Source: an uncultured Clostridia bacterium (lineage in GTDB: Bacteria; Bacillota; Clostridia; Christensenellales; UBA3700). From it: a stretch of 64,000 bases of DNA. The stretch spans positions 1,399 to 65,398 of the forward strand of contig CANSGN010000010.1 in the NCBI GenBank assembly GCA_947646415.1. Reading direction: 5' to 3'. This document shows positions 1 to 64,000 of the stretch, piece by piece; within the stretch, counting starts at the first letter, position 1; each line of letters opens with the position of its first letter. The notes under the pieces were generated by a model. It did no database searches, was not told the origin of the DNA, and saw nothing but the letters and a program-made list of their open reading frames with translations. The position numbers and the translations under genes are program-made.

Positions 1-408
1 CAATTTTTTAATCTTCATAAAAACTCCCTTTCTATATCGATATTTTTAAAATAAATATTCAATATATTTACTATAGCATAATAAATAGTTAATTTCAACC
101 CTCAAAACTGCTGTAATATGTAATAAAGCTATATATTTATATAAAATTAAAGTAAGTTTTTTTATTGTTATTTACATTTATTTGGAAATAATGTAAAATA
201 AAAGTAATAGAAGTTTGATAAGGAAATGAAGTTATGACAATAACAAATTTAAAACAATCTCTACAAACAAATTACGGCAAGCTGAAAAGCGCTACAAACG
301 TTATGATTAATCACACTTACCTTTTTACCACATAAGTTATTGGTAGAAAACAAAAACTATTTACTTTTAAATAGTCATTATTTAATAGTTATAAATCTTT
401 GATTAAAC

Positions 409-443
409 AAAATACGCAAGTTAAAAACTTGCGTATTTTGTTG
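409..443. terminator. Rho-independent-type hairpin (AATACGCAAG / CTTGCGTATT) flanked by an A-run and a T-run
   Basis: A perfect 10-bp stem at 411-420/428-437 is followed by TTTTGTTG and preceded by an A-rich tract. Confidence 0.5.
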
Positions 444-758
444 TACAATTTTTGAAGTTATCCTTCTCCAAAGAAAAAAATTCATTAAGAGTTTTAGTGT
501 ATTTTTGCACCGCAAACTTTTTGCGGCAGCAAAAATACTAACTTTTTACAATCTTACACCGAATTATTTGGTATTTTATATATTATACACCTAATTTTTT
601 GAGTTTGTCAAGTAAAATACCGAATTTTTTGGCATTGTGTAGATAATAATAAAATTATAGCTTTATTTCGATTTTTTTCGTAAAAATAAAATAATTTAAT
701 AACTGAAATAAATCACTAAATATTTCTCAAATTTTATTTTTGTAGAGGGGGTAGCAAT

Positions 759-1100
759 ATGGAGTACAATAACAAGCTAAAAGAATTGAGAATATCCAAA
801 GGTTTTTTCCAAAAAGACATTGCAACTAAAATCGGCGTTGCGACAAACACTTATCAATCTTGGGAGCGAGGAATAACTCAACCCGATATTTCCAATTTGA
901 TAAAACTTAGTAATGTTTATGCCTGCTCTGTCGATTACATTATCGGCAAGGAAACCGAGGAAGGTATGATAATGTTTACTAACAACTTAAGTGAAGATGA
1001 AAATATCTTTATCAATACCGTAAGACAACTTAGTCTAAAAGACAAAGGCATTTTGTTTGACTTGGCTTTGACTATGCTTAAAGCAAAAAATATAAAATAA
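759..1100 (+). CDS. XRE-family helix-turn-helix transcriptional regulator
   Basis: 113-aa ORF. It has an N-terminal HTH_3-like segment (LKELRISKGFFQKDIATKIGVATNTYQSWERG). A purine-rich RBS (AGAGGGGG) lies upstream of the ATG. Confidence 0.8.
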   Translation: MEYNNKLKELRISKGFFQKDIATKIGVATNTYQSWERGITQPDISNLIKLSNVYACSVDYIIGKETEEGMIMFTNNLSEDENIFINTVRQLSLKDKGILFDLALTMLKAKNIK

Positions 1101-1248
1101 TAGTATTTTTAATATCAAGCCTTATATCAACACGCAATTATAAAAAGTTTTAATCAAATTATCGGCTCAAATGCTAAGTTTTTGTAAAATTGCTTTATTT
1201 AATATTGTATTTATGTTATAATATATAAAATAATATAGTAGGTGCATT

Positions 1249-1716
1249 ATGCGAAAGTCAAACAGAGAAATACACGGCTTGGATAAAATAGTTGACATTA
1301 TACAAAACACAAATACAATAAGGTTGGGTATAAATGACTCCCCTTACCCTTATGTTGTGCCGGTTTCTTTTGGTTTTGACGTGCAAGATGACAAACTTTG
1401 TTTTTATTTTCATGGTGCAACCATAGGTAAAAAAGTACAGCTTTTAGATAAAAACCCGTTGGTTTGCGTGGAAGGAGACATTTTTCACCGTTATATGGAT
1501 ACGATAAAATCGGTAACTTGCCTTTACGAAAGTTTTATAGCATACGGCAAATGCACTTTACTGAACGGAAATGATGCTATCCACGGCCTAAAACAAATTT
1601 TAAAGCATTGCAATTATTCCGACCACACCTTTAATACGGATGTTTTACCTATAGTAAATGTATATAAAATAGAGGTAGAAAGCATAACCGCAAAACACAG
1701 GACAAAAGATAATTGA
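1249..1716 (+). CDS. Pyridoxamine 5'-phosphate oxidase-family FMN-binding split-barrel protein (NimA-like)
   Basis: 155-aa ORF. The pattern TIRLGINDSPYPYVVPVSFGF...LCFYFHGATIGKK is typical of the PNPOx-like/Nim family. An RBS (TAGGTG) lies upstream. Confidence 0.65.
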   Translation: MRKSNREIHGLDKIVDIIQNTNTIRLGINDSPYPYVVPVSFGFDVQDDKLCFYFHGATIGKKVQLLDKNPLVCVEGDIFHRYMDTIKSVTCLYESFIAYGKCTLLNGNDAIHGLKQILKHCNYSDHTFNTDVLPIVNVYKIEVESITAKHRTKDN

Positions 1717-1920
1717 TATATAATTAAAAATATATAAAATATGATATATAAATATTTTTACAATTATATATCTGCAATGCAGTTTGCTAATCTCTATTTG
1801 TTGTAGATAAACGTAAAATATAATTTGTTAAAAATAAAAAGAAAATTTTAAAATAACACTTACCTATTTACTTGACATTACCGTAAATTTTGTATATACT
1901 TTTTAGGTAACCGAATAAAT

Positions 1921-1997
1921 GGACGATTAGCTCAGCTGGATAGAGCGTTGCGCTACGGACGCAAAGGTCAGGGGTTCGAATCCCTTATCGTTCACCA
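1921..1997 (+). tRNA. tRNA-Arg (anticodon ACG), CCA encoded
   Basis: Hand-folded cloverleaf. Acceptor GGACGAT/ATCGTTC. D arm GCTC-AGCTGGATA-GAGC. Anticodon stem TTGCG/CGCAA with loop CTACGGA. T arm AGGGG-TTCGAAT-CCCTT. Discriminator A followed by CCA. Confidence 0.93.
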
Positions 1998-2010
1998 TAA
2001 GGGAATAAGA

Positions 2011-2049
2011 CGAACTCTTTATTTAGTAAGGAGTTCGGTTTATTTTTTA
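2011..2049 (+). terminator. Rho-independent terminator after tRNA-Arg
   Basis: Stem CGAACTC (2011-2017) / GAGTTCG (2031-2037), followed by GTTTATTTTTT. Confidence 0.7.
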
Positions 2050-2061
2050 TGAATGATTGTT

Positions 2062-2196
2062 ATGGAGTAAAATCAAGACAGTGGAGAAAAAACGGAAAAA
2101 ACTTATTATGTTAGGTCTGGTTGGATGGTTTTTTCAAATGGAAAATTAAAAAGTAATACATTAATAGCAGGATGGTGGTTAAATGAAGTTGTTTGA
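2062..2196 (+). pseudogene. 5'-truncated remnant of the cassette's larger gene (last ~38 codons only)
   Basis: It translates to SGEKTEKTYYVRSGWMVFSNGKLKSNTLIAGWWLNEVV*, against the C-termini of 2709-3326 and 3833-4450. An in-frame TAA lies just upstream and there is no start codon. A 1-nt length difference occurs at the homology boundary. Confidence 0.85.
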
Positions 2197-2551
2197 TAAG
2201 GTTAAAGTGTTGGTTTCAAAGCCAGAATATGAAAAATGGGAAATTTTTAAAGGAATGGTAGGGACAATTATTGATGCAGAAATACGTTTTAGGGCATTTC
2301 AAGTTATCTTTACTGACCCTACACCAGTAACATCAGAAAATTGGGATTATATTGATTTAAAAGATGATATTTTGTGCTATATTCATGTAAAAGATTTGGA
2401 AGTTGTTGAAGAAAGCGATTGCACAGATGAGTATTTGTTAGAAAATTTACCAAATCAAGATATAAGATGGTTTTGTAAGGTGGAGGATGGTTTTATAATC
2501 AACTTGCTTGGCGAAAAATTGAACAAAATACCTTACGATTATGACAGTTAA
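2183..2551 (+). CDS. Cassette small protein, copy A (immunity/antitoxin-like; DUF4926-like N-terminus), orphan
   Basis: 122-aa ORF. Its ATG lies inside the ...AAATGAAGTTGTTTGA overlap with the remnant upstream. It is a paralog of 3313-3675 and 4437-4799. Confidence 0.8.
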   Translation: MKLFDKVKVLVSKPEYEKWEIFKGMVGTIIDAEIRFRAFQVIFTDPTPVTSENWDYIDLKDDILCYIHVKDLEVVEESDCTDEYLLENLPNQDIRWFCKVEDGFIINLLGEKLNKIPYDYDS

Positions 2552-2708
2552 TTTATCAAGAATTTAATTTGATAATTAATTTTATTTTTAACAAGCTTTA
2601 AAATAACATTTTTTTATACAATAATGCAAAAGAATTTGTCATAAAACCATTTAAAAATAATTTTTATGCCTTACAATATAGTTAAAAAATATAATTGTGA
2701 GGTGGAAA

Positions 2709-3326
2709 ATGTTAGCAGAGTGGACAAGCAAATGGATTAAAGTTTTTGACAAATTAAACGATGTTGTCATTGATGATTTTGATTATGAACATGGTATACA
2801 TGGTCTAATAACAACTAAACATTGTGTAAAATGTATTGCAGCAAATCAGTGTTGGTTTGTAGATGAAAAAAATAAAAAACCTGAACAAATGGAATATAGC
2901 TTTGAAGAGATATTAAAGGATACAAAGAATAAAAGAGGGTTGTACCATTATAATTGTCATTGCAAAGAAATAAACATTCCTACCCCCAAAGAATCTGAAA
3001 TAAAATTAATTATTCCCGAAGGAAAAATTGGATGGTTGTTTAAAGATAAAGAGGGATTGGTAAAAAAAGCGTTGGGTTATGAGCCAAATGATGACTTCTT
3101 AGAATATTTTAAAAAACAGGTTTTGAAAAGTTATTGCCAAGGTAAATATTACATATTAGGCATTGATGAACATGGTGTGGCAATAAGTGTTAAAGTAGAA
3201 ATCAACGGCAGTGGAGAAAAAACGGGGAAAACTTATTATGTTAGGTCAGGCTGGATGGTTTTTTCAAATGGAAAATTAAAAAATAATACACTAATAGCAG
3301 GATGGTGGTTAAATGAAGTTGTTTGA
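2709..3326 (+). CDS. Cassette large protein, copy 1 (MuF-like CxxC...HxNCxC knuckle plus a variable C-terminal putative toxin domain)
   Basis: The ORF track starts at GTG 2697. ATG 2709 is preferred because GAGGTGG sits 4-10 nt upstream. Motifs present: HCVKCIAANQCWF and LYHYNCHC. The stop overlaps the next gene's start by 14 nt. Confidence 0.8.
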   Translation: MLAEWTSKWIKVFDKLNDVVIDDFDYEHGIHGLITTKHCVKCIAANQCWFVDEKNKKPEQMEYSFEEILKDTKNKRGLYHYNCHCKEINIPTPKESEIKLIIPEGKIGWLFKDKEGLVKKALGYEPNDDFLEYFKKQVLKSYCQGKYYILGIDEHGVAISVKVEINGSGEKTGKTYYVRSGWMVFSNGKLKNNTLIAGWWLNEVV

Positions 3327-3675
3327 TAAGGTTAAAGTTTTAGAGTCAAGACAAAGATATAGTGAAAGAGAAATATATAAAGGAATGATTGGCACAATAA
3401 TAGATGCTGAAATTAGAGGAAGGACATTTAATGTGATTTTTACTGACCCGACTCCATTTACCGAGGAAACTATGTATTCAATCAAACCCGATATTATTTG
3501 TGCAATTTACATTAAAGACTTGGAAGTTGTAGAAGAGAGCGATTGCACAGATGATTATTTATTGATAAATTTACCAAAACAAAATCCAAAATGGTTTTGT
3601 AAAGTAGAAGATGGATATATAATCAACTTGCTTGGCGAAAAATTGAATAAGATTCCTTATGATTATGACAGTTAA
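3313..3675 (+). CDS. Cassette small protein, copy B (immunity/antitoxin-like)
   Basis: 120-aa ORF. It is translationally coupled by a 14-nt overlap. The KLFDKVKVL...KGM.GTIIDAEI...VIFTDP...KDLEVVE pattern resembles DUF4926. Confidence 0.8.
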   Translation: MKLFDKVKVLESRQRYSEREIYKGMIGTIIDAEIRGRTFNVIFTDPTPFTEETMYSIKPDIICAIYIKDLEVVEESDCTDDYLLINLPKQNPKWFCKVEDGYIINLLGEKLNKIPYDYDS

Positions 3676-3832
3676 TTTATCAAGAATTTAATTTGATAAT
3701 TAATTTTATTTTTAACAAGCTTTAAAATAACATTTTTTTATACAATAATGCAAAAGAATTTGTCATAAAACCATTTAAAAATAATTTTTATGCCTTACAA
3801 TATAGTTAAAAAATATAATTGTGAGGTGGAAA

Positions 3833-4450
3833 ATGTTAGCAGAGTGGACAAGCAAATGGATTAAAGTTTTTGACAAATTAAACGATGTTGTCATTGATGA
3901 TTTTGATTATGAACATGGTATACATGGTCTAATAACAACTAAACATTGTGTAAAATGTATTGCAGCAAATCAGTGTTGGTTTGTGGATGAAAAAAATAAA
4001 AAACCTGAACGAATGGAATATAGCTTTGAAGAGATATTAAAGGATACAAAGAATAAAAGAGGATTATATCATTATAATTGTCATTGCAAAGAAATAAACA
4101 TTCCTGCTCCCAAAGAATCTGAAATAGAATTAATTATTCCCGAAGGAAAAATTGGATGGTTGTTTAATGATAAAGAGGGATTGGTAAAAAAAGCTTTGGG
4201 TTATGAACCAAACGAAGAATTTTTAGAATATTTTAAAAAACAAGTTTTGAAGAGTTATTGTAAAGGACAATATTATATATTAAATATCAATAAGTATGGT
4301 GTATCCATAAGTATTAAAGTTAAAGTTGAAGGTAGTGGAGAAAAAACGGGGAAAACTTATTATGTTAGGTCAGGCTGGATGGTTTTTTCAAATGGAAAAT
4401 TAAAGAGTAATACATTAATAGCAGGATGGTGGTTAAATGAAGTTGTTTGA
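3833..4450 (+). CDS. Cassette large protein, copy 2
   Basis: The ORF track starts at 3821, with ATG 3833 behind GAGGTGG. The first ~100 aa are nearly identical to copy 1. A divergent patch lies at aa ~148-169. Confidence 0.8.
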   Translation: MLAEWTSKWIKVFDKLNDVVIDDFDYEHGIHGLITTKHCVKCIAANQCWFVDEKNKKPERMEYSFEEILKDTKNKRGLYHYNCHCKEINIPAPKESEIELIIPEGKIGWLFNDKEGLVKKALGYEPNEEFLEYFKKQVLKSYCKGQYYILNINKYGVSISIKVKVEGSGEKTGKTYYVRSGWMVFSNGKLKSNTLIAGWWLNEVV

Positions 4451-4799
4451 CAAAGTTAAAGTTTTAGTTTCAAAGCCAGAATATGAAGAGCAAGAAGTTT
4501 ATAAAGGAATGGTAGGGACAATAATTGATGCAGAAATTAGAGGAAGGTCGTTTCATGTGATTTTTACTGACCCCACACCATTTACTGAAGAAACGATGTA
4601 TTCAATTAAACCAGATATTTTATGCGTTATAGATATAAAAGACTTGGAAGTTGTTGAAGAGAGCGATTGCACAGATGATTATTTATTGATAAATTTACCA
4701 AAACAAAATCCAAAATGGTTTTGTAAAGTAGAAGATGGATATATAATCAACTTGCTTGGCGAAAAATTGAATAAGATTCCTTACGATTACGATAGTTGA
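4437..4799 (+). CDS. Cassette small protein, copy C (immunity/antitoxin-like, mosaic of A and B)
   Basis: 120-aa ORF with a 14-nt overlap with 3833-4450. Confidence 0.8.
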   Translation: MKLFDKVKVLVSKPEYEEQEVYKGMVGTIIDAEIRGRSFHVIFTDPTPFTEETMYSIKPDILCVIDIKDLEVVEESDCTDDYLLINLPKQNPKWFCKVEDGYIINLLGEKLNKIPYDYDS

Positions 4800-4906
4800 T
4801 TTATTAGGAATTTCTATTATCTGAAGTTGTCGCCAAGCAGCCCGTAGGGATATTTGACAGCAACTAATGCTAATTCAAACTATTTGTAAAATTTGAAAAT
4901 CTAATG

Positions 4907-4942
4907 GTGCTATGGTCTTAAATGACTATGGCACTATTTTTT
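4907..4942 (+). terminator. Rho-independent terminator closing the cassette array
   Basis: Stem GTGCTATGGTC (4907-4917) / GACTATGGCAC (4924-4934), followed by TATTTTTT. Confidence 0.75.
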
Positions 4943-5231
4943 ATGTGTTTTAATCTAGATTTTTTATGTGTTAAAAACCAATTTAGCCTAAATTGTGCCA
5001 AAATTTGACATTTGTTTTTTGCTATTGCCAATTTTTGGTAATAGTTTTATAAAATTAGTAATCATTATCACTTTTTACATAAATTTTTCTTTTCATATTA
5101 TAATGCTATATGATTTGAATAATTAAACGTATAATAATAACTCTAAGTTTTTTAAACTAAACAAAAGGTATAAAATAAAGTAAAAAGTAGCAAAAATATG
5201 TGATAAAAATTTTACATAGATTTTTACTTGA

Positions 5232-5290
5232 ACACAACATATTGTGGTCAAATTGCCAAAATCTCAAAAAATGACCACAATATATTGATT
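5232..5290 (+). promoter_or_regulatory. Two NrdR-box-like palindromes upstream of nrdD
   Basis: ACACAACATATTGTGG (5232-5247) and CCACAATATATTGATT (5275-5290), compared with the recalled consensus acaCwAtATaTwGtgt. Their centres are ~43 bp apart. Box 2 abuts the -35. Confidence 0.7.
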
Positions 5291-5297
5291 TTTCCTC

Positions 5298-5326
5298 TTG
5301 ACAACGAATATAATTTGTTGTATACT
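5298..5326 (+). promoter_or_regulatory. Sigma-70/SigA-type promoter of nrdDG
   Basis: TTGACA (5298-5303), a 17-nt spacer, then TATACT (5321-5326). RBS AAGGAG lies before the ATG at 5370. Confidence 0.7.
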
Positions 5327-5369
5327 GAATGAGCAATATCAGTAAACCCAAAGAAGAAGGAGAAATTTT

Positions 5370-7679
5370 ATGATTAAAAGCATTATTAAAAGAGATGGCA
5401 GAAAAGTTCCATTTAATTTGCAAAAAATTGCCGATGCTATTTTTAAAGCAGCAGCATCTGTTGGAGGAAGCGACCATGATACCGCATTAGAGCTTGCAGT
5501 TGAGGCTTGCGAGTATTTGGAAAGCCAAGGCAACACTACCCCAACCGTGGAGGAAATCCAAAACGCAGTTGAAAAGACATTAATTGAAAAGGGACACGCA
5601 CAAACTGCCAAAAACTATATTCTTTACAGAGCAAACCGTACAAGAGCAAGAGAAATGAAAACTTCTCTTATGGAAATCTATAAAGATTTGACTTTTAAAG
5701 ATGCAAAAGATAATGATATAAAAAGAGAGAACGCTAACATTGACGGCGACACTGCAATGGGTACAATGTTAAAGTATGGTAGCGAAGGTGCAAAACAATT
5801 TAACAAATTGTTTGTATTGCGTCCTGAACATGCAAAAGCTCATGAAGAGGGAGACATTCATATTCATGACCTAGACTTTTTGACATTGACTGAAACTTGC
5901 TGTCAAATAGACCTAATCAAATTGTTTAAAGGCGGTTTTTGTACCGGACACGGCTTTTTGAGAGAGCCTAACGACATAGCATCCTACTCCGCACTTGCAG
6001 CAATAGCTATTCAATCCAACCAAAATGACCAACACGGCGGACAAAGTATTCCTAACTTTGAATACGCAATGGCTATCGGTGTAGCAAAATCTTATAAGAA
6101 AATTTACAAGAAAAATCTTATCAAGGCTTTGGATATTTACGAAATCGAAAACGCTGAGGAAGTTGCTAACAATATAACAAATTCTCTTGCAGAAAAGGAT
6201 ATCGTTCCTAAGCTAGAGAAAGACGATTATATGATTGAAGAGGCAAAAGAGCTTGCAAAAATCGGTATTAAAGACGAAAGTATCAAAAAAATTCAAAAGT
6301 TCACAAAGAAATATTCGGAGCAAGAAATTGACCGTGCAACATACCAAGCAATGGAGGCTTTTGTTCACAATTTGAACACAATGCACTCTAGAGCAGGCGC
6401 ACAAATTCCGTTTAGCAGTATCAACTACGGTACAGATACCACCCCTGAAGGCAGACTTGTTATTAAAAACATTATGCTAGCAACAGATGCAGGTTTGGGT
6501 AACGGCGAAACAGCTATCTTCCCTATCCACATATTTAAAGTAAAAGAGGGTATCAACTACAATAAACAAGACCCTAACTACGATTTGTTTAAACTTGCTA
6601 TCAGAGTATCTGCAAAAAGGTTATTCCCTAACTTCTCGTTTATTGATGCTCCATTTAACCTACAATACTACAAAGAGGGCGACTACAGGACTGAAATAGC
6701 TTACATGGGTTGCCGTACAAGGGTTGCAGGTAACGTTTATGACAAGGATAGAGAGATTGTTACTCAAAGAGGTAACTTATCATTCACATCAATCAACTTG
6801 CCTAGACTTGGTATTCTTGCAAAAGGCGATTTAAACAAATTCTATGAAATGCTTGACGAAAAACTTAATTTGGTTTCCGACCAATTAATGGACAGATACA
6901 AAATTCAAGCTAAAAAGAGAGTTAAAAACTATCCGTTCCTAATGGGTCAAGGTGTATGGCTAGACAGCGATAAGCTAGACTACGAAGATGAAATCGGCGA
7001 GATTTTAAAACATGGTACATTGTCTATCGGATTTATCGGTCTTGCAGAGTGCTTGGTAGCACTTACAGGCAAACACCACGGAGAGAGTGAGGAATGTCAA
7101 AAACTAGGTTTGGAAATCATCAAACACATGAGAGATTTTACTGAAAAACTTTGCGAGGAAACTCACTTTAACTACTCTGTTATCGCAACTCCTGCAGAAG
7201 GACTATCCGGCAGATTTGTAAGAATCGATGCTAAAAAGTTCGGTAAAATAAAAGGCATTACAGATAGAGAATATTATACAAACTCTTTCCACGTTCCTGT
7301 TTATTACAATATTGCAGCTTTGGATAAAATCAAAATCGAAGCACCTTATCACGCTTTGACAAACGGCGGACATATCAGCTATATCGAGCTTGACGGCGAC
7401 CCTCTAAAGAACTTGGATGCTTTTGAAGCTTGCGTACGTTGCATGAAAGAGGCCGGTATAGGATATGGCTCAATCAACCACCCAATAGATCGTGACCCTG
7501 TTTGCGGATATAATGGAATAATCGATAATGTTTGTCCTAAATGTGGCAGAAAAGAGGGCGACGGCAAACAAAACTTTGAGAGAATCCGCAGAATTACAGG
7601 ATATTTGGTAGGTACTGTTGATAGATTTAACAATGCAAAACGTGCCGAAGTAAACGACAGAGTAAAACACCATGTGTAA
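5370..7679 (+). CDS. nrdD: Anaerobic ribonucleoside-triphosphate reductase (class III RNR)
   Basis: 769 aa. It has an N-terminal ATP-cone, a C-terminal Zn ribbon (CPKCG) and the glycyl-radical motif RRITGYLVG. Confidence 0.95.
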   Translation: MIKSIIKRDGRKVPFNLQKIADAIFKAAASVGGSDHDTALELAVEACEYLESQGNTTPTVEEIQNAVEKTLIEKGHAQTAKNYILYRANRTRAREMKTSLMEIYKDLTFKDAKDNDIKRENANIDGDTAMGTMLKYGSEGAKQFNKLFVLRPEHAKAHEEGDIHIHDLDFLTLTETCCQIDLIKLFKGGFCTGHGFLREPNDIASYSALAAIAIQSNQNDQHGGQSIPNFEYAMAIGVAKSYKKIYKKNLIKALDIYEIENAEEVANNITNSLAEKDIVPKLEKDDYMIEEAKELAKIGIKDESIKKIQKFTKKYSEQEIDRATYQAMEAFVHNLNTMHSRAGAQIPFSSINYGTDTTPEGRLVIKNIMLATDAGLGNGETAIFPIHIFKVKEGINYNKQDPNYDLFKLAIRVSAKRLFPNFSFIDAPFNLQYYKEGDYRTEIAYMGCRTRVAGNVYDKDREIVTQRGNLSFTSINLPRLGILAKGDLNKFYEMLDEKLNLVSDQLMDRYKIQAKKRVKNYPFLMGQGVWLDSDKLDYEDEIGEILKHGTLSIGFIGLAECLVALTGKHHGESEECQKLGLEIIKHMRDFTEKLCEETHFNYSVIATPAEGLSGRFVRIDAKKFGKIKGITDREYYTNSFHVPVYYNIAALDKIKIEAPYHALTNGGHISYIELDGDPLKNLDAFEACVRCMKEAGIGYGSINHPIDRDPVCGYNGIIDNVCPKCGRKEGDGKQNFERIRRITGYLVGTVDRFNNAKRAEVNDRVKHHV

Positions 7680-8160
7680 AATAAGAATTGCAGGCTTAGT
7701 CAACGACTCTATTGTAGACGGCCCGGGAATGAGACTTACCGTCTTTTGCCAAGGCTGTCCGCATAACTGCAAAGGCTGTCATAACAAACATACCCACGAT
7801 TTTAAAGGCGGATATGATATGGACATTGACGAAATTGTTGAAAAAGCCAAAAAAAATAAAATACTTAGCGGAGTAACTTTTAGCGGTGGCGAGCCAATGT
7901 GCCAACCAAAAGCTTTTTTACAGCTTGCAAAAAAAATAAAAGCCGAAACCGACTTAAACATAATTTGCTACACAGGTTACACACTTGAAGAGCTTGAGCA
8001 AATGAACAATGCAGATATAAATGAACTGCTTGATATTTGTGATTGGTTGATAGACGGCAGATTTTGCGAAGAACTAAAGGACTTGACTCTTCCTTTCCGC
8101 GGAAGTTCCAATCAGCGCATAATAGAGCTTAAAAACAATACTATTGATTGGACAAGATAA
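7672..8160 (+). CDS. nrdG: Anaerobic RNR activating protein (radical SAM)
   Basis: 162 aa. The cluster motif CQGCPHNCKGCHN is present. An 8-nt overlap with nrdD (ATGTGTAA) links the two genes. Confidence 0.9.
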   Translation: MCKIRIAGLVNDSIVDGPGMRLTVFCQGCPHNCKGCHNKHTHDFKGGYDMDIDEIVEKAKKNKILSGVTFSGGEPMCQPKAFLQLAKKIKAETDLNIICYTGYTLEELEQMNNADINELLDICDWLIDGRFCEELKDLTLPFRGSSNQRIIELKNNTIDWTR

Positions 8161-8183
8161 TAAAGCAGTATATTTAATTTAAC

Positions 8184-8217
8184 AAAAAGAGATTTGATAA
8201 TTCAAATCTCTTTTTTA
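8184..8217. terminator. Bidirectional terminator between nrdG (+) and the LRR lipoprotein gene (-)
   Basis: Stem AGAGATTTGA (8188-8197) / TCAAATCTCT (8202-8211), flanked by A5 and T6. Confidence 0.75.
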
Positions 8218-8277
8218 TTGTACAAATTATAATGATTTAAAACATATTCGAATTGCTTGTTTTTAATAGATTAATTA

Positions 8278-10149
8278 TTATATAAGTTCGCCCGATTTGT
8301 TGATTGTACCGTCGGAACACTTTATAACATAATTACCTGTTGAACTATTCCAACCACTACCTTTTTTGATGTTTGCCCAATCTTCCATTGTGCCACTGTA
8401 CTCAATTTCTTCAAGCAACAAACAATTTGCAAACGCACCTACACCAATGCTTTCAATCGTAAACGGAATTACTACTTTTGTCAAAACACTGTTTCCTGCA
8501 AATAGGTTATCCCCTATTTTGGTCATATTATAATTAATACTATTGTATGTTGTATAAGATGGTATGTTTGCAATTTTAGAATCCATTATATTTTCTTGGA
8601 ATATAACCTCGGCAGTTCTATCTTGAGTATTTAGCAAATAAATTGAGACACCCTCATTTTCTAAAATTATTCTGCCATCCGATGTAATATTGTTATTGCC
8701 GTCTCCATCCTCCGTGTATCCCCAAATAACAGGGCGGTTTGAAGAGTTCCAATCATCTTTCCAATCGTTCGGTTTAGCCTGTGCTTCACATTTTATAATT
8801 AATTTCAAGCAATATCTAAAAGCATCACTGCCTATTTTTTCAACTGTGTCAGGAATGATAATTTTACTTATTCTATCACTGCCTTGCAACATAGCTGCTC
8901 CAATAGAAGTAACGGTATCAGGTATTACAAAACTATCCAAAAGATTACATTCCGCAAAAGCACATGCACCTATTTCCTCAACGTCGACATCAATTTCGTA
9001 TTTACCGTTTTCCCTCCAATTTACAGCTGTCAAATTGCTACAAGCATAAAAAGCGTAATTGCCTATTTTTATTGTATTTCTTTGAATTTCTATTTGAGTG
9101 ATAACATCGTTCCTATAAAAAGCATAGCCCATGATGCTAGTAACATTGTATGGTTTACCATCATATTCGACAGCAGGTCGCAACTCGATATTATCGTTTG
9201 TAATAGGTTGTTTAGCTACAATAGCCTCATTACCTTTTATTCCGTATTTTACATATCCTCTGTTAGTATCAATAAAATAAATATATCCGTCATCCGCAAC
9301 ATTGTTATTGTCTGCATCCCACACAATAGGATAGCGACTAAATTGGTCTATCTTCCAATCATAGGTAATCCAACCTGCAGGTTTTTCTTTCGCTTGAGCG
9401 TATATTGTTATGCCGTAGCAGTTTTCAAACACACTTTCTTCTATATTTTTTACGCTTGACGGAATGCTTATTTCCGCCAAAGCCGAACAACCGTAAAATG
9501 CTCTTTCCTTAATTGTCACAACAGTTTTAGGTATATAAACATTTGATAACGCACGTTTGCCATAAAAAGCTTTGTCGCCTATTACGGTTACGGGTTTGCC
9601 GTCATAATACTCGCTGATTACAACTTCCGTAATCATATTTTCGATATCGCTTTCAACCCCGCTGACAGTGTAAGAATATCCGTCAGTGTTTAAGGAATAA
9701 ATAAGTCCCTCCGAGCCTTTCATAAAACCGCAAACAGTACATTTCCCGTTTTCAAATGTGTGATTTTCTTCTTCTTTGGAAATATCGCAAATATCGCTGC
9801 AATCGTACCAATGATTTTTATCGTTATACTTTATTGTATGATTATGCTTATTACCACACAAAGTACATATATTTTCGCTGTTATACGTATGAACAACTTT
9901 ATCCTTTTCATATCCGCAAACAGAACACTCCTGCCAATGATAGTTGTTATCAAAATTCAACTCAAAGCTATGCTCTGCATAGTCATTTTTTTCCTTACAT
10001 TTTTTCTTAGTACAGTCGTGCCAATGATGTGTTTCATTATTTGACCACTCTATATTCCATTCGTGGTTGTGCTTACAAGCAACCAAGCCCGTACACATAA
10101 CACAAAGCAACACGATTATAGCAAAAATTATAATTGATTTTTTTTTCAT
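8278..10149 (-). CDS. Surface lipoprotein: Cys/His-rich triple repeat plus BspA-type leucine-rich repeats (LRR_5-like)
   Basis: 623 aa. Signal peptide with lipobox LVAC. Three HxW..C...C..H modules are followed by repeated (A)F..C..L..I.IP..V..IG..AF units. Confidence 0.8.
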   Translation of the reverse strand: MKKKSIIIFAIIVLLCVMCTGLVACKHNHEWNIEWSNNETHHWHDCTKKKCKEKNDYAEHSFELNFDNNYHWQECSVCGYEKDKVVHTYNSENICTLCGNKHNHTIKYNDKNHWYDCSDICDISKEEENHTFENGKCTVCGFMKGSEGLIYSLNTDGYSYTVSGVESDIENMITEVVISEYYDGKPVTVIGDKAFYGKRALSNVYIPKTVVTIKERAFYGCSALAEISIPSSVKNIEESVFENCYGITIYAQAKEKPAGWITYDWKIDQFSRYPIVWDADNNNVADDGYIYFIDTNRGYVKYGIKGNEAIVAKQPITNDNIELRPAVEYDGKPYNVTSIMGYAFYRNDVITQIEIQRNTIKIGNYAFYACSNLTAVNWRENGKYEIDVDVEEIGACAFAECNLLDSFVIPDTVTSIGAAMLQGSDRISKIIIPDTVEKIGSDAFRYCLKLIIKCEAQAKPNDWKDDWNSSNRPVIWGYTEDGDGNNNITSDGRIILENEGVSIYLLNTQDRTAEVIFQENIMDSKIANIPSYTTYNSINYNMTKIGDNLFAGNSVLTKVVIPFTIESIGVGAFANCLLLEEIEYSGTMEDWANIKKGSGWNSSTGNYVIKCSDGTINKSGELI

Positions 10150-10244
10150 AGTCCCCTCTAGGTAACATTAATTACATTATAATTTTATCATAATAATTAT
10201 TATAAGTCAATATTTATATAGACTTTAAAGGCATATTATACCAA

Positions 10245-10282
10245 TAAAAAAAGAATACAAACCAAATTATGGAATGTATTCT
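10245..10282 (-). terminator. Rho-independent terminator of the MMPL gene
   Basis: On the minus strand, AGAATACA...TGTATTCT is followed by T7. On the plus strand this is an A-run at 10246-10252 and stems at 10252-10259/10275-10282. Confidence 0.7.
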
Positions 10283-10296
10283 AATATTTAATTATT

Positions 10297-12627
10297 TTAA
10301 GTTTCGTTATCGCTTTCGTTGATGTCCGCAGCTCTATTTTCGAAATCTACTTGCATATTTATATCCGCTTTTTTAATGTCCGAACTGCTGTCATTATCCA
10401 TTATACAGTTTTCTTCCTGCTCTTGCTGCGGGTTGACATTTTGGTCTGCTGCTACCATTGCAAGTTGCTTTTTATCACGCTTATTTTGCAGTTTACTACC
10501 GATTTTCAAACGGATTTTATGAAAAATATCATCGTTTGTCGGCGGTTTTCTTGTAATAGCAATTAAAAGAGCCGGCAAAACAAACAGTATTAATAGCGCG
10601 CTTATTATTGCACCTCTGCCAATAAGCAAAGTAATTTGTCCTATAATAGCATTTGTTGTTATTGCACATACTGCCAAACACAAAACACCCAAAATCGTAG
10701 CCGATGTGAGGATTGACAAAGTACTATCTTTTGTGGCTTTTAAACAAGCTTGTTTAACAGGCATAGTTGCCATATTACGCTTAAATTTAGTTGCCAGCAA
10801 TATCGCATAATCTACCGTTGCACCCATTTGTACACTGCTGATTATGATATATGCCATAAAGTTGACAGGTGCTTGGATAATAAAATTCAACGCCAAATTT
10901 ATAAATATACCGAACTCCACAACACCCATAAGTGCGAGCGAGTATTTTGCACTTCGTATGGACAGCATTAGTATTATAAATATAATGATTGCACTTATTG
11001 CGGAAACCAAAGCAAAGTCCTTTGGAGTTACCACCGACAAGTCATTTACCGCCTGCGCCATCCCCGTAATGTAATATTTGTCGCCGAAATATTTTTTAAG
11101 CGTATCTCTTACATTTTGCAGTAATATACCCTCTTCCGCCGATTCCGACTCTGTTTCTATCATAAGAGTATACAGCACATATCCATTGTTTGCATACGCT
11201 TTTAATTGTGGCAAATTCCATTTAATTGCAAGCGATAATTGCTCTGCCATTTCCTCGGGTGCAAGTGCATAAATGCTACTTACTACGCTTACATTTTCAA
11301 TCTTTTTCAAATCTTCGATAAAATCCAAGTGTACGGCTGCTTTATCGTTAGGAGCACAAATCAAAATACTGTTACCCATAACTTCGACAACCTGTTGAAC
11401 TTCGCTAAGTTCCGACTTGTCCTTATCCATTTTCATATACGAATAAGATATGCTAAGCCCGCAATATATCATTGGCACCAAAGCTATCAATGCGATTGCA
11501 AGTATAGGTTTTCTGCCCTTAATAGCGACTTCCGCACTTTTTTGAAACTTAGGTAAATGTACGGGATGTTCGAGCTTAGCAGTAGTTTTTGTAGTAAACA
11601 ATATCAAACAAGGCTGCAACAACAAAACTGTAAGCATTGACATTAACACACCTTTTGCAAGCACGATACCCAAATCGGCACCTATACCGAACTGCATAAA
11701 CATTAAAGCAATAAAGCCCCCGACCGTAGTTAGTGCAGAGGCACAAACCGTCGATAAAGTTTTTGGTATAGCTCGTTTCATTGCAGTCCTGTCATCAAAA
11801 CACATTTTCCGTTCTTCCTTAAATGCGTGCATTAAGAAAATCGAGTAATCCATTGACAGTGCAAGCTGCAATATTGCAGAAGTAGCAAATGTAATGACCG
11901 ATACATCCCCCAAAATGATATTACTACCCATATTAAGGAAAATACTTATTGCCAAAGTCGTTAGCAAAATAACAGGCTCGAAAAAGCTTGTAGTTGTCAA
12001 AACCAACACCAAAATTGCGATTATACACGCAACAATTAGGAAATACGGCATTTCCTTTACAACCGTTCCAAGCAAGTTGGTGGAAATCTCCGCACTGCCA
12101 CCTATAGCATAATCCAAACCATAGCTTTCAATAATCTTTTTGGTTTGTTTTAAAATACCGCTTGCCTCGTTAGTACTTGATGCAACTGACATTTGCACCA
12201 TAATGGTATATATATCCTCTTTTGGACAAAACAGTTTTTTAACATCCGGGTTGTTTTTAATTTGCTCAACAAGTTCGTTGGCATCCACGCCGCCGATATT
12301 ACCCATACTTGCAAAGCTATCCAAAGTTCCGTACCAAGTTATTCCGTTTGCACGTACTCCTTCAAGCTCTTGCATTTTCTTGGTAATTTCCGTCATTTGC
12401 TCTTCGCTAGCACCTTTTACGGCAACAATGGCATCACTTTCCATATCAAAAGTTTTCTTTAAAAAAGCATATCCCTCGGAAGTTGTCATATCCTCCGGTA
12501 AATAGGATATGATATCGGAATTTATAGGAACAAAAAACAAGCATACAAGGGCAATTATCGTAAGTATCAAAAACACAATGCTTATTGCAAGTTTATGTTT
12601 TATGATAAAATCAGAAAACTTTTCCAT
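10297..12627 (-). CDS. MMPL/RND-superfamily membrane transporter
   Basis: 776 aa. Two blocks of ~6 TM helices are each preceded by a large extracytoplasmic loop, giving an MMPL-like architecture. Confidence 0.75.
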   Translation of the reverse strand: MEKFSDFIIKHKLAISIVFLILTIIALVCLFFVPINSDIISYLPEDMTTSEGYAFLKKTFDMESDAIVAVKGASEEQMTEITKKMQELEGVRANGITWYGTLDSFASMGNIGGVDANELVEQIKNNPDVKKLFCPKEDIYTIMVQMSVASSTNEASGILKQTKKIIESYGLDYAIGGSAEISTNLLGTVVKEMPYFLIVACIIAILVLVLTTTSFFEPVILLTTLAISIFLNMGSNIILGDVSVITFATSAILQLALSMDYSIFLMHAFKEERKMCFDDRTAMKRAIPKTLSTVCASALTTVGGFIALMFMQFGIGADLGIVLAKGVLMSMLTVLLLQPCLILFTTKTTAKLEHPVHLPKFQKSAEVAIKGRKPILAIALIALVPMIYCGLSISYSYMKMDKDKSELSEVQQVVEVMGNSILICAPNDKAAVHLDFIEDLKKIENVSVVSSIYALAPEEMAEQLSLAIKWNLPQLKAYANNGYVLYTLMIETESESAEEGILLQNVRDTLKKYFGDKYYITGMAQAVNDLSVVTPKDFALVSAISAIIIFIILMLSIRSAKYSLALMGVVEFGIFINLALNFIIQAPVNFMAYIIISSVQMGATVDYAILLATKFKRNMATMPVKQACLKATKDSTLSILTSATILGVLCLAVCAITTNAIIGQITLLIGRGAIISALLILFVLPALLIAITRKPPTNDDIFHKIRLKIGSKLQNKRDKKQLAMVAADQNVNPQQEQEENCIMDNDSSSDIKKADINMQVDFENRAADINESDNET

Positions 12628-12703
12628 AAATCTCCCTCCTTTAATGCTTGTAATTTGAAAAACCTATCAAAAATCGAGGTTATTATATATTTTATAAAAT
12701 ATA

Positions 12704-15049
12704 TTATCTTCTGTTAAACTTGTTTTGCAATTTTAACAACAAGTCATCCACGCTTTGTTCAGGCTTTTTAGGTTTATTGTTATTTTTAAAATTATTACCC
12801 TTATTATTACCTTTAAAATCTTTATTTTTATTTCTTTCTTTTCTGTCTTGAAGTTTTGGGTCTTTTACAGTGCTTTCCGACTTAGGTTTAGCATTGCTTG
12901 CGCCCTTGATAGTCAAGCTTATCCTGTTTTTAGCAGGGTCTACGCCAATAACTTTTACGGTAACAATATCGCCCACCGTCAAAGCATCGGACGGATGTTT
13001 GATATAGTCATTGCTTATTTCACTTATATGCACCAAACCATCTTGATGAACACCGATATCTACAAACGCACCGAAGTCAATAACGTTTCTTACCGTACCT
13101 ACAATTTCCATACCCTCTTTCAAGTTGGAAATATCAAGCAAGTCATCTCGCAAAATAGGCTTTGGCAAGCTATCACGGATATCTCTACCAGGTTTTTTAA
13201 TCTCGTCGATAATATCCTCCAATGTTGGCATACCGATATTAAGTTCGCCGGCAAGTTTTGCTTTTCCGTAACTATTGATTTTTTCTTCCAAATCGCCCAA
13301 GTTTCCGTTTGTTACATCCTTTTCGGTCAAACCGAAAGTTGCAAGCAATGCTCTTGTCGCCTCATAAGACTCCGGATGCACCGAAGTATTGTCCAAAGCT
13401 TCTACACCGTCGGTAATCCTCAAGAAGCCTGCACATTGTTCGTAAGCTTTAGGTCCAAGCTTTGGCACTTTAAGAAGTTGTTCCCTTTTTGTAAACGGCT
13501 TGCTCTTTCTGTACTCAACGATATTTTTAGCAATAGCCAAGTTAAGACCGGATACAAAGGAAAGCAATTTGTAAGATGCTGTATTCAAATCTACACCTAC
13601 GCTGTTTACGCAATCTTCTACTACGCCCTCAAGTACTTCGGTAAGTCTTTTTTGTGGCATATCGTGTTGATATTGACCTACACCGATACTCTTAACGTCT
13701 ATTTTAATCAACTCTGCAAGCGGGTCTTGCAATCTTCTGCCTATGCTTACCGCACTACGCAATGATACATCAAATTCAGGGAATTCCTCCGCACCCAATT
13801 CACTTGCACTGTATACGGATGCACCCGCCTCGTTTACAACCATATATTGCAAAGGTCTATCAAGCTTTTTAATCAAGTTGGCAACGAAAATCTCTGTTTC
13901 CTTACTTGCTGTTCCGTTACCGATAGAAATAACTTGTACGCTATGAGCTTTGATAAGTGCAGTAAGTTTTTCTTCCGCCTCTTCCACTCTGCTTTGAGGT
14001 GGAGTTGGATAAACCACGCCTGTTGCAAGTACATTACCGTTTTCGTCCAATACCGCAACTTTACATCCTGTTCTGTAAGCAGGGTCAAGTGCCAATACTA
14101 CATTGTTTTTTAGCGGTGGTTGCATTAAAAGAGGTTTCAAATTTGTCTCGAACATTTTAATAGCACCCTCGTTGGCATTGTCTGTCAAATCGTTTCTTAT
14201 CTCTCTTTCGATTGATGGCAAAATCAATCTTTCGTAACTATCCTCTACGGCTTCGGTCATTAATTGAGTAAACAAGCAATCGGTATGTACATATTTTGTG
14301 TAAATAGTCGAAAGTGCTGTTTCCTTATCCAATTTCAAATCAACTTTCAAGCAATCTTCCTTTTCGCCACGGTTGATTGCAAGTATTCTGTGCGATGGGA
14401 TAGCTTTGATTTTTTCAGTATAATCTTTGTACATACCAAAGATAGCACCCTTTTCGTTGTCCTTTTCTTCGTCCAAGGTGGTGGTAATATCGCCAATACC
14501 AACAAAAAGCTCACGCAACTCTTTACGAACTTCCGCATCGTCGCTTATTCTTTCAGCTATAATATCTTTTGCACCGTCATAAGCCTCTTTAACGCTGTTT
14601 ACTCCTTTTTCCTCGTTAACAAAAGGTGTTGCAATAGCAACTATGTCGCCATCTTTTAAATCGCTCATAACAATATCTGCAAGCTCGGAAAGACCTTTTT
14701 CAATAGCAACGGATGCTCTTGTCTTTTTCTTTTTCTTATATGGGCGATAAATATCTTCCACTTCGGTCATAGTCTCTGCCTTAGAAACTGCCTCTGCCAA
14801 CTCGTCAGTCCATTTGCCTTGAGACTCTATGCTGTTTTTGACCTCTTCCTTTCTCTTTTCCAAATTTCTCAAATAAGTTAGGCGGTCAGCAAACTTACGC
14901 AAAGTTTGGTCGTCGCAAGTGCCGTGCATTTCCTTACGATAACGGGCAATGAACGGAATTGTGCAACCCTCGTCGATAAGTTTGATAATATTATCGCTAT
15001 ACTCCTGTTTTAATTGAAATTCTCCTGCTAATCTTTCACTGATTATCAT
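12704..15049 (-). CDS. tex: Tex-like transcription accessory protein (YqgF/HHH/S1 domains)
   Basis: 781 aa. N-terminus IPFIARYRKE. The C-terminal S1 domain reads G.V..V.DFGAFVDIG.HQDGLVHISE. A basic tail follows. Confidence 0.9.
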   Translation of the reverse strand: MIISERLAGEFQLKQEYSDNIIKLIDEGCTIPFIARYRKEMHGTCDDQTLRKFADRLTYLRNLEKRKEEVKNSIESQGKWTDELAEAVSKAETMTEVEDIYRPYKKKKKTRASVAIEKGLSELADIVMSDLKDGDIVAIATPFVNEEKGVNSVKEAYDGAKDIIAERISDDAEVRKELRELFVGIGDITTTLDEEKDNEKGAIFGMYKDYTEKIKAIPSHRILAINRGEKEDCLKVDLKLDKETALSTIYTKYVHTDCLFTQLMTEAVEDSYERLILPSIEREIRNDLTDNANEGAIKMFETNLKPLLMQPPLKNNVVLALDPAYRTGCKVAVLDENGNVLATGVVYPTPPQSRVEEAEEKLTALIKAHSVQVISIGNGTASKETEIFVANLIKKLDRPLQYMVVNEAGASVYSASELGAEEFPEFDVSLRSAVSIGRRLQDPLAELIKIDVKSIGVGQYQHDMPQKRLTEVLEGVVEDCVNSVGVDLNTASYKLLSFVSGLNLAIAKNIVEYRKSKPFTKREQLLKVPKLGPKAYEQCAGFLRITDGVEALDNTSVHPESYEATRALLATFGLTEKDVTNGNLGDLEEKINSYGKAKLAGELNIGMPTLEDIIDEIKKPGRDIRDSLPKPILRDDLLDISNLKEGMEIVGTVRNVIDFGAFVDIGVHQDGLVHISEISNDYIKHPSDALTVGDIVTVKVIGVDPAKNRISLTIKGASNAKPKSESTVKDPKLQDRKERNKNKDFKGNNKGNNFKNNNKPKKPEQSVDDLLLKLQNKFNRR

Positions 15050-16689
15050 AAAAATTGCTCCTTTTCCTTTAATTTGTTATAATCTACTTTGCCGATTGCG
15101 GTAAGCGGTAATTCGCTAACACATTCTATTTCTTTCGGTAAAGAATATTTCATTAAATTGGTTTTTATTGTATTTTTTATCTTTTGTTCCACCATTTGTG
15201 AAAACTCGTATCCCTCTTTCATCATAACATAAAGTTTGATATAAGGTTTTCCGTTTTTCTCAAAATCTACCGCGCAACACTTGTCTATTTCTTGCACATT
15301 TTCGCCGACTATATATTCAATCTCGTTAGGGAAAACATTCATTCCGCTAATCTTAACCATTCGTTTTATCCTGTCCACGAAAAACAAATGTCCGCTTTCC
15401 TCAAGATAACCGTAATCGCCTGTTGCTAGCCAAACAACGCCGTCGCTATCCTCAAACATAACTTTGTTGGTGGTTTGCTCATCCGCAAAATATCCGCTCA
15501 TAATATTGTCGCCGGATAGGCAGATTTCCCCACGCACTCCGTAATCGAGTTTGTTATGCTCGCTATCCACAATGCAAACCTTAATATCTCCAAGCGGTTT
15601 GCCGACCGAGCTAACCTTGCTATAAGCCTCTACATTTACATTGCATACACCCGCTTCGGTCAAGCCGTAGCCCTCACATAACCTGCAATCGGACTTATAT
15701 TTTTTCATAAGATTGTCAAAATCTTGCTTAATCTCTTGTTTAAGCTTGTCCCCACCGCAGTAGCAATATTTCATCTTTCTAAGATACCTGCCACCAAAAG
15801 CTTTAACTTTTATAAGCTTAGCGTACATTGAGGGAACACCCGTCATATAAGTTGCCCTCTCTCGCCTTACTACTTTTGCAAGCGACTTTGGTTTAAAGCT
15901 TGGTACCAAAATACATCTTGCACCTGCTGTAAGCGTTGAGTGCATGCACACTCCAAGACCAAAAATGTGGAACATAGGTAATACCATAAGCATACTTTCG
16001 CCTTTTTGCACTTCATCCCCAATCAACGTGCGTATGCTGTAGCTACATTCATTAATTGCACGGTTTGCAAGCATTGCGGTTTTTGGCATGCCCGTTGTAC
16101 CGCCAGAGTGAATATATGCCGCTATCTCATCCCCGATACCTGCATAGTGTTCGCGTACGGGCGCGGGTTGTAATTGATATTTTATAAAATCATTAAAATA
16201 TAAAACATTATCCGTATTGTTCAAACAAGGTTTTTTGCGGCTTGTCCACAAATCATATCCCCATTTATAAACGTTTTTAAGGTAGTCGGATGGTCTGCAC
16301 AACACAGTGGTTATATTTTTTTGTTCCAATACCGCACGATTTTTATTGTAAAACATATCAAGCACAAACACCAATTTGCTGTTTAATACTTCTACCATAT
16401 CGCCAAGTACTTTAGGCGGCACTAACGGATGTATTAAATTTACCCCGACACCCAACTTGTTTGCGGCATAAAATATAATAATCGCATTGGGAATATTAGG
16501 CAAACACAATGCAATATTGTCGCCGCATTTTACCCCAAACGAATTTAAGGCATTTGCAACAATATCCACCTGTTCAAAAAATGTATTTGTAGATATACGA
16601 TTATTGTAGTAGGAGATTAAAGGTCTGTTATCCCCTTTATCCCTGGCTTTCAAATATTCGTACATACTAAAATCATTCGATTGTTTCAT
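15046..16689 (-). CDS. AMP-dependent acyl-CoA synthetase/ligase (long-chain fatty acid-CoA ligase-like)
   Basis: 547 aa. The AMP-binding motif YIHSGGTTGMPK and the motif TGDYGY are present. A 4-nt overlap links it to tex. Confidence 0.85.
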   Translation of the reverse strand: MKQSNDFSMYEYLKARDKGDNRPLISYYNNRISTNTFFEQVDIVANALNSFGVKCGDNIALCLPNIPNAIIIFYAANKLGVGVNLIHPLVPPKVLGDMVEVLNSKLVFVLDMFYNKNRAVLEQKNITTVLCRPSDYLKNVYKWGYDLWTSRKKPCLNNTDNVLYFNDFIKYQLQPAPVREHYAGIGDEIAAYIHSGGTTGMPKTAMLANRAINECSYSIRTLIGDEVQKGESMLMVLPMFHIFGLGVCMHSTLTAGARCILVPSFKPKSLAKVVRRERATYMTGVPSMYAKLIKVKAFGGRYLRKMKYCYCGGDKLKQEIKQDFDNLMKKYKSDCRLCEGYGLTEAGVCNVNVEAYSKVSSVGKPLGDIKVCIVDSEHNKLDYGVRGEICLSGDNIMSGYFADEQTTNKVMFEDSDGVVWLATGDYGYLEESGHLFFVDRIKRMVKISGMNVFPNEIEYIVGENVQEIDKCCAVDFEKNGKPYIKLYVMMKEGYEFSQMVEQKIKNTIKTNLMKYSLPKEIECVSELPLTAIGKVDYNKLKEKEQFL

Positions 16690-16850
16690 ACTATTCTCTT
16701 TTTATATAAATATATATAGCATTATAGCACTTATTTTATTTATTGTAAATAGTTTTTGTCAATTTGGGTCAAAATTGTACTTTATTTTAATATAAATAAT
16801 TGGATTTAACAACATACTATATTTACATCTATTTAGATTTTTACAGGTCA

Positions 16851-16902
16851 AAAATATAAAAAATCGCAAATAGCCCCGATTTTCAAAGGATATTTGCGAT
16901 TT
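16851..16902 (-). terminator. Terminator of amino-acid ABC operon 1
   Basis: The 12-bp arms AAATCGCAAATA / TATTTGCGATTT are followed on the minus strand by a T-rich run. Confidence 0.65.
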
Positions 16903-16962
16903 CTTTAACATTATAAACTGTAATTTTGATATACAATTATTTGCAATTTAATAAATATTAGA

Positions 16963-18198
16963 TTACAAAACCTTAGATAAAAAGGTTTTCAATCTTTCAT
17001 TTTGCGGATTGTCAAACAACTCTGCAGGAGTGTTGTCTTCCATAATCTTTCCGCCGTCCATAAACAAAACTCTTGTAGCAACCTCTTTAGCAAAGCCCAT
17101 TTCGTGAGTTACTATAACCATTGTCATACCCTCGTCGGCAAGTTGTTTTATAAGCTCCAATACTTCCCCAACCATTTCAGGGTCAAGAGCGGAGGTTGGC
17201 TCGTCAAACAACATTACTTCCGGTTTCATAGCAAGCGCTCTTATTATAGCAATTCTTTGCTTTTGACCGCCCGACAAAGTGTTAGGATAAGCTTTTGCTT
17301 TTTCCTCAAGACCGATACGCTCTAATAATTGTTTTGCATAGTCCTCTATCTCTTGCTTTCTTGCCTTTTTATAGCTTGCTTGAGTTTCTTTTGTGATTTC
17401 CTTATTTTTAAGTTTTTCCTTTATTTCTTTTGACAAATACTCAAGCGGTGCAAAAGTAATGTTTTCCATAACCGTCATGTGAGGGAAAAGGTTAAAGTGT
17501 TGGAACACCATTCCCATATTTTTTCTGACAGCATTTTCATTTACTTTGATGGATTTATTTGCTTTGCTTTTAGCAGTTTTAATCAAGCTTGATACTTTGC
17601 TTTGCAGCTTTTTGATATTATCTCTGTACTCGCTGTCACGACTTAGGTTATCATTAACTTTCGTAACAACCTCGGACAAATTCATATTTTCAAAGCTTAA
17701 ATTCAAATTTGTATCCGCAAAAAAGGTTTGTTTAACCTCGTCCGACAAAAACTGCAATTCTATATTTTTAATGTTTTCCCTTACTTCGATATCAAACTCA
17801 AGCTCTCTTACCAATTCGTCACGAAGTACGGTACAGTCTTTTATTTTCTTTTCACACTCTTGCAACTTCTTTATTATTTTTTCGTCCGCACTGCCCTTTA
17901 AACTTTCTGCCTTTAAAATCAACTTACTTGTTTTTTTATCGTATTGCTTAATTTTGTAATTGATAAACTTTTTGGACATTGCAGATATTTTTGGATAATA
18001 AGTAATCTCTTTATCCTTAAAATAAAGGTGTCCCATAGTTGGTCTTTCAAGTAAATTTAAACACCTTAAAAAAGTTGATTTACCACTACCAGAAGGTCCA
18101 ATAACAGCAACCTTTTCGCCTTGCTTAATGTCTATATCAATACCATCTAATACAACAAGGCTACCAAAATGTTTGTGTAAATTTTTAACGCTTATCAC
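16963..18198 (-). CDS. Polar amino-acid ABC transporter ATP-binding protein with a ~140-aa insertion
   Basis: 411 aa, against ~240 aa for typical GlnQ/ArtP-type proteins. Motifs: Walker [11 protein letters not shown]-loop [11 protein letters not shown], signature LSGGQKQR, Walker [12 protein letters not shown]. Confidence 0.85.
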
Positions 18199-18889
18199 TT
18201 CTTGATAACCTCCTTTCTAGTAATTTTAACAATTTGCTTATTACATATACAATAATAAAATAGATTACGCCTAACACAAAATATGCAACAAAATAATCAT
18301 AAGTACTTGAAGCAATAGTTTGTAAAGCAAATGTTATATCCATTACAGTTACATAACCTGCAACCGAAGTTTCCTTTGTCAAAGATATTAATTCGTTACC
18401 TAATGTTGGTACAATATTTTTAATGGCTTGTGGCATAATTATTTTTAACATTGATTTGCTATATGACATTCCTAAAGAACGCCCTGCTTCTAATTGTCCT
18501 TTGTCAACAGAAGCAATGCCAGCACGAATAATTTCAGAAACATACGCGCCACTATTTAAGCCAAAAACTAATATTGCTACGAACAATTTGTTAAAGCCTA
18601 AAGGCGACAACATTGCAAAGTATATAAACAATAGTTGAACTGCAATCGGTGTACCTCTAAATAATGAAACATAAAAATTGTTTATCCATTTCCATATCCT
18701 AATAAAAATATTTTTGTTGGGAACATAGTATGCTATACCAACTATTGACCCTAATAAAATTCCTATTGGGAACGCACAAAGCACAATTAGAAGGGTGTTT
18801 AACAACCCTCCTAAAAGTAAAGATATTGAATCTACAAATATATATTTCCAAATATTTGTACTAACTGCAGATATTATATTTAATATCAT
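18185..18889 (-). CDS. Polar amino-acid ABC transporter permease (HisMQ family)
   Basis: 234 aa, multi-TM. The EAA-like loop [12 protein letters not shown]...IIMPQA is present. It overlaps the ATPase gene by 14 nt. Confidence 0.85.
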
Positions 18890-18901
18890 AAAATTATTTC
18901 C

Positions 18902-19693
18902 TTACCCAAAGTATTTTGCAGTTATTTCAGCAAATTTACCACTTTCTTCCAAAGCTTTCATTGCATCATTAATTTTCTTTAACATATCACTATTACCTTT
19001 TTTAACGGCAATAGCATATTTTTCATCGCCCATTGCAACAGTGCTTGCTTTTACACCTTGGTTAGCAAATTTCTTAGCAAACTCTTGTGCAGGTGCATTA
19101 TCAATTACTACAACATCAATTTGACCATTAACTAAATCTTGTACAGCAAGACCACCAGTTTTAAACTTAGTAGTTGTTGCACCAGTTCCAAATAAAGCTC
19201 CACCTTCAGCTAAAGCCTCATCTATCATTAAATCACCACTAAAGCCTTTAGCAACGCCAATCTTTTTACCTTTTAAGAAGTTCCAAAGCTCTTCTTCAGT
19301 AGTATAATTTAAAGTCTCACCTTTATAAATGATTGTTTGTGAAGCATTAAAATATGTGTTAGAAAAATCAACTTTTTCTTTTCTTTCATCATCAACGGTT
19401 AATCCTGCAATAGCCACATCATATTGACCGCTTTGAACAGAAGGGATTACTGAATCAAAATCCATGTGCTCAATTTTTGCTCCATCATAACCCATTTGTT
19501 TTGCGATAGCATCAATGTACTCCATATCAAAGCCTACGATTTTATCTCCTTCGTAATATTCAAATGGAGGGAACTCTGCATTTGTTGCAACAGTTAAATA
19601 ATTACCTTTATCGCAACCTACTAGAGCGAAAGTAGCAATAGCAGCAGTAACTAGTACCATAAGTGCAATAAATAATGTTTTAAATTTTTTCAT
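18902..19693 (-). CDS. Amino-acid ABC transporter substrate-binding lipoprotein (SBP_bac_3 type, canonical topology)
   Basis: 263 aa. Lipobox LVGC. The segment LTVATNAEFPPFEYYEGDKIVGFDMEYIDAIAK is present. Confidence 0.85.
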   Translation of the reverse strand: MKKFKTLFIALMVLVTAAIATFALVGCDKGNYLTVATNAEFPPFEYYEGDKIVGFDMEYIDAIAKQMGYDGAKIEHMDFDSVIPSVQSGQYDVAIAGLTVDDERKEKVDFSNTYFNASQTIIYKGETLNYTTEEELWNFLKGKKIGVAKGFSGDLMIDEALAEGGALFGTGATTTKFKTGGLAVQDLVNGQIDVVVIDNAPAQEFAKKFANQGVKASTVAMGDEKYAIAVKKGNSDMLKKINDAMKALEESGKFAEITAKYFG

Positions 19694-19852
19694 TTTTATG
19701 TCCTCTCAAAAAATTATTTCTTGTTTTGTGTATACATTCTATCATACATATATGCACAAATCAACTAATTTTTGAATATTTTTTGTATAAATATGAAAAA
19801 ATTTGCATTTTTTGCTAATTTTTATGTATAAAATACAGTTTTTGAATAGTTT

Positions 19853-21691
19853 TTATACATTTTTACATTTCAACACCGCAAATTCGCCCACCTTTAGGGA
19901 AATCTCGCCGTCCATAGCTTTATTTGTTACACAGTTTACGCAATTTTTGGCTAAAATCTGCTTTTCTTCCTCGTTGTTATTGTATATAAATTGTATATTT
20001 TGTGTATTATCGGCACTTTTTCGCATAATATACAGCAACCCGTTATCCGCAAATATCTCCATAGTGCCGCTAAAAGCTTTTTTGTATTTCGCTCGTAACT
20101 TGCCAAGGCTTTTATAATGTTCCAATAATTGGTTGTCCATATTATTCCAAGGGAAAGGTCTGCGATTGATTGGGTCTTCGTAGCCCTCAAGCCCTACTTC
20201 GTCGCCGTAAAAAATTGTAGGCAGTCCCGGCAACGCATACAAAATGGCAGTTGCTAGTTTCAGTTTTTCTTTTGCTCTGCTTTTTACATCTTCGGGCAGT
20301 TTTATTTGCAACCTATCTTGCTTGCTTGTGCCATCTATTTTGTAGTCGCAAAAAGTATTCAGCGCCCTTACGGTATCGTGAGTACCCAAAAAGTTCATAC
20401 AGGAGTTTAATGCACATAGCGGATAATTTTCATAAATAGTCATTATATTATTTATAAATTTATTTATATCCTTATTCCATACATAATCTATAATAGCATT
20501 TTTAAAAGGATAATTCATAACACCGTCAAGTTGATTGCCTTGCAAATAAGGGCGTCTTTTGCTGTATGCAATTTTTGTAGAGGCATCTTCCCATACCTCG
20601 CCGATTACATAAGCATTTTTATCCACGCTTTTTACTCTTTTTCTTATATCGTTAACAAATTCGATATCAAGCTCGTCGACAACATCCAAACGCCAACCTG
20701 CCAAGCCGAATTTTGTCCATTTATCAAGCACACCATTTTCACCCAAAATAAATTTTCGATAGCTTTCGTTGTTTTTGTTTACAGTAGGTGTAACGGTTAT
20801 CCCCCACCAACAGCCGTATTCGTCAGGATAGTTGATAAAGTAATACCAATCGTAATAAGGAGATTTTATGCCTTGATAAGCACCAAAACTATCGTATTTG
20901 CCAAGCTTGTTAAAATATTTACTGTCACTGCCCGTGTGGTTAAACACTCCGTCAAGCATTATTCCTATATCTTTTTCCTTAGCTTTTGCAATTAGTCTTG
21001 CAAGTGAACTTTCGTCCCCCAAAAGTTCGTCAATGCACATATAGTCGCCCGTATCGTACCTGTGGTTGGAGCTTGACTTGAAAATAGGAGACAAATAAAT
21101 CATTGTTACACCCAAATCCTTTATGTAGTCAAGTTTATCGATAATTCCTTGCAAGTTGCCGCCATAAAAATCGTTGGCACGAAAAACTCCGTCACTGTCA
21201 ACTATTGTAACATCTTGCGACCAATCTTTCAAAACACCGTCTTTATCCCACAAACAAGCACAATCTTCCCCTTTATTAAACCTATCTGCAAATATTTGAT
21301 AAATAACTCCACCGCTTTGAGTTTGAGGCGCAAAACATTCCTCACTATAAACAGTAAGACTGTAAGGCTCGGCATTTTGCAACAGCTCGGCATTTTCCCC
21401 TTTACCAAAAACAAAACTGCCAAGCTCTGTGTTTGTCACAAACTTGTACCAATACAAACCGCTGTCATTTATACTTAAAGACAAAGCAAAAACAGAGTGT
21501 CCGTCCTCCGCACCTTGGTAGTTCATTTGATAGTAGCAATCGTCCTCGCCGTCCTTTGTCAAAACAAGATAAATGCTCTCTACAAAAATACCGTCGCGAG
21601 CGGTAATTTTAAAATCGATTTGTTTGCCGCATGCTACCGCACCAAAAGGTTTTTTGTATTTCAAATCTCTGCTGTTGTAATAAAAAATCAT
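19853..21691 (-). CDS. GH13 alpha-amylase-family glycosidase (neopullulanase/cyclomaltodextrinase-like)
   Basis: 612 aa. Conserved regions DGVFNH, GWRLDVVDE, GEVWED and FLGTHD are present. Confidence 0.85.
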   Translation of the reverse strand: MIFYYNSRDLKYKKPFGAVACGKQIDFKITARDGIFVESIYLVLTKDGEDDCYYQMNYQGAEDGHSVFALSLSINDSGLYWYKFVTNTELGSFVFGKGENAELLQNAEPYSLTVYSEECFAPQTQSGGVIYQIFADRFNKGEDCACLWDKDGVLKDWSQDVTIVDSDGVFRANDFYGGNLQGIIDKLDYIKDLGVTMIYLSPIFKSSSNHRYDTGDYMCIDELLGDESSLARLIAKAKEKDIGIMLDGVFNHTGSDSKYFNKLGKYDSFGAYQGIKSPYYDWYYFINYPDEYGCWWGITVTPTVNKNNESYRKFILGENGVLDKWTKFGLAGWRLDVVDELDIEFVNDIRKRVKSVDKNAYVIGEVWEDASTKIAYSKRRPYLQGNQLDGVMNYPFKNAIIDYVWNKDINKFINNIMTIYENYPLCALNSCMNFLGTHDTVRALNTFCDYKIDGTSKQDRLQIKLPEDVKSRAKEKLKLATAILYALPGLPTIFYGDEVGLEGYEDPINRRPFPWNNMDNQLLEHYKSLGKLRAKYKKAFSGTMEIFADNGLLYIMRKSADNTQNIQFIYNNNEEEKQILAKNCVNCVTNKAMDGEISLKVGEFAVLKCKNV

Positions 21692-21834
21692 AGTTCACCT
21701 TATAGTAATTTATTTGCTTATATTTTAGTTAAAAATCATATTTTTGTTATTCCTATAACAAATGCTATAATCTTAAAAATTGTCAAAAACCGATAATAGT
21801 ACCGATTTTTGACGCTATTTTTTTAAATGTTAAG

Positions 21835-22527
21835 TTAATTGTTTGCGTTTTCCTTTTCCGTCCACAAGTATCCTGCATTTTTTATAGTTTGCAAATGATT
21901 GGAAAGCCCGCCTTTTTCGAGCAACTTGCGTAGTTTGCTTATATAAACCTCTACCACCGAAAAAGTAGTTTCACTTTCAAATCCCCACACCCTGTTAAAC
22001 AATGTGTTTTTGGAAATTATAATTTCCTTGTGTCTTACCATATACTCAAACACTTCGTACATTTTGGCAACTATATTCATTTGTTCGCCGTCTATTTTAA
22101 CGGAACGCTCAAAAAAGTTTATTTGCAAGTTTTTAAACTCATAAATATTTGTTCCGAAATTGCAGTAATACCTACGTAACACGCTGTTTATTACGGCAAG
22201 AAATTCGTTGCTGTCAAAATCATAAGGCATATAACTATCTGCACCGCTGTTTAATAAATCTATTTTTACCTCTAAATCCTTATCGTTGGACAGCACCACA
22301 ATAGGCACCGAATTATCTACCCTAACTTTAGTTATCAAATTTTTTACGGCTGTTTTAATACCATTGCAACCAATAACAATCATATCGTACTTACCGCCGA
22401 TTGCCATATCAAGCCCTCTATCCAAATCGTAGGCACTATCGCAAGTACTGCCACCTTTGTAATCGGACAAAAGCCCCGAAATATTGTGGTTTACCCCTTC
22501 GTTTTGTTCCACAATCAAAAATTTCAT
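21835..22527 (-). CDS. OmpR/PhoB-type winged-helix regulator with a degenerate (pseudo-)receiver domain
   Basis: 230 aa. The C-terminal trans_reg_C-like segment reads RVWGFE...VEVYISKLRKLL. In the receiver domain, key Asp and Lys positions are substituted. Confidence 0.75.
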   Translation of the reverse strand: MKFLIVEQNEGVNHNISGLLSDYKGGSTCDSAYDLDRGLDMAIGGKYDMIVIGCNGIKTAVKNLITKVRVDNSVPIVVLSNDKDLEVKIDLLNSGADSYMPYDFDSNEFLAVINSVLRRYYCNFGTNIYEFKNLQINFFERSVKIDGEQMNIVAKMYEVFEYMVRHKEIIISKNTLFNRVWGFESETTFSVVEVYISKLRKLLEKGGLSNHLQTIKNAGYLWTEKENANN

Positions 22528-22592
22528 AATTTTAGCCCCTCTAAATAGTTTAAATCATATTCCCTTATTCATAAAACTTTTTACACTTTCAA

Positions 22593-23315
22593 TCAATTAA
22601 AATTTCGCTGTCTTATCACTTCAAATGAAATTATCCCGCTTGCAACGGATGCGTTTAAGGAGTTTACATTTCCTTTCATAGGTATGCTTATCACTTGGTC
22701 GCAAAGCTTTCTTGTCAATGCTTTTACACCATTCCCCTCACTGCCTATAACCACTGCTATATCATCGGTCATATCCACTTGATACATAGGACTTCCGTCC
22801 GCTTCCGCACACACGATTTTTACAAAATCTTCTTTCAACTCCCTTATCGTATCATTTATATTGGTTACCATAGCTACTTTAACATAGTTGCTCGCACCGC
22901 TGGAAACTTTTACAACCGTATCGTTAACCGAACAAGCCCTGTGTTTTGGCAAAACTACTCCATGTGCGCCGCTGCAATCGGCTACCCTTAATATACTGCC
23001 TACATTGTGAGGGTCTTCCACTCCGTCAAGGATGATAACAAAAAGTTTTTCCCCTTTTTTTGCAGCAAGCTCCCTCATATCCGCTATTGTAGAATATTTA
23101 AAGTCTTCACAAGTTGCGATAAACCCTTGGTGCTTTTTGCTTTCGCTAAGCTTATCCATTTTTATTTTGTCGCAAAAAACAAACCTTATCCCTTTGTCTT
23201 TGGCAAGACCTATTACATTGTCGTTATCGTGAATACCTTTTTGAACTTTTAGCTCGGATATGGTAACACCGCTTTTTATTGCCTCTTTTACAGCATTTTT
23301 GCCTTCGATTATCAT
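22593..23315 (-). CDS. rlmB: TrmH/SpoU-family 23S rRNA 2'-O-methyltransferase (RlmB-like)
   Basis: 240 aa. Motifs DGVEDPHNVGSILR and VIGSEGNG, and SLNASVA, are present. Confidence 0.8.
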   Translation of the reverse strand: MIIEGKNAVKEAIKSGVTISELKVQKGIHDNDNVIGLAKDKGIRFVFCDKIKMDKLSESKKHQGFIATCEDFKYSTIADMRELAAKKGEKLFVIILDGVEDPHNVGSILRVADCSGAHGVVLPKHRACSVNDTVVKVSSGASNYVKVAMVTNINDTIRELKEDFVKIVCAEADGSPMYQVDMTDDIAVVIGSEGNGVKALTRKLCDQVISIPMKGNVNSLNASVASGIISFEVIRQRNFN

Positions 23316-23342
23316 ATAAATTCCCTATTAAATCAATTATTA

Positions 23343-23768
23343 TTAATTGCCTCGTTTTTTTTCTATAAACTCAAACAATTCTTCTAGCCTTTCGTTTTTG
23401 CCCAAAAGGTACAAATATCCGATAACCGCCTCAAAACCGCTCGCTTTTTTATAGTCTGCAACGCTTGCATTTTTTGCCATTGTATTCATGTGAGTATTGC
23501 GCGCCCTTTTAAATATGGCGATTTCCTCTTCCGTCAAAATGGACATTATTTCGTCCATATATTTTGCCTGTGCGGAGGCTTTAATTTGTTCACTTTGCAA
23601 TTTGTGCAGTTCCCCTGCTTTTGCTGTGGAAGTAGATGCAAGCTTTGTCCTTACCATAAGTTGCTGTACGCTATCCCCTACAAAAGCCAAAACCAACGGA
23701 TTAAGTCCTAAAATTTCCTTTTCGGAAAGATACTCTTTTGCTATAGGTAAATAAACTTTCATTGTCAA
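23343..23768 (-). CDS. mrnC: Mini-ribonuclease III
   Basis: 141 aa. Motifs LAFVGDSV and FEAVIGYLYL are present. The gltX-mrnC-rlmB context supports the call. Confidence 0.8.
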   Translation of the reverse strand: MTMKVYLPIAKEYLSEKEILGLNPLVLAFVGDSVQQLMVRTKLASTSTAKAGELHKLQSEQIKASAQAKYMDEIMSILTEEEIAIFKRARNTHMNTMAKNASVADYKKASGFEAVIGYLYLLGKNERLEELFEFIEKKRGN

Positions 23769-25207
23769 CCTTTCAAATACTCCAAGCTGTATTTAAGCCT
23801 GCGTACTGTCTCCTGCTTGCCAAGCAAATCTGCCATTTCGGTAGCACCGCCCGGAGTCATTTGTGCACCCGTCAATGCAAGCCTTATCGTCAAAAATACT
23901 TGACCTTTTTTGTATCCGCCTTGCTCGATAATTTCGGATATTATTGCTTGCAAATTTTCCTCGCTGTAATCATCCGTTTGCTCAAATTTAGGTATGCACT
24001 TTTCCAAAATTTCTACAGCAATCTGCTTGTCCATTTTGTTTTTCTTGTTTTCATATAGCTCCTTATCATAGCCCTCAAACTCTTCCAAAAAGTCGATTTT
24101 ACTTGGGATATCGCTCAAAATTTCCACCCTAGGGATAAGCAGCTTTGCAAGTTTTTTATAGTCGTATTTGCCTGCTGCTTTGCTCTTTTCAAAAAATGGT
24201 TTTGCAAGTGCAACAAATTCGTCCTCGCTAAGCTCTTTGATATATTGCGAGTTTAACCATTTCATTTTTGCCTCGTCCAAAATGCTGCCGCTTTTGCTTA
24301 TGCCTTTAATATCAAAAGCATCCATAAGCTCTGCCATACTCATTTTTTCCCTATTATCGCTAGGTGCCCAACCCAAAAGTGCAATATAGTTTACAATAGC
24401 GGGTACCAAATATCCTTTTTCAAGAAAATCTTCAAAATTTGCATCCCCGTGTCTTTTGGATAGTTTATGTGTAGCATCACGCATAATAGGCGGCAAGTGC
24501 ATATATTGCGGTCTTTCCCAACCGAACTTATCGTACATTAAATTGTATTTCGGAGTGCTTGACAAATACTCCATACCGCGAATAACGTGAGTTATATTCA
24601 TTAAATGGTCATCTACAACGTTTGCAAAGTTATAGGTCGGCATACCATCGCTTTTAATAAGTATTCCGTCCTCCATATCCGCATTTGGAACTGCAATTTC
24701 CCCAAATACCATATCGTTGTAGGAAGAAACACCATCCTGCGGTATATTTTGCCTAATAACGTAAGGAACTCCGCTTGCAAGCTTTTGTTGCACCTGTTCA
24801 GGGGTTAAATTCATACAATGTTTATCGTATTTTTTTATGCCGTTTTCGCCTGCCAAACTATCAAGCCTTTCCTTATCGCAAAAACAATAGTAAGCTCCGC
24901 CCAATTCCACAAGTTTTTTCGCATACTCAAGATAAATGGCTTTCCTCTCGCTTTGAATGTACGGACCTACTCCGCCATCCTTATCCGGTCCCTCGTCATG
25001 CTCTATACCTGCTTTTTTTAATGTGTTGTAAATTATTTCAACAGCACCCTCTACATACCTTTCTTGGTCTGTATCCTCTATCCTCAAAATAAATTTGCCG
25101 TTGTTTTTTTTCGCAAACAAATATCCGTATAAACATGTTCTCAAATTTCCGACATGCATAAAACCCGTAGGGCTTGGTGCAAATCTTGTTCTTACTTCCA
25201 TTATCAA
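23765..25207 (-). CDS. gltX: Glutamate-tRNA ligase
   Basis: 480 aa. It has a HIGH-type motif (PSPTGFMHVGNLRT) and a KMSKS-type motif (KLSKR). Confidence 0.95.
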   Translation of the reverse strand: MIMEVRTRFAPSPTGFMHVGNLRTCLYGYLFAKKNNGKFILRIEDTDQERYVEGAVEIIYNTLKKAGIEHDEGPDKDGGVGPYIQSERKAIYLEYAKKLVELGGAYYCFCDKERLDSLAGENGIKKYDKHCMNLTPEQVQQKLASGVPYVIRQNIPQDGVSSYNDMVFGEIAVPNADMEDGILIKSDGMPTYNFANVVDDHLMNITHVIRGMEYLSSTPKYNLMYDKFGWERPQYMHLPPIMRDATHKLSKRHGDANFEDFLEKGYLVPAIVNYIALLGWAPSDNREKMSMAELMDAFDIKGISKSGSILDEAKMKWLNSQYIKELSEDEFVALAKPFFEKSKAAGKYDYKKLAKLLIPRVEILSDIPSKIDFLEEFEGYDKELYENKKNKMDKQIAVEILEKCIPKFEQTDDYSEENLQAIISEIIEQGGYKKGQVFLTIRLALTGAQMTPGGATEMADLLGKQETVRRLKYSLEYLKG

Positions 25208-25288
25208 TCAACACTCCTTAAGTTACTATTGTTATTATAAATTGAAATTACTTTTAAAAACCATACAAAAATCGATATTAAAAGGCAA

Positions 25289-26017
25289 TTAATATCTTAC
25301 GTCTTTAATTCTTCCGCGAAGCAGTTCAAATCTTCCGTTACTCATCGAGTCCAACAAACCGCTTTGCCTAAACGAAAAATATCCGCTTTTTGCTATAATA
25401 ATATGGTCGTCAAACCGTATGCCTAACATTGTTAGCGTAAGGTATAGCTGCTCAGTCAAATTTTTATCTGCTACGCTTGGCGTAACATTGTCCGACGGAT
25501 GGTTATGCACCAATATGACTTTGCAAGATTCATTCCTTAAAGCAATATCCGCAATTTCTCTTACATTGCAAAAAGATTCGTTTACTACGCCTCTGTTTAA
25601 AACCACTCTTTTTATTAGTTTGCCTGCGCTGTCGCCCATAAGCATGTGTATTTCTTCCCTTGGCAGAGTAGCCATTATCGGTTTCATAAGTGCAAGTACA
25701 TTTTCAATATTGTTGATATAAACATCATCTAAACTTTTCCTGTAATATCTACGGCTTACATCGCTTAAACTATGTAAAAATATCGCCATATTATAGCTTA
25801 TCCCTTTAACCTTTTGCAATCTTTCAATAGGTTGGTCAAAGACGTTGCCCAAGCTTCCAAATTCATCTAGTATAGTATGGGCAAGCTCGTTGGTATCTTT
25901 ACGCGGCACAACAGCATATAACAAGTATTCCAAGACTTCGTGGTCCTGCAAGCTATCGATGCCGTACTGCTCGATTCTCTTTCTCATTCTGTCCCTATGT
26001 CCGTCATGAACTGCCAT
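25289..26017 (-). CDS. radC: RadC-family JAB/MPN domain protein
   Basis: 242 aa. An N-terminal HhH-like region is followed by the JAMM motif LVHNHPSDNVTPSVAD. Confidence 0.85.
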   Translation of the reverse strand: MAVHDGHRDRMRKRIEQYGIDSLQDHEVLEYLLYAVVPRKDTNELAHTILDEFGSLGNVFDQPIERLQKVKGISYNMAIFLHSLSDVSRRYYRKSLDDVYINNIENVLALMKPIMATLPREEIHMLMGDSAGKLIKRVVLNRGVVNESFCNVREIADIALRNESCKVILVHNHPSDNVTPSVADKNLTEQLYLTLTMLGIRFDDHIIIAKSGYFSFRQSGLLDSMSNGRFELLRGRIKDVRY

Positions 26018-26211
26018 ATTTATCCCCTACTGCTAAATTTTTTACTTTAAATTTTAATATACGCAATTATTATACCACCTTTGTATTTTTTTTGCAATAT
26101 TTTAAATAACTTTATTCAAATTAGTTCTCATTTATTTGCTAATAGTATATACTTATAATTAAGAAGCCTTTTGATTTATCTTTTAACAAAATAACATTAT
26201 GCGGAGTGATT

Positions 26212-27501
26212 ATGAATTATTTTAACGAGTATATAAACGCAGCTAAAGACCTTATAAAAATAAATAGTGTGGAAAGCAGTGCCATTGACGGCAAACCTTT
26301 TGGTGTAGGCGTGGACGATTGTTTGAGGAAAGCACTTGCCATAGCCGAAAGTTTAGGCTTTAAAACTTTTTACGGAAACGGCTACTACGGCTATGCCGAA
26401 ATAGGAGAAGGGGAAGAAATGCTTGGTATTTTGGGGCATTTAGACACCGTGCCTATCGGTAACGATTGGGATATCCCTGCGTTAGGCGGAGATATTATTG
26501 ACGGTTATTTATGCGGCCGCGGGGTACTTGATGACAAAGGCCCTATCCTAGCAACTTTGTTTGCTGCAAAACAACTTATTGACAGCGGTTTTGTCCCTAA
26601 CAAACGTATACGTATTATTTTTGGTTGCGACGAAGAATCGGGATGGGAATGTATAGATAAGTACTGTGAATTGGAGGAAATACCTACCATAGCTTTTACC
26701 CCTGACGGAGATTTCCCTGTAATAAACTGCGAAAAAGGCGTAGCTTACTTTACCGTGCATATCAAAAAGCCTAAATATGTGGTAAGCGTGTGCGGTGGCG
26801 AGCGTGCCAATATGGTTATGGATAAAATCAAATGTATCGTTTGCGATGAAATGGCGGAAAAATTACCTGCAAATAACAATTTTGGGGTAACTGTGGACGG
26901 AAACATACTTACCGCAAGCGGCAAATCCGCTCACGGCTCTTCCCCACATCTTGGGGACAATGCTCTTTGGAAAGTTGTTAAATTTTTAGCCGATTATGAC
27001 CAAACCGCCAAAAATTTTGCAAACATAATTTGCAATACCGACGGCTCAAATTACAATATCAAATGTAGCGACGAAATTAGTGGAAATTTAACAATAAATA
27101 TCGGTACAATCTCTAGCGACAGCGAGAATATAACCTTTAGTCTTGATATAAGACACCCTCTTTGCATTACAAGGGAACAACTTTATGAAAAATTGTGCAA
27201 AACCTTTGATAACGGAACTGTGGAATATGGTTTTTTCCATAATCCGCTTTACATTGCTCCCGACCACCCGCTTTGCACTAAATTATTAAAAGCTTACAGC
27301 GATGTTACGGGCGAAAACTTAAAGCCTATTACTATCGGCGGAGGAACTTATGCAAGAGCCTTACCTGTAGCCGTTGCTTTCGGGCCGATTTTTCCTAATC
27401 AAGAGTCCACTATTCATCAAAAAAATGAAAAAGCAAAACTTTCCGATTTGGAAAATATGTACAAAATCTATGTGAAAGCTATTGAAGAATTGTGTAAATG
27501 A
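26212..27501 (+). CDS. M20-family dipeptidase (PepV/Sapep-like)
   Basis: The ORF track starts at GTG 26206. ATG 26212 follows a GGAG. Motifs GHLDTVP, GRGVLDDKGP and CDEESG are present. Confidence 0.8.
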   Translation: MNYFNEYINAAKDLIKINSVESSAIDGKPFGVGVDDCLRKALAIAESLGFKTFYGNGYYGYAEIGEGEEMLGILGHLDTVPIGNDWDIPALGGDIIDGYLCGRGVLDDKGPILATLFAAKQLIDSGFVPNKRIRIIFGCDEESGWECIDKYCELEEIPTIAFTPDGDFPVINCEKGVAYFTVHIKKPKYVVSVCGGERANMVMDKIKCIVCDEMAEKLPANNNFGVTVDGNILTASGKSAHGSSPHLGDNALWKVVKFLADYDQTAKNFANIICNTDGSNYNIKCSDEISGNLTINIGTISSDSENITFSLDIRHPLCITREQLYEKLCKTFDNGTVEYGFFHNPLYIAPDHPLCTKLLKAYSDVTGENLKPITIGGGTYARALPVAVAFGPIFPNQESTIHQKNEKAKLSDLENMYKIYVKAIEELCK

Positions 27502-27534
27502 TTAATTAAAATTATTTTAATTGTAAATTATAAA

Positions 27535-27572
27535 ACAAAAATCACTTTGACAAATTCAAAGTGATTTTTTGT
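27535..27572. terminator. Bidirectional terminator between the dipeptidase (+) and LRR lipoprotein (-) genes
   Basis: Arms AAAATCACTTTGA (27537-27550) / TCAAAGTGATTTT (27556-27568), flanked by A-rich and T-rich tracts. Confidence 0.75.
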
Positions 27573-27576
27573 ATTT

Positions 27577-29823
27577 TTAATTAATTTCTTTTTCTTCTAC
27601 AACTTCGCCTGCCTTGTTAAGTGTTCCGTCGGTACACTCTACAATAAACTCGCCTGTATCCCTCCAAGCTACCTCTTTTTTAACTTTATTCCAATCAGCC
27701 ATACTTCCCCCAAAAATAATACACGTTAACTTAGAAAACCCGTCAAAAGCATTTTTTGCTATACTTATTTTACTGTTAGAGATTGTAATAGTTATAAACT
27801 CGCTACCTCCCTCAAATGTATTATTTTTAATCTGTGTTATTGTTTCAGGTATTACCAATTCGGTTATTAACGTTTCATCTAAATACAAATTATGGGCATA
27901 ATACAATGGATTAGCGTAGTTTGCTCCAAAATCTATATTACACCATGCCTCTAAGTCTTTTATGCAAACTCTTTCTAGTTTGGTACATTGCTCAAAGGAA
28001 TTTTGACCTATGCTTACTACATTTTCATGTATTGTAACAGAAACAAACTCGCTGCCGCCCTCAAATGTATAGTCTTTAATTTGTGTTATTGTTTCAGGTA
28101 TTACCAATTCGGTTATTAACGTTTCATCTAAATACAAATTATGGGCATAATACAATGGATTAGCGTAGTTTGCTCCAAAATCTATATTACACCATGCCTC
28201 TAAGTCTTTTATGCAAACTTTTTTCAGGTTTGTACATTGCTCAAACGCTTTTTGACCTACGCTTACCACATTGTTATGAAATGTTATTGAATCAAACCAA
28301 CTACAGCCCTCAAACGCATTGTTTTTTATTTGAGTTATCGCTTCAGGTATTACCAAATTGCTTACCATCGTATTATTTAAAAATAATTTATTTGCATAAC
28401 ACAATGGGTTTGAGCGATTTGCACCAAAATCTATATTACACCAAGATTCTAAATCGTTTATTAAAACTGCTCTAAGTTCACTGCATTGTTCAAAAGCATA
28501 ATCTCCAATAAAATTTACACTTTCCGGTATTTTAACTTGTTCTAGAGAATTACAATATTCAAAAGCTCTAGCACCTATTTGAGTTACACCATTTGGGATT
28601 TCCAAAGTTACAAGGCTACGACAAAGACCAAACGCACTTTCGCCGATACTGACTACGCTGTCGGAAATTGTCAAATCGATTAACCTCGTACATACATAAA
28701 ATGCTTGCATGCCTATGCTTTGTAATTTATTTCCCATAACAACGCTGGTAAGTCCGCTACAATCTCTAAACGCAAAATCGCCCAATGTAACCACACTATT
28801 TGGTAGTGTTAAATCGGTAAGACCGCTGCAAAAATAAAAAGCACTTTCCCCTATTTCCGTTATATTTTCATGCAAAGTCACACTTTTTAAAGCACTGCAA
28901 CCGACAAATGTATTGTTTTTTATAACCTCAACGCTACTCGGTATTATTAAATTACTGATTACTTGATTATTCAAATATAATTTGCCTGCATAATACAACG
29001 GATTTGATAAGCTGTCTTTAAAATCTATATTACACCATGCTTGCAAGTCTGAAATATAAATACCATTTAACCTGCTGCATCTTTCAAATGCTCTGCTATC
29101 AATTTGCACAACGCTTTTGGGAAGTACAATTTTTGTTAACCTGCTACATCCACTAAATGCGTAATTTCCTATTTTTGTAATTTCGTTTCCTAATGTTAAA
29201 CTGCTTAAACCTCTACATTCATAAAAAGCCCGGTTTTCTATCACTGACACACTATCGGATAACACTATTTCCTCAAGACTATAGCACTCGTAAAAAGTAT
29301 TGCTTTTAATAACTGCAACGTTTTCGGAAATTTTTATTTCCACAAGATTACTACATCTTTCAAATGCACCTATACCCAAACTTGTCAAACTGTTTGGTAA
29401 AAATATGCTAGTAAGAACGCTGCAACCTTTAAATGCATAATCTCCGATTTTTGTAACAGTTTCAGGAATATTTATTTTGCTTAGTTGTTTGCAATCTTTA
29501 AACGCACTATCTCCTATCTCAGACACTCCGTTAGGGATAGTAATGCTTTTTATATTTTTACATCCATCAAATACATTATTCTTTATCCCTACAACATTTA
29601 TATCGTTATACTTGGACGGAATAACAATATCCGTTGCTTTTACATCCAACAACTCACTTACGTAATATCCATTGCTAGACAGGTCATATTTAAAAGTTTC
29701 AATAATATCTTGAGGTTTCTCCTCATTTTTGCTTTCGTTTTTATCACATCCTATCAAAATAACCGACATTGTCAGCATTAAAGCAATTAAAATAAATATC
29801 AATAACCTTTTTGATTTGTGCAT
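27577..29823 (-). CDS. BspA-type leucine-rich-repeat surface lipoprotein
   Basis: The ORF track runs 27577-29871. The start at 29823 (MHKSKRLL...) is preferred because AGGAGG lies 7 nt upstream. Lipobox LIGC. About 20 LRR_5-like units are present. Confidence 0.85.
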   Translation of the reverse strand: MHKSKRLLIFILIALMLTMSVILIGCDKNESKNEEKPQDIIETFKYDLSSNGYYVSELLDVKATDIVIPSKYNDINVVGIKNNVFDGCKNIKSITIPNGVSEIGDSAFKDCKQLSKINIPETVTKIGDYAFKGCSVLTSIFLPNSLTSLGIGAFERCSNLVEIKISENVAVIKSNTFYECYSLEEIVLSDSVSVIENRAFYECRGLSSLTLGNEITKIGNYAFSGCSRLTKIVLPKSVVQIDSRAFERCSRLNGIYISDLQAWCNIDFKDSLSNPLYYAGKLYLNNQVISNLIIPSSVEVIKNNTFVGCSALKSVTLHENITEIGESAFYFCSGLTDLTLPNSVVTLGDFAFRDCSGLTSVVMGNKLQSIGMQAFYVCTRLIDLTISDSVVSIGESAFGLCRSLVTLEIPNGVTQIGARAFEYCNSLEQVKIPESVNFIGDYAFEQCSELRAVLINDLESWCNIDFGANRSNPLCYANKLFLNNTMVSNLVIPEAITQIKNNAFEGCSWFDSITFHNNVVSVGQKAFEQCTNLKKVCIKDLEAWCNIDFGANYANPLYYAHNLYLDETLITELVIPETITQIKDYTFEGGSEFVSVTIHENVVSIGQNSFEQCTKLERVCIKDLEAWCNIDFGANYANPLYYAHNLYLDETLITELVIPETITQIKNNTFEGGSEFITITISNSKISIAKNAFDGFSKLTCIIFGGSMADWNKVKKEVAWRDTGEFIVECTDGTLNKAGEVVEEKEIN
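27796..28545 (-). repeat. Three tandem 249-bp (83-aa) coding repeats inside the LRR gene; the two distal units are near-identical
   Basis: A ~150-nt block at ~27822-27965 recurs at ~28071-28214, offset by 249 bp. It encodes CIKDLEAWCNIDFGANYANPLYYAHNLYLDETLITELVIPETITQIK twice. A third, diverged unit lies upstream. Confidence 0.85.
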
Positions 29824-29954
29824 AATAAGACCTCCTATACGAAATTTATTATACAGTGCTTTACACTGCAAGTCAAGTATTTTACAGTGGTTTGCACTAC
29901 AACATTAGTAATAAAGGATTGTCATTGTTACAAACTAATAAGTAGCGAGGATTT

Positions 29955-30167
29955 ATGATAGCACAAGAATTAGGAAGAAGATTAAAAAACGAACGTAAGG
30001 CAAAAGGCTTTACGCAAAAAGTAATGGCGGAAAAAATGGGAATGGTTTTACAGCAATACCAAACTTATGAAAGTGGCAGGTATCAGCTTGACTACGAAAA
30101 GCTTAAACAAGTCTGTATAATTTTGGATATATCTGCTGACTATTTACTTGGAATTACGCAATATTAA
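29955..30167 (+). CDS. Small XRE-family HTH regulator
   Basis: 70 aa. The HTH_3 pattern LKNERKAKGFTQKVMAEKMGMVLQQYQTYESG is present. It is divergent from the LRR gene. Confidence 0.8.
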   Translation: MIAQELGRRLKNERKAKGFTQKVMAEKMGMVLQQYQTYESGRYQLDYEKLKQVCIILDISADYLLGITQY

Positions 30168-30263
30168 ATGCAAAGCAAATAAATACATTTTGACATTTAG
30201 CTTAAAAACAAGTAAAAAAACCTTTGAAAATCGGTACTAATATGATTATTTTTGGCAAAAATT

Positions 30264-30296
30264 AAGGAACACTCAGTTTGAGTGTTCCTTTTTTAT
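30264..30296 (+). terminator. Rho-independent terminator
   Basis: AAGGAACACTC / GAGTGTTCCTT followed by TTTTATT. Confidence 0.65.
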
Positions 30297-30310
30297 TAGC
30301 CTTTATAAAG

Positions 30311-30341
30311 AAAAAAAACCGAAAATAAATTTCGGTTTTTT
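30311..30341. terminator. Bidirectional terminator downstream of pdxS
   Basis: A8-CCGAAA-ataaa-TTTCGG-T6. Confidence 0.7.
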
Positions 30342-30360
30342 ATTATTGTTTGCTTATTGA

Positions 30361-31224
30361 TTATTGACCGCGTTCTTCCATTTTGATTTTGATTTCGTCG
30401 CAGTTAATACCAACGATTGGCTCGCCCAAATCTTCGGACAATCTTGCAATCAAGTCATAGTCCATATAATTTTCTACCGAGCGAACGATTGCATCAGCTC
30501 TTTTTGCAGGGTTGCCAGACTTAAATATACCGCTACCTACAAATACGCCCTCTGCACCTAAATGCCTCATTAAAACTGCATCTGCAGGAGTTGCAACGCC
30601 ACCAGCTGAGAAGTTTGGAACAGGCAATTTGCCGTTTTCGTGAACAAATTTAATCAAATCGTAAGGTACTTGAAGTTGTTTTGCCTCCTCATAAAGCTCG
30701 TCTGGGCTCATAGCTTTAACTGCTCTCATTTGAGCTTGCATTGCTCTCATGTGTCTAACAGCTTGAACAACGTCGCCTGTACCTGCCTCGCCCTTAGTTC
30801 TTATCATGCTTGCACCCTCTTGCACACGGCGAAGAGCTTCGCCCAAGTTTCTAGCACCGCAAACAAATGGAGCTTTGAAAGACATTTTGTCAACATGGTA
30901 AACATCGTCTGCAGGAGTTAAAACCTCACTTTCGTCGATAAAATCAATATCCATAGCCTCAAGTAATCTTGCCTCTATAAAATGACCGATTCTGCATTTA
31001 GCCATTACAGGGATTTTAACTGCTTTTTGAATTTCCCTAATCATTTTAGGGTCGCTCATACGGCTTACACCGCCCTCTCTTCTGATATCTGCAGGAACTC
31101 TTTCCAAAGCCATAACTGCACCAGCACCTGCTGCCTCAGCGATTTTAGCTTGCTCAACAGTGGTAACATCCATAATTACTTTGCCTTTCAAACTTTCTGC
31201 GATAGGATTGTTAATTTTGTACAT
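30361..31224 (-). CDS. pdxS: Pyridoxal 5'-phosphate synthase lyase subunit
   Basis: 287 aa. The SNZ/PdxS sequence is highly characteristic (GGVIMDV-type start, [30 protein letters not shown]). Confidence 0.95.
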
Positions 31225-31472
31225 ATATATAAATCTCCTTTGTAGGTTTTATAATTTTTTCTACTTTAGTATAGCACAAATTAGTAAAAATTTACAAGCA
31301 ATAATAAATAATTAACTTAAAATTTTATTTATTATCTGCCATAAAATTTAGTTATATTGCTATTAGCACAAATATTTCAAATTTTTTGGCAAATTGCATA
31401 AATATAAAAAGTTGCCGTAATACAGCAACTCCTTTTATCGTTTTTTATTAAAAATTTATACTTAACTTTTAT

Positions 31473-31712
31473 TTACTTTATGTTGTTATTGGAAACATTC
31501 CCCCACTCATCTTCTAACCCTAAAATATAGTCCGTTGTTTTATTAAAAATTTTTGATAACGAAATAATTGCAGCTGCTGTTGGCTCTGTTCTTTTTGTTT
31601 CCCATTTTGCTACTGCTGATTGGCTTATATTTAGTTTTTTAGCGAGTTGTGCTTGTGACAGACCACTTTCTTTCCTCAACTCAATTATTCTATCTCTATA
31701 ATCCATAGCCAT
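31473..31712 (-). CDS. XRE-family HTH regulator (cI-like member of a divergent pair)
   Basis: 79 aa. The segment LRKESGLSQAQLAKKLNISQSAVAKWETKRTEP is present. Confidence 0.8.
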   Translation of the reverse strand: MAMDYRDRIIELRKESGLSQAQLAKKLNISQSAVAKWETKRTEPTAAAIISLSKIFNKTTDYILGLEDEWGNVSNNNIK

Positions 31713-31740
31713 ATTATATCAAAACATATTCCAAATGTAC

Positions 31741-31769
31741 TTGACAAGTCTTAAAAGACTTGATATAAT
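31741..31769 (+). promoter_or_regulatory. Promoter with an 18-bp palindromic operator in the spacer
   Basis: TTGACA (31741-31746), a 17-nt spacer, then TATAAT (31764-31769). The perfect inverted repeat CAAGTCTT-AA-AAGACTTG (31745-31762) fills the spacer. Confidence 0.65.
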
Positions 31770-31816
31770 TTGACTATTATTATTTTTAAAAATAATTAAA
31801 ATATTTAGGAGTTTTT

Positions 31817-32077
31817 ATGACTTTAATTGAGGCAATAGCGATAAAAACAAAAAATTTAATGCAAGAAAAAAATATTTCTCAACAACTGTTGGAGGCAAAA
31901 ACTAATATTTCTCATTATAGTATGAACAAAATACTTAAATGCAAATACAAAGATATCGACATTGTAACAATACTTAAAATATGTAATGCCTTTGGCATAA
32001 CAATAAACGAATTTTTAAATGATGACCTTTTTGCAACGTCTAATTTACAAATAGCAAACAAAGGAACCAAAATATAA
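31817..32077 (+). CDS. Small HTH (XRE-like) protein, Cro-like member of the divergent pair
   Basis: 86 aa. The HTH-like segment ISQQLLEAKTNISHYSMNKILK...ILKICNAFGITINEFL is present. RBS TAGGAG. Confidence 0.65.
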   Translation: MTLIEAIAIKTKNLMQEKNISQQLLEAKTNISHYSMNKILKCKYKDIDIVTILKICNAFGITINEFLNDDLFATSNLQIANKGTKI

Positions 32078-32112
32078 ATACAAAAAAGATTGCGAAATCG
32101 CAATCTTTTTTA

Positions 32113-32397
32113 TTATTTTAATATAGATTTTTCCACTGCTTTTTTGTAGCCGTCCGAGCCGTGATTTACGCACTTGGAAACCCTGCTTAATGTAGCGGAA
32201 GAAATGCCTGTTTGTGATATTACTTCGTTGTAAGTCATACCATCCAACAAAAGTTTTGCAGCTCTTAAACGTTGTGCCATTTGCTCAACTTCCTTATATG
32301 TACAAAGGTCATCAAACAAAGCCTTACATTCCTCCACACTTTCTATATCCGTTATTGCCTTATACAAATCAGGCAAAAATTCTTCATAATTCGACAT
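32113..32397 (-). CDS. YerC/YecD-family TrpR-like DNA-binding protein
   Basis: 94 aa. The segment FDDLCTYKEVEQMAQRLRAAKLLLDGMTYNEVISQTGISSATLSRVSKCVNHGSDGYK matches the YerC/YecD pattern as I recall it. Confidence 0.75.
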   Translation of the reverse strand: MSNYEEFLPDLYKAITDIESVEECKALFDDLCTYKEVEQMAQRLRAAKLLLDGMTYNEVISQTGISSATLSRVSKCVNHGSDGYKKAVEKSILK

Positions 32398-32408
32398 ATT
32401 CTCCCCCT

Positions 32409-33377
32409 TTATGCCTTAAGTATTTTATCCATAAACTCTTTTGTTCTTTGCTCTGTTGGGTTGTCGATAACTGCTTTTGCATCGCCATACTCCAAAATCT
32501 TACCTCCGTCAAGGAAGATTACTTTGTCCGCAATTTCCCTTGCAAACATAATTTCGTGCGTAACGATTAGCATTGTTGTACCGCTTTCCCTTAGGCCGCT
32601 TATAACCTTTAATACCTCGCCTGTAAGCTCTGGGTCAAGTGCCGAAGTCGGCTCGTCAAAACATAAAATTTCAGGAGATAGGCAAAGTGCTCTTGCTATT
32701 GCAACTCTTTGTTTTTGTCCGCCGCTTATCTCGCAAGGATATGCGTTTTCCTTATCGGAAAGTCCTACTTTTGCAAGTTGTTCTTTTGCTAAATTTATAG
32801 CTACTTGCTTATCCATATTTTTAACCAACATTGGCGCCATTATCAAGTTTTCTATAACCGTTTTGTGAGGAAACAAATTGAAATCTTGAAAAACAAGCCC
32901 CATTTTCAACGCTTTTTCCCTCAAAACATTGTCTTTTGGATATATACTAACATTGATTTCGGAAAGTGGATTTCCGCTTTCATCCGTTGGGATATATTTT
33001 TTAAAAAACTTATATTTGTAAGTCATATCTACGGGTACTGTAGTAAAAAACTTAAATTTTTTCTTACCGTTTTCCTCATATTTATTTACAAACTTAAACT
33101 TTTTGCCACTGCCGCAAGGCAACTTTTGCACAAACATAAACTTTGGCTTTACAGGTTGCAGTTCACTTGGGACAATTTCTTCCCCGCCAATCCAAATACT
33201 ACCGCTTTGTGCCTTTTCCAAAAATGTCAAACATCTTAGCAAAGTTGACTTTCCGCCACCGCTTGAGCCGATAATTGCAATTACTTCGCCCTTTTGCATA
33301 CTAAAACTTATATCTTTAAGTACATGGTTTAATCCAAAGGACTTATTCAAACTTTTTATTTCCAAAATCTTTTCCAT
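32409..33377 (-). CDS. Polar amino-acid ABC transporter ATP-binding protein with a ~80-aa Lys/Phe-rich insertion
   Basis: 322 aa. Motifs: Walker A GSSGGGKST, Q-loop LVFQDFNLFPH, signature ISGGQKQR, Walker [12 protein letters not shown]. Confidence 0.85.
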   Translation of the reverse strand: MEKILEIKSLNKSFGLNHVLKDISFSMQKGEVIAIIGSSGGGKSTLLRCLTFLEKAQSGSIWIGGEEIVPSELQPVKPKFMFVQKLPCGSGKKFKFVNKYEENGKKKFKFFTTVPVDMTYKYKFFKKYIPTDESGNPLSEINVSIYPKDNVLREKALKMGLVFQDFNLFPHKTVIENLIMAPMLVKNMDKQVAINLAKEQLAKVGLSDKENAYPCEISGGQKQRVAIARALCLSPEILCFDEPTSALDPELTGEVLKVISGLRESGTTMLIVTHEIMFAREIADKVIFLDGGKILEYGDAKAVIDNPTEQRTKEFMDKILKA

Positions 33378-33388
33378 AAAATCCTCCC

Positions 33389-34033
33389 TTACCTGTACCT
33401 ATTTGTACGTTTTTCAAGCTTTGCAAATACGATTGACAATATTCCTACAAAAGCAAGATAGAATAATGCAGTTGCAAAGAATGGTGCTAAGTATCCTTTA
33501 TTCAAAAAGTCTTGTCCAACAAATATCAACTCTGACAAACCGATTATTCTTGCAAGCGATGTATCTTTTACCAAAGTAATTATCTCATTACTCATAGGAG
33601 GCAGTATATTTTTATAGATTTGCGGCATTGCAACATTTACAAATGCTTGCGATTTTTTCATACCTAGCACTTGGCAAGCTTCGTATTGTCCTTTTGGTAC
33701 TGCATCCATTCCGCCTTTGTAAATAACTGAAAAATAGCAAGCGTAATTTATCGAAAAAGCAATTAAAACCGCAACAAACTCCTCACGAATACCAAATCCC
33801 CAATCTAAAAGCCCCGGTACGTAATAAACCACAATGATTTGCAACATTAACGGTGTTCCTCTTATTATCCAAATAAAAGCATCCATTAAATATTTAACAG
33901 GTTTAAATTTACACTTTTGTAAAAATGCAAATAATAGTCCCAAAGGCAAAGCAACGGCAAGGGTAGCAAAGAATATTGCTACCGACATGCCGAAACCTTC
34001 AAATAATGCTATTACTACTTGTTGTATATCCAT
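33389..34033 (-). CDS. Polar amino-acid ABC transporter permease
   Basis: The ORF track starts at 34093, which would overlap the SBP gene by 47 nt. ATG 34033 (MDIQQVV...) sits behind AAGGA and avoids the overlap. The protein is multi-TM with an EAA-like loop. Confidence 0.8.
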   Translation of the reverse strand: MDIQQVVIALFEGFGMSVAIFFATLAVALPLGLLFAFLQKCKFKPVKYLMDAFIWIIRGTPLMLQIIVVYYVPGLLDWGFGIREEFVAVLIAFSINYACYFSVIYKGGMDAVPKGQYEACQVLGMKKSQAFVNVAMPQIYKNILPPMSNEIITLVKDTSLARIIGLSELIFVGQDFLNKGYLAPFFATALFYLAFVGILSIVFAKLEKRTNRYR

Positions 34034-34046
34034 ATTTATCCTTGTA

Positions 34047-34895
34047 TTATTTGTCCAATTCAATGCCCATTGGTGCATTAACTGTATAACCAATTACAAC
34101 TTTCTTTTTGTTTTTCAACTCGTTTTTCCACTCGTCGCCTGTTAAAGTAGATGTCCAAGTCATTGTTACTTTTCTATCTGTCAAACCATACTTTTCTGCA
34201 ACTTCGCTATACTTAGTATCTTGCAACTCAACCAATTTTGTGTTAATAAAGTCGATTAACTTTGTATTGCCTTTCTTAGCTGCTACGCCGTACTCTTCTT
34301 TTTGTTGCTCATAATCACTAATTGTAACAATCTTCAAATCTGTGTAGCTACCATTTGTTTGATTTAGCAAATATCCTGCCATTGTTGAGTCAATGATTGC
34401 TAAATCAGATTGACCAGATTTTACTTCCATCAAAGCATCGATTTGGGCTGTAATTCCTTTAATAGTGATATCAATGTTTTTGTTATCTTTAATATCTGTA
34501 GCAGTTTCTTCACCTGCTGAACCATTTTCTACAGCAACTTTCTTGCCAGCCAAATCTGAAAGTTTTGAATATTGAGAAGCATTCTCCCCTTTAACTACAA
34601 CAGCTTGCTCATTTGTTAGATAAGGGATAGAGATTTGCATATTCTCTTTTCTTTCATCAGTAATTGTAAGTCCATTCCAAACCAAATCAATTTTTCCTGA
34701 ATTTAACTCAATTTCTTTTTGAGACCAGTCAATTTTACGAGTTACAACTTCAATGCCCTCTTTTTCAAAAATTGCTTTTGCAAGGTCAATATCAAAACCG
34801 CTTACCTCTTTCTTGCCGGCACACGCTACAAGACCTACAACCATAACTACAGCAAGTGCTACAACTGCTATAATAGTTAAAATTCTCTTTTTCAT
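34047..34895 (-). CDS. Amino-acid-binding lipoprotein (SBP_bac_3-like) with apparently permuted topology
   Basis: 282 aa. Lipobox LVAC. The mature N-terminus begins directly at the GFDIDLAKAI helix. A beta1-like segment, KKVVIGYTVNAPMGIELD, sits at the extreme C-terminus. Confidence 0.8.
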   Translation of the reverse strand: MKKRILTIIAVVALAVVMVVGLVACAGKKEVSGFDIDLAKAIFEKEGIEVVTRKIDWSQKEIELNSGKIDLVWNGLTITDERKENMQISIPYLTNEQAVVVKGENASQYSKLSDLAGKKVAVENGSAGEETATDIKDNKNIDITIKGITAQIDALMEVKSGQSDLAIIDSTMAGYLLNQTNGSYTDLKIVTISDYEQQKEEYGVAAKKGNTKLIDFINTKLVELQDTKYSEVAEKYGLTDRKVTMTWTSTLTGDEWKNELKNKKKVVIGYTVNAPMGIELDK

Positions 34896-34949
34896 TTTTA
34901 TTCTCCTTATTAATTGCCTTTTGCAATCTTGTTTTTTGTTTATGCTACT

Positions 34950-35030
34950 ATTATACTTTAGTACGCTAAAGTTGTAAAGTGTTTTTTAGTAATTTCTTTG
35001 ATTTTTGCAAATACTTTACCGTGCTAAAGT
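34950..35030 (-). promoter_or_regulatory. Promoter of amino-acid ABC operon 2 with two 18-bp inverted-repeat operators
   Basis: On the minus strand: TTTACA (34973-34978), a 17-nt spacer, then TATAAT (34950-34955). ACTTTAG-TACG-CTAAAGT (34955-34972) fills the spacer. A second site, ACTTTAC-CGTG-CTAAAGT, lies at 35013-35030. Confidence 0.6.
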
Positions 35031-35252
35031 ACAATTACACATACATGCTTATATTTGTTACTCATATCCAGCCATAAATATACTAAAATTAAAGTTTTAC
35101 GCATAAAAAGGAGTATTTTTTTCAAACCAATGTCAATTTTGTGCATTGTTCGATAGTAACCTTAAAAACTCGACTTTTATTTTATAAAAGCATTTACAAA
35201 AAAATTACACCGTACATAATATACAGTGTAATTAATAATTATAATATTAAAA

Positions 35253-38309
<3,057 letters not shown>

Positions 38310-38511
38310 TTATTATAAATTTATTATCTTTCACAAAATTTTTACAATTCTTTTAAATTATCAATATCTCATTATTACTTGCTATTGTTTGTATTTAACT
38401 ATCTTTAAAAATATCTAAGCAACATATTTTCAGCTATTTTAAATACGCTTTTCAAAAAATGCAATTAATACCGATTTTTGAAGATTTTTTAGGATATTAG
38501 TATTTAAAACT

Positions 38512-40095
38512 TTATTCCATATCCAAATAATCTTCGTAATTCATTTCCTTATCGAACACCTTAGTGCCGTTAATTTCGATTATCCTATTTGCAACGGTAG
38601 ACAAAATCTCTTGGTCGTGCGTTGCAAAAAGCATATTACCTTTAAAGTTTATCATTCCTTTGTTAAGTGAAGTGATTGACTCCAAATCCAAGTGGTTGGT
38701 TGGCTCGTCCATAATCAAAAAGTTACCTCCTGCAAGCATCATCCTTGCAAGCATACATCTAACCTTTTCGCCACCGCTTAGCACTTTTGCGGATTTTTTA
38801 ACTTCCTCGCCGGAGAATAACATTCTGCCAAGCCAACCGCGCAAAAACTCTTCATATTGCTCTTTTGGAGAATATTGTCCTATCCATTGTACCAAATTCA
38901 AATCACAACCGTCAAAGTACTTAGAGTTATTTTCAGGAAGATAGCTTGGAATAATGGTTTTTCCCCATTCAATAGTACCGCTGTCTGCACTTTCCTCGCC
39001 CATCAAAATGTCAAAAAGCATTGTGATAGTGGTTGATTTATCTGCCAAAAATGCAATTTTTTCATCCGCTTTTACCATAAAGCTGACATTTTCAAAATAA
39101 CCTTTTTTGGTCAAATTTTCAACCTTTAAAATCTCTCTTCCTATCTCCCTTTCATACTTAAAGTCCACAAACGGATATTTACGCATAGACGGTTTGATAT
39201 CGTTCAAGGTCAACTTTTCAAGCTCTTTTTTACGGCTTGTTGCTTGTCTTGATTTTGACGCATTTGCAGAGAATTTTGCAATAAACTCTTGCAACTCTTT
39301 TGCTCTTGCCTCAGCCTTTTTATTTTGTTCCCTTGCTTGTCTTGCAAGTAATTGCGAAGTTTCGTACCAAAAATCGTAGTTGCCGACAAATACGTTTATA
39401 TGTCCAAAGTCCACATCACAAATATGCGTACAAACTCTGTTCAAAAAGTGTCTGTTGTGGGAAACGATAATGATAGTATTTTCAAAATCCATCAAATAAT
39501 TTTCAAGCCATCTTGTGGTTTTTGCATCCAAGTTGTTGGTTGGCTCGTCCAAAATCAAAATATCCGGATTGCCAAAAAGGGCTTGAGCAAGCAACACTTT
39601 TACCTTGGTTTTTGCATCCAAATCTGCCATTAAGGTATTGTTTAAAGAGTTATCTATCTTTAATTCGTTAAGCAATGTTTCCGCTTCACTCTCTGCCTCC
39701 CAACCGCCAAGCTCTGCGAACTCTCCCTCAAGCTCGGATGCCAAAATACCGTCTTCCTCGGTAAAATCCTCTTTTGCATAAAGAGCTTCCTTTTGTATCA
39801 TAATTTCATACATTCTGCTGTGTCCTTTTAAAACAGTTTGCAAAACCGTCAAATCGTCATAAGCATTTTGGTTTTGTTGCAAAACGGACATTCTCTCTTG
39901 CTTGCCTATACTTACATTGCCGTGGGTAGGCTCAATATCTCCCGATAAGATTTTTAAAAATGTAGATTTCCCCGCACCATTCGCACCGATAACTCCATAG
40001 CAATTACCTTTGGTAAACTTTATATTAACTTCCTCAAATAATTTCCTTTGTCCAAACTGTAAACTCAAATCATTAACTTGTAACATGTATTTCAC
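38512..40095 (-). CDS. ABC-F family ATPase (YbiT/YkpA-like), no TM domains
   Basis: 527 aa with two NBDs. The linker FSANASKSRQATSRKKELEKL is typical of YbiT-like ABC-F proteins. NBD1 Walker A is GANGAGKST. The NBD2 signature is LSGGEKVR. Confidence 0.85.
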   Translation of the reverse strand: MKYMLQVNDLSLQFGQRKLFEEVNIKFTKGNCYGVIGANGAGKSTFLKILSGDIEPTHGNVSIGKQERMSVLQQNQNAYDDLTVLQTVLKGHSRMYEIMIQKEALYAKEDFTEEDGILASELEGEFAELGGWEAESEAETLLNELKIDNSLNNTLMADLDAKTKVKVLLAQALFGNPDILILDEPTNNLDAKTTRWLENYLMDFENTIIIVSHNRHFLNRVCTHICDVDFGHINVFVGNYDFWYETSQLLARQAREQNKKAEARAKELQEFIAKFSANASKSRQATSRKKELEKLTLNDIKPSMRKYPFVDFKYEREIGREILKVENLTKKGYFENVSFMVKADEKIAFLADKSTTITMLFDILMGEESADSGTIEWGKTIIPSYLPENNSKYFDGCDLNLVQWIGQYSPKEQYEEFLRGWLGRMLFSGEEVKKSAKVLSGGEKVRCMLARMMLAGGNFLIMDEPTNHLDLESITSLNKGMINFKGNMLFATHDQEILSTVANRIIEINGTKVFDKEMNYEDYLDME

Positions 40096-40404
40096 CTTTT
40101 ATAAATATAATATTGTAATTATATCATATTAATACCCTAATTGCAAGAGAATTACCGTTAAACCCTTTATTTATATATATTATATATATGAGTTATTATA
40201 TCATTACATATTTTTCAAAGTCAATTTAACAAACTTTATGATATACTGTTTAACTACTTGTTACAAAACAATGCCTTTTACACAATCAATGCTTTACTAT
40301 CAATAACAAATCAATACTAAACGATAATTTTTTTTCATATTACCATTTACACCTATTTATAAAATTACTTTAAAAATCTTACTCGTCCATTCTGTTATTA
40401 TTTA

Positions 40405-40458
40405 TAAAAATACTTCCGATTTTCAATCGAAAATCGGAAGTATTTTAATTTTTTTATT
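40405..40458. terminator. Long bidirectional terminator hairpin
   Basis: An ~18-bp stem, AAAATACTTCCGATTTTC / GAAAATCGGAAGTATTTT, is followed by TTTTTTTATT. Confidence 0.75.
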
Positions 40459-40517
40459 GTAATTTATATTTTTATCACTTATAGATTTATTGATAATTTT
40501 AGTACATATAAATTCAA

Positions 40518-41807
40518 TTATTCGTTATGTTCACTGTATTCCTCACGAGAGAATTTATCTACAAAATTGTTTTCCGCCTTTTTGGCAACCAAGTGTAAAA
40601 ACAATGCCAAATAGCAATCCGTAAGCTCGGAACAAACTGCTTCGCCATGAACGTTGCGGTATTGATTGCAACCTTGGAAAGTAAATTTTTCGTTATGCTT
40701 AAAGGTTTTTTCAATAAGTTTCATTCTTGCTTTTGCCCATTCACGGGAGCTAATGTCTATTGTTTGTTCCGCACCTAAAATATACGCAAAAATATCCATA
40801 ACATACAGCGCAGATTCATTGACTCTGCCACCTCTTATCCCGTCGGGATAAAGTATGCCGCCACAAGGTCTGTTCTTTTTATCATAAACAGTAAATAGCC
40901 CTTTTCGCTTTCCGTCACTTTGAATTTCGTAGCCATAAAAAGCTTTGTAAATATCTTCAAAATTTCTGCAAGCACCGCTTGGCAAATCTTGCTCCGCAAT
41001 TTTGGAAAAAATAAATGCTTTTATCCCCACGCCTATATAGCTTGTTGCAAAAGGACTTCTTGTATCAAACCTATGGATAAGCATATCTTCGCCCACATTA
41101 TAGCCAGCCATATCTCCGTGATTTTTAGATGCAAAACATGCCCTGTATGTCAAAATCGCCTTTTCGCGAAAGTCTTGTGCCGTTGTGTCAGATTCAGTCA
41201 TAACGCTGATTAGATACAACAAGTTTGCATTTTCCATATTGACAATCGTTTTGCACTCCCCGTCGTTTTGGGAGTCATCCGAATTGTAGTTATATTCGAT
41301 AGCTTGATTGATTACTCTTTCGCTTTCCAAATTCAAAAGATTTACAGCGTATTCCTTATCACGGATATTTAATTTATCCCAAACAAGCCAACAAACAAAA
41401 AGCAACTCGGTAACGGCAGACAAATGCTCGCTACAACCGCCCCAGCCGTCCGTGCTGTTTGCTATGTGGTGGTAAAGGCAGGAGCGTATAAGCTTCATAT
41501 ATCTATCACGTGCGACATAAAGTTTGTGTCCGACTTCATTTTCGTCATAAAACTTAAACTTTACCGCTGCGGCAATAGTTTTTGCCATATAAACACATTG
41601 TCTTACAATCCTGTCAAAAGGTCCTTTTAAGCTTAGATATTCACTTTTACTTTCCTTGTTAAACCCTTTATATTTCCACCAATCATTCAAGCCGAATTTG
41701 ACAAATTTATTGATAATTTTACCCAAATCTTCTGCCAAATCTCCGCCCAAAGGCTCGGGCTCTACTTGAATCCACTCTATTTTTTTTATATCATCCAAAA
41801 CAAACAT
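40518..41807 (-). CDS. Hypothetical protein (429 aa), translationally coupled to adenine deaminase
   Basis: Long ORF with a TAATG stop/start overlap with the upstream ade gene. I recognise no motif. It appears helix-rich and Trp/His-rich. Confidence 0.6.
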   Translation of the reverse strand: MFVLDDIKKIEWIQVEPEPLGGDLAEDLGKIINKFVKFGLNDWWKYKGFNKESKSEYLSLKGPFDRIVRQCVYMAKTIAAAVKFKFYDENEVGHKLYVARDRYMKLIRSCLYHHIANSTDGWGGCSEHLSAVTELLFVCWLVWDKLNIRDKEYAVNLLNLESERVINQAIEYNYNSDDSQNDGECKTIVNMENANLLYLISVMTESDTTAQDFREKAILTYRACFASKNHGDMAGYNVGEDMLIHRFDTRSPFATSYIGVGIKAFIFSKIAEQDLPSGACRNFEDIYKAFYGYEIQSDGKRKGLFTVYDKKNRPCGGILYPDGIRGGRVNESALYVMDIFAYILGAEQTIDISSREWAKARMKLIEKTFKHNEKFTFQGCNQYRNVHGEAVCSELTDCYLALFLHLVAKKAENNFVDKFSREEYSEHNE

Positions 41808-43564
41808 TACTTTTCCACCTCAATTTTTACAAAATTAAAAGATGAATAGTCAAACAGTCCCCTATCGCTTATTTTAAGTTCGGGTATTACCACCAATGAC
41901 ATAAATGATAATGTCATAAACGGCTCAACTTGCTTATTCACGCTCAAAACTTTGTAAGCGTACTCATTTAATTTTGCCGTCATTGTCGCAATATAGTCTA
42001 TGTCTTTATCGCACATTAAACCTGCAATAGGTAGCTCCAAAGTATCAAAAATATTACCATTATGAACGGCAGTCATTCCTCCGCCTACACGTTTAATTTC
42101 GTTAACGGCAATCGCCATATCTCGGTCGTTATCTCCGCAAACAATGATATTATGGCTGTCATGTGCTACACTGACCGCAATAGCACCGTTTTTTATATCG
42201 TAGCCGTCAAGCAAACCAATACCTATATTACCCGTATTTTTGTGTCTTTCTACCACACAAATTTTGCTTAAACCGTCCTTAAAGTCATATTCTCCGTTTG
42301 TCACGCTAACTTTTTTTACAAGGCTTTTGGTAGTAACGTTATGAGGCTCTATCCCCATAATTCTTACTGTGTCGGAGTTTAATTTTAAAGCCAAATCCTC
42401 AGCTTTAATATGTGCACAATTAACGGTATTTCTTACTTCGCTGCAATTTAGTACTTTGGCATCAAACAAAGCCTTGCCATTTTCCGCAACAAGCTTGCCA
42501 TTTTTATAAACTTGCAAAACATTGAACTTAAATAAATCGTCAAGCACAACTATATCCGCAATTTTACCCGGAGCCAAAGCTCCCCTGTCATTCAACTTGT
42601 AGCACTCGGCAGCATTCAATGTTGCCATAGTAACCGCATCCACAGGCGACAAGCCCATTTCTATAGCTATTTTTATATTGTTATTGATATGTCCGATTGT
42701 AAGCAAATCATGCACCTGTCTATCATCGGTACAAAACACAAGTCTTCTTAAAGTTTTGCTGTTAATAATAGGGAACAAGTCACGCAAATTCCTTGTCGCA
42801 CTTCCCTCCCTGACAAGAACATACATACCGCGTCTTAATTTATCGCAAGCGTCTTTGACATCCACACACTCATGGTCGGTTGTAATACCCGCGCCGATAT
42901 AAGCATTCAATTCCTTTTCCCCTGCAAGAGGGTAATGCCCGTCTACCACAACTCCGCGTTTTCTAGCATACTTAAGCTTGTTCATAACATCGCTGTCACG
43001 ATAGATAACGCCAGGGGCATTCATAAATTCGCCAACCCCATGGCATTTTTCAAGCAACTTGTCAAGTCCATCAGCATCTATAGTTGCACCATTATTTTCA
43101 TAAGGAGTAGCAGGAACACAGCTAGGAGCCATAAACATTGCATCAAAAGGCACGGTTTTACTTTCTTTAATCATATAACCTACGCCTGCCTCGCCGCATA
43201 CATTGGCAATTTCATGCGGGTCGCAAATGCCTGTCGTAGTACCCCATGGCAAAACCGCTTTAGCAAAGTTAGACGGAGATAGCATTGTGCTTTCTATATG
43301 CAAATGTCCGTCGATAAAACCCGGTGACAAATACTTGCCTTGCACATTAACTTCCGTTTTACCGCAATAGTTACCTATACCGGCAATTATTCCATCCGAA
43401 ATGGCAATATCCGCAACTTCCACCTCGCCTGTATAAACATTGATAACATTACCGCCTTTAAGCACCAAATCAGCTTTTTCAAGTCCCATAGCAACAGCAA
43501 TTTGTTTTTCCATAAATACTCCAAAACTTTTATGCAAAATGTTTTGCACATAATTTTTAATCAT
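41807..43564 (-). CDS. ade: Adenine deaminase
   Basis: 585 aa. The amidohydrolase motif GFIDGHLHIESTM is present and the length is typical for Ade. An alternative start at MEKQIAVAMG (43513) is possible. Confidence 0.9.
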   Translation of the reverse strand: MIKNYVQNILHKSFGVFMEKQIAVAMGLEKADLVLKGGNVINVYTGEVEVADIAISDGIIAGIGNYCGKTEVNVQGKYLSPGFIDGHLHIESTMLSPSNFAKAVLPWGTTTGICDPHEIANVCGEAGVGYMIKESKTVPFDAMFMAPSCVPATPYENNGATIDADGLDKLLEKCHGVGEFMNAPGVIYRDSDVMNKLKYARKRGVVVDGHYPLAGEKELNAYIGAGITTDHECVDVKDACDKLRRGMYVLVREGSATRNLRDLFPIINSKTLRRLVFCTDDRQVHDLLTIGHINNNIKIAIEMGLSPVDAVTMATLNAAECYKLNDRGALAPGKIADIVVLDDLFKFNVLQVYKNGKLVAENGKALFDAKVLNCSEVRNTVNCAHIKAEDLALKLNSDTVRIMGIEPHNVTTKSLVKKVSVTNGEYDFKDGLSKICVVERHKNTGNIGIGLLDGYDIKNGAIAVSVAHDSHNIIVCGDNDRDMAIAVNEIKRVGGGMTAVHNGNIFDTLELPIAGLMCDKDIDYIATMTAKLNEYAYKVLSVNKQVEPFMTLSFMSLVVIPELKISDRGLFDYSSFNFVKIEVEK

Positions 43565-43728
43565 AAAAGAGCTACAAGTAAAAATACCTTTTACTTTGCT
43601 CTCTTTTTATATTTTAACATTAATATAATATAAAGTCAAGATAAAAAATAAGCTCACACCTTACAAAAAAGCAGTTTTAAGCATAATATATAAAAGCAGA
43701 CGCATACATTATATCCAAGGGGGATATT

Positions 43729-44280
43729 ATGTGCGAAAATGAATTATTGCCATCCGAAGACCAAATAAATATGATGAATAAGGAATATAACGAAATTACA
43801 AGAAGACGCGAACTTTTGTGCGAAAATTGCGAAAAATATAAAAGCAATATAAACGGTTACCGACCTGTGCCTCTTTGCAAAAGTGCCAAATGCGGTACTG
43901 ACCCAAAACAAAAAAAATTGTTTGAGCGTATATACTTTGCCGAACAAGATTTGATAATGGCATTAAGACAGTTGTTCACAATAGCTCCGCTTGCCGTAAA
44001 AGACGATATCGCCGATGTAATAAAGCTAAAAAAAGCGACGTCGACATTATCGCTAAAATGTTACTATACGGTTTCCGACAAACAAATCAACTATGCACCT
44101 ATACTAAGCCACGAAGAAGACTATTGCAAACTTTTAAGACATATAGTCACAATGCAAAAGCAGTTGCTATTGATGCTTAATAAAGCAAAATATATGTGTG
44201 CCCACAGCAAAAAAATGATTAAAAACGAATGGACAGCAAGCTATATTTTAACAACAATCAGCATATATTGCAGATACTAA
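43729..44280 (+). CDS. Hypothetical Cys-containing protein (183 aa)
   Basis: The ORF has RBS GGGGGA. No family was recognised. Confidence 0.5.
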   Translation: MCENELLPSEDQINMMNKEYNEITRRRELLCENCEKYKSNINGYRPVPLCKSAKCGTDPKQKKLFERIYFAEQDLIMALRQLFTIAPLAVKDDIADVIKLKKATSTLSLKCYYTVSDKQINYAPILSHEEDYCKLLRHIVTMQKQLLLMLNKAKYMCAHSKKMIKNEWTASYILTTISIYCRY

Positions 44281-44296
44281 TTAATAAAAAACACAT

Positions 44297-44327
44297 CAAA
44301 AATCGGCACTAATGTGCCGATTTTTTT
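44297..44327. terminator. Bidirectional terminator
   Basis: AAAAATCGGCAC-taat-GTGCCGATTTTT. Confidence 0.75.
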
Positions 44328-44415
44328 ATTTCCAACTCAAATTATTTAAATATATTACTTTATCTTAGGCAAGTATTTTAAACTATAATTTTTAAAAAGC
44401 AATAAAATAATTATT

Positions 44416-45807
44416 TTAAAGCTTTTTAAGCTCGTAACCTTCTTTGCTGTCAAGCACACTATAACCCATTTCCTTGATCTTACCCCTCAATTCGTCAGCT
44501 TTTGTCCAATCTTTTTGTTGTTTTGCAAGTAATCTTTCCTCTGCCAAAGCAACTACCTCGTCAGGAACGTCAGTGCCATTTTTCTTTATATATTCTTCCG
44601 CTTTATCAAGTGACAAACCTAAAACTTTATCCATTTGCAAAGCCAATTTATAAACATCCGAACACAATGGTAATTTTGTCATTTTCCAAAGCACGCCAAG
44701 TGCCATAGGAATGTTTATATCGTCATTTATGGCATTGTCGAATTCTTGTTTAAACTCGTTCAAAGTATCTTGGTCAACCAAAGCCAAACCATAACTGTGA
44801 CTCCTTAAAATACCGCACAACCTTTCGTAAGAAACTTTTGCAGCATCCATACCTTCAAAAGTAAAGTTCAACTTTTTCCTGTAGTGCGCATTTAAGCAGA
44901 AATAACGGAAAACCATAGGACTGTAACCCATTTGCTCAAGCTGTGCGATAGTATAGGTATTGCCCAAACTTTTGCTCATTTTACCATTATCCACAAGCAT
45001 AAATTCGCCGTGCATCCAATAGTCAACTGATTTTTTGCCTGTCAAAGCCTCATTTTGAGCAATCTCGTTTTCGTGATGTACAGGGATATGGTCTACACCT
45101 CCCGTATGAATATCAAAAACCTCGCCCAAATACTTTTGGCTCATTGCCGAACATTCAATATGCCAGCCGGGGTATCCCATTCCCCAAGGACTTGGCCATT
45201 GTTGAATATGATTAGGGTCAGCTTTTTTCCAAACGGCAAAATCTTGTGGATTGCGTTTTTCCGAGTTTACCTCTACCCTTGCACCTGCAATTTGCTCATC
45301 TAAATTTAACCTAGATAACTCCCCGTATTTAGGAAATTTACTAATGTCAAAATACACGCCGTCACTTGTTTCGTAAGCAAAGCCCGCCTCCACAAGTCTT
45401 TGCACATACTGAATCATATCATCGATATGCTCGGTTGCTTTTGCAATAGTTTCGGGCAAACCGATATTAAGCTTTGCAAGGTCAGTCATAAAAATATTAG
45501 TATAGAAGTCGGCAATCTCCTTAGGCGTTTTGCCTGTTTCCTTTGCCCTTTTATCCATTTTGTCTTCGCCCTCATCTCCGTCGCTTGTCAAATGTCCGAC
45601 GTCGGTTATATTCATAACGCCTTTAAGTTTGTAACCATCATACTGCAAAACACGCCTTAACAAATCCATAAAAACATACGTTCTCAAATTCCCGATATGA
45701 GCGTAGTTATACACTGTCGGGCCGCAAGAATACATTGTGATTTCCCCTTTGTTAAGCTCTTTAAAATCTTCCTTTTTTCTACTTAAAGTGTTGTATACTT
45801 TTAACAT
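44416..45807 (-). CDS. cysS: Cysteine-tRNA ligase
   Basis: 463 aa. Motifs HIGH (AHIGNLRT) and KMSKS (GKMSKSLGN) are present. Confidence 0.95.
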
Positions 45808-45849
45808 TTCGATATCTCCTAAACTAAAATATATTTATTACTAATGTTA

Positions 45850-46569
45850 TCAATTTTCTTGTTTTTCTTTGTTTTTTTCTCTTTTTTCCACAAGCATTTG
45901 CAAATAAGCCTCATCCTCTATAACCTCGGTGTTGCAAATGGAATACTTGCAAGACTCAATACCCAATTTTTCTTCCAACACGGCAAGCCTTTTGCAAACT
46001 CTTTGAAACTCTTGCAAAATAGGGTCAGGCACATTTTGATTAAGGTCAATTTTAGTCTCATGCCTTTTTACTATTCTGCCGGGAACACCCACAACAGTAC
46101 TGTGTGACGGAACGTCTTTTAAAACAACCGAGCCCGCACCGATTTTGCTGTACTCCCCAATGTTAATTGGACCAAGCACCTTTGCACCGCTGCTTATCAT
46201 ACAATTATTGCCTATAGTAGGGTGTCTTTTACCTATATCTTTACCTGTACCGCCAAGTGTTACACCTTGATAAATGGTAACATTGTCGCCTATTTCACAA
46301 GTCTCGCCTATAACTACACCAACGCCGTGGTCAATAAAAACACCTTGACCGATTTTTGCGGCAGGATGAATATCTACGCCTGTTTTTCTCCTTGTTTTTG
46401 CAGAAATTAGCTCTGCAATGCCAACCATTTTATGCCTGTAAAACCAATTTGCACGCCTATGCCTACGGATAGCCCTAAAGCCGCCGTAAGTTAAAAAAAC
46501 TATTAACTTGCTTGTTGCAGCGGGGTCTCTATCCATAACCGCTTGCAAATCATTTTTAAATTGTTTCAT
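45850..46569 (-). CDS. cysE: Serine O-acetyltransferase
   Basis: The ORF track starts at 46581. ATG 46569 follows GAGGTG. A SATase N-domain and left-handed beta-helix hexapeptide repeats (GVVIGETCEIGDNVTIYQGVTLGG) are present. Confidence 0.9.
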   Translation of the reverse strand: MKQFKNDLQAVMDRDPAATSKLIVFLTYGGFRAIRRHRRANWFYRHKMVGIAELISAKTRRKTGVDIHPAAKIGQGVFIDHGVGVVIGETCEIGDNVTIYQGVTLGGTGKDIGKRHPTIGNNCMISSGAKVLGPINIGEYSKIGAGSVVLKDVPSHSTVVGVPGRIVKRHETKIDLNQNVPDPILQEFQRVCKRLAVLEEKLGIESCKYSICNTEVIEDEAYLQMLVEKREKNKEKQEN

Positions 46570-46782
46570 AATACACCTCAAATACAGTATTAGACTAACT
46601 CAATCAAATTTATTATAATGCAACTGACGTAAAAACAACTTTTTAAATATCTTTTATTACTACATACTTCAAAATAGTAGCAACAACTTTTTAATAGTAA
46701 TTTTTTATAACATTTACCAAAAAAGCCTGTAAAATAACCATATATTTTTACTAATTTATTGTTGTCACTTAAAATACAAAAA

Positions 46783-47020
46783 CACGGCATAACATAAAGA
46801 CGCTATACCGTGATTCCACTTTAATTCAACAACAAAAAAGTTGCTCTTGTATGCAGATAACGATGCCCCGAGCGACATTTCCTTCGCCTGACTATGTCAA
46901 TGCACTTCACAAAAGCATTTGCAAATAGGCTTCCACCCGATGGCCTATACTCTCTGTTACATTAGCTTTAGCTACTCTTTTGACAATTTTGTGACTAACC
47001 ACAACCGCCTTATCAAATTG
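46783..47020 (-). promoter_or_regulatory. T-box riboswitch leader (specifier UGC = Cys) with intrinsic terminator
   Basis: Elements on the minus strand, in order:
- Stem I base TGTCAA/TTGACA with a GA-type internal loop (AGAGTAG // GAAG-UGC-A)
- An AGAGAG bulge and a distal GGGUGGAAGCC
- T-box sequence AATTAAAGTGGAATCACGG (plus 46808-46826), overlapping the 5' arm of the terminator
- Terminator CACGGTAT...ATGCCGTG followed by TTTTTG (plus 46783-46812). Confidence 0.75.
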
Positions 47021-47027
47021 TAATTGA

Positions 47028-47057
47028 ATTATATCATAATATAAATATGTTTGTCAA
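47028..47057 (-). promoter_or_regulatory. Promoter of the T-box-cysE-cysS transcript
   Basis: On the minus strand: TTGACA (47052-47057), an 18-nt spacer, then TATAAT (47028-47033). Confidence 0.6.
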
Positions 47058-47121
47058 TACTTTTTGGTTACTTGTACTTTGTACTACTATATACACATAT
47101 TGTTTTAGCGTTGCAGACACT

Positions 47122-50100
47122 TTATGCAAGTGTTTTTACTGTTTCGCTATCATTATAATATTTACCGCCGATAGCAATTAATTTAATATCGGTGTAGCCG
47201 TCCAAATCCGCTTTTGAAATAACTAACTCTGTTACACCTGTGCTTATTTCGTAGTCCGATTTATCCGCACCTGTAAATACCAATTTGTATCTTAATGCGT
47301 TGTCCACCTTATTCCAACTAAACACATAGTTGTCGCCATCCAACTTAATTTCAAGCGATGGCGCAGCCAAATTAACATTTATTGGGTCAAATTTAGCATA
47401 AGCTTTGGCACTTGAGTTAATACCCTCTACACTGCTTTTTGCTACAATGATTATAGAGTGGTTACCAGGAGTAGTAAGCAAATTAGCAAACTTAGCCTCG
47501 CCGCTCAAATTAAAGAAAATTTCCTCCCCTGCTTTTACGTTGTCATTTTTAATAGTCAATACGATACCATCAAAAACTATCTCGTAAGTTTCGGCAAAAT
47601 GCACTGCCTTAAAAGTCAAAACATACTCGTTGTTATTATTTTTTTCTACCTTAGGAGCGCCTACTTTATCAAGTGTGATATAGTGAGTGTGTTGTGTAAA
47701 GTAAGGGTCGCTATCTCTTATAAATTCGGGCTCGTCAGAGCGCAATACAATTTTAATTGAGTGGTTGCCTACAGTGTTTAAAACAGTTCCCAAATCAAAT
47801 ACGTAGTTCGGTATACCATCGCTGTCCCTGTCTATTGCAAATTCCAAAGGAGTTTCCGCGTTATCGATAGTTACCAAAACTTTGGTAGCTAGGCTGTCGA
47901 TAGAAGAAAGTTCAAGCGTAGCTTTATCGCCCACTCTTTCGATAACCGCAAATTGAGGAGTTTCAAGCCAATCGATATATTTTTCGTTTTGAACATTGAT
48001 AATCAATGCGTTATTATCTTTTAAACTCTCTTTGCTTACCCAAACGGTATTAACACCGATAATTTTACCAAATCCGCCGTTTTCACTCACGTAAACAAGT
48101 TTACCGCCGCTGATTGTACCAAGTTCGCCGCTGTTAAAATCGTTGTAAGTAAAGCCTACCAATCTTAGTTCCGAATGTTCATCCAATACTGCGTTACCAA
48201 TATCGCTATTTGCACGAACACGCGCATTTTGCAAATTAATGTCGATTTTTGTAGCTTTATTAAATGTAATATCCGAATTTACTGCATTAATACTGCTTAT
48301 ATTTTCGCCAAAAGCTAGTTGGTCAAAAACGACTTTACTACTTCTCATATTAAACGAATTGTTTGCTTGAATACTACCTATAGAATTGCCTTGAGCAATA
48401 CTGTCAAACTCGATATCATTAGCAGAAACATTTGTCAAAATAGTTATTGAATTTGCATTTTTTATTGACAATTTGCCGTTAACGGTAATTTTACCACCCA
48501 AAGTATACTCTTTGCCCGACTTAACACCAAGCGTCATAGCCCCGCCTTTAGGGTTTTCCAATGTTAGGTTACCATTTACAGTCAAAGTCTTTTTGTTCAA
48601 ATCCACATTTAAGCCAAGTGTCAAATCGCCGTCAACCGTGATATCCTTTTCTAAATAATAAAGTTCCTTTTTGTCTTTGATAGGCTTTGCAAAATCTTCC
48701 GCACTGCTTATCAAAACTTTAGGCGCATTAATAACCAAAATAGGTGTTAAAACAGATACCAAAATAACAACCGCAAGCACAGCAACGGCAATTAAAATTG
48801 TAATAAGCTTTTTCTTTTTAGGGGTAGCTTTGCCTTTTTTATCCCCGCCTTTCTTTTTGCCTTTTTTATCTGTGCCTTGCTCATCTTCCTCACTATTTTG
48901 CTCGTTAGGGTCGATTTTTTCTGCATTTTCCGCATTGCTATCGTCTACGATAACTATATCGCTGTTTGCATCTTTAACTTCGTCATTGCTGTTTTGTTCG
49001 TCAGCAGGAATATCGCTTTCTTCGTCAACAACTTGGTCGTTAATGTTATCAACTTCTGTGGCGCTTTCATTCATCTCCTGCTCTTCAAAATCATTTTGCT
49101 CGTCTATTACAGCATCGATATTATCTTTTTCTTGCATATCTTCTTCCTTTTGCAAAAACATATCTACCAATTCGTCGCCAGAATTTAGCATAATTCCTGT
49201 TTTTGCACATTCACTTTCAGTATATGCAGAAACACCTTGTTTAATACAAGTGCTGTCGTAAATAATAAACGGAATAGGCTCACTGCTGTGAGTTTTTGTG
49301 ATAAGCGGTGTTGGATGGTCAGGACATACCAAAATACGCAAGTCCTCGTCCTCAAGCTCTCTCAAAATATATGCTACAACCTTTTCGTCAATAAGCTCGA
49401 TAGATTTTACCTTTCCTTTGCTATCCCCTTGATGTCCGCACTCGTCAGGTGCCTCCATGTGAAGATATACATAGTCAAAGCCGTCACGTATAGCTTGCAC
49501 GCAAGCTTGCGCTTTACCCTCAAAATTGGTATGTACAGTGCCTGTAACGCCCTCTACTTCAATAATTTCCATACCGCTTGCAATGCCTATACCTTTTAGC
49601 AAATCGACAGCGGAAATTACCGCTCCCCTCAAGCCGCGTAAGTTCTCAAAGTTAGGAAGAGTCGGTTTACTACCCTCTCCCCATAGCCAAATGCTATTTG
49701 CAGGGTTTTTACCTTCTGCTATCCTTTTTAAATTTATAGGGTGGTCTTTTAAAATATCGTACGACTTAACCATAAGGTCAAGCATTTTGTCGCCGTAAAG
49801 ACCTTTTGGCAAATAGTCGCCTATAACCTTGCCGCTTATGTCATGCGGAGGTGTGTATTCCGTACCACGCTCGCCGTTATGTTTAATCAAACAATGTCTG
49901 TAACTTACACCGCTGTAAAAAGCAAACTCGTCATCTCCAAGTGCCTCTTGAACAAAACCGATAAGCTCTGCTGCCTCTTCAGTAGAAATTTCGCCCGCGC
50001 TATAGTCTACCATACTTTTGTCTGCATATTTCTCCTCGTCCGACAAAGTAACAAGATTACACCTTACAGCCAAATCACTATCCGCCATATCAACACCTAT

Positions 50101-50346
50101 ACTTAGTGCCTCCAAAGGCGACCTACCGCTGTAATACTTTAATGGAGAATATCCCATAACCGACAAATTGGCAACATCACTGCCGGGTTTTATGCCGTCG
50201 GGAACAGTCTTACACATACCGCAAATTGCCTTTTGTGCCAAGCTGTCAATATTAGGCTTGTATGCAACTTCAAGCGGAGTCATACCGCCAAGTGCGTCCG
50301 ATGGCAAATCTGCCATTCCGTCCCCTAAAATCACAATATATTTCAT
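47122..50346 (-). CDS. Fusion protein: archaeal-type cofactor-independent phosphoglycerate mutase (ApgM-like), acidic linker, TM helix, and a large extracellular beta-helix/Ig-like region
   Basis: The ORF track starts at 50373. MKYIVILGDGMAD (50346) is the typical ApgM N-terminus. Motifs GSDVANLSVMGY, RCNLVT and YLHMEAPDECGH are present. These are followed by a D/E/N-rich ~110 aa stretch, the block KKGKKKGGDKKGKATPKKKK, the TM helix LITILIAVAVLAVVILVSVL, and a further ~530 aa. Confidence 0.8.
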   Translation of the reverse strand: MKYIVILGDGMADLPSDALGGMTPLEVAYKPNIDSLAQKAICGMCKTVPDGIKPGSDVANLSVMGYSPLKYYSGRSPLEALSIGVDMADSDLAVRCNLVTLSDEEKYADKSMVDYSAGEISTEEAAELIGFVQEALGDDEFAFYSGVSYRHCLIKHNGERGTEYTPPHDISGKVIGDYLPKGLYGDKMLDLMVKSYDILKDHPINLKRIAEGKNPANSIWLWGEGSKPTLPNFENLRGLRGAVISAVDLLKGIGIASGMEIIEVEGVTGTVHTNFEGKAQACVQAIRDGFDYVYLHMEAPDECGHQGDSKGKVKSIELIDEKVVAYILRELEDEDLRILVCPDHPTPLITKTHSSEPIPFIIYDSTCIKQGVSAYTESECAKTGIMLNSGDELVDMFLQKEEDMQEKDNIDAVIDEQNDFEEQEMNESATEVDNINDQVVDEESDIPADEQNSNDEVKDANSDIVIVDDSNAENAEKIDPNEQNSEEDEQGTDKKGKKKGGDKKGKATPKKKKLITILIAVAVLAVVILVSVLTPILVINAPKVLISSAEDFAKPIKDKKELYYLEKDITVDGDLTLGLNVDLNKKTLTVNGNLTLENPKGGAMTLGVKSGKEYTLGGKITVNGKLSIKNANSITILTNVSANDIEFDSIAQGNSIGSIQANNSFNMRSSKVVFDQLAFGENISSINAVNSDITFNKATKIDINLQNARVRANSDIGNAVLDEHSELRLVGFTYNDFNSGELGTISGGKLVYVSENGGFGKIIGVNTVWVSKESLKDNNALIINVQNEKYIDWLETPQFAVIERVGDKATLELSSIDSLATKVLVTIDNAETPLEFAIDRDSDGIPNYVFDLGTVLNTVGNHSIKIVLRSDEPEFIRDSDPYFTQHTHYITLDKVGAPKVEKNNNNEYVLTFKAVHFAETYEIVFDGIVLTIKNDNVKAGEEIFFNLSGEAKFANLLTTPGNHSIIIVAKSSVEGINSSAKAYAKFDPINVNLAAPSLEIKLDGDNYVFSWNKVDNALRYKLVFTGADKSDYEISTGVTELVISKADLDGYTDIKLIAIGGKYYNDSETVKTLA

Positions 50347-50578
50347 ATTATACCTACCTTTGGCATACGCCAAAAAAAGATTTTTTGAGTTTTAAATGCG
50401 CATATTAAAAATATTTATTAAAATGCAATATAACAATATAATACCTAAAACATTATATTAATATTATAATAAGCATATTAATACGATTATATTTTTATTT
50501 ATACATTATAATTATACACTCAAAAACTCATTAAGTCAAGAAAATTAATTATCACAAGCAAACGTAAGCCAAAACATA

Positions 50579-50623
50579 TTTCTTGAACGGTTGTTGGACG
50601 GTTTGTTGAACGGTATGCAAAAA
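50579..50623. repeat. 45-bp direct repeat, copy 1 (downstream flank of fic)
   Basis: TTTCTTGAACGGTTGTTGGACGGTTTGTTGAACGGTATGCAAAAA is identical to 51669-51713. Confidence 0.95.
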
Positions 50624-50648
50624 GCACCTGCTAATTAGGTGCTTTTTT
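50619..50648. terminator. Bidirectional terminator after fic
   Basis: A5-GCACCT-gctaatt-AGGTGC-T6. Confidence 0.75.
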
Positions 50649-50653
50649 AGATT

Positions 50654-51619
50654 TTACTTTTTATAATACTTTTGATTACGATTGTTTGGCATATCGGGAT
50701 AAGTCATAGCGATTAAGCCTTTTTCTAATGCAGGTTTCAAATAACTTTCGCGGAGAGTTTGCTTACGAGTAAGCCCAAGTTTAGCCATAAGTTCATTTGC
50801 ACTTTGTGGCTCGTAATCAATTACACCCATTAATCGTTCAATATTTTCAGGAAGTTTTTCGTCTTTCAGCTCACAAAGGCTATCGTAAATAATTTGCAAC
50901 AAAAATTCCACAAATACGCTTGAATCCACACTGCTATCGGCACAAGCAAGACATTTGTAATATTCCTTTTGCCTTGATTTTATAAGAGTTTCTATAGGCA
51001 AATAAATGAATATAGGATGATAAGTAGATAAAAGCAAAGTTTGCCACAAACGCCCCATCCTGCCATTTCCGTCTTGAAAAGGATGTATAAATTCAAACTC
51101 ATAATGAAAAACACATGACTTTATTAAAATATGCAGTTCGCTTTGTTCAACCCATTGCAAAAGATTATTAATATGCCCTTTTACCATGTGTGCAGGTGGA
51201 GCTAAATGCACAAGCCTATCTCCCTCAAAAACACCTACACTACCTGTACGAAATTTGCCTGCCTCGCATACAAGCGATTGCATCATTAACTTATGTGCTT
51301 GTAGCAAATCAGAAATGCTGTAAGGATTAAAAGATAAAATATGTTCGTATGCCTCAAAAGCATTTTTAACTTCCTGTATTTCAGACGGCATACCCAATAC
51401 TCTTTTACCATTTACAATAGCCGTAACTTGCTCAATACTTAAAGTATTATTTTCTATAGCTAGCGACGAATGAATTGTTTTTATCCGATTCTCGCGACGT
51501 AAACGAATATCCGGAACAGGTCTATTGTCATATTTAAATTTTCCTATTATTTCGCTTATTTTAGCCACTAAGTTAACAATTTTTGTATTTAAATTAAAAG
51601 GCGGTTTATACTCTTCCAT
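50654..51619 (-). CDS. fic: Fic-family protein (class II: N-terminal inhibitory helix plus a C-terminal wHTH-like tail)
   Basis: 321 aa. The Fic motif is HPFQDGNGRMGR. The upstream inhibitory motif is SSLAIEN, matching (S/T)xxxE(G/N). Confidence 0.9.
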   Translation of the reverse strand: MEEYKPPFNLNTKIVNLVAKISEIIGKFKYDNRPVPDIRLRRENRIKTIHSSLAIENNTLSIEQVTAIVNGKRVLGMPSEIQEVKNAFEAYEHILSFNPYSISDLLQAHKLMMQSLVCEAGKFRTGSVGVFEGDRLVHLAPPAHMVKGHINNLLQWVEQSELHILIKSCVFHYEFEFIHPFQDGNGRMGRLWQTLLLSTYHPIFIYLPIETLIKSRQKEYYKCLACADSSVDSSVFVEFLLQIIYDSLCELKDEKLPENIERLMGVIDYEPQSANELMAKLGLTRKQTLRESYLKPALEKGLIAMTYPDMPNNRNQKYYKK

Positions 51620-51638
51620 AAAAAATCTCCTTATATAT

Positions 51639-51667
51639 ATATTACCATATTACAAAAATATAGTCAA
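51639..51667 (-). promoter_or_regulatory. fic promoter
   Basis: On the minus strand: TTGACT (51662-51667), a 17-nt spacer, then TAATAT (51639-51644), then AAGGAG. The -35 abuts direct-repeat copy 2. Confidence 0.55.
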
Positions 51668-51668
51668 C

Positions 51669-51713
51669 TTTCTTGAACGGTTGTTGGACGGTTTGTTGAA
51701 CGGTATGCAAAAA
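51669..51713. repeat. 45-bp direct repeat, copy 2 (upstream flank of fic)
   Basis: Identical to 50579-50623. Each copy is immediately preceded (in minus orientation) by a different terminator hairpin. Confidence 0.95.
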
Positions 51714-51740
51714 CTCCCGACATAAATCGGGAGTTTTGTT
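51709..51740. terminator. Bidirectional terminator after the GLUG surface-protein gene
   Basis: A5-CTCCCGA-cataaa-TCGGGAG-TTTTG. Confidence 0.75.
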
Positions 51741-51770
51741 GTTTATAAATTAACTATGAAAAGTTTTTTA

Positions 51771-54700
51771 TTAGTTAATTCTTTTGAAAATCATAATTTC
51801 GTCAAATACATAATCTTCAACTTGTAAGAATGTTGCGATTTCCGCATTATTACCAAATCTGCACTCAATTTCCTTTTCAGGGATTACCATACTAATTTGG
51901 TATACATTGCCTTGTCTTAAATATTGAGTAAAGTCAGAGGCATTAAATCCATTGATTGTTAGATTAGGTTTATTGTTTTCTGTATCATACTCAGTATCTG
52001 CTTTGCCGTAAACAAATGTAGCACTTATGTAATAAATACCATCCAACAAGAATGCCTCATATTTCATTGATTTTTCTTTAACAACACCAGGGAAAGTAGC
52101 AATATTTTCAACTTTCTCGATATTTAAATCGGTAATAGCATAAATTACCGACGGCTGTTCGCCTACATCCACACGTGCACCATTTACCAAATATGTTGTT
52201 TTAGCCTCCAATGTTACAGGAGCACCATAATCCATAGATACGGAATTTTTATTGTCATAAACTACTTGAACTTTAGGAGCATCAGCAGTCTCTTCAAACA
52301 AAGCCTTAAATTCTACAACTTTGTTCACTTCATCCCTTGATACTTCTTCCCAGCCTTTGAATATCCAACCCATTTCATTAGGCAATCTGTATTCTGCATC
52401 GTATGATGGGATATGATAATAACATTCTCTCTTTAATTCGTTGTAGTTTGCACGATAAATATGTTTCCAAGGCTTAGCCGCCATGTCGATATCTTCGTAA
52501 ACAGCTGTTAAAGTAAAGTTTTCTTGAACTTTTAACGAATATTTAGGAAGATAAGTCAAATAGCTACCGTCTTTTCTTTGCCAGCCTACAAAAACTTCAC
52601 CTTCTTTGGCAGCAGGAGCATCCAAATAAACTTTATCGCCATATTTATAATCGTCTTTTTCGACTATATCAACACCATCATCGATAGTTACTGTATAAAA
52701 TCTTTCTGCATAATCTACAAATGCAATTTCTTTCAAACTATCATCGGTAGCGGTATAAGTTGCAGTCATTAAGCCGTTATTATTAGTCCAACTAATACCT
52801 GTAATTTCGTTGCCGTTTTTATCTATTAGTTTTACGGCACTTGCAGTAAAGTGGCTATCATCCAATCTTGCAGTGATGGTAATTGTACGCTTTTGAGCGT
52901 TTTTATCTGCATTTCCAAAATCAAAGTTGCTCATAAATTTGTACTCACCGCCTACGGCTGCACCATTTATATAAATACTTGGGTGTACTGTTACAGTGTG
53001 AGGTTTGATTTCTGCTGCAAAATAACTTCCTATCTCTTCTAGTACCATATGACCGTTGCTAAGCTCTACTTCTTGATACAAAATATAGTTGTTTGTAGAT
53101 GGTCTTAATAATTGTCTGCCCGCAATATTTAATTTAATGCTAACACCTTCGTTATATCCTGTATCTTGCCACATCATTTGTTCGTTAGCAGCAAATCCGG
53201 AGTATACACCTGACCTATCGTCGGTCATTTTGTTAAAGGAAACATACGCATTTCCGAAAATAGTTGTTTCTCCTCGTTTGTAACCTGCAGAAGTTCTAAC
53301 CAATAGACTTCTTTTTTGGATAGTAATGGTTCTTAACATACTATCGTTAATAACATTATTTAAAAGCACGACAACTTTTTCCTGCTCGTCACTGTAAGCA
53401 ACGGCATGTTCTCTATCGCCGTTATCGTCACAATAAAGTTTTACTGCTCTTCCGTTAAAAACATTCATGGAGTTTTTAAGGTCTCCTACATTTATAACTC
53501 GCAATCCTTTATCGTAAAGCTGTCCGTTTATTTTCATTTTCAATTCGTATGTAGTACCATCGTAATACAAAGGAGAATCTACACCACCATTTTTAGCACT
53601 TCTGGTTTGGTCGGACATTTCCATCCATTTTATACCGTCAGTGTCAGAAACCTCTCCATTGCTATCCATCTTATAAAATCCTATTTCGCCGGTACTATTT
53701 ATACCTACTTCGATTTCCGAGGTTGTAGCTGCATCCGGATAGTTGTTTTTTACAATAATGCCCGACTCTAAGTTAGAGAATGTTGGAGAGCTATACAAAG
53801 TCCACAAAATTTTACCTTGAGGTACAAAAATCACTACACCTTGGCCATCATGATTGAAAAAGTAAGGTATTGCAACACCATTGTTACCATTATTCCTTCC
53901 GTTTGTTGTAAGAGTTGCTTTTTCTCCGCAATCTCCGTAACCTTGATTGTATACACTTCCGCTGGCCTCGTTACCCTCCTTATTGGTACCGCCTGTAGCG
54001 TTCATATAAATCATTGTTCCGGGTAAAGGTCCTTCCGCAATATAAATATTCTTCATTTGCTGTACGCCTTCGCCTTCGCCACTACCGCCGCTTGAGCCCT
54101 CTGCTATCATACAATCCAAATTGCCGGATACCATTGCAGTTGTTACGCTAGCACCTGAGTTAACACCTATAATACCACCTATCTTTCTATAGCACTTATA
54201 AGGTCCTCTGCTTGCTCCGTTTTGATGGGTTTTTATATAGCCATGTAATCTACTATTATTCTCAAATTTAGCATATAGGTTGTTAAGTTTTGCACCATTT
54301 GCAACATAACCAGCTATACCACCAATCAAAGTTGAGCCCGAATTTCTATAGGTTTTAGTCGGGAAAGTACCTGTCCAATATCCCGACCTACCTTCTGCAT
54401 ATAGCTTGCTATTAGTTCCAAAAATTGCAGTTGCATTGCTTATAGTTCCACCTCTGCTTGCACCTACAACAAGTCCTAATAATATAGCTCCGTTACAACC
54501 TGATTTAGAAAAAGTATCGTCTCTATCTATCCCCTCGTGAGAAGAAACATATAATTGCTTATCGGCAGCCAATTCCACAACTACGTTATCTATATCGCCG
54601 CCGCTGTTATAGCCCACTAGACCTCCAAAGGCTATATGCGCATCTAATCTACCCTCATTATTACTTACACTGCCGGTATCTCTATATGTTATTTTATGAT

Positions 54701-55340
54701 TCCATGGGATATAAAATTTGAAATTAAACAATTTACCGCCTGCGCCAAGCTCGTTAAGCATACCGCCAAAGCAATGGTAAGCTACAGGATATGGATTACC
54801 ACTATCATCCGGCATTTCATATCCAGGTATATCTTTTGCTGTTACATGAGGTCTTTGACCTACTGATTGAGCATGATCACAGGCTATAATATCCGGACCG
54901 CCGCCTTCTAAAGTTACTGTATATCCACATCCGTCAAACCATTTTGTAAACTTACCCACGCTGCCGGGTGCAAGACCCGCATAAGTTGAGGTTGTTCCCC
55001 AATCCAAGGTAACATTAGAGGTCAAATATCCGCTTTTGCCGGAATAACTACCCTCTTGTTTTAAAAAACTTTGTAATTGAGCGCCGTTGCTTATAGCAAC
55101 CCAATCGGTTGATTCCACATAACCGGAACTGTTTATGTACCTTTCCTGGTCGCCAACACCGCCCAAATAGTTATTTTCGGTATAACCCTCGTTAAGAACA
55201 GGCTGTACTGTATCCAAATAAGTACCATTGCTGATATCCGACTTGTTTAAGGTTAACACCCCAAACAAAGCCAAAACAAAAGACAATGTAAGCACTATAC
55301 TGATGCAAATACCGAATACCCTCGTCTTTCTTCTTTCCAT
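51771..55340 (-). CDS. Large secreted/anchored surface protein with GLUG-motif repeats and Listeria-Bacteroides (Flg_new-type) repeats
   Basis: 1189 aa. An N-terminal signal-anchor is present. GLUG-like units include GGLVGYNSGGDIDNV, IGGIAGYVANGAKLNN and IGGIIGVNSGASVTT. C-terminal units such as FVGWQRKDGSYL...FTLTAVYE and IFKGWEEV...FKALFE are present. Confidence 0.8.
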   Translation of the reverse strand: MERRKTRVFGICISIVLTLSFVLALFGVLTLNKSDISNGTYLDTVQPVLNEGYTENNYLGGVGDQERYINSSGYVESTDWVAISNGAQLQSFLKQEGSYSGKSGYLTSNVTLDWGTTSTYAGLAPGSVGKFTKWFDGCGYTVTLEGGGPDIIACDHAQSVGQRPHVTAKDIPGYEMPDDSGNPYPVAYHCFGGMLNELGAGGKLFNFKFYIPWNHKITYRDTGSVSNNEGRLDAHIAFGGLVGYNSGGDIDNVVVELAADKQLYVSSHEGIDRDDTFSKSGCNGAILLGLVVGASRGGTISNATAIFGTNSKLYAEGRSGYWTGTFPTKTYRNSGSTLIGGIAGYVANGAKLNNLYAKFENNSRLHGYIKTHQNGASRGPYKCYRKIGGIIGVNSGASVTTAMVSGNLDCMIAEGSSGGSGEGEGVQQMKNIYIAEGPLPGTMIYMNATGGTNKEGNEASGSVYNQGYGDCGEKATLTTNGRNNGNNGVAIPYFFNHDGQGVVIFVPQGKILWTLYSSPTFSNLESGIIVKNNYPDAATTSEIEVGINSTGEIGFYKMDSNGEVSDTDGIKWMEMSDQTRSAKNGGVDSPLYYDGTTYELKMKINGQLYDKGLRVINVGDLKNSMNVFNGRAVKLYCDDNGDREHAVAYSDEQEKVVVLLNNVINDSMLRTITIQKRSLLVRTSAGYKRGETTIFGNAYVSFNKMTDDRSGVYSGFAANEQMMWQDTGYNEGVSIKLNIAGRQLLRPSTNNYILYQEVELSNGHMVLEEIGSYFAAEIKPHTVTVHPSIYINGAAVGGEYKFMSNFDFGNADKNAQKRTITITARLDDSHFTASAVKLIDKNGNEITGISWTNNNGLMTATYTATDDSLKEIAFVDYAERFYTVTIDDGVDIVEKDDYKYGDKVYLDAPAAKEGEVFVGWQRKDGSYLTYLPKYSLKVQENFTLTAVYEDIDMAAKPWKHIYRANYNELKRECYYHIPSYDAEYRLPNEMGWIFKGWEEVSRDEVNKVVEFKALFEETADAPKVQVVYDNKNSVSMDYGAPVTLEAKTTYLVNGARVDVGEQPSVIYAITDLNIEKVENIATFPGVVKEKSMKYEAFLLDGIYYISATFVYGKADTEYDTENNKPNLTINGFNASDFTQYLRQGNVYQISMVIPEKEIECRFGNNAEIATFLQVEDYVFDEIMIFKRIN

Positions 55341-56043
55341 AATTTCCTCCCTAAGAAGTCAGAATTTGCCCACCACACAATATAAACAGCGGATAAAAAA
55401 CATATTGCAAACCAACTGAATAATATTGGGAGCAATAGCAGTTTTTCATTATACCTTTATATATGCGTGGTATAATACAATATTATAATAGAACATATAC
55501 CTTAATCAAACCTTAAACAAGGGAAATGCTACAAAAAATTTACACAAAAATTATATAAAATAAATATTATTTCGCTTTTTAGAAATTCTTTGTCTACCAA
55601 ATTTTTACCGCTAGCAATCTTTTGTCTAACAAAATTAATACTCTTAACCTCTTTGTCTTTACCTAGATATTTTAGACTAAGCACCTAACTTTGTTCAATA
55701 TAATTATTAACAAGCTGCCATAAACTTTTAGACCATTAGTCTTTTTCAATCAAAGAACATTAAAAACTAGATTGCAAATAAAAGTCGGCTTGTATATCAT
55801 TTGCTTTTTTTGTATGCTTTTTACTTTACTATTTGCCAATAATTATTTTATGCTACTCAATTACCCGTGTCACAAACTTATTTTAATCGCCTATTTTTGC
55901 ACTTGTTTAAGCGTATTTCACTTAAAATACGCCTAATCTGTTGACTATTCGCTTAAATTTAACTATTTTTAAGCGAATTTTAATATAAAATTGCTTAAAA
56001 ACTGTTGATTTTGGAAAATTTTAGGTAAATTACAGGCTATATA

Positions 56044-56072
56044 TTGATAAATCTAACAATTTGTGCTATAAT
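56044..56072 (+). promoter_or_regulatory. trxA promoter
   Basis: TTGATA (56044-56049), a 17-nt spacer, then TATAAT (56067-56072). RBS AAGGAG. Confidence 0.6.
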
Positions 56073-56127
56073 AATTATAGTTACAATAAAAAGTATTTAT
56101 CTTTAATCAAGATAACAAGGAGATAAT

Positions 56128-56430
56128 ATGTTAAACCACATTAATAGTAAGGAAGAATTTGAACAAAAAATAGCAAACGGCACTGTACTTGTAGACTTTT
56201 TTGCAACATGGTGCGGACCTTGCAAAATGTTAGCGCCTGTGCTTGAGCAACTTGCAAACGAAATGCCTGAAATCGAAATTTTGAAAATCGATGTTGACCA
56301 AGTATCTGACGTTGCAAAGGAATATGGCATAATGTCAATCCCTACGCTTATCCTTTTTAAAGACGGCGTTAAACAAAATACACAAGTAGGTTTTATGAAT
56401 ATTAACCAACTTAAAAGTTTTGTAAAATAA
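56128..56430 (+). CDS. trxA: Thioredoxin
   Basis: 100 aa with the active site WCGPC. Confidence 0.95.
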   Translation: MLNHINSKEEFEQKIANGTVLVDFFATWCGPCKMLAPVLEQLANEMPEIEILKIDVDQVSDVAKEYGIMSIPTLILFKDGVKQNTQVGFMNINQLKSFVK

Positions 56431-56453
56431 CAATTAACTAATTTTGTATATTT

Positions 56454-56490
56454 AAATGCTTGCTTTTACAGCAGGCATTTTTTTATTTTT
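56454..56490 (+). terminator. trxA terminator
   Basis: AATGCTTGC / GCAGGCATT stem (one G-U pair) followed by a T-run. Confidence 0.7.
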
Positions 56491-56591
56491 TACAATATCC
56501 ACAGCAAATAGATTTTTTTATAATAATTATTATCAATATTTATTGTCTTTTTAAAAGTGATAAAACTTTTTGATTTTTTGCTTTTAAATAA

Positions 56592-56620
56592 TTGACAGTT
56601 ATATAAATGTATGCTATACT
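56592..56620 (+). promoter_or_regulatory. Promoter of the XRE-cupin/potABCD operon
   Basis: TTGACA (56592-56597), a 17-nt spacer, then TATACT (56615-56620). Confidence 0.6.
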
Positions 56621-56637
56621 CTTTTTGTTTAATAAAA

Positions 56638-56716
56638 CTAAACTTTAGGTTTAGCAAAAATTGTTTTACTAAACTTTTGGTTTAATATTATAAAATTCAT
56701 TAAACTTGAAGTTTAG
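56638..56716 (+). promoter_or_regulatory. Three phased 17-bp palindromic operator candidates (YTAAAC-N5-GTTTAR)
   Basis: CTAAACTTTAGGTTTAG (56638-56654), CTAAACTTTTGGTTTAA (56669-56685) and TTAAACTTGAAGTTTAG (56700-56716). Spacing is exactly 31 bp. Confidence 0.65.
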
Positions 56717-56748
56717 TATGTAAAACCAAAGTAGTTAAGGAGTTAAAT

Positions 56749-57282
56749 ATGGAAATAGGCTCAAAAATAAAAAGACTAAGGTTGCAACTTTCGCTCACGC
56801 AGTCCGAGCTTGCGGACAGATGCGAACTTACAAAAGGATATATATCGCAGCTTGAAAACGACTTGACAAGCCCGTCAATCTCAACGCTTATAGATATATT
56901 GTCCGCACTTGGTACGGATGCTCAAACTTTTTTTAAAGAAGAAGAAGACGAACAGGTAGTTTTTACCGAAAACGATTTTATCGTAAAGGATAGCTTGGAG
57001 CAGGAAAAAATATGGCTAGTACCAAACTGTCAAAAAAACGAAATGGAACCTTTGTTGGTTACCATAAAACCAAAATACTCACTACCCGGAGATATGCCGC
57101 ATGAGGGGGAGGAATTCGGGTATGTTTTATCAGGTAAAATTATACTGCATTTAGGCAAAAACAGTTATACGGTAAAAGCTAAGGAAAGTTTTTACTTTGT
57201 ATCGGACAAATTACACTATATTGAAAATGCGAGCAATATCCCCGCAAAAATAATTTGGATATCAAGTCCACCTACTTTTTAA
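56749..57282 (+). CDS. XRE-HTH plus cupin-domain transcriptional regulator (PuuR-like architecture)
   Basis: 177 aa. The N-terminal HTH reads IKRLRLQLSLTQSELADRCELTKGYISQLEND. The C-terminal cupin reads HEGEEFGYVLSGKIILHLG. Confidence 0.8.
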   Translation: MEIGSKIKRLRLQLSLTQSELADRCELTKGYISQLENDLTSPSISTLIDILSALGTDAQTFFKEEEDEQVVFTENDFIVKDSLEQEKIWLVPNCQKNEMEPLLVTIKPKYSLPGDMPHEGEEFGYVLSGKIILHLGKNSYTVKAKESFYFVSDKLHYIENASNIPAKIIWISSPPTF

Positions 57283-57297
57283 TGGAGAAAAAAATAT

Positions 57298-58746
57298 ATG
57301 AGTACACTTATTGAATTGAAAGACGTTTGCAAAGCTTATGATGGTCAAAATGTTGTTGACCATGTAAATCTTAATATCGAAAAGGGAGAATTTGTTACCC
57401 TTTTAGGTCCAAGCGGTTGCGGTAAAACCACTACTTTGAGAATGATTGCCGGTTTTGAAAAACCTACCGACGGCGAAATTTTGCTTGACGGTAAATCGGT
57501 GCTTGATATTCCGCCTCATTTAAGACCTGTAAACACCGTATTTCAAAGATACGCACTTTTTCCACACTTAAATGTTTTTGACAACATTGCGTTTGGTTTG
57601 AAACTTAAGAAAAAAGAGCTTTGCCGTGAGGTAAAAGGTTTTTGGGCAAGACAAAAAGCTATTAAAGCCTTGATTTCCGAAAAAGTTAAAAAAGCTTTGA
57701 AAATTGTTGGCCTTACCGACTACGAATATAGAAATGTTACAAGCCTAAGCGGCGGTCAACAACAAAGGGTGGCTATTGCACGTGCTATCGTAAATGAGCC
57801 GCAAGTTTTGTTGTTGGACGAGCCTTTGGGTGCTTTGGACTTAAAAATGCGTCAAGAAATGCAGCTTGAACTTAAAAATATGCACCGTAGACTTGGTATT
57901 ACATTTGTTTACGTAACCCACGACCAAGAGGAGGCTCTTACAATGAGCGACCGCATTGTGGTTATGAAAAACGGTATCATACACCAAGTAGGAACACCTA
58001 TTGACATTTACAACGAGCCATCTAACGCGTTTGTTGCGGACTTTATAGGCGAATCAAATATCATAAACGGTATTATGCTTGAGGATAAGCTTGTTAGATT
58101 TGCAGGAGCGGAATTTGTTTGCGTGGACAGCGGCTTTGAAAAAAATCAAACTATCGACGTTGTTATCCGTCCGGAAGATATTTATTTGATGGACGAGGAA
58201 AAAGGTCAAATAAAAGGTGTTGTAATTTCCTCGCTATTTAAAGGTGTACACTACGAGATGAGCGTAATTGCAAACAAGGTAGAGTTTTTGATTCACTCGA
58301 CTACCGAGTGGAAGGCAGGCGAAAAAGTCAGCCTTTACATTCGTCCGGATGACATTCACATAATGAAAAAGGAAAAAAACAGCAACGTTATAAACGCTAA
58401 AGTTTTGAACGAGACAGAGATTGAATTTGCCGATGGTATATTTAATTATGACAAAAAAACCTTTGAAAATGGGGGTTTTTCCGAAAATGACTATTTGAAA
58501 GAGGAAGTAAAAATCTCCATTGACTTTGATAAAATCGACCTTACCGACTACGAGGACTCTGCACCAATCGCAGGTAATATCGTATCAAGCATTTTCAAGG
58601 GAGATAAATATCAATATGTTGTAAAATCCGATAATGGTTTCGATTTCTTTGTAGATACCGAGGACGAGTATGACAGCAATGACCGTGTGGGAATTACTAT
58701 CAAACCGGAAGACATTAAGTTGGAAAGAATTATTTCTTCCAAGTAG
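57298..58746 (+). CDS. potA: Spermidine/putrescine ABC transporter ATP-binding protein with a duplicated C-terminal TOBE-like domain
   Basis: 482 aa. Motifs: Walker [10 protein letters not shown], signature [14 protein letters not shown], Walker [12 protein letters not shown]. Two C-terminal segments resemble each other ([17 protein letters not shown]... and [17 protein letters not shown]...). Confidence 0.85.
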
Positions 58747-58755
58747 GAGCAAAAA

Positions 58756-59565
58756 ATGAAAAAAATTACTATTAAAAGAAAATATCTTGCTTTTCCTTAC
58801 GCGATATTTATGTTGCTTTTTGTGCTTTTGCCTCTTGCTTTGATAGTTTTTTACGCTTTTACAAATGCGGACGGCAGCATCAGTTTGGAAAACTTTATAA
58901 ACTTTTTTACGGACGGAGTAACTTTCAACTCTTTCCTTGACTCTATTTGGATTGCCTTTATTACAACTGTTATTTGCTTTGTGATAGGCTTTCCCGTTGC
59001 TTACATTTTGGCAAACAAAAAATACAATAGGAACAAAACTTTGTTTTTGCTTTTCTTGTTGCCTATGTGGATAAACTTTTTGCTAAGAACAATCGCAACT
59101 CGTGCTATGTTCGAGGCTTTTGGCTCTTGGCTTGATATAGAGATAACTTTTGGCAAAGCGACTACTATTTTTGGTATGGTTTACAACTTTTTGCCATTTA
59201 TGATTATTCCTATTTACTCCACTCTTTCTAGTTTGGACAAAAGCTATACGGAGGCAGCGCTTGATTTGGGCGCTACACCAACAAAAGTTATTACCCGCGT
59301 TATCCTTCCGCTTGCAATACCAGGAATTATAAGCGGTATAACAATGGTATTTATGCCTACGCTTTCCACTTTCGTTATATCAGACTTGTTGGGCAACAAC
59401 TTAGTTCAACTACTTGGTAACATTATTAACTTGGAGTTTACTCAAAATTCTTGGAACTATGGCTCTGCACTTTCTATCATTCTGCTACTTCTTATGGGGC
59501 TTACAATGTTTATCGAGAAAAAGTATAACAACAAAACTCAAACTGCGGGAGGTAGGATATGGTAA
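58756..59565 (+). CDS. potB: Spermidine/putrescine ABC transporter permease
   Basis: 269 aa with 6 TM helices. The EAA loop reads YTEAALDLGATPTKVITRVILP. Confidence 0.85.
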   Translation: MKKITIKRKYLAFPYAIFMLLFVLLPLALIVFYAFTNADGSISLENFINFFTDGVTFNSFLDSIWIAFITTVICFVIGFPVAYILANKKYNRNKTLFLLFLLPMWINFLLRTIATRAMFEAFGSWLDIEITFGKATTIFGMVYNFLPFMIIPIYSTLSSLDKSYTEAALDLGATPTKVITRVILPLAIPGIISGITMVFMPTLSTFVISDLLGNNLVQLLGNIINLEFTQNSWNYGSALSIILLLLMGLTMFIEKKYNNKTQTAGGRIW

Positions 59566-60380
59566 AAAAGATTTTAGCCAAAGGCTACGTTTACTTGGTA
59601 CTTTTATTCCTTTACGCTCCTATAGCAGTATTGGTTATTTACTCCTTTACTCCTGCGGCAACTATGCAATGGCAAGGTTTCAGCCTTGAACTTTATCAAG
59701 ATTTGTTTAATCCCGCAAAAAGTGCGGATATATTGGACGCTTTGAAAAACACTTTGATTATCGCAGGAATATCCTCAATAATATCGACATTGATTGGTAT
59801 TTTTGCGGCAATAGGCATTTACAACATGAAAAACCGCTCTAAAGAGGCAATGATGACTGTAAGTAAAATACCTATGATGAACGCCGAAATAGTGACAGGT
59901 GTTTCGCTAATGCTATTGTTTTTGCTGTTTGGCATACCTTTCGGAATGGTTACCGTTATTATTGCTCACATAGTTTTTTGCACTCCTTACGTTATACTTT
60001 CCATTATGCCTAAATTGCAACAAATGGACAACAACTTGTACGAGGCTGCTTTAGATTTGGGTTGCACCCCTATGAAAGCATTATTCAAAGCGGTACTTCC
60101 TCAAATTATGTCAGGTATTGTAAGCGGTTTCTTCCTTGCATTTACACTATCTATTGATGACTTTGTTGTAACTATTTTCAACATTCAAGGTATTAACACA
60201 TTGTCAACATTTATCTATGCCGATGCTGCTAAAAATGGTTTGACACCATCTTTACGTGCACTTTCGACTATGATTCTTGTTTCAGTTTTGTTATTGCTTG
60301 TTATAGTAAATATTTTCTCTCACCGTGAGAAAAAATCAAAAAATAAAGCTGTTGCTAAAACAAAGGGGGTTAAAATATGA
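59559..60380 (+). CDS. potC: Spermidine/putrescine ABC transporter permease
   Basis: 273 aa. The EAA loop reads LYEAALDLGCTPMKALFKAVLP. It overlaps potB by 7 nt. Confidence 0.85.
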   Translation: MVKKILAKGYVYLVLLFLYAPIAVLVIYSFTPAATMQWQGFSLELYQDLFNPAKSADILDALKNTLIIAGISSIISTLIGIFAAIGIYNMKNRSKEAMMTVSKIPMMNAEIVTGVSLMLLFLLFGIPFGMVTVIIAHIVFCTPYVILSIMPKLQQMDNNLYEAALDLGCTPMKALFKAVLPQIMSGIVSGFFLAFTLSIDDFVVTIFNIQGINTLSTFIYADAAKNGLTPSLRALSTMILVSVLLLLVIVNIFSHREKKSKNKAVAKTKGVKI

Positions 60381-61954
60381 AAAACAAAAGATTAACTGTA
60401 TTGGTTTTGCTTACTTTACTCCTTGCTACTATACTTATCCCTGTACTTAGCGGTTGCAATAACAATGTGATTGTGCTTAAAGTTTACAACGCTCAAGACT
60501 ATATTCAACACGGGGAAGAAGAAAGCGTTTTAAGAGACTTTGAAAAATACTACTTGGAAAAAACAGGTCAAAAAGTTCGTATTCAATATGATACTTTTGA
60601 TACTTTGGAAAGGGCTTATACCATTATCAACAAACGTGAGGCCGAATATGATGTAATGTGTCCAAGTGACTATATCATTGAAAAAATGAAGAAAAACGAC
60701 CTTTTGATTGAGCTTGACAAAAACAAAATCCCTAACCTTTCAAATATTCCGCCTTACCTTTTGGACAGAAACTTTGACAGAGGCAACAAATACAGCGTAC
60801 CTTATATGTGGGGGACTGTAGGTATTATGTATAACACCGATAAAGTTGACGAGGAAGACGTTAAAAATTGGGGGTTGTTGTGGAATGATAAATACAAAAA
60901 CAAAATACTTATGAAAGACAGTATTCGTGACTCGGTATTTATCGCAACCATTTACGCTTACCGTGAGGAATTGGAGGAACTTGCAAAAACAGCTACTCCT
61001 GAAGAATATCGCGATAAAATAAGCGATTTGACAAACAACATTACCGCAGATAAGCTTGCACTAGTAGAAAAGGAATTGCGTACTCAATACGATATACTTT
61101 ACGCTTACGAAGTTGACAGCGGTAAAGACTCTATGATAAATGGCGAAGCTTACGTAAACCTTGCTTGGAGCGGAGACGCTGTTTGGGCAATAGAGGAAGC
61201 TTTGGCAAACGGAATAAACCTTGATTACTATATCCCGGAAGAAGGCTCTAACGTTTGGTTTGATAATTGGGTTATACCCAAGTATTCCAAAAACGTGGAT
61301 ATTGCTCACGAATTTATAAACTTTATGTGCGACCCTGACATTGCTCTTCGCAATATGGATGAGACAGGCTATACCACGGCGGTAATCTCTCCTGACATTA
61401 TAGACTATATGACTGACGAGGAAGTAGATGCAAACGACTTTACTTACCTTTTTGAAGATAACGACGGCAATATTTCAGCAGAAAATCGTGCTTTGATTGA
61501 GTACTATAACGACGAGTACGGCATAGATTTTTCCGCATTGCAAATACCGGAATTGACAATGCCTTCCACAGATAGTGCCGAAAGACTTGTCGAAATGACC
61601 GACTTTGGCGAAAAACAGGATATGGTTGTTAAAATGTGGACAAGAGTTAAAGCCTTGCCGTTGGGATTGGAAGTTAAAATATTCAGCATTTTGCTTGCTA
61701 TTTCGATTGTCGCAATTATCGCCTATTCTATTTACAAAAAAATCGCAAACAAAAAACTTGTTGCAGGCAAAATTGAACAAATGGGCAATAGCACTGCTGC
61801 AGTATCTGGCAACTTCTTTAGCAATATAAGCACTAAAACAAAAGACCTGTTTGCTACAACTAAAAAGAAGTTTACCGCTTTAAGCGATAGCTTTAAAAAC
61901 AAAAAGTCCGAAAATGATAAAATCGATAATAATGACCAGCAGGACAATAATTAA
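60377..61954 (+). CDS. potD: Polyamine-binding lipoprotein with an extra C-terminal TM helix and tail
   Basis: 525 aa. Lipobox LSGC. A PotD-like core is present (VYNAQDYI, CPSDY, VPYMWGTVGI, NVWFDNWVIPK). The TM helix IFSILLAISIVAIIAYSIY and a ~80-aa tail follow. Confidence 0.8.
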   Translation: MKNKRLTVLVLLTLLLATILIPVLSGCNNNVIVLKVYNAQDYIQHGEEESVLRDFEKYYLEKTGQKVRIQYDTFDTLERAYTIINKREAEYDVMCPSDYIIEKMKKNDLLIELDKNKIPNLSNIPPYLLDRNFDRGNKYSVPYMWGTVGIMYNTDKVDEEDVKNWGLLWNDKYKNKILMKDSIRDSVFIATIYAYREELEELAKTATPEEYRDKISDLTNNITADKLALVEKELRTQYDILYAYEVDSGKDSMINGEAYVNLAWSGDAVWAIEEALANGINLDYYIPEEGSNVWFDNWVIPKYSKNVDIAHEFINFMCDPDIALRNMDETGYTTAVISPDIIDYMTDEEVDANDFTYLFEDNDGNISAENRALIEYYNDEYGIDFSALQIPELTMPSTDSAERLVEMTDFGEKQDMVVKMWTRVKALPLGLEVKIFSILLAISIVAIIAYSIYKKIANKKLVAGKIEQMGNSTAAVSGNFFSNISTKTKDLFATTKKKFTALSDSFKNKKSENDKIDNNDQQDNN

Positions 61955-61960
61955 TGCTCA

Positions 61961-61998
61961 AAAATTCGGGTGCAAGTTAAATCTTGCACCGATTTTTA
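61961..61998 (+). terminator. pot operon terminator
   Basis: CGGGTGCAAG / CTTGCACCG followed by ATTTTT. Confidence 0.7.
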
Positions 61999-62169
61999 CT
62001 AAATATAGCGATTTTCGCAAGGTTATTTTTAATTTTCTAATGTTTTTATTTTAACTTATTTACTATTTTAGCTGCAATTTCATTGTGTCAAAAGGAGTTT
62101 TATTTTCCAGAATTATATGTGCAACATTTTTTTAACTCACGTACATGACACATGGTTTTGTTATACAAC

Positions 62170-62199
62170 AAAAAATGCCGAAATAAATTCGGCATTTTT
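62170..62199. terminator. Bidirectional terminator downstream of the GH2 gene
   Basis: A5-ATGCCGAA-ataaa-TTCGGCAT-T4. Confidence 0.7.
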
Positions 62200-62221
62200 A
62201 TTATATTCAAACATTTTAAAA

Positions 62222-64000
62222 TTATTTGAAAAACCATTTTAAAACTACGTCTTTAATATTTTTAGGGGCTAATAATACTCCTGTATTTTTTGCAATGTCA
62301 CGCACAACATTACCTTTTGAGTCGATATTTGCAACCGATTTGATACGCAATTTTTCAAGCACTTCCTGCTCTTTCATTTTGCCCACGGGAATAGTGATTT
62401 CCGCTCTACCGCCTGCCATAATATCAAAATAGTTATTGCTAAACGGCGTTTTTGTGTTTTCCATAGAAAGTGCAACATATCTTGCAAATTTTTCCGCCTG
62501 TATACTTATTTTTGCAATGCCCTTCCTGCAAACCACACCCACTTTTAACTTAGGGTCAGGTAGCATAGCAAGTTTGTTTTGCACAAACAAAAAATCTTCC
62601 GCCGCTATTATTCTGCCCGACTTATCCGTAAGCTGTGCAACAAAAACAATCTCTCTTTCTTTACCTGTTACAACTTCCTTTAAATCCAATGTTGCTATAG
62701 TGCTGTTTTGATTTCCGGCAATCTCCACATTAAGTTCCCCGTTTGACATTACTATGCCGTCAAAGTCCTCAATTCTCCAATTTAAATTGCATTCCTCACT
62801 AATATTTACATCCGAGCTTAAATCGACTTTTACCACGCCTTTATTACAAGTAACCGTCATTAAGATAGGGGAAAATACTTTTTTTAATTTGTACATTACC
62901 GCTTTGTAATGCCCCAAATAATCAATAGCAGAGCAATCTATACCCGCCCAACAGTCATTTAACGAGGTCATTATTACTCCTCGGCATTTTGACATATTGC
63001 GTCTTAAATGCTCTATCATTTCAGTATAGTATTCCGCTTGAGTCAGTTGCGAATAATATATCAAATCAGACATACTTCTCGGTACTCTAAATCTTGACGA
63101 AATATAGTAAAGCATTTTATTGTTTCCGTCACGATACTTTTGCCTTTTTTCAAGCTCCAATCCGGATATGGTAAATTGCTTTTTGGATATAAATTCGTCA
63201 AATACATTTGAGCTTGGCATTGACGGCATACCGAACTCGCCGCAAAACCTAGGAGTATGTTTGCCTAATTTTTGCATAGACCTCATACCGCCCCAAACTT
63301 CCCACATGTTTGTGATTCCGTTTTTGTAGTTGTTAACCTTATCACAAAATTTGCCCGAAAGCGGAGAGGACGGAATATACAAGAAATCGCACCCCATATT
63401 TTTAATTCTTTCAGGGATTTTTTTATAAAACACGTCAAAAATCGCACCTTTTAATGGTTTTTTACCAAATGTCCTTGATAGTTTGTTCTCCATTTCGTAG
63501 CTACCGCATAGCAAAACTACCGACGGATGATAGTGCATTTTTGTTAAGTTATATTTTATTTCCTTATCGACATTGGCAGAAAAATCTTGGTTTTCAAACG
63601 GATAAATCATGCCCGCAAAAGGCATATCTTGCCATACCATTATACCCCTTTCGTCGCACATAGTGTAAAATTCGTCAGGCATATATCCGTTGCCTGCAAA
63701 CACTCTTATTAAGTTTGCGTTTATATTGATTATGCTATCCAAATAGCTTTCCATCTTCTTTTTATTAAAAAGCGATGACATGCTGTCAAGCGGCATTAAA
63801 GTAACACCTTTTACAAAAACCTTTTCGCCGTTTAAAACTATTCCGAACTTTTTGTAGCTGTCTACTTCTTCCTCTTCAAACCTAATGTCTTTTAAGCCGT
63901 AATTGAATGTTTTGCTATCTATTATTTCGTCATTTTTTAACAAATCAAGCGAAATTTTATAAAGTGCGGGTTTTTGAACTTTTGTGTAAATATCCCAAAG
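62222..64000 (-). CDS. GH2 beta-mannosidase-like glycosidase, 5'-truncated by the window edge
   Basis: The reading frame stays open from 63943 to 64000 (LWDIYTKVQKPALYKISLD...), so the TTG start in the ORF track is not the real start. The segment RVFAGNGYMPDEFYTMCDERGIMVWQDMPFAG resembles the beta-mannosidase catalytic-domain pattern. Confidence 0.75.
   Translation of the reverse strand, partial: LWDIYTKVQKPALYKISLDLLKNDEIIDSKTFNYGLKDIRFEEEEVDSYKKFGIVLNGEKVFVKGVTLMPLDSMSSLFNKKKMESYLDSIININANLIRVFAGNGYMPDEFYTMCDERGIMVWQDMPFAGMIYPFENQDFSANVDKEIKYNLTKMHYHPSVVLLCGSYEMENKLSRTFGKKPLKGAIFDVFYKKIPERIKNMGCDFLYIPSSPLSGKFCDKVNNYKNGITNMWEVWGGMRSMQKLGKHTPRFCGEFGMPSMPSSNVFDEFISKKQFTISGLELEKRQKYRDGNNKMLYYISSRFRVPRSMSDLIYYSQLTQAEYYTEMIEHLRRNMSKCRGVIMTSLNDCWAGIDCSAIDYLGHYKAVMYKLKKVFSPILMTVTCNKGVVKVDLSSDVNISEECNLNWRIEDFDGIVMSNGELNVEIAGNQNSTIATLDLKEVVTGKEREIVFVAQLTDKSGRIIAAEDFLFVQNKLAMLPDPKLKVGVVCRKGIAKISIQAEKFARYVALSMENTKTPFSNNYFDIMAGGRAEITIPVGKMKEQEVLEKLRIKSVANIDSKGNVVRDIAKNTGVLLAPKNIKDVVLKWFFK

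Follow-up and report, generated by a model that had tools for sequence, protein, structure and literature searches.

Analysis of the window (the whole stretch of DNA studied here, 64,000 nucleotides from an uncultured Clostridia bacterium) suggested that one of its genes is a genuine fusion, kept by selection, of the two members of a gene pair that is conserved in Christensenellaceae-like gut Clostridia, one encoding a homoserine phosphotransferase (HomK) and the other a surface membrane protein, and that the two products work together. We estimate the probability of this overall explanation at about 70%. The identity of the enzyme, the origin of the fusion and the membrane topology are, taken jointly, held with high confidence, and a physical partnership between HomK and the membrane module is an even bet. 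The features of the locus are as follows.

47122..50346, minus strand: the fused gene in full, with 1074 codons and a stop codon at 47122-47124 (ORF listing and translation)
50511..50539, minus strand: near-consensus sigma-70-type promoter (TTGACT-17-TATAAT) of the fused gene, putative, by consensus match only
49150..50346, minus strand: HomK domain, residues 1-399, ApgM-like homoserine phosphotransferase (TIGR02535 score, 2zkt alignment, key residues)
49135..49137, minus strand: codon of Met404, relic (possibly still usable) start of the once-separate module gene (collinearity with the L012 junction)
48871..49149, minus strand: acidic disordered linker, residues 400-492 (93 aa; 36 D/E against 4 K/R)
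48808..48870, minus strand: basic cluster, residues 493-513, a positive-inside signal (12 Lys in 21 residues)
48730..48807, minus strand: single transmembrane helix or signal anchor, residues 514-539 (hydropathy 3.28)
47968..48729, minus strand: juxtamembrane 'SAEDF' motif and then beta-solenoid, residues 540-793 (AlphaFold2 model and alignment)
47125..47967, minus strand: three tandem FN3 domains, residues 794-891, 892-991 and 992-1074 (model and Foldseek)

Gene structure and membrane topology

The frame is open throughout, from the ATG at 50346 to the stop codon at 47122, in agreement with the uninterrupted frame of 1074-1083 codons described in an earlier note on this DNA, which had been made from the sequence alone. 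The ORF listing placed the gene at 47122..50373 on the minus strand, with 1083 aa counted from a TTG. The predicted true start is the ATG at 50346 (1074 aa) rather than this TTG, because the homologs all open with MKY and a AAAGGTAGG ribosome-binding site sits upstream of the ATG. Upstream of the putative promoter is the hairpin that terminates the Fic gene (50619-50647). No regulatory RNA, such as a Thr T-box, was found by Rfam upstream of the fused gene, the sole Rfam match being a T-box downstream of it, ahead of cysE-cysS.

Segment analysis recovered the proposed order of enzyme, linker, Lys block, TM helix and ectodomain. Residues 514-539 were the only segment of the window protein with a hydropathy above 2.0, and a single such segment was likewise present in every one of the 121 homologs examined, in each of which an acidic linker and a basic patch precede this one TM helix. 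The 25 residues preceding the helix contain 5-14 K/R in these 121 homologs; in the window protein there are 12 K/R before the helix and 5 after it. The protein has no N-terminal signal peptide, and this charge asymmetry supports a type-II single-pass protein with the N-terminus inside and the C-terminus outside, and thus the topology that had been proposed, with the enzyme inside and the repeats outside, as predicted from the sequence. The ~110-aa linker and the poly-Lys block of the earlier note are both present, but the length had to be corrected to 93 acidic plus 21 basic residues. Linker length varied from 43 to 225 aa among the 121 homologs. A short hydrophobic-acidic motif was enriched in linkers (31 of 66, against 11 expected from shuffles) and was left out of the evidence because it is not universal.

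The ectodomain comprises 535 aa. The beta-helix-like repeats seen in the sequence gave a confident AlphaFold2 model of a beta-solenoid (m847cc4cb1836; pLDDT 95.8, pTM 0.90), and the following region was also modelled well (m15b1a616fb85; pLDDT 94.1), so that the structure predicted for the C-terminal part is a beta-solenoid and then three FN3 domains. The count of three Ig/FN3-like modules therefore stood and their type could be narrowed to FN3, with Foldseek retrieving the FN1-FN3 triplet of contactin at E = 5e-11 and the FN3 triplets of titin and fibronectin within 5e-11 to 1e-8; in the viral library, FN3 proteins gave generic matches only. The Pfam fn3 profile remained below threshold on the window protein. 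In general architecture, residues 540-793 resemble right-handed parallel beta-helix proteins, such as the L. reuteri SRRP (5nxk), PL6 alginate lyases (8bwk), the Hap and VacA passengers and phage tailspikes, but no Pfam family was matched and the isolated solenoid had no significant Foldseek match in the PDB, the best E value being 0.037 and the TM-score 0.39 or lower. The solenoid alignment has invariant residues (AED, KD, GD, D and N) at its membrane-proximal start, and no catalytic motifs were identified in the solenoid. When the C-terminal 675 residues were compared with Pfam, NCBIfam and PDB sequences, nothing exceeded the thresholds. These 675 residues constitute a single-pass membrane protein of an undescribed family.

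Identity of the enzyme

Residues 1-399 form a full-length ApgM-like enzyme, as had been recognised from the motifs. The domain scored 526.7 bits with NF003242 (cut-off 426), 518 bits with TIGR00306 (cut-off 320) and 506.3 bits with TIGR02535 (cut-off 446.3; 509.6 bits in the genome scan), and it is homologous to ApgM (PDB 2zkt, 3idd, 3kd8; TIGR00306) over the full 400 residues, with E = 6e-60 to 2zkt. The metal-binding and Ser motifs of ApgM are kept, with the catalytic Ser56 and with D9, D301, H305, D343 and H353 of the conserved metal site falling within motifs that 2zkt shares in the alignment. In contrast, the Lys of ApgM at the substrate-specificity position is replaced by Glu298, within HMEAPDECGH, where 2zkt has HFKPTDAAGH at the equivalent site of the alignment, and a Glu occupies this site in all 121 long homologs examined. 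The roles of the Ser, metal-site and Glu residues in HomK (S56 and E299 in BT2402, the mutases having Lys) and the complementation of thrB by BT2402 and DET_RS08350 have been reported (bioRxiv 10.1101/2024.10.14.618325). The window enzyme has the fold, the motifs and the specificity Glu in common with these two proteins, from Bacteroides thetaiotaomicron and Dehalococcoides mccartyi, respectively, and even the number of the Ser56 nucleophile is identical to that in BT2402.

The genome also encodes a stand-alone GpmI (C13:34629-36143; 689 bits, cut-off 330.65), the second pgm for which a search had been suggested in the earlier note, and this enzyme covers the glycolytic step that is the role of ApgM; a profile search gave no match to His_Phos_1 in the genome. 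Hom and ThrC were found by profile searches, and ThrB is absent, its best match being 22 bits against a cut-off of 168. Among 34 related genomes, ThrB exceeded the cut-off in only 2, both of which lack HomK. Because Ser56 and Glu298 are present, TIGR02535 is above its cut-off, and the genome has GpmI, Hom and ThrC and no ThrB, the N-terminal 399 residues are identified from sequence as HomK (TIGR02535/ThrB2), a homoserine phosphotransferase that replaces ThrB. The motifs of the enzyme are intact, and no alternative route to O-phosphohomoserine is encoded in the genome.

This differs from the first reading of the domain as a glycolytic-type phosphoglycerate mutase, which would make the protein a membrane-borne form of a glycolytic enzyme with a moonlighting or signalling role. 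The scores with NF003242 and TIGR00306 and the label 'cofactor-independent phosphoglycerate mutase' that NCBI gives to homologs are in its favor. However, these two profiles fail to tell HomK from the mutases, because a relative classified by TIGR00306 has been confirmed as HomK by complementation, and TIGR02535 likewise passed its cut-off. Glycolytic phosphoglycerate mutase was ruled out as the identity of the enzyme by Glu298 in place of Lys, by the canonical stand-alone GpmI and by the lack of ThrB, and with Hom and ThrC present as well, the membrane-borne glycolytic enzyme is very improbable.

Origin of the fusion

In the window's own family, homK was located directly upstream of the module gene on the same strand in all 15 sampled genomes, with the two genes fused in 4 and split, at tight spacing, in 11. 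Adjacency or fusion was also found in families f12, f23 and f25 of the same order; altogether, 23 of the 26 genomes with both parts, representing four families, showed same-strand adjacency or fusion, and spacing was tight in the junctions examined. In L009, L012, L013 and L015, a separate homK is followed immediately by an enzyme-free module, and in split relatives the module gene starts 1-2 bases past the homK stop. Both arrangements, the same fusion and separate genes, thus turned up in the comparison of relatives that had been proposed. Apart from cysE-cysS, whose downstream position is common to L012 and the window, no conserved third gene was found beside the pair or the fusion among L009-L015 and the window. 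On the HomK tree, fused and split forms are interleaved, with 10 state changes by parsimony, at least 5 of which are forced by well-supported branches.

The comparison shows that the two genes of a conserved pair have fused naturally and repeatedly, and that the window gene arose through loss of the stop codon or frame boundary between two adjoining genes. A small indel most probably merged the frames of homK and the downstream module gene, and the old start codon of the module survives as Met404, which is collinear with the junction of the split relative L012 (FKIGD, stop, then MKDYNS). Met404 is preceded by an SD-like AAGGAAG. As an extension compatible with the best explanation, the gene may have two products, with internal initiation at Met404 adding a free 671-aa module to the 120-kDa fusion. 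L023-L027 and 17 of the 18 listed clade members retain Met404 and, 7-13 nt ahead of it, a purine-rich SD-like element, in a linker that is otherwise poorly conserved. However, the GAA, GAG and GAT codons of an acidic segment give SD-like strings by themselves, the conservation of a single Met may reflect inheritance in a young clade, and other fused clades (P0018, P0042, P0057 and L010) have no such Met, which makes a second product rather unlikely.

Several observations showed that the fusion is found well beyond this assembly. There were 257 long homologs, of which 121 were examined in detail; fused homologs number more than 100, and the single cluster P0002 already contains 112 sequences, drawn from NCBI, ENA and Logan. 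The same-genus genome G107 has an open fused frame of 1085 aa, and an independent MAG, L023, has the same intact 1074-codon frame. Between the window and L023, at a dS of ~0.12-0.29, dN/dS was 0.058 for HomK, 0.075 for the TM helix plus solenoid and 0.068 for the FN3 domains, whereas the linker and the basic cluster together (residues 400-513) had a value of 0.53. These values indicate a genuine fusion with purifying selection on both the enzyme and the ectodomain. A sister genome with a stop codon after the enzyme and a separate start for the remainder had been named as evidence of an artefact, and other genera of the family do show both; in these related genera just 1-2 bases lie between the separate genes, so that an indel or lost stop introduced by assembly or sequencing, or a recently broken gene, could in principle join them. 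Nevertheless, because the fused frame persists in G107 and L023, where purifying selection holds the dN/dS of the folded parts below 0.1, and in view of the size of the P0002 cluster, the probability of such an artefact is negligible. The two options first offered, a fusion through stop-codon loss or a genuine membrane-anchored protein, are both true in a sense, with the boundary between neighbours lost and the product now conserved and selected.

Relationship between HomK and the membrane module

In the preferred explanation, the enzyme would be cytoplasmic and would be the cell's only homoserine-phosphorylating enzyme, making O-phosphohomoserine for threonine synthase while hung from the inner face of the membrane by a flexible acidic leash of ~110 residues, and the solenoid/FN3 stalk would be displayed outside the cell, with a structural or binding role. 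Tight adjacency or fusion persists in several families, and for this reason the two proteins are likely to form one physical unit, in roughly equal amounts, in which the membrane protein may scaffold HomK. On the other hand, HomK works without such a partner in Bacteroides, which is evidence against a partnership. Precise positioning or allosteric coupling of the enzyme is argued against, since the linker ranges from 43 to 225 aa and is fast-evolving, and the recurrence of fusion and fission on the HomK tree suggests that covalent joining is, in itself, nearly neutral.

Alternatively, the pair could be co-transcribed neighbours with unrelated functions, which small indels fuse and split repeatedly without consequence because the module gene opens with an unconstrained disordered region 1-2 bases past the homK stop and the enzyme tolerates the tether. 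Several findings are in line with this, including the interleaving of the two states on the HomK tree and the variable, fast-evolving linker. HomK exceeded the cut-off in 113 of 301 genomes of the order, most of which encode a plain protein of 400-430 aa, and the module was found in 34 genomes, 28 of them also with HomK; HomK is thus widespread without the module. Furthermore, genus g32 has the module without HomK, the module is unlinked from homK in 2 of the 3 sampled module-carrying genomes of family f34, and the N-terminus of the split modules has no conserved docking domain or motif. Nevertheless, adjacency or fusion persists in 23 of 26 genomes of four families although the surrounding genes are not conserved, and an exhaustive profile search found HomK as the only recognisable cytoplasmic domain on the module. 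Strongly conserved gene order is typical of interacting products. Neutral hitch-hiking is somewhat unlikely.

A further possibility is that a ligand outside the cell or in the cell wall is sensed by the ectodomain, which would tune HomK by clustering or oligomerisation, thereby coupling threonine supply to the state of the envelope. PASTA Ser/Thr kinases (PrkC) and RsgI-type anti-sigma factors have an N-in/C-out arrangement with a cytoplasmic domain, one TM helix and extracellular repeats, and the fused protein has this receptor-like layout. Foldseek also retrieved insulin-receptor ectodomains (a solenoid L-domain plus FN3) at ~1e-9, and the invariant AED, KD, GD, D and N residues could form a putative ligand or metal site. 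However, no conformational change can be passed on through an acidic linker that is disordered and 43-225 aa long, in the split forms the two parts are not covalently joined in any way, and the insulin-receptor match is generic, with a TM-score of ~0.27. Such a receptor appears quite improbable. Neither half of the protein is known to be related in sequence or fold to the PASTA kinases or RsgI, and its cytoplasmic part is instead a biosynthetic enzyme on a long disordered acidic linker.

To return to the partnership of HomK with the module, one specific and speculative form of it is an undescribed functional complex at the membrane. Through its surface protein, HomK, which commits homoserine to threonine, would be recruited or controlled; alternatively, the complex would deliver or use O-phosphohomoserine, or the phosphate donor of HomK, at the envelope. 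This reading is improbable; under it, the fused gene might also yield the free module from the internal start at Met404.

The arrangement remains unusual, as the earlier note had remarked. The HomK proteins described so far are soluble and of ~400 aa, and the window enzyme is instead joined covalently to a 675-residue membrane protein; a literature search found nothing on HomK joined to a membrane segment, and the HomK paper (bioRxiv 10.1101/2024.10.14.618325) mentions neither a transmembrane segment nor a fusion. As in other Rosetta-stone fusions, many genera have homK and the module gene side by side as separate, closely spaced genes, and others have them as one. Such fusions usually unite two enzymes that act in one pathway, or two subunits that belong to one complex. 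The homK fusion, unlike these, combines a soluble enzyme of an amino-acid pathway with a surface-exposed membrane protein.

Significance

Hundreds of catalogued proteins of this group are labelled 'cofactor-independent phosphoglycerate mutase', and metabolic reconstructions of Christensenellaceae-like gut bacteria would therefore miss a threonine step and invent a second glycolytic mutase. No Pfam model exists for the partner family, whose members consist of an acidic disordered tail (~40 to 430 residues), a single TM helix, a beta-solenoid and three FN3 domains. The locus is also a clean example of how a small indel at a tight gene junction can create, and reverse, a multi-domain membrane protein. 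A soluble biosynthetic enzyme that is conserved beside, and repeatedly fused with, a surface membrane protein represents an unexplained association, and the conserved partner provides a concrete experimental handle on the phosphate donor and the regulation of HomK. If the complex outlined above exists, it would tie the synthesis of amino acids to a process at the cell surface in these small-genome gut Clostridia.

Layout of the fused gene

The fused gene occupies one open reading frame on the minus strand (47122..50373). ATG 50346 was taken as its start, giving a protein of 1074 aa (P0001), because every homolog opens with the same N-terminus (MKY...) and a AAAGGTAGG ribosome-binding site lies 5' of this ATG. 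The protein is divided as follows.

Residues 1-399: full-length ApgM-like enzyme
Residues 400-492: acidic linker (36 D/E, 4 K/R)
Residues 493-513: basic cluster (12 Lys in 21 residues)
Residues 514-539: the sole strongly hydrophobic segment
Residues 540-793: beta-solenoid
Residues 794-1074: three FN3 domains

An enzyme, a linker, a lysine block, one TM helix and an ectodomain in a single ORF had been described in the earlier note, and the ORF, the composition of the segments and the structural models agree with that description. Since 12 K/R are found in the 25 residues before the helix and 5 in the 25 residues after it, the sequence supports a topology with the enzyme inside and the repeats outside, as had also been proposed.

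Identity of the enzyme domain

The enzyme domain scored above the cut-offs of two phosphoglycerate mutase models, NF003242 and TIGR00306, and it also reached 506.3 bits against TIGR02535 ('proposed homoserine kinase'), for which the cut-off is 446.3. It has been reported that BT2402-type proteins (HomK/ThrB2, an ApgM-like homoserine phosphotransferase) rescue an E. coli thrB mutant, that their catalytic serine is S56, that they carry Glu (E299 in BT2402) where true mutases have Lys, and that a relative classified under TIGR00306 is also HomK (bioRxiv 10.1101/2024.10.14.618325, 2026 preprint). The catalytic motifs are intact in the window protein: Ser56 is present, and Glu298 sits at the specificity site in HMEAPDECGH, whereas the solved mutase 2zkt has Lys at the aligned site (HFKPTDAAGH). 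The window's genome (1.73 Mb, 96.5% complete) encodes ThrC, homoserine dehydrogenase and, as a search for a second, stand-alone pgm revealed, a canonical GpmI (689 bits). Neither a His_Phos_1 protein nor a second PF10143 gene was found in this genome, and the best match to ThrB, the classical enzyme that HomK replaces, scored 22 bits, with the cut-off at 168. The glycolytic-type phosphoglycerate mutase of the earlier note was therefore rejected, and the domain, as judged from its sequence and genomic context, is HomK, so that the enzyme half of the fusion belongs to a known family. Furthermore, ThrB exceeded its cut-off in just 2 of 34 related genomes, both of which lack HomK. The fused protein is therefore the one evident way in which this cell can obtain O-phosphohomoserine.

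In two surveyed genomes of a genus that has a module-like protein and lacks HomK, the classical ThrB lies in open frames of 756-781 aa (G283:C2:6335-7102 and G025:C1:89578-90345), which suggests that ThrB itself is joined to another domain there.

Structure of the ectodomain

From a 62-row alignment, AlphaFold2 modelled residues 537-1074 with a mean pLDDT of 94.1, and the solenoid alone with a pLDDT of 95.8 and a pTM of 0.90. The beta-helix-like repeats and three Ig/FN3-like modules that had been read from the sequence were modelled as a beta-solenoid followed by three FN3 domains. In Foldseek searches the C-terminal 280 residues matched FN3 triplets, those of contactin (E = 5e-11) and also of titin and fibronectin. 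No significant PDB match was found for the solenoid, which resembled generic beta-helix adhesins, lyases and tailspikes weakly, with E no better than 0.037, and in the Pfam search no family covered any of the ectodomain. Where the solenoid starts, next to the membrane, AED, KD, GD, D and N are invariant among five divergent members. The membrane half thus represents a family that had not been described.

Conservation of the fusion

A word-index search yielded 257 long homologs. The 121 sequences that were retrieved all carry the Glu typical of HomK, a single TM helix preceded by a basic patch, and an acidic linker whose length varies between 43 and 225 aa. The same 1074-codon frame is intact in an independent mouse-gut MAG (L023, uncultured Christensenellaceae), and a 1085-aa open frame is present in a genome of the same genus (G107). 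Between L023 and the window (dS ~0.12 to 0.29), dN/dS was 0.058 for HomK, 0.075 for the TM helix plus solenoid and 0.068 for the FN3 domains, indicating purifying selection on both halves, and 0.53 for the linker. These comparisons of sequence indicate that the fusion is real and under selection.

Among 66 acidic linkers of fused or split homologs, a short hydrophobic-acidic motif, [ILVMF][ILVMF][ILVMFAT]x[DE], occurred in 31, compared with 11 expected from shuffles; the window's instance is DIVIVDDS (residues about 460-470). Clade-specific motifs, AKIDPN and GEMILTDDLPP among them, are conserved as well. Elsewhere, HomK above the cut-off (C27:18815-20017) is part of a 937-aa open frame in G249, a genome that gave no hit to the module profile at E <= 1e-20; here the enzyme may be joined to a C-terminal partner that is more divergent, or of another kind.

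Fused and split forms

The search for orthologs revealed both fused and separate genes. When the membrane part (the module) alone was used as query, proteins of 704-712 aa were recovered that lack the enzyme but are otherwise built alike, with an acidic tail, a basic patch, a TM helix, 'SAEDF', the solenoid and FN3 domains. In locus L009, homK is a separate gene of 402 aa (62% identity to the window domain, Glu at the specificity site); the module gene begins 2 bases past its stop, which an AGGTGA Shine-Dalgarno overlaps. A module gene of 706-726 aa likewise follows 3 (L012, L013 and L015) of 4 further 'stand-alone' homK genes taken from different tree clades, and L012 shares the downstream cysE-cysS with the window. 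Some stand-alone modules (P0390, P0359, P0262, P0124) open with a short stretch of basic sequence (MKRRNRRP..., MSKKKKRNN...), and the acidic disordered tail ahead of their TM helix can reach about 430 residues. In another lineage (L014:5001-8707), the genes that come after a stand-alone homK, on its strand, encode an MBOAT-family membrane acyltransferase and a protein of 336 aa in place of the solenoid/FN3 module.

The junction points to how the frames were joined. In L012, homK ends in ...LLFKIGD* and the module starts one base on with MKDYNS...; at the collinear place the window reads ...MFLQKEED-M404-QEKDN... (caaaaggaagaagatATG), and a 2-nt length difference merged the frames. Met404, the former start Met of the module gene, persists in L023-L027 as well as in 17 of the 18 listed clade members, together with an upstream SD-like AAGGAAG, and is a candidate internal start. 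The earlier note had offered either a stop-codon-loss fusion or a genuine membrane-anchored signalling or moonlighting protein; both hold in part, in that frames were merged and the product is a genuine membrane-anchored protein kept under selection, whereas the reading as a glycolytic mutase did not hold.

A module profile that excluded the enzyme was run against 301 genomes of the order.

Arrangement of homK and the module by family
f1 (the window's own): 8 genera, 15 genomes sampled; homK immediately precedes the module, both on one strand, in 15/15; 4 fused (genera g1, g3), 11 split
f12: split, adjacent
f23: adjacent
f25, genera g59 and g114: fused
f25, genus g32: module hits weaker, HomK absent
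f34: 3 module-carrying genomes; divergent neighbours in 1, unlinked in 2

Fused forms interleave with split ones in the tree built from 137 HomK domains, with 10 changes of state by parsimony, at least 5 of which are forced by well-supported branches alone. HomK exceeded its cut-off in 113 of the 301 genomes, mostly as a plain protein of 400-430 aa. The main alternative, a neutral fusion of co-transcribed neighbours, would fit this independence of HomK elsewhere, the repeated fission and the variable linker; however, the adjacency is conserved across four families although the surrounding genes are not. In addition, no cytoplasmic domain other than HomK could be recognised on the module in an exhaustive profile search of 1.84 billion representatives.

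Promoters and neighbouring genes

The following elements surround the fused gene.

50654-51619, minus: Fic/DOC-family protein with a Fic-like C-terminal domain, then a strong hairpin terminator (50619-50647)
50539-50511: predicted near-consensus promoter of the fused gene, downstream of the Fic gene terminator hairpin
50347-50510, minus: very AT-rich leader of about 165 nt that separates the predicted promoter from the ATG
47028-47057, minus: separate, perfect TTGACA-18-TATAAT promoter, after the fused gene and before the T-box leader
46793-46991, minus: T-box leader (Rfam RF00230), 72 bits, below the gathering score of 93, E = 1e-14

No Rfam match was found in the leader 50347-50510, and no riboswitch or T-box upstream of the fused gene. 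The T-box leader is directly upstream of cysE-cysS, which are predicted to be driven by their own promoter and this leader. Because of that separate control, and because its own promoter lies past the Fic terminator, the fused gene looks monocistronic. Another large surface protein, of 1189 aa, is encoded two genes upstream of the fusion (51771-55340, minus); it combines a TM/signal anchor at its N-terminus with a GLUG motif and Listeria-Bacteroides (Flg_new) repeats.

Possible role of the fused protein

Public records name the fused proteins solely 'cofactor-independent phosphoglycerate mutase', and the HomK literature makes no mention of HomK combined with a membrane module. A receptor-like allosteric model is unlikely because the linker is disordered and split forms exist. 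We favour instead a cytoplasmic threonine-pathway phosphotransferase, HomK, that would be held at the membrane by a flexible acidic leash, with the ectodomain serving on the surface as a stalk for binding or for structure; that homK is paired with the module may mirror a physical or stoichiometric partnership.
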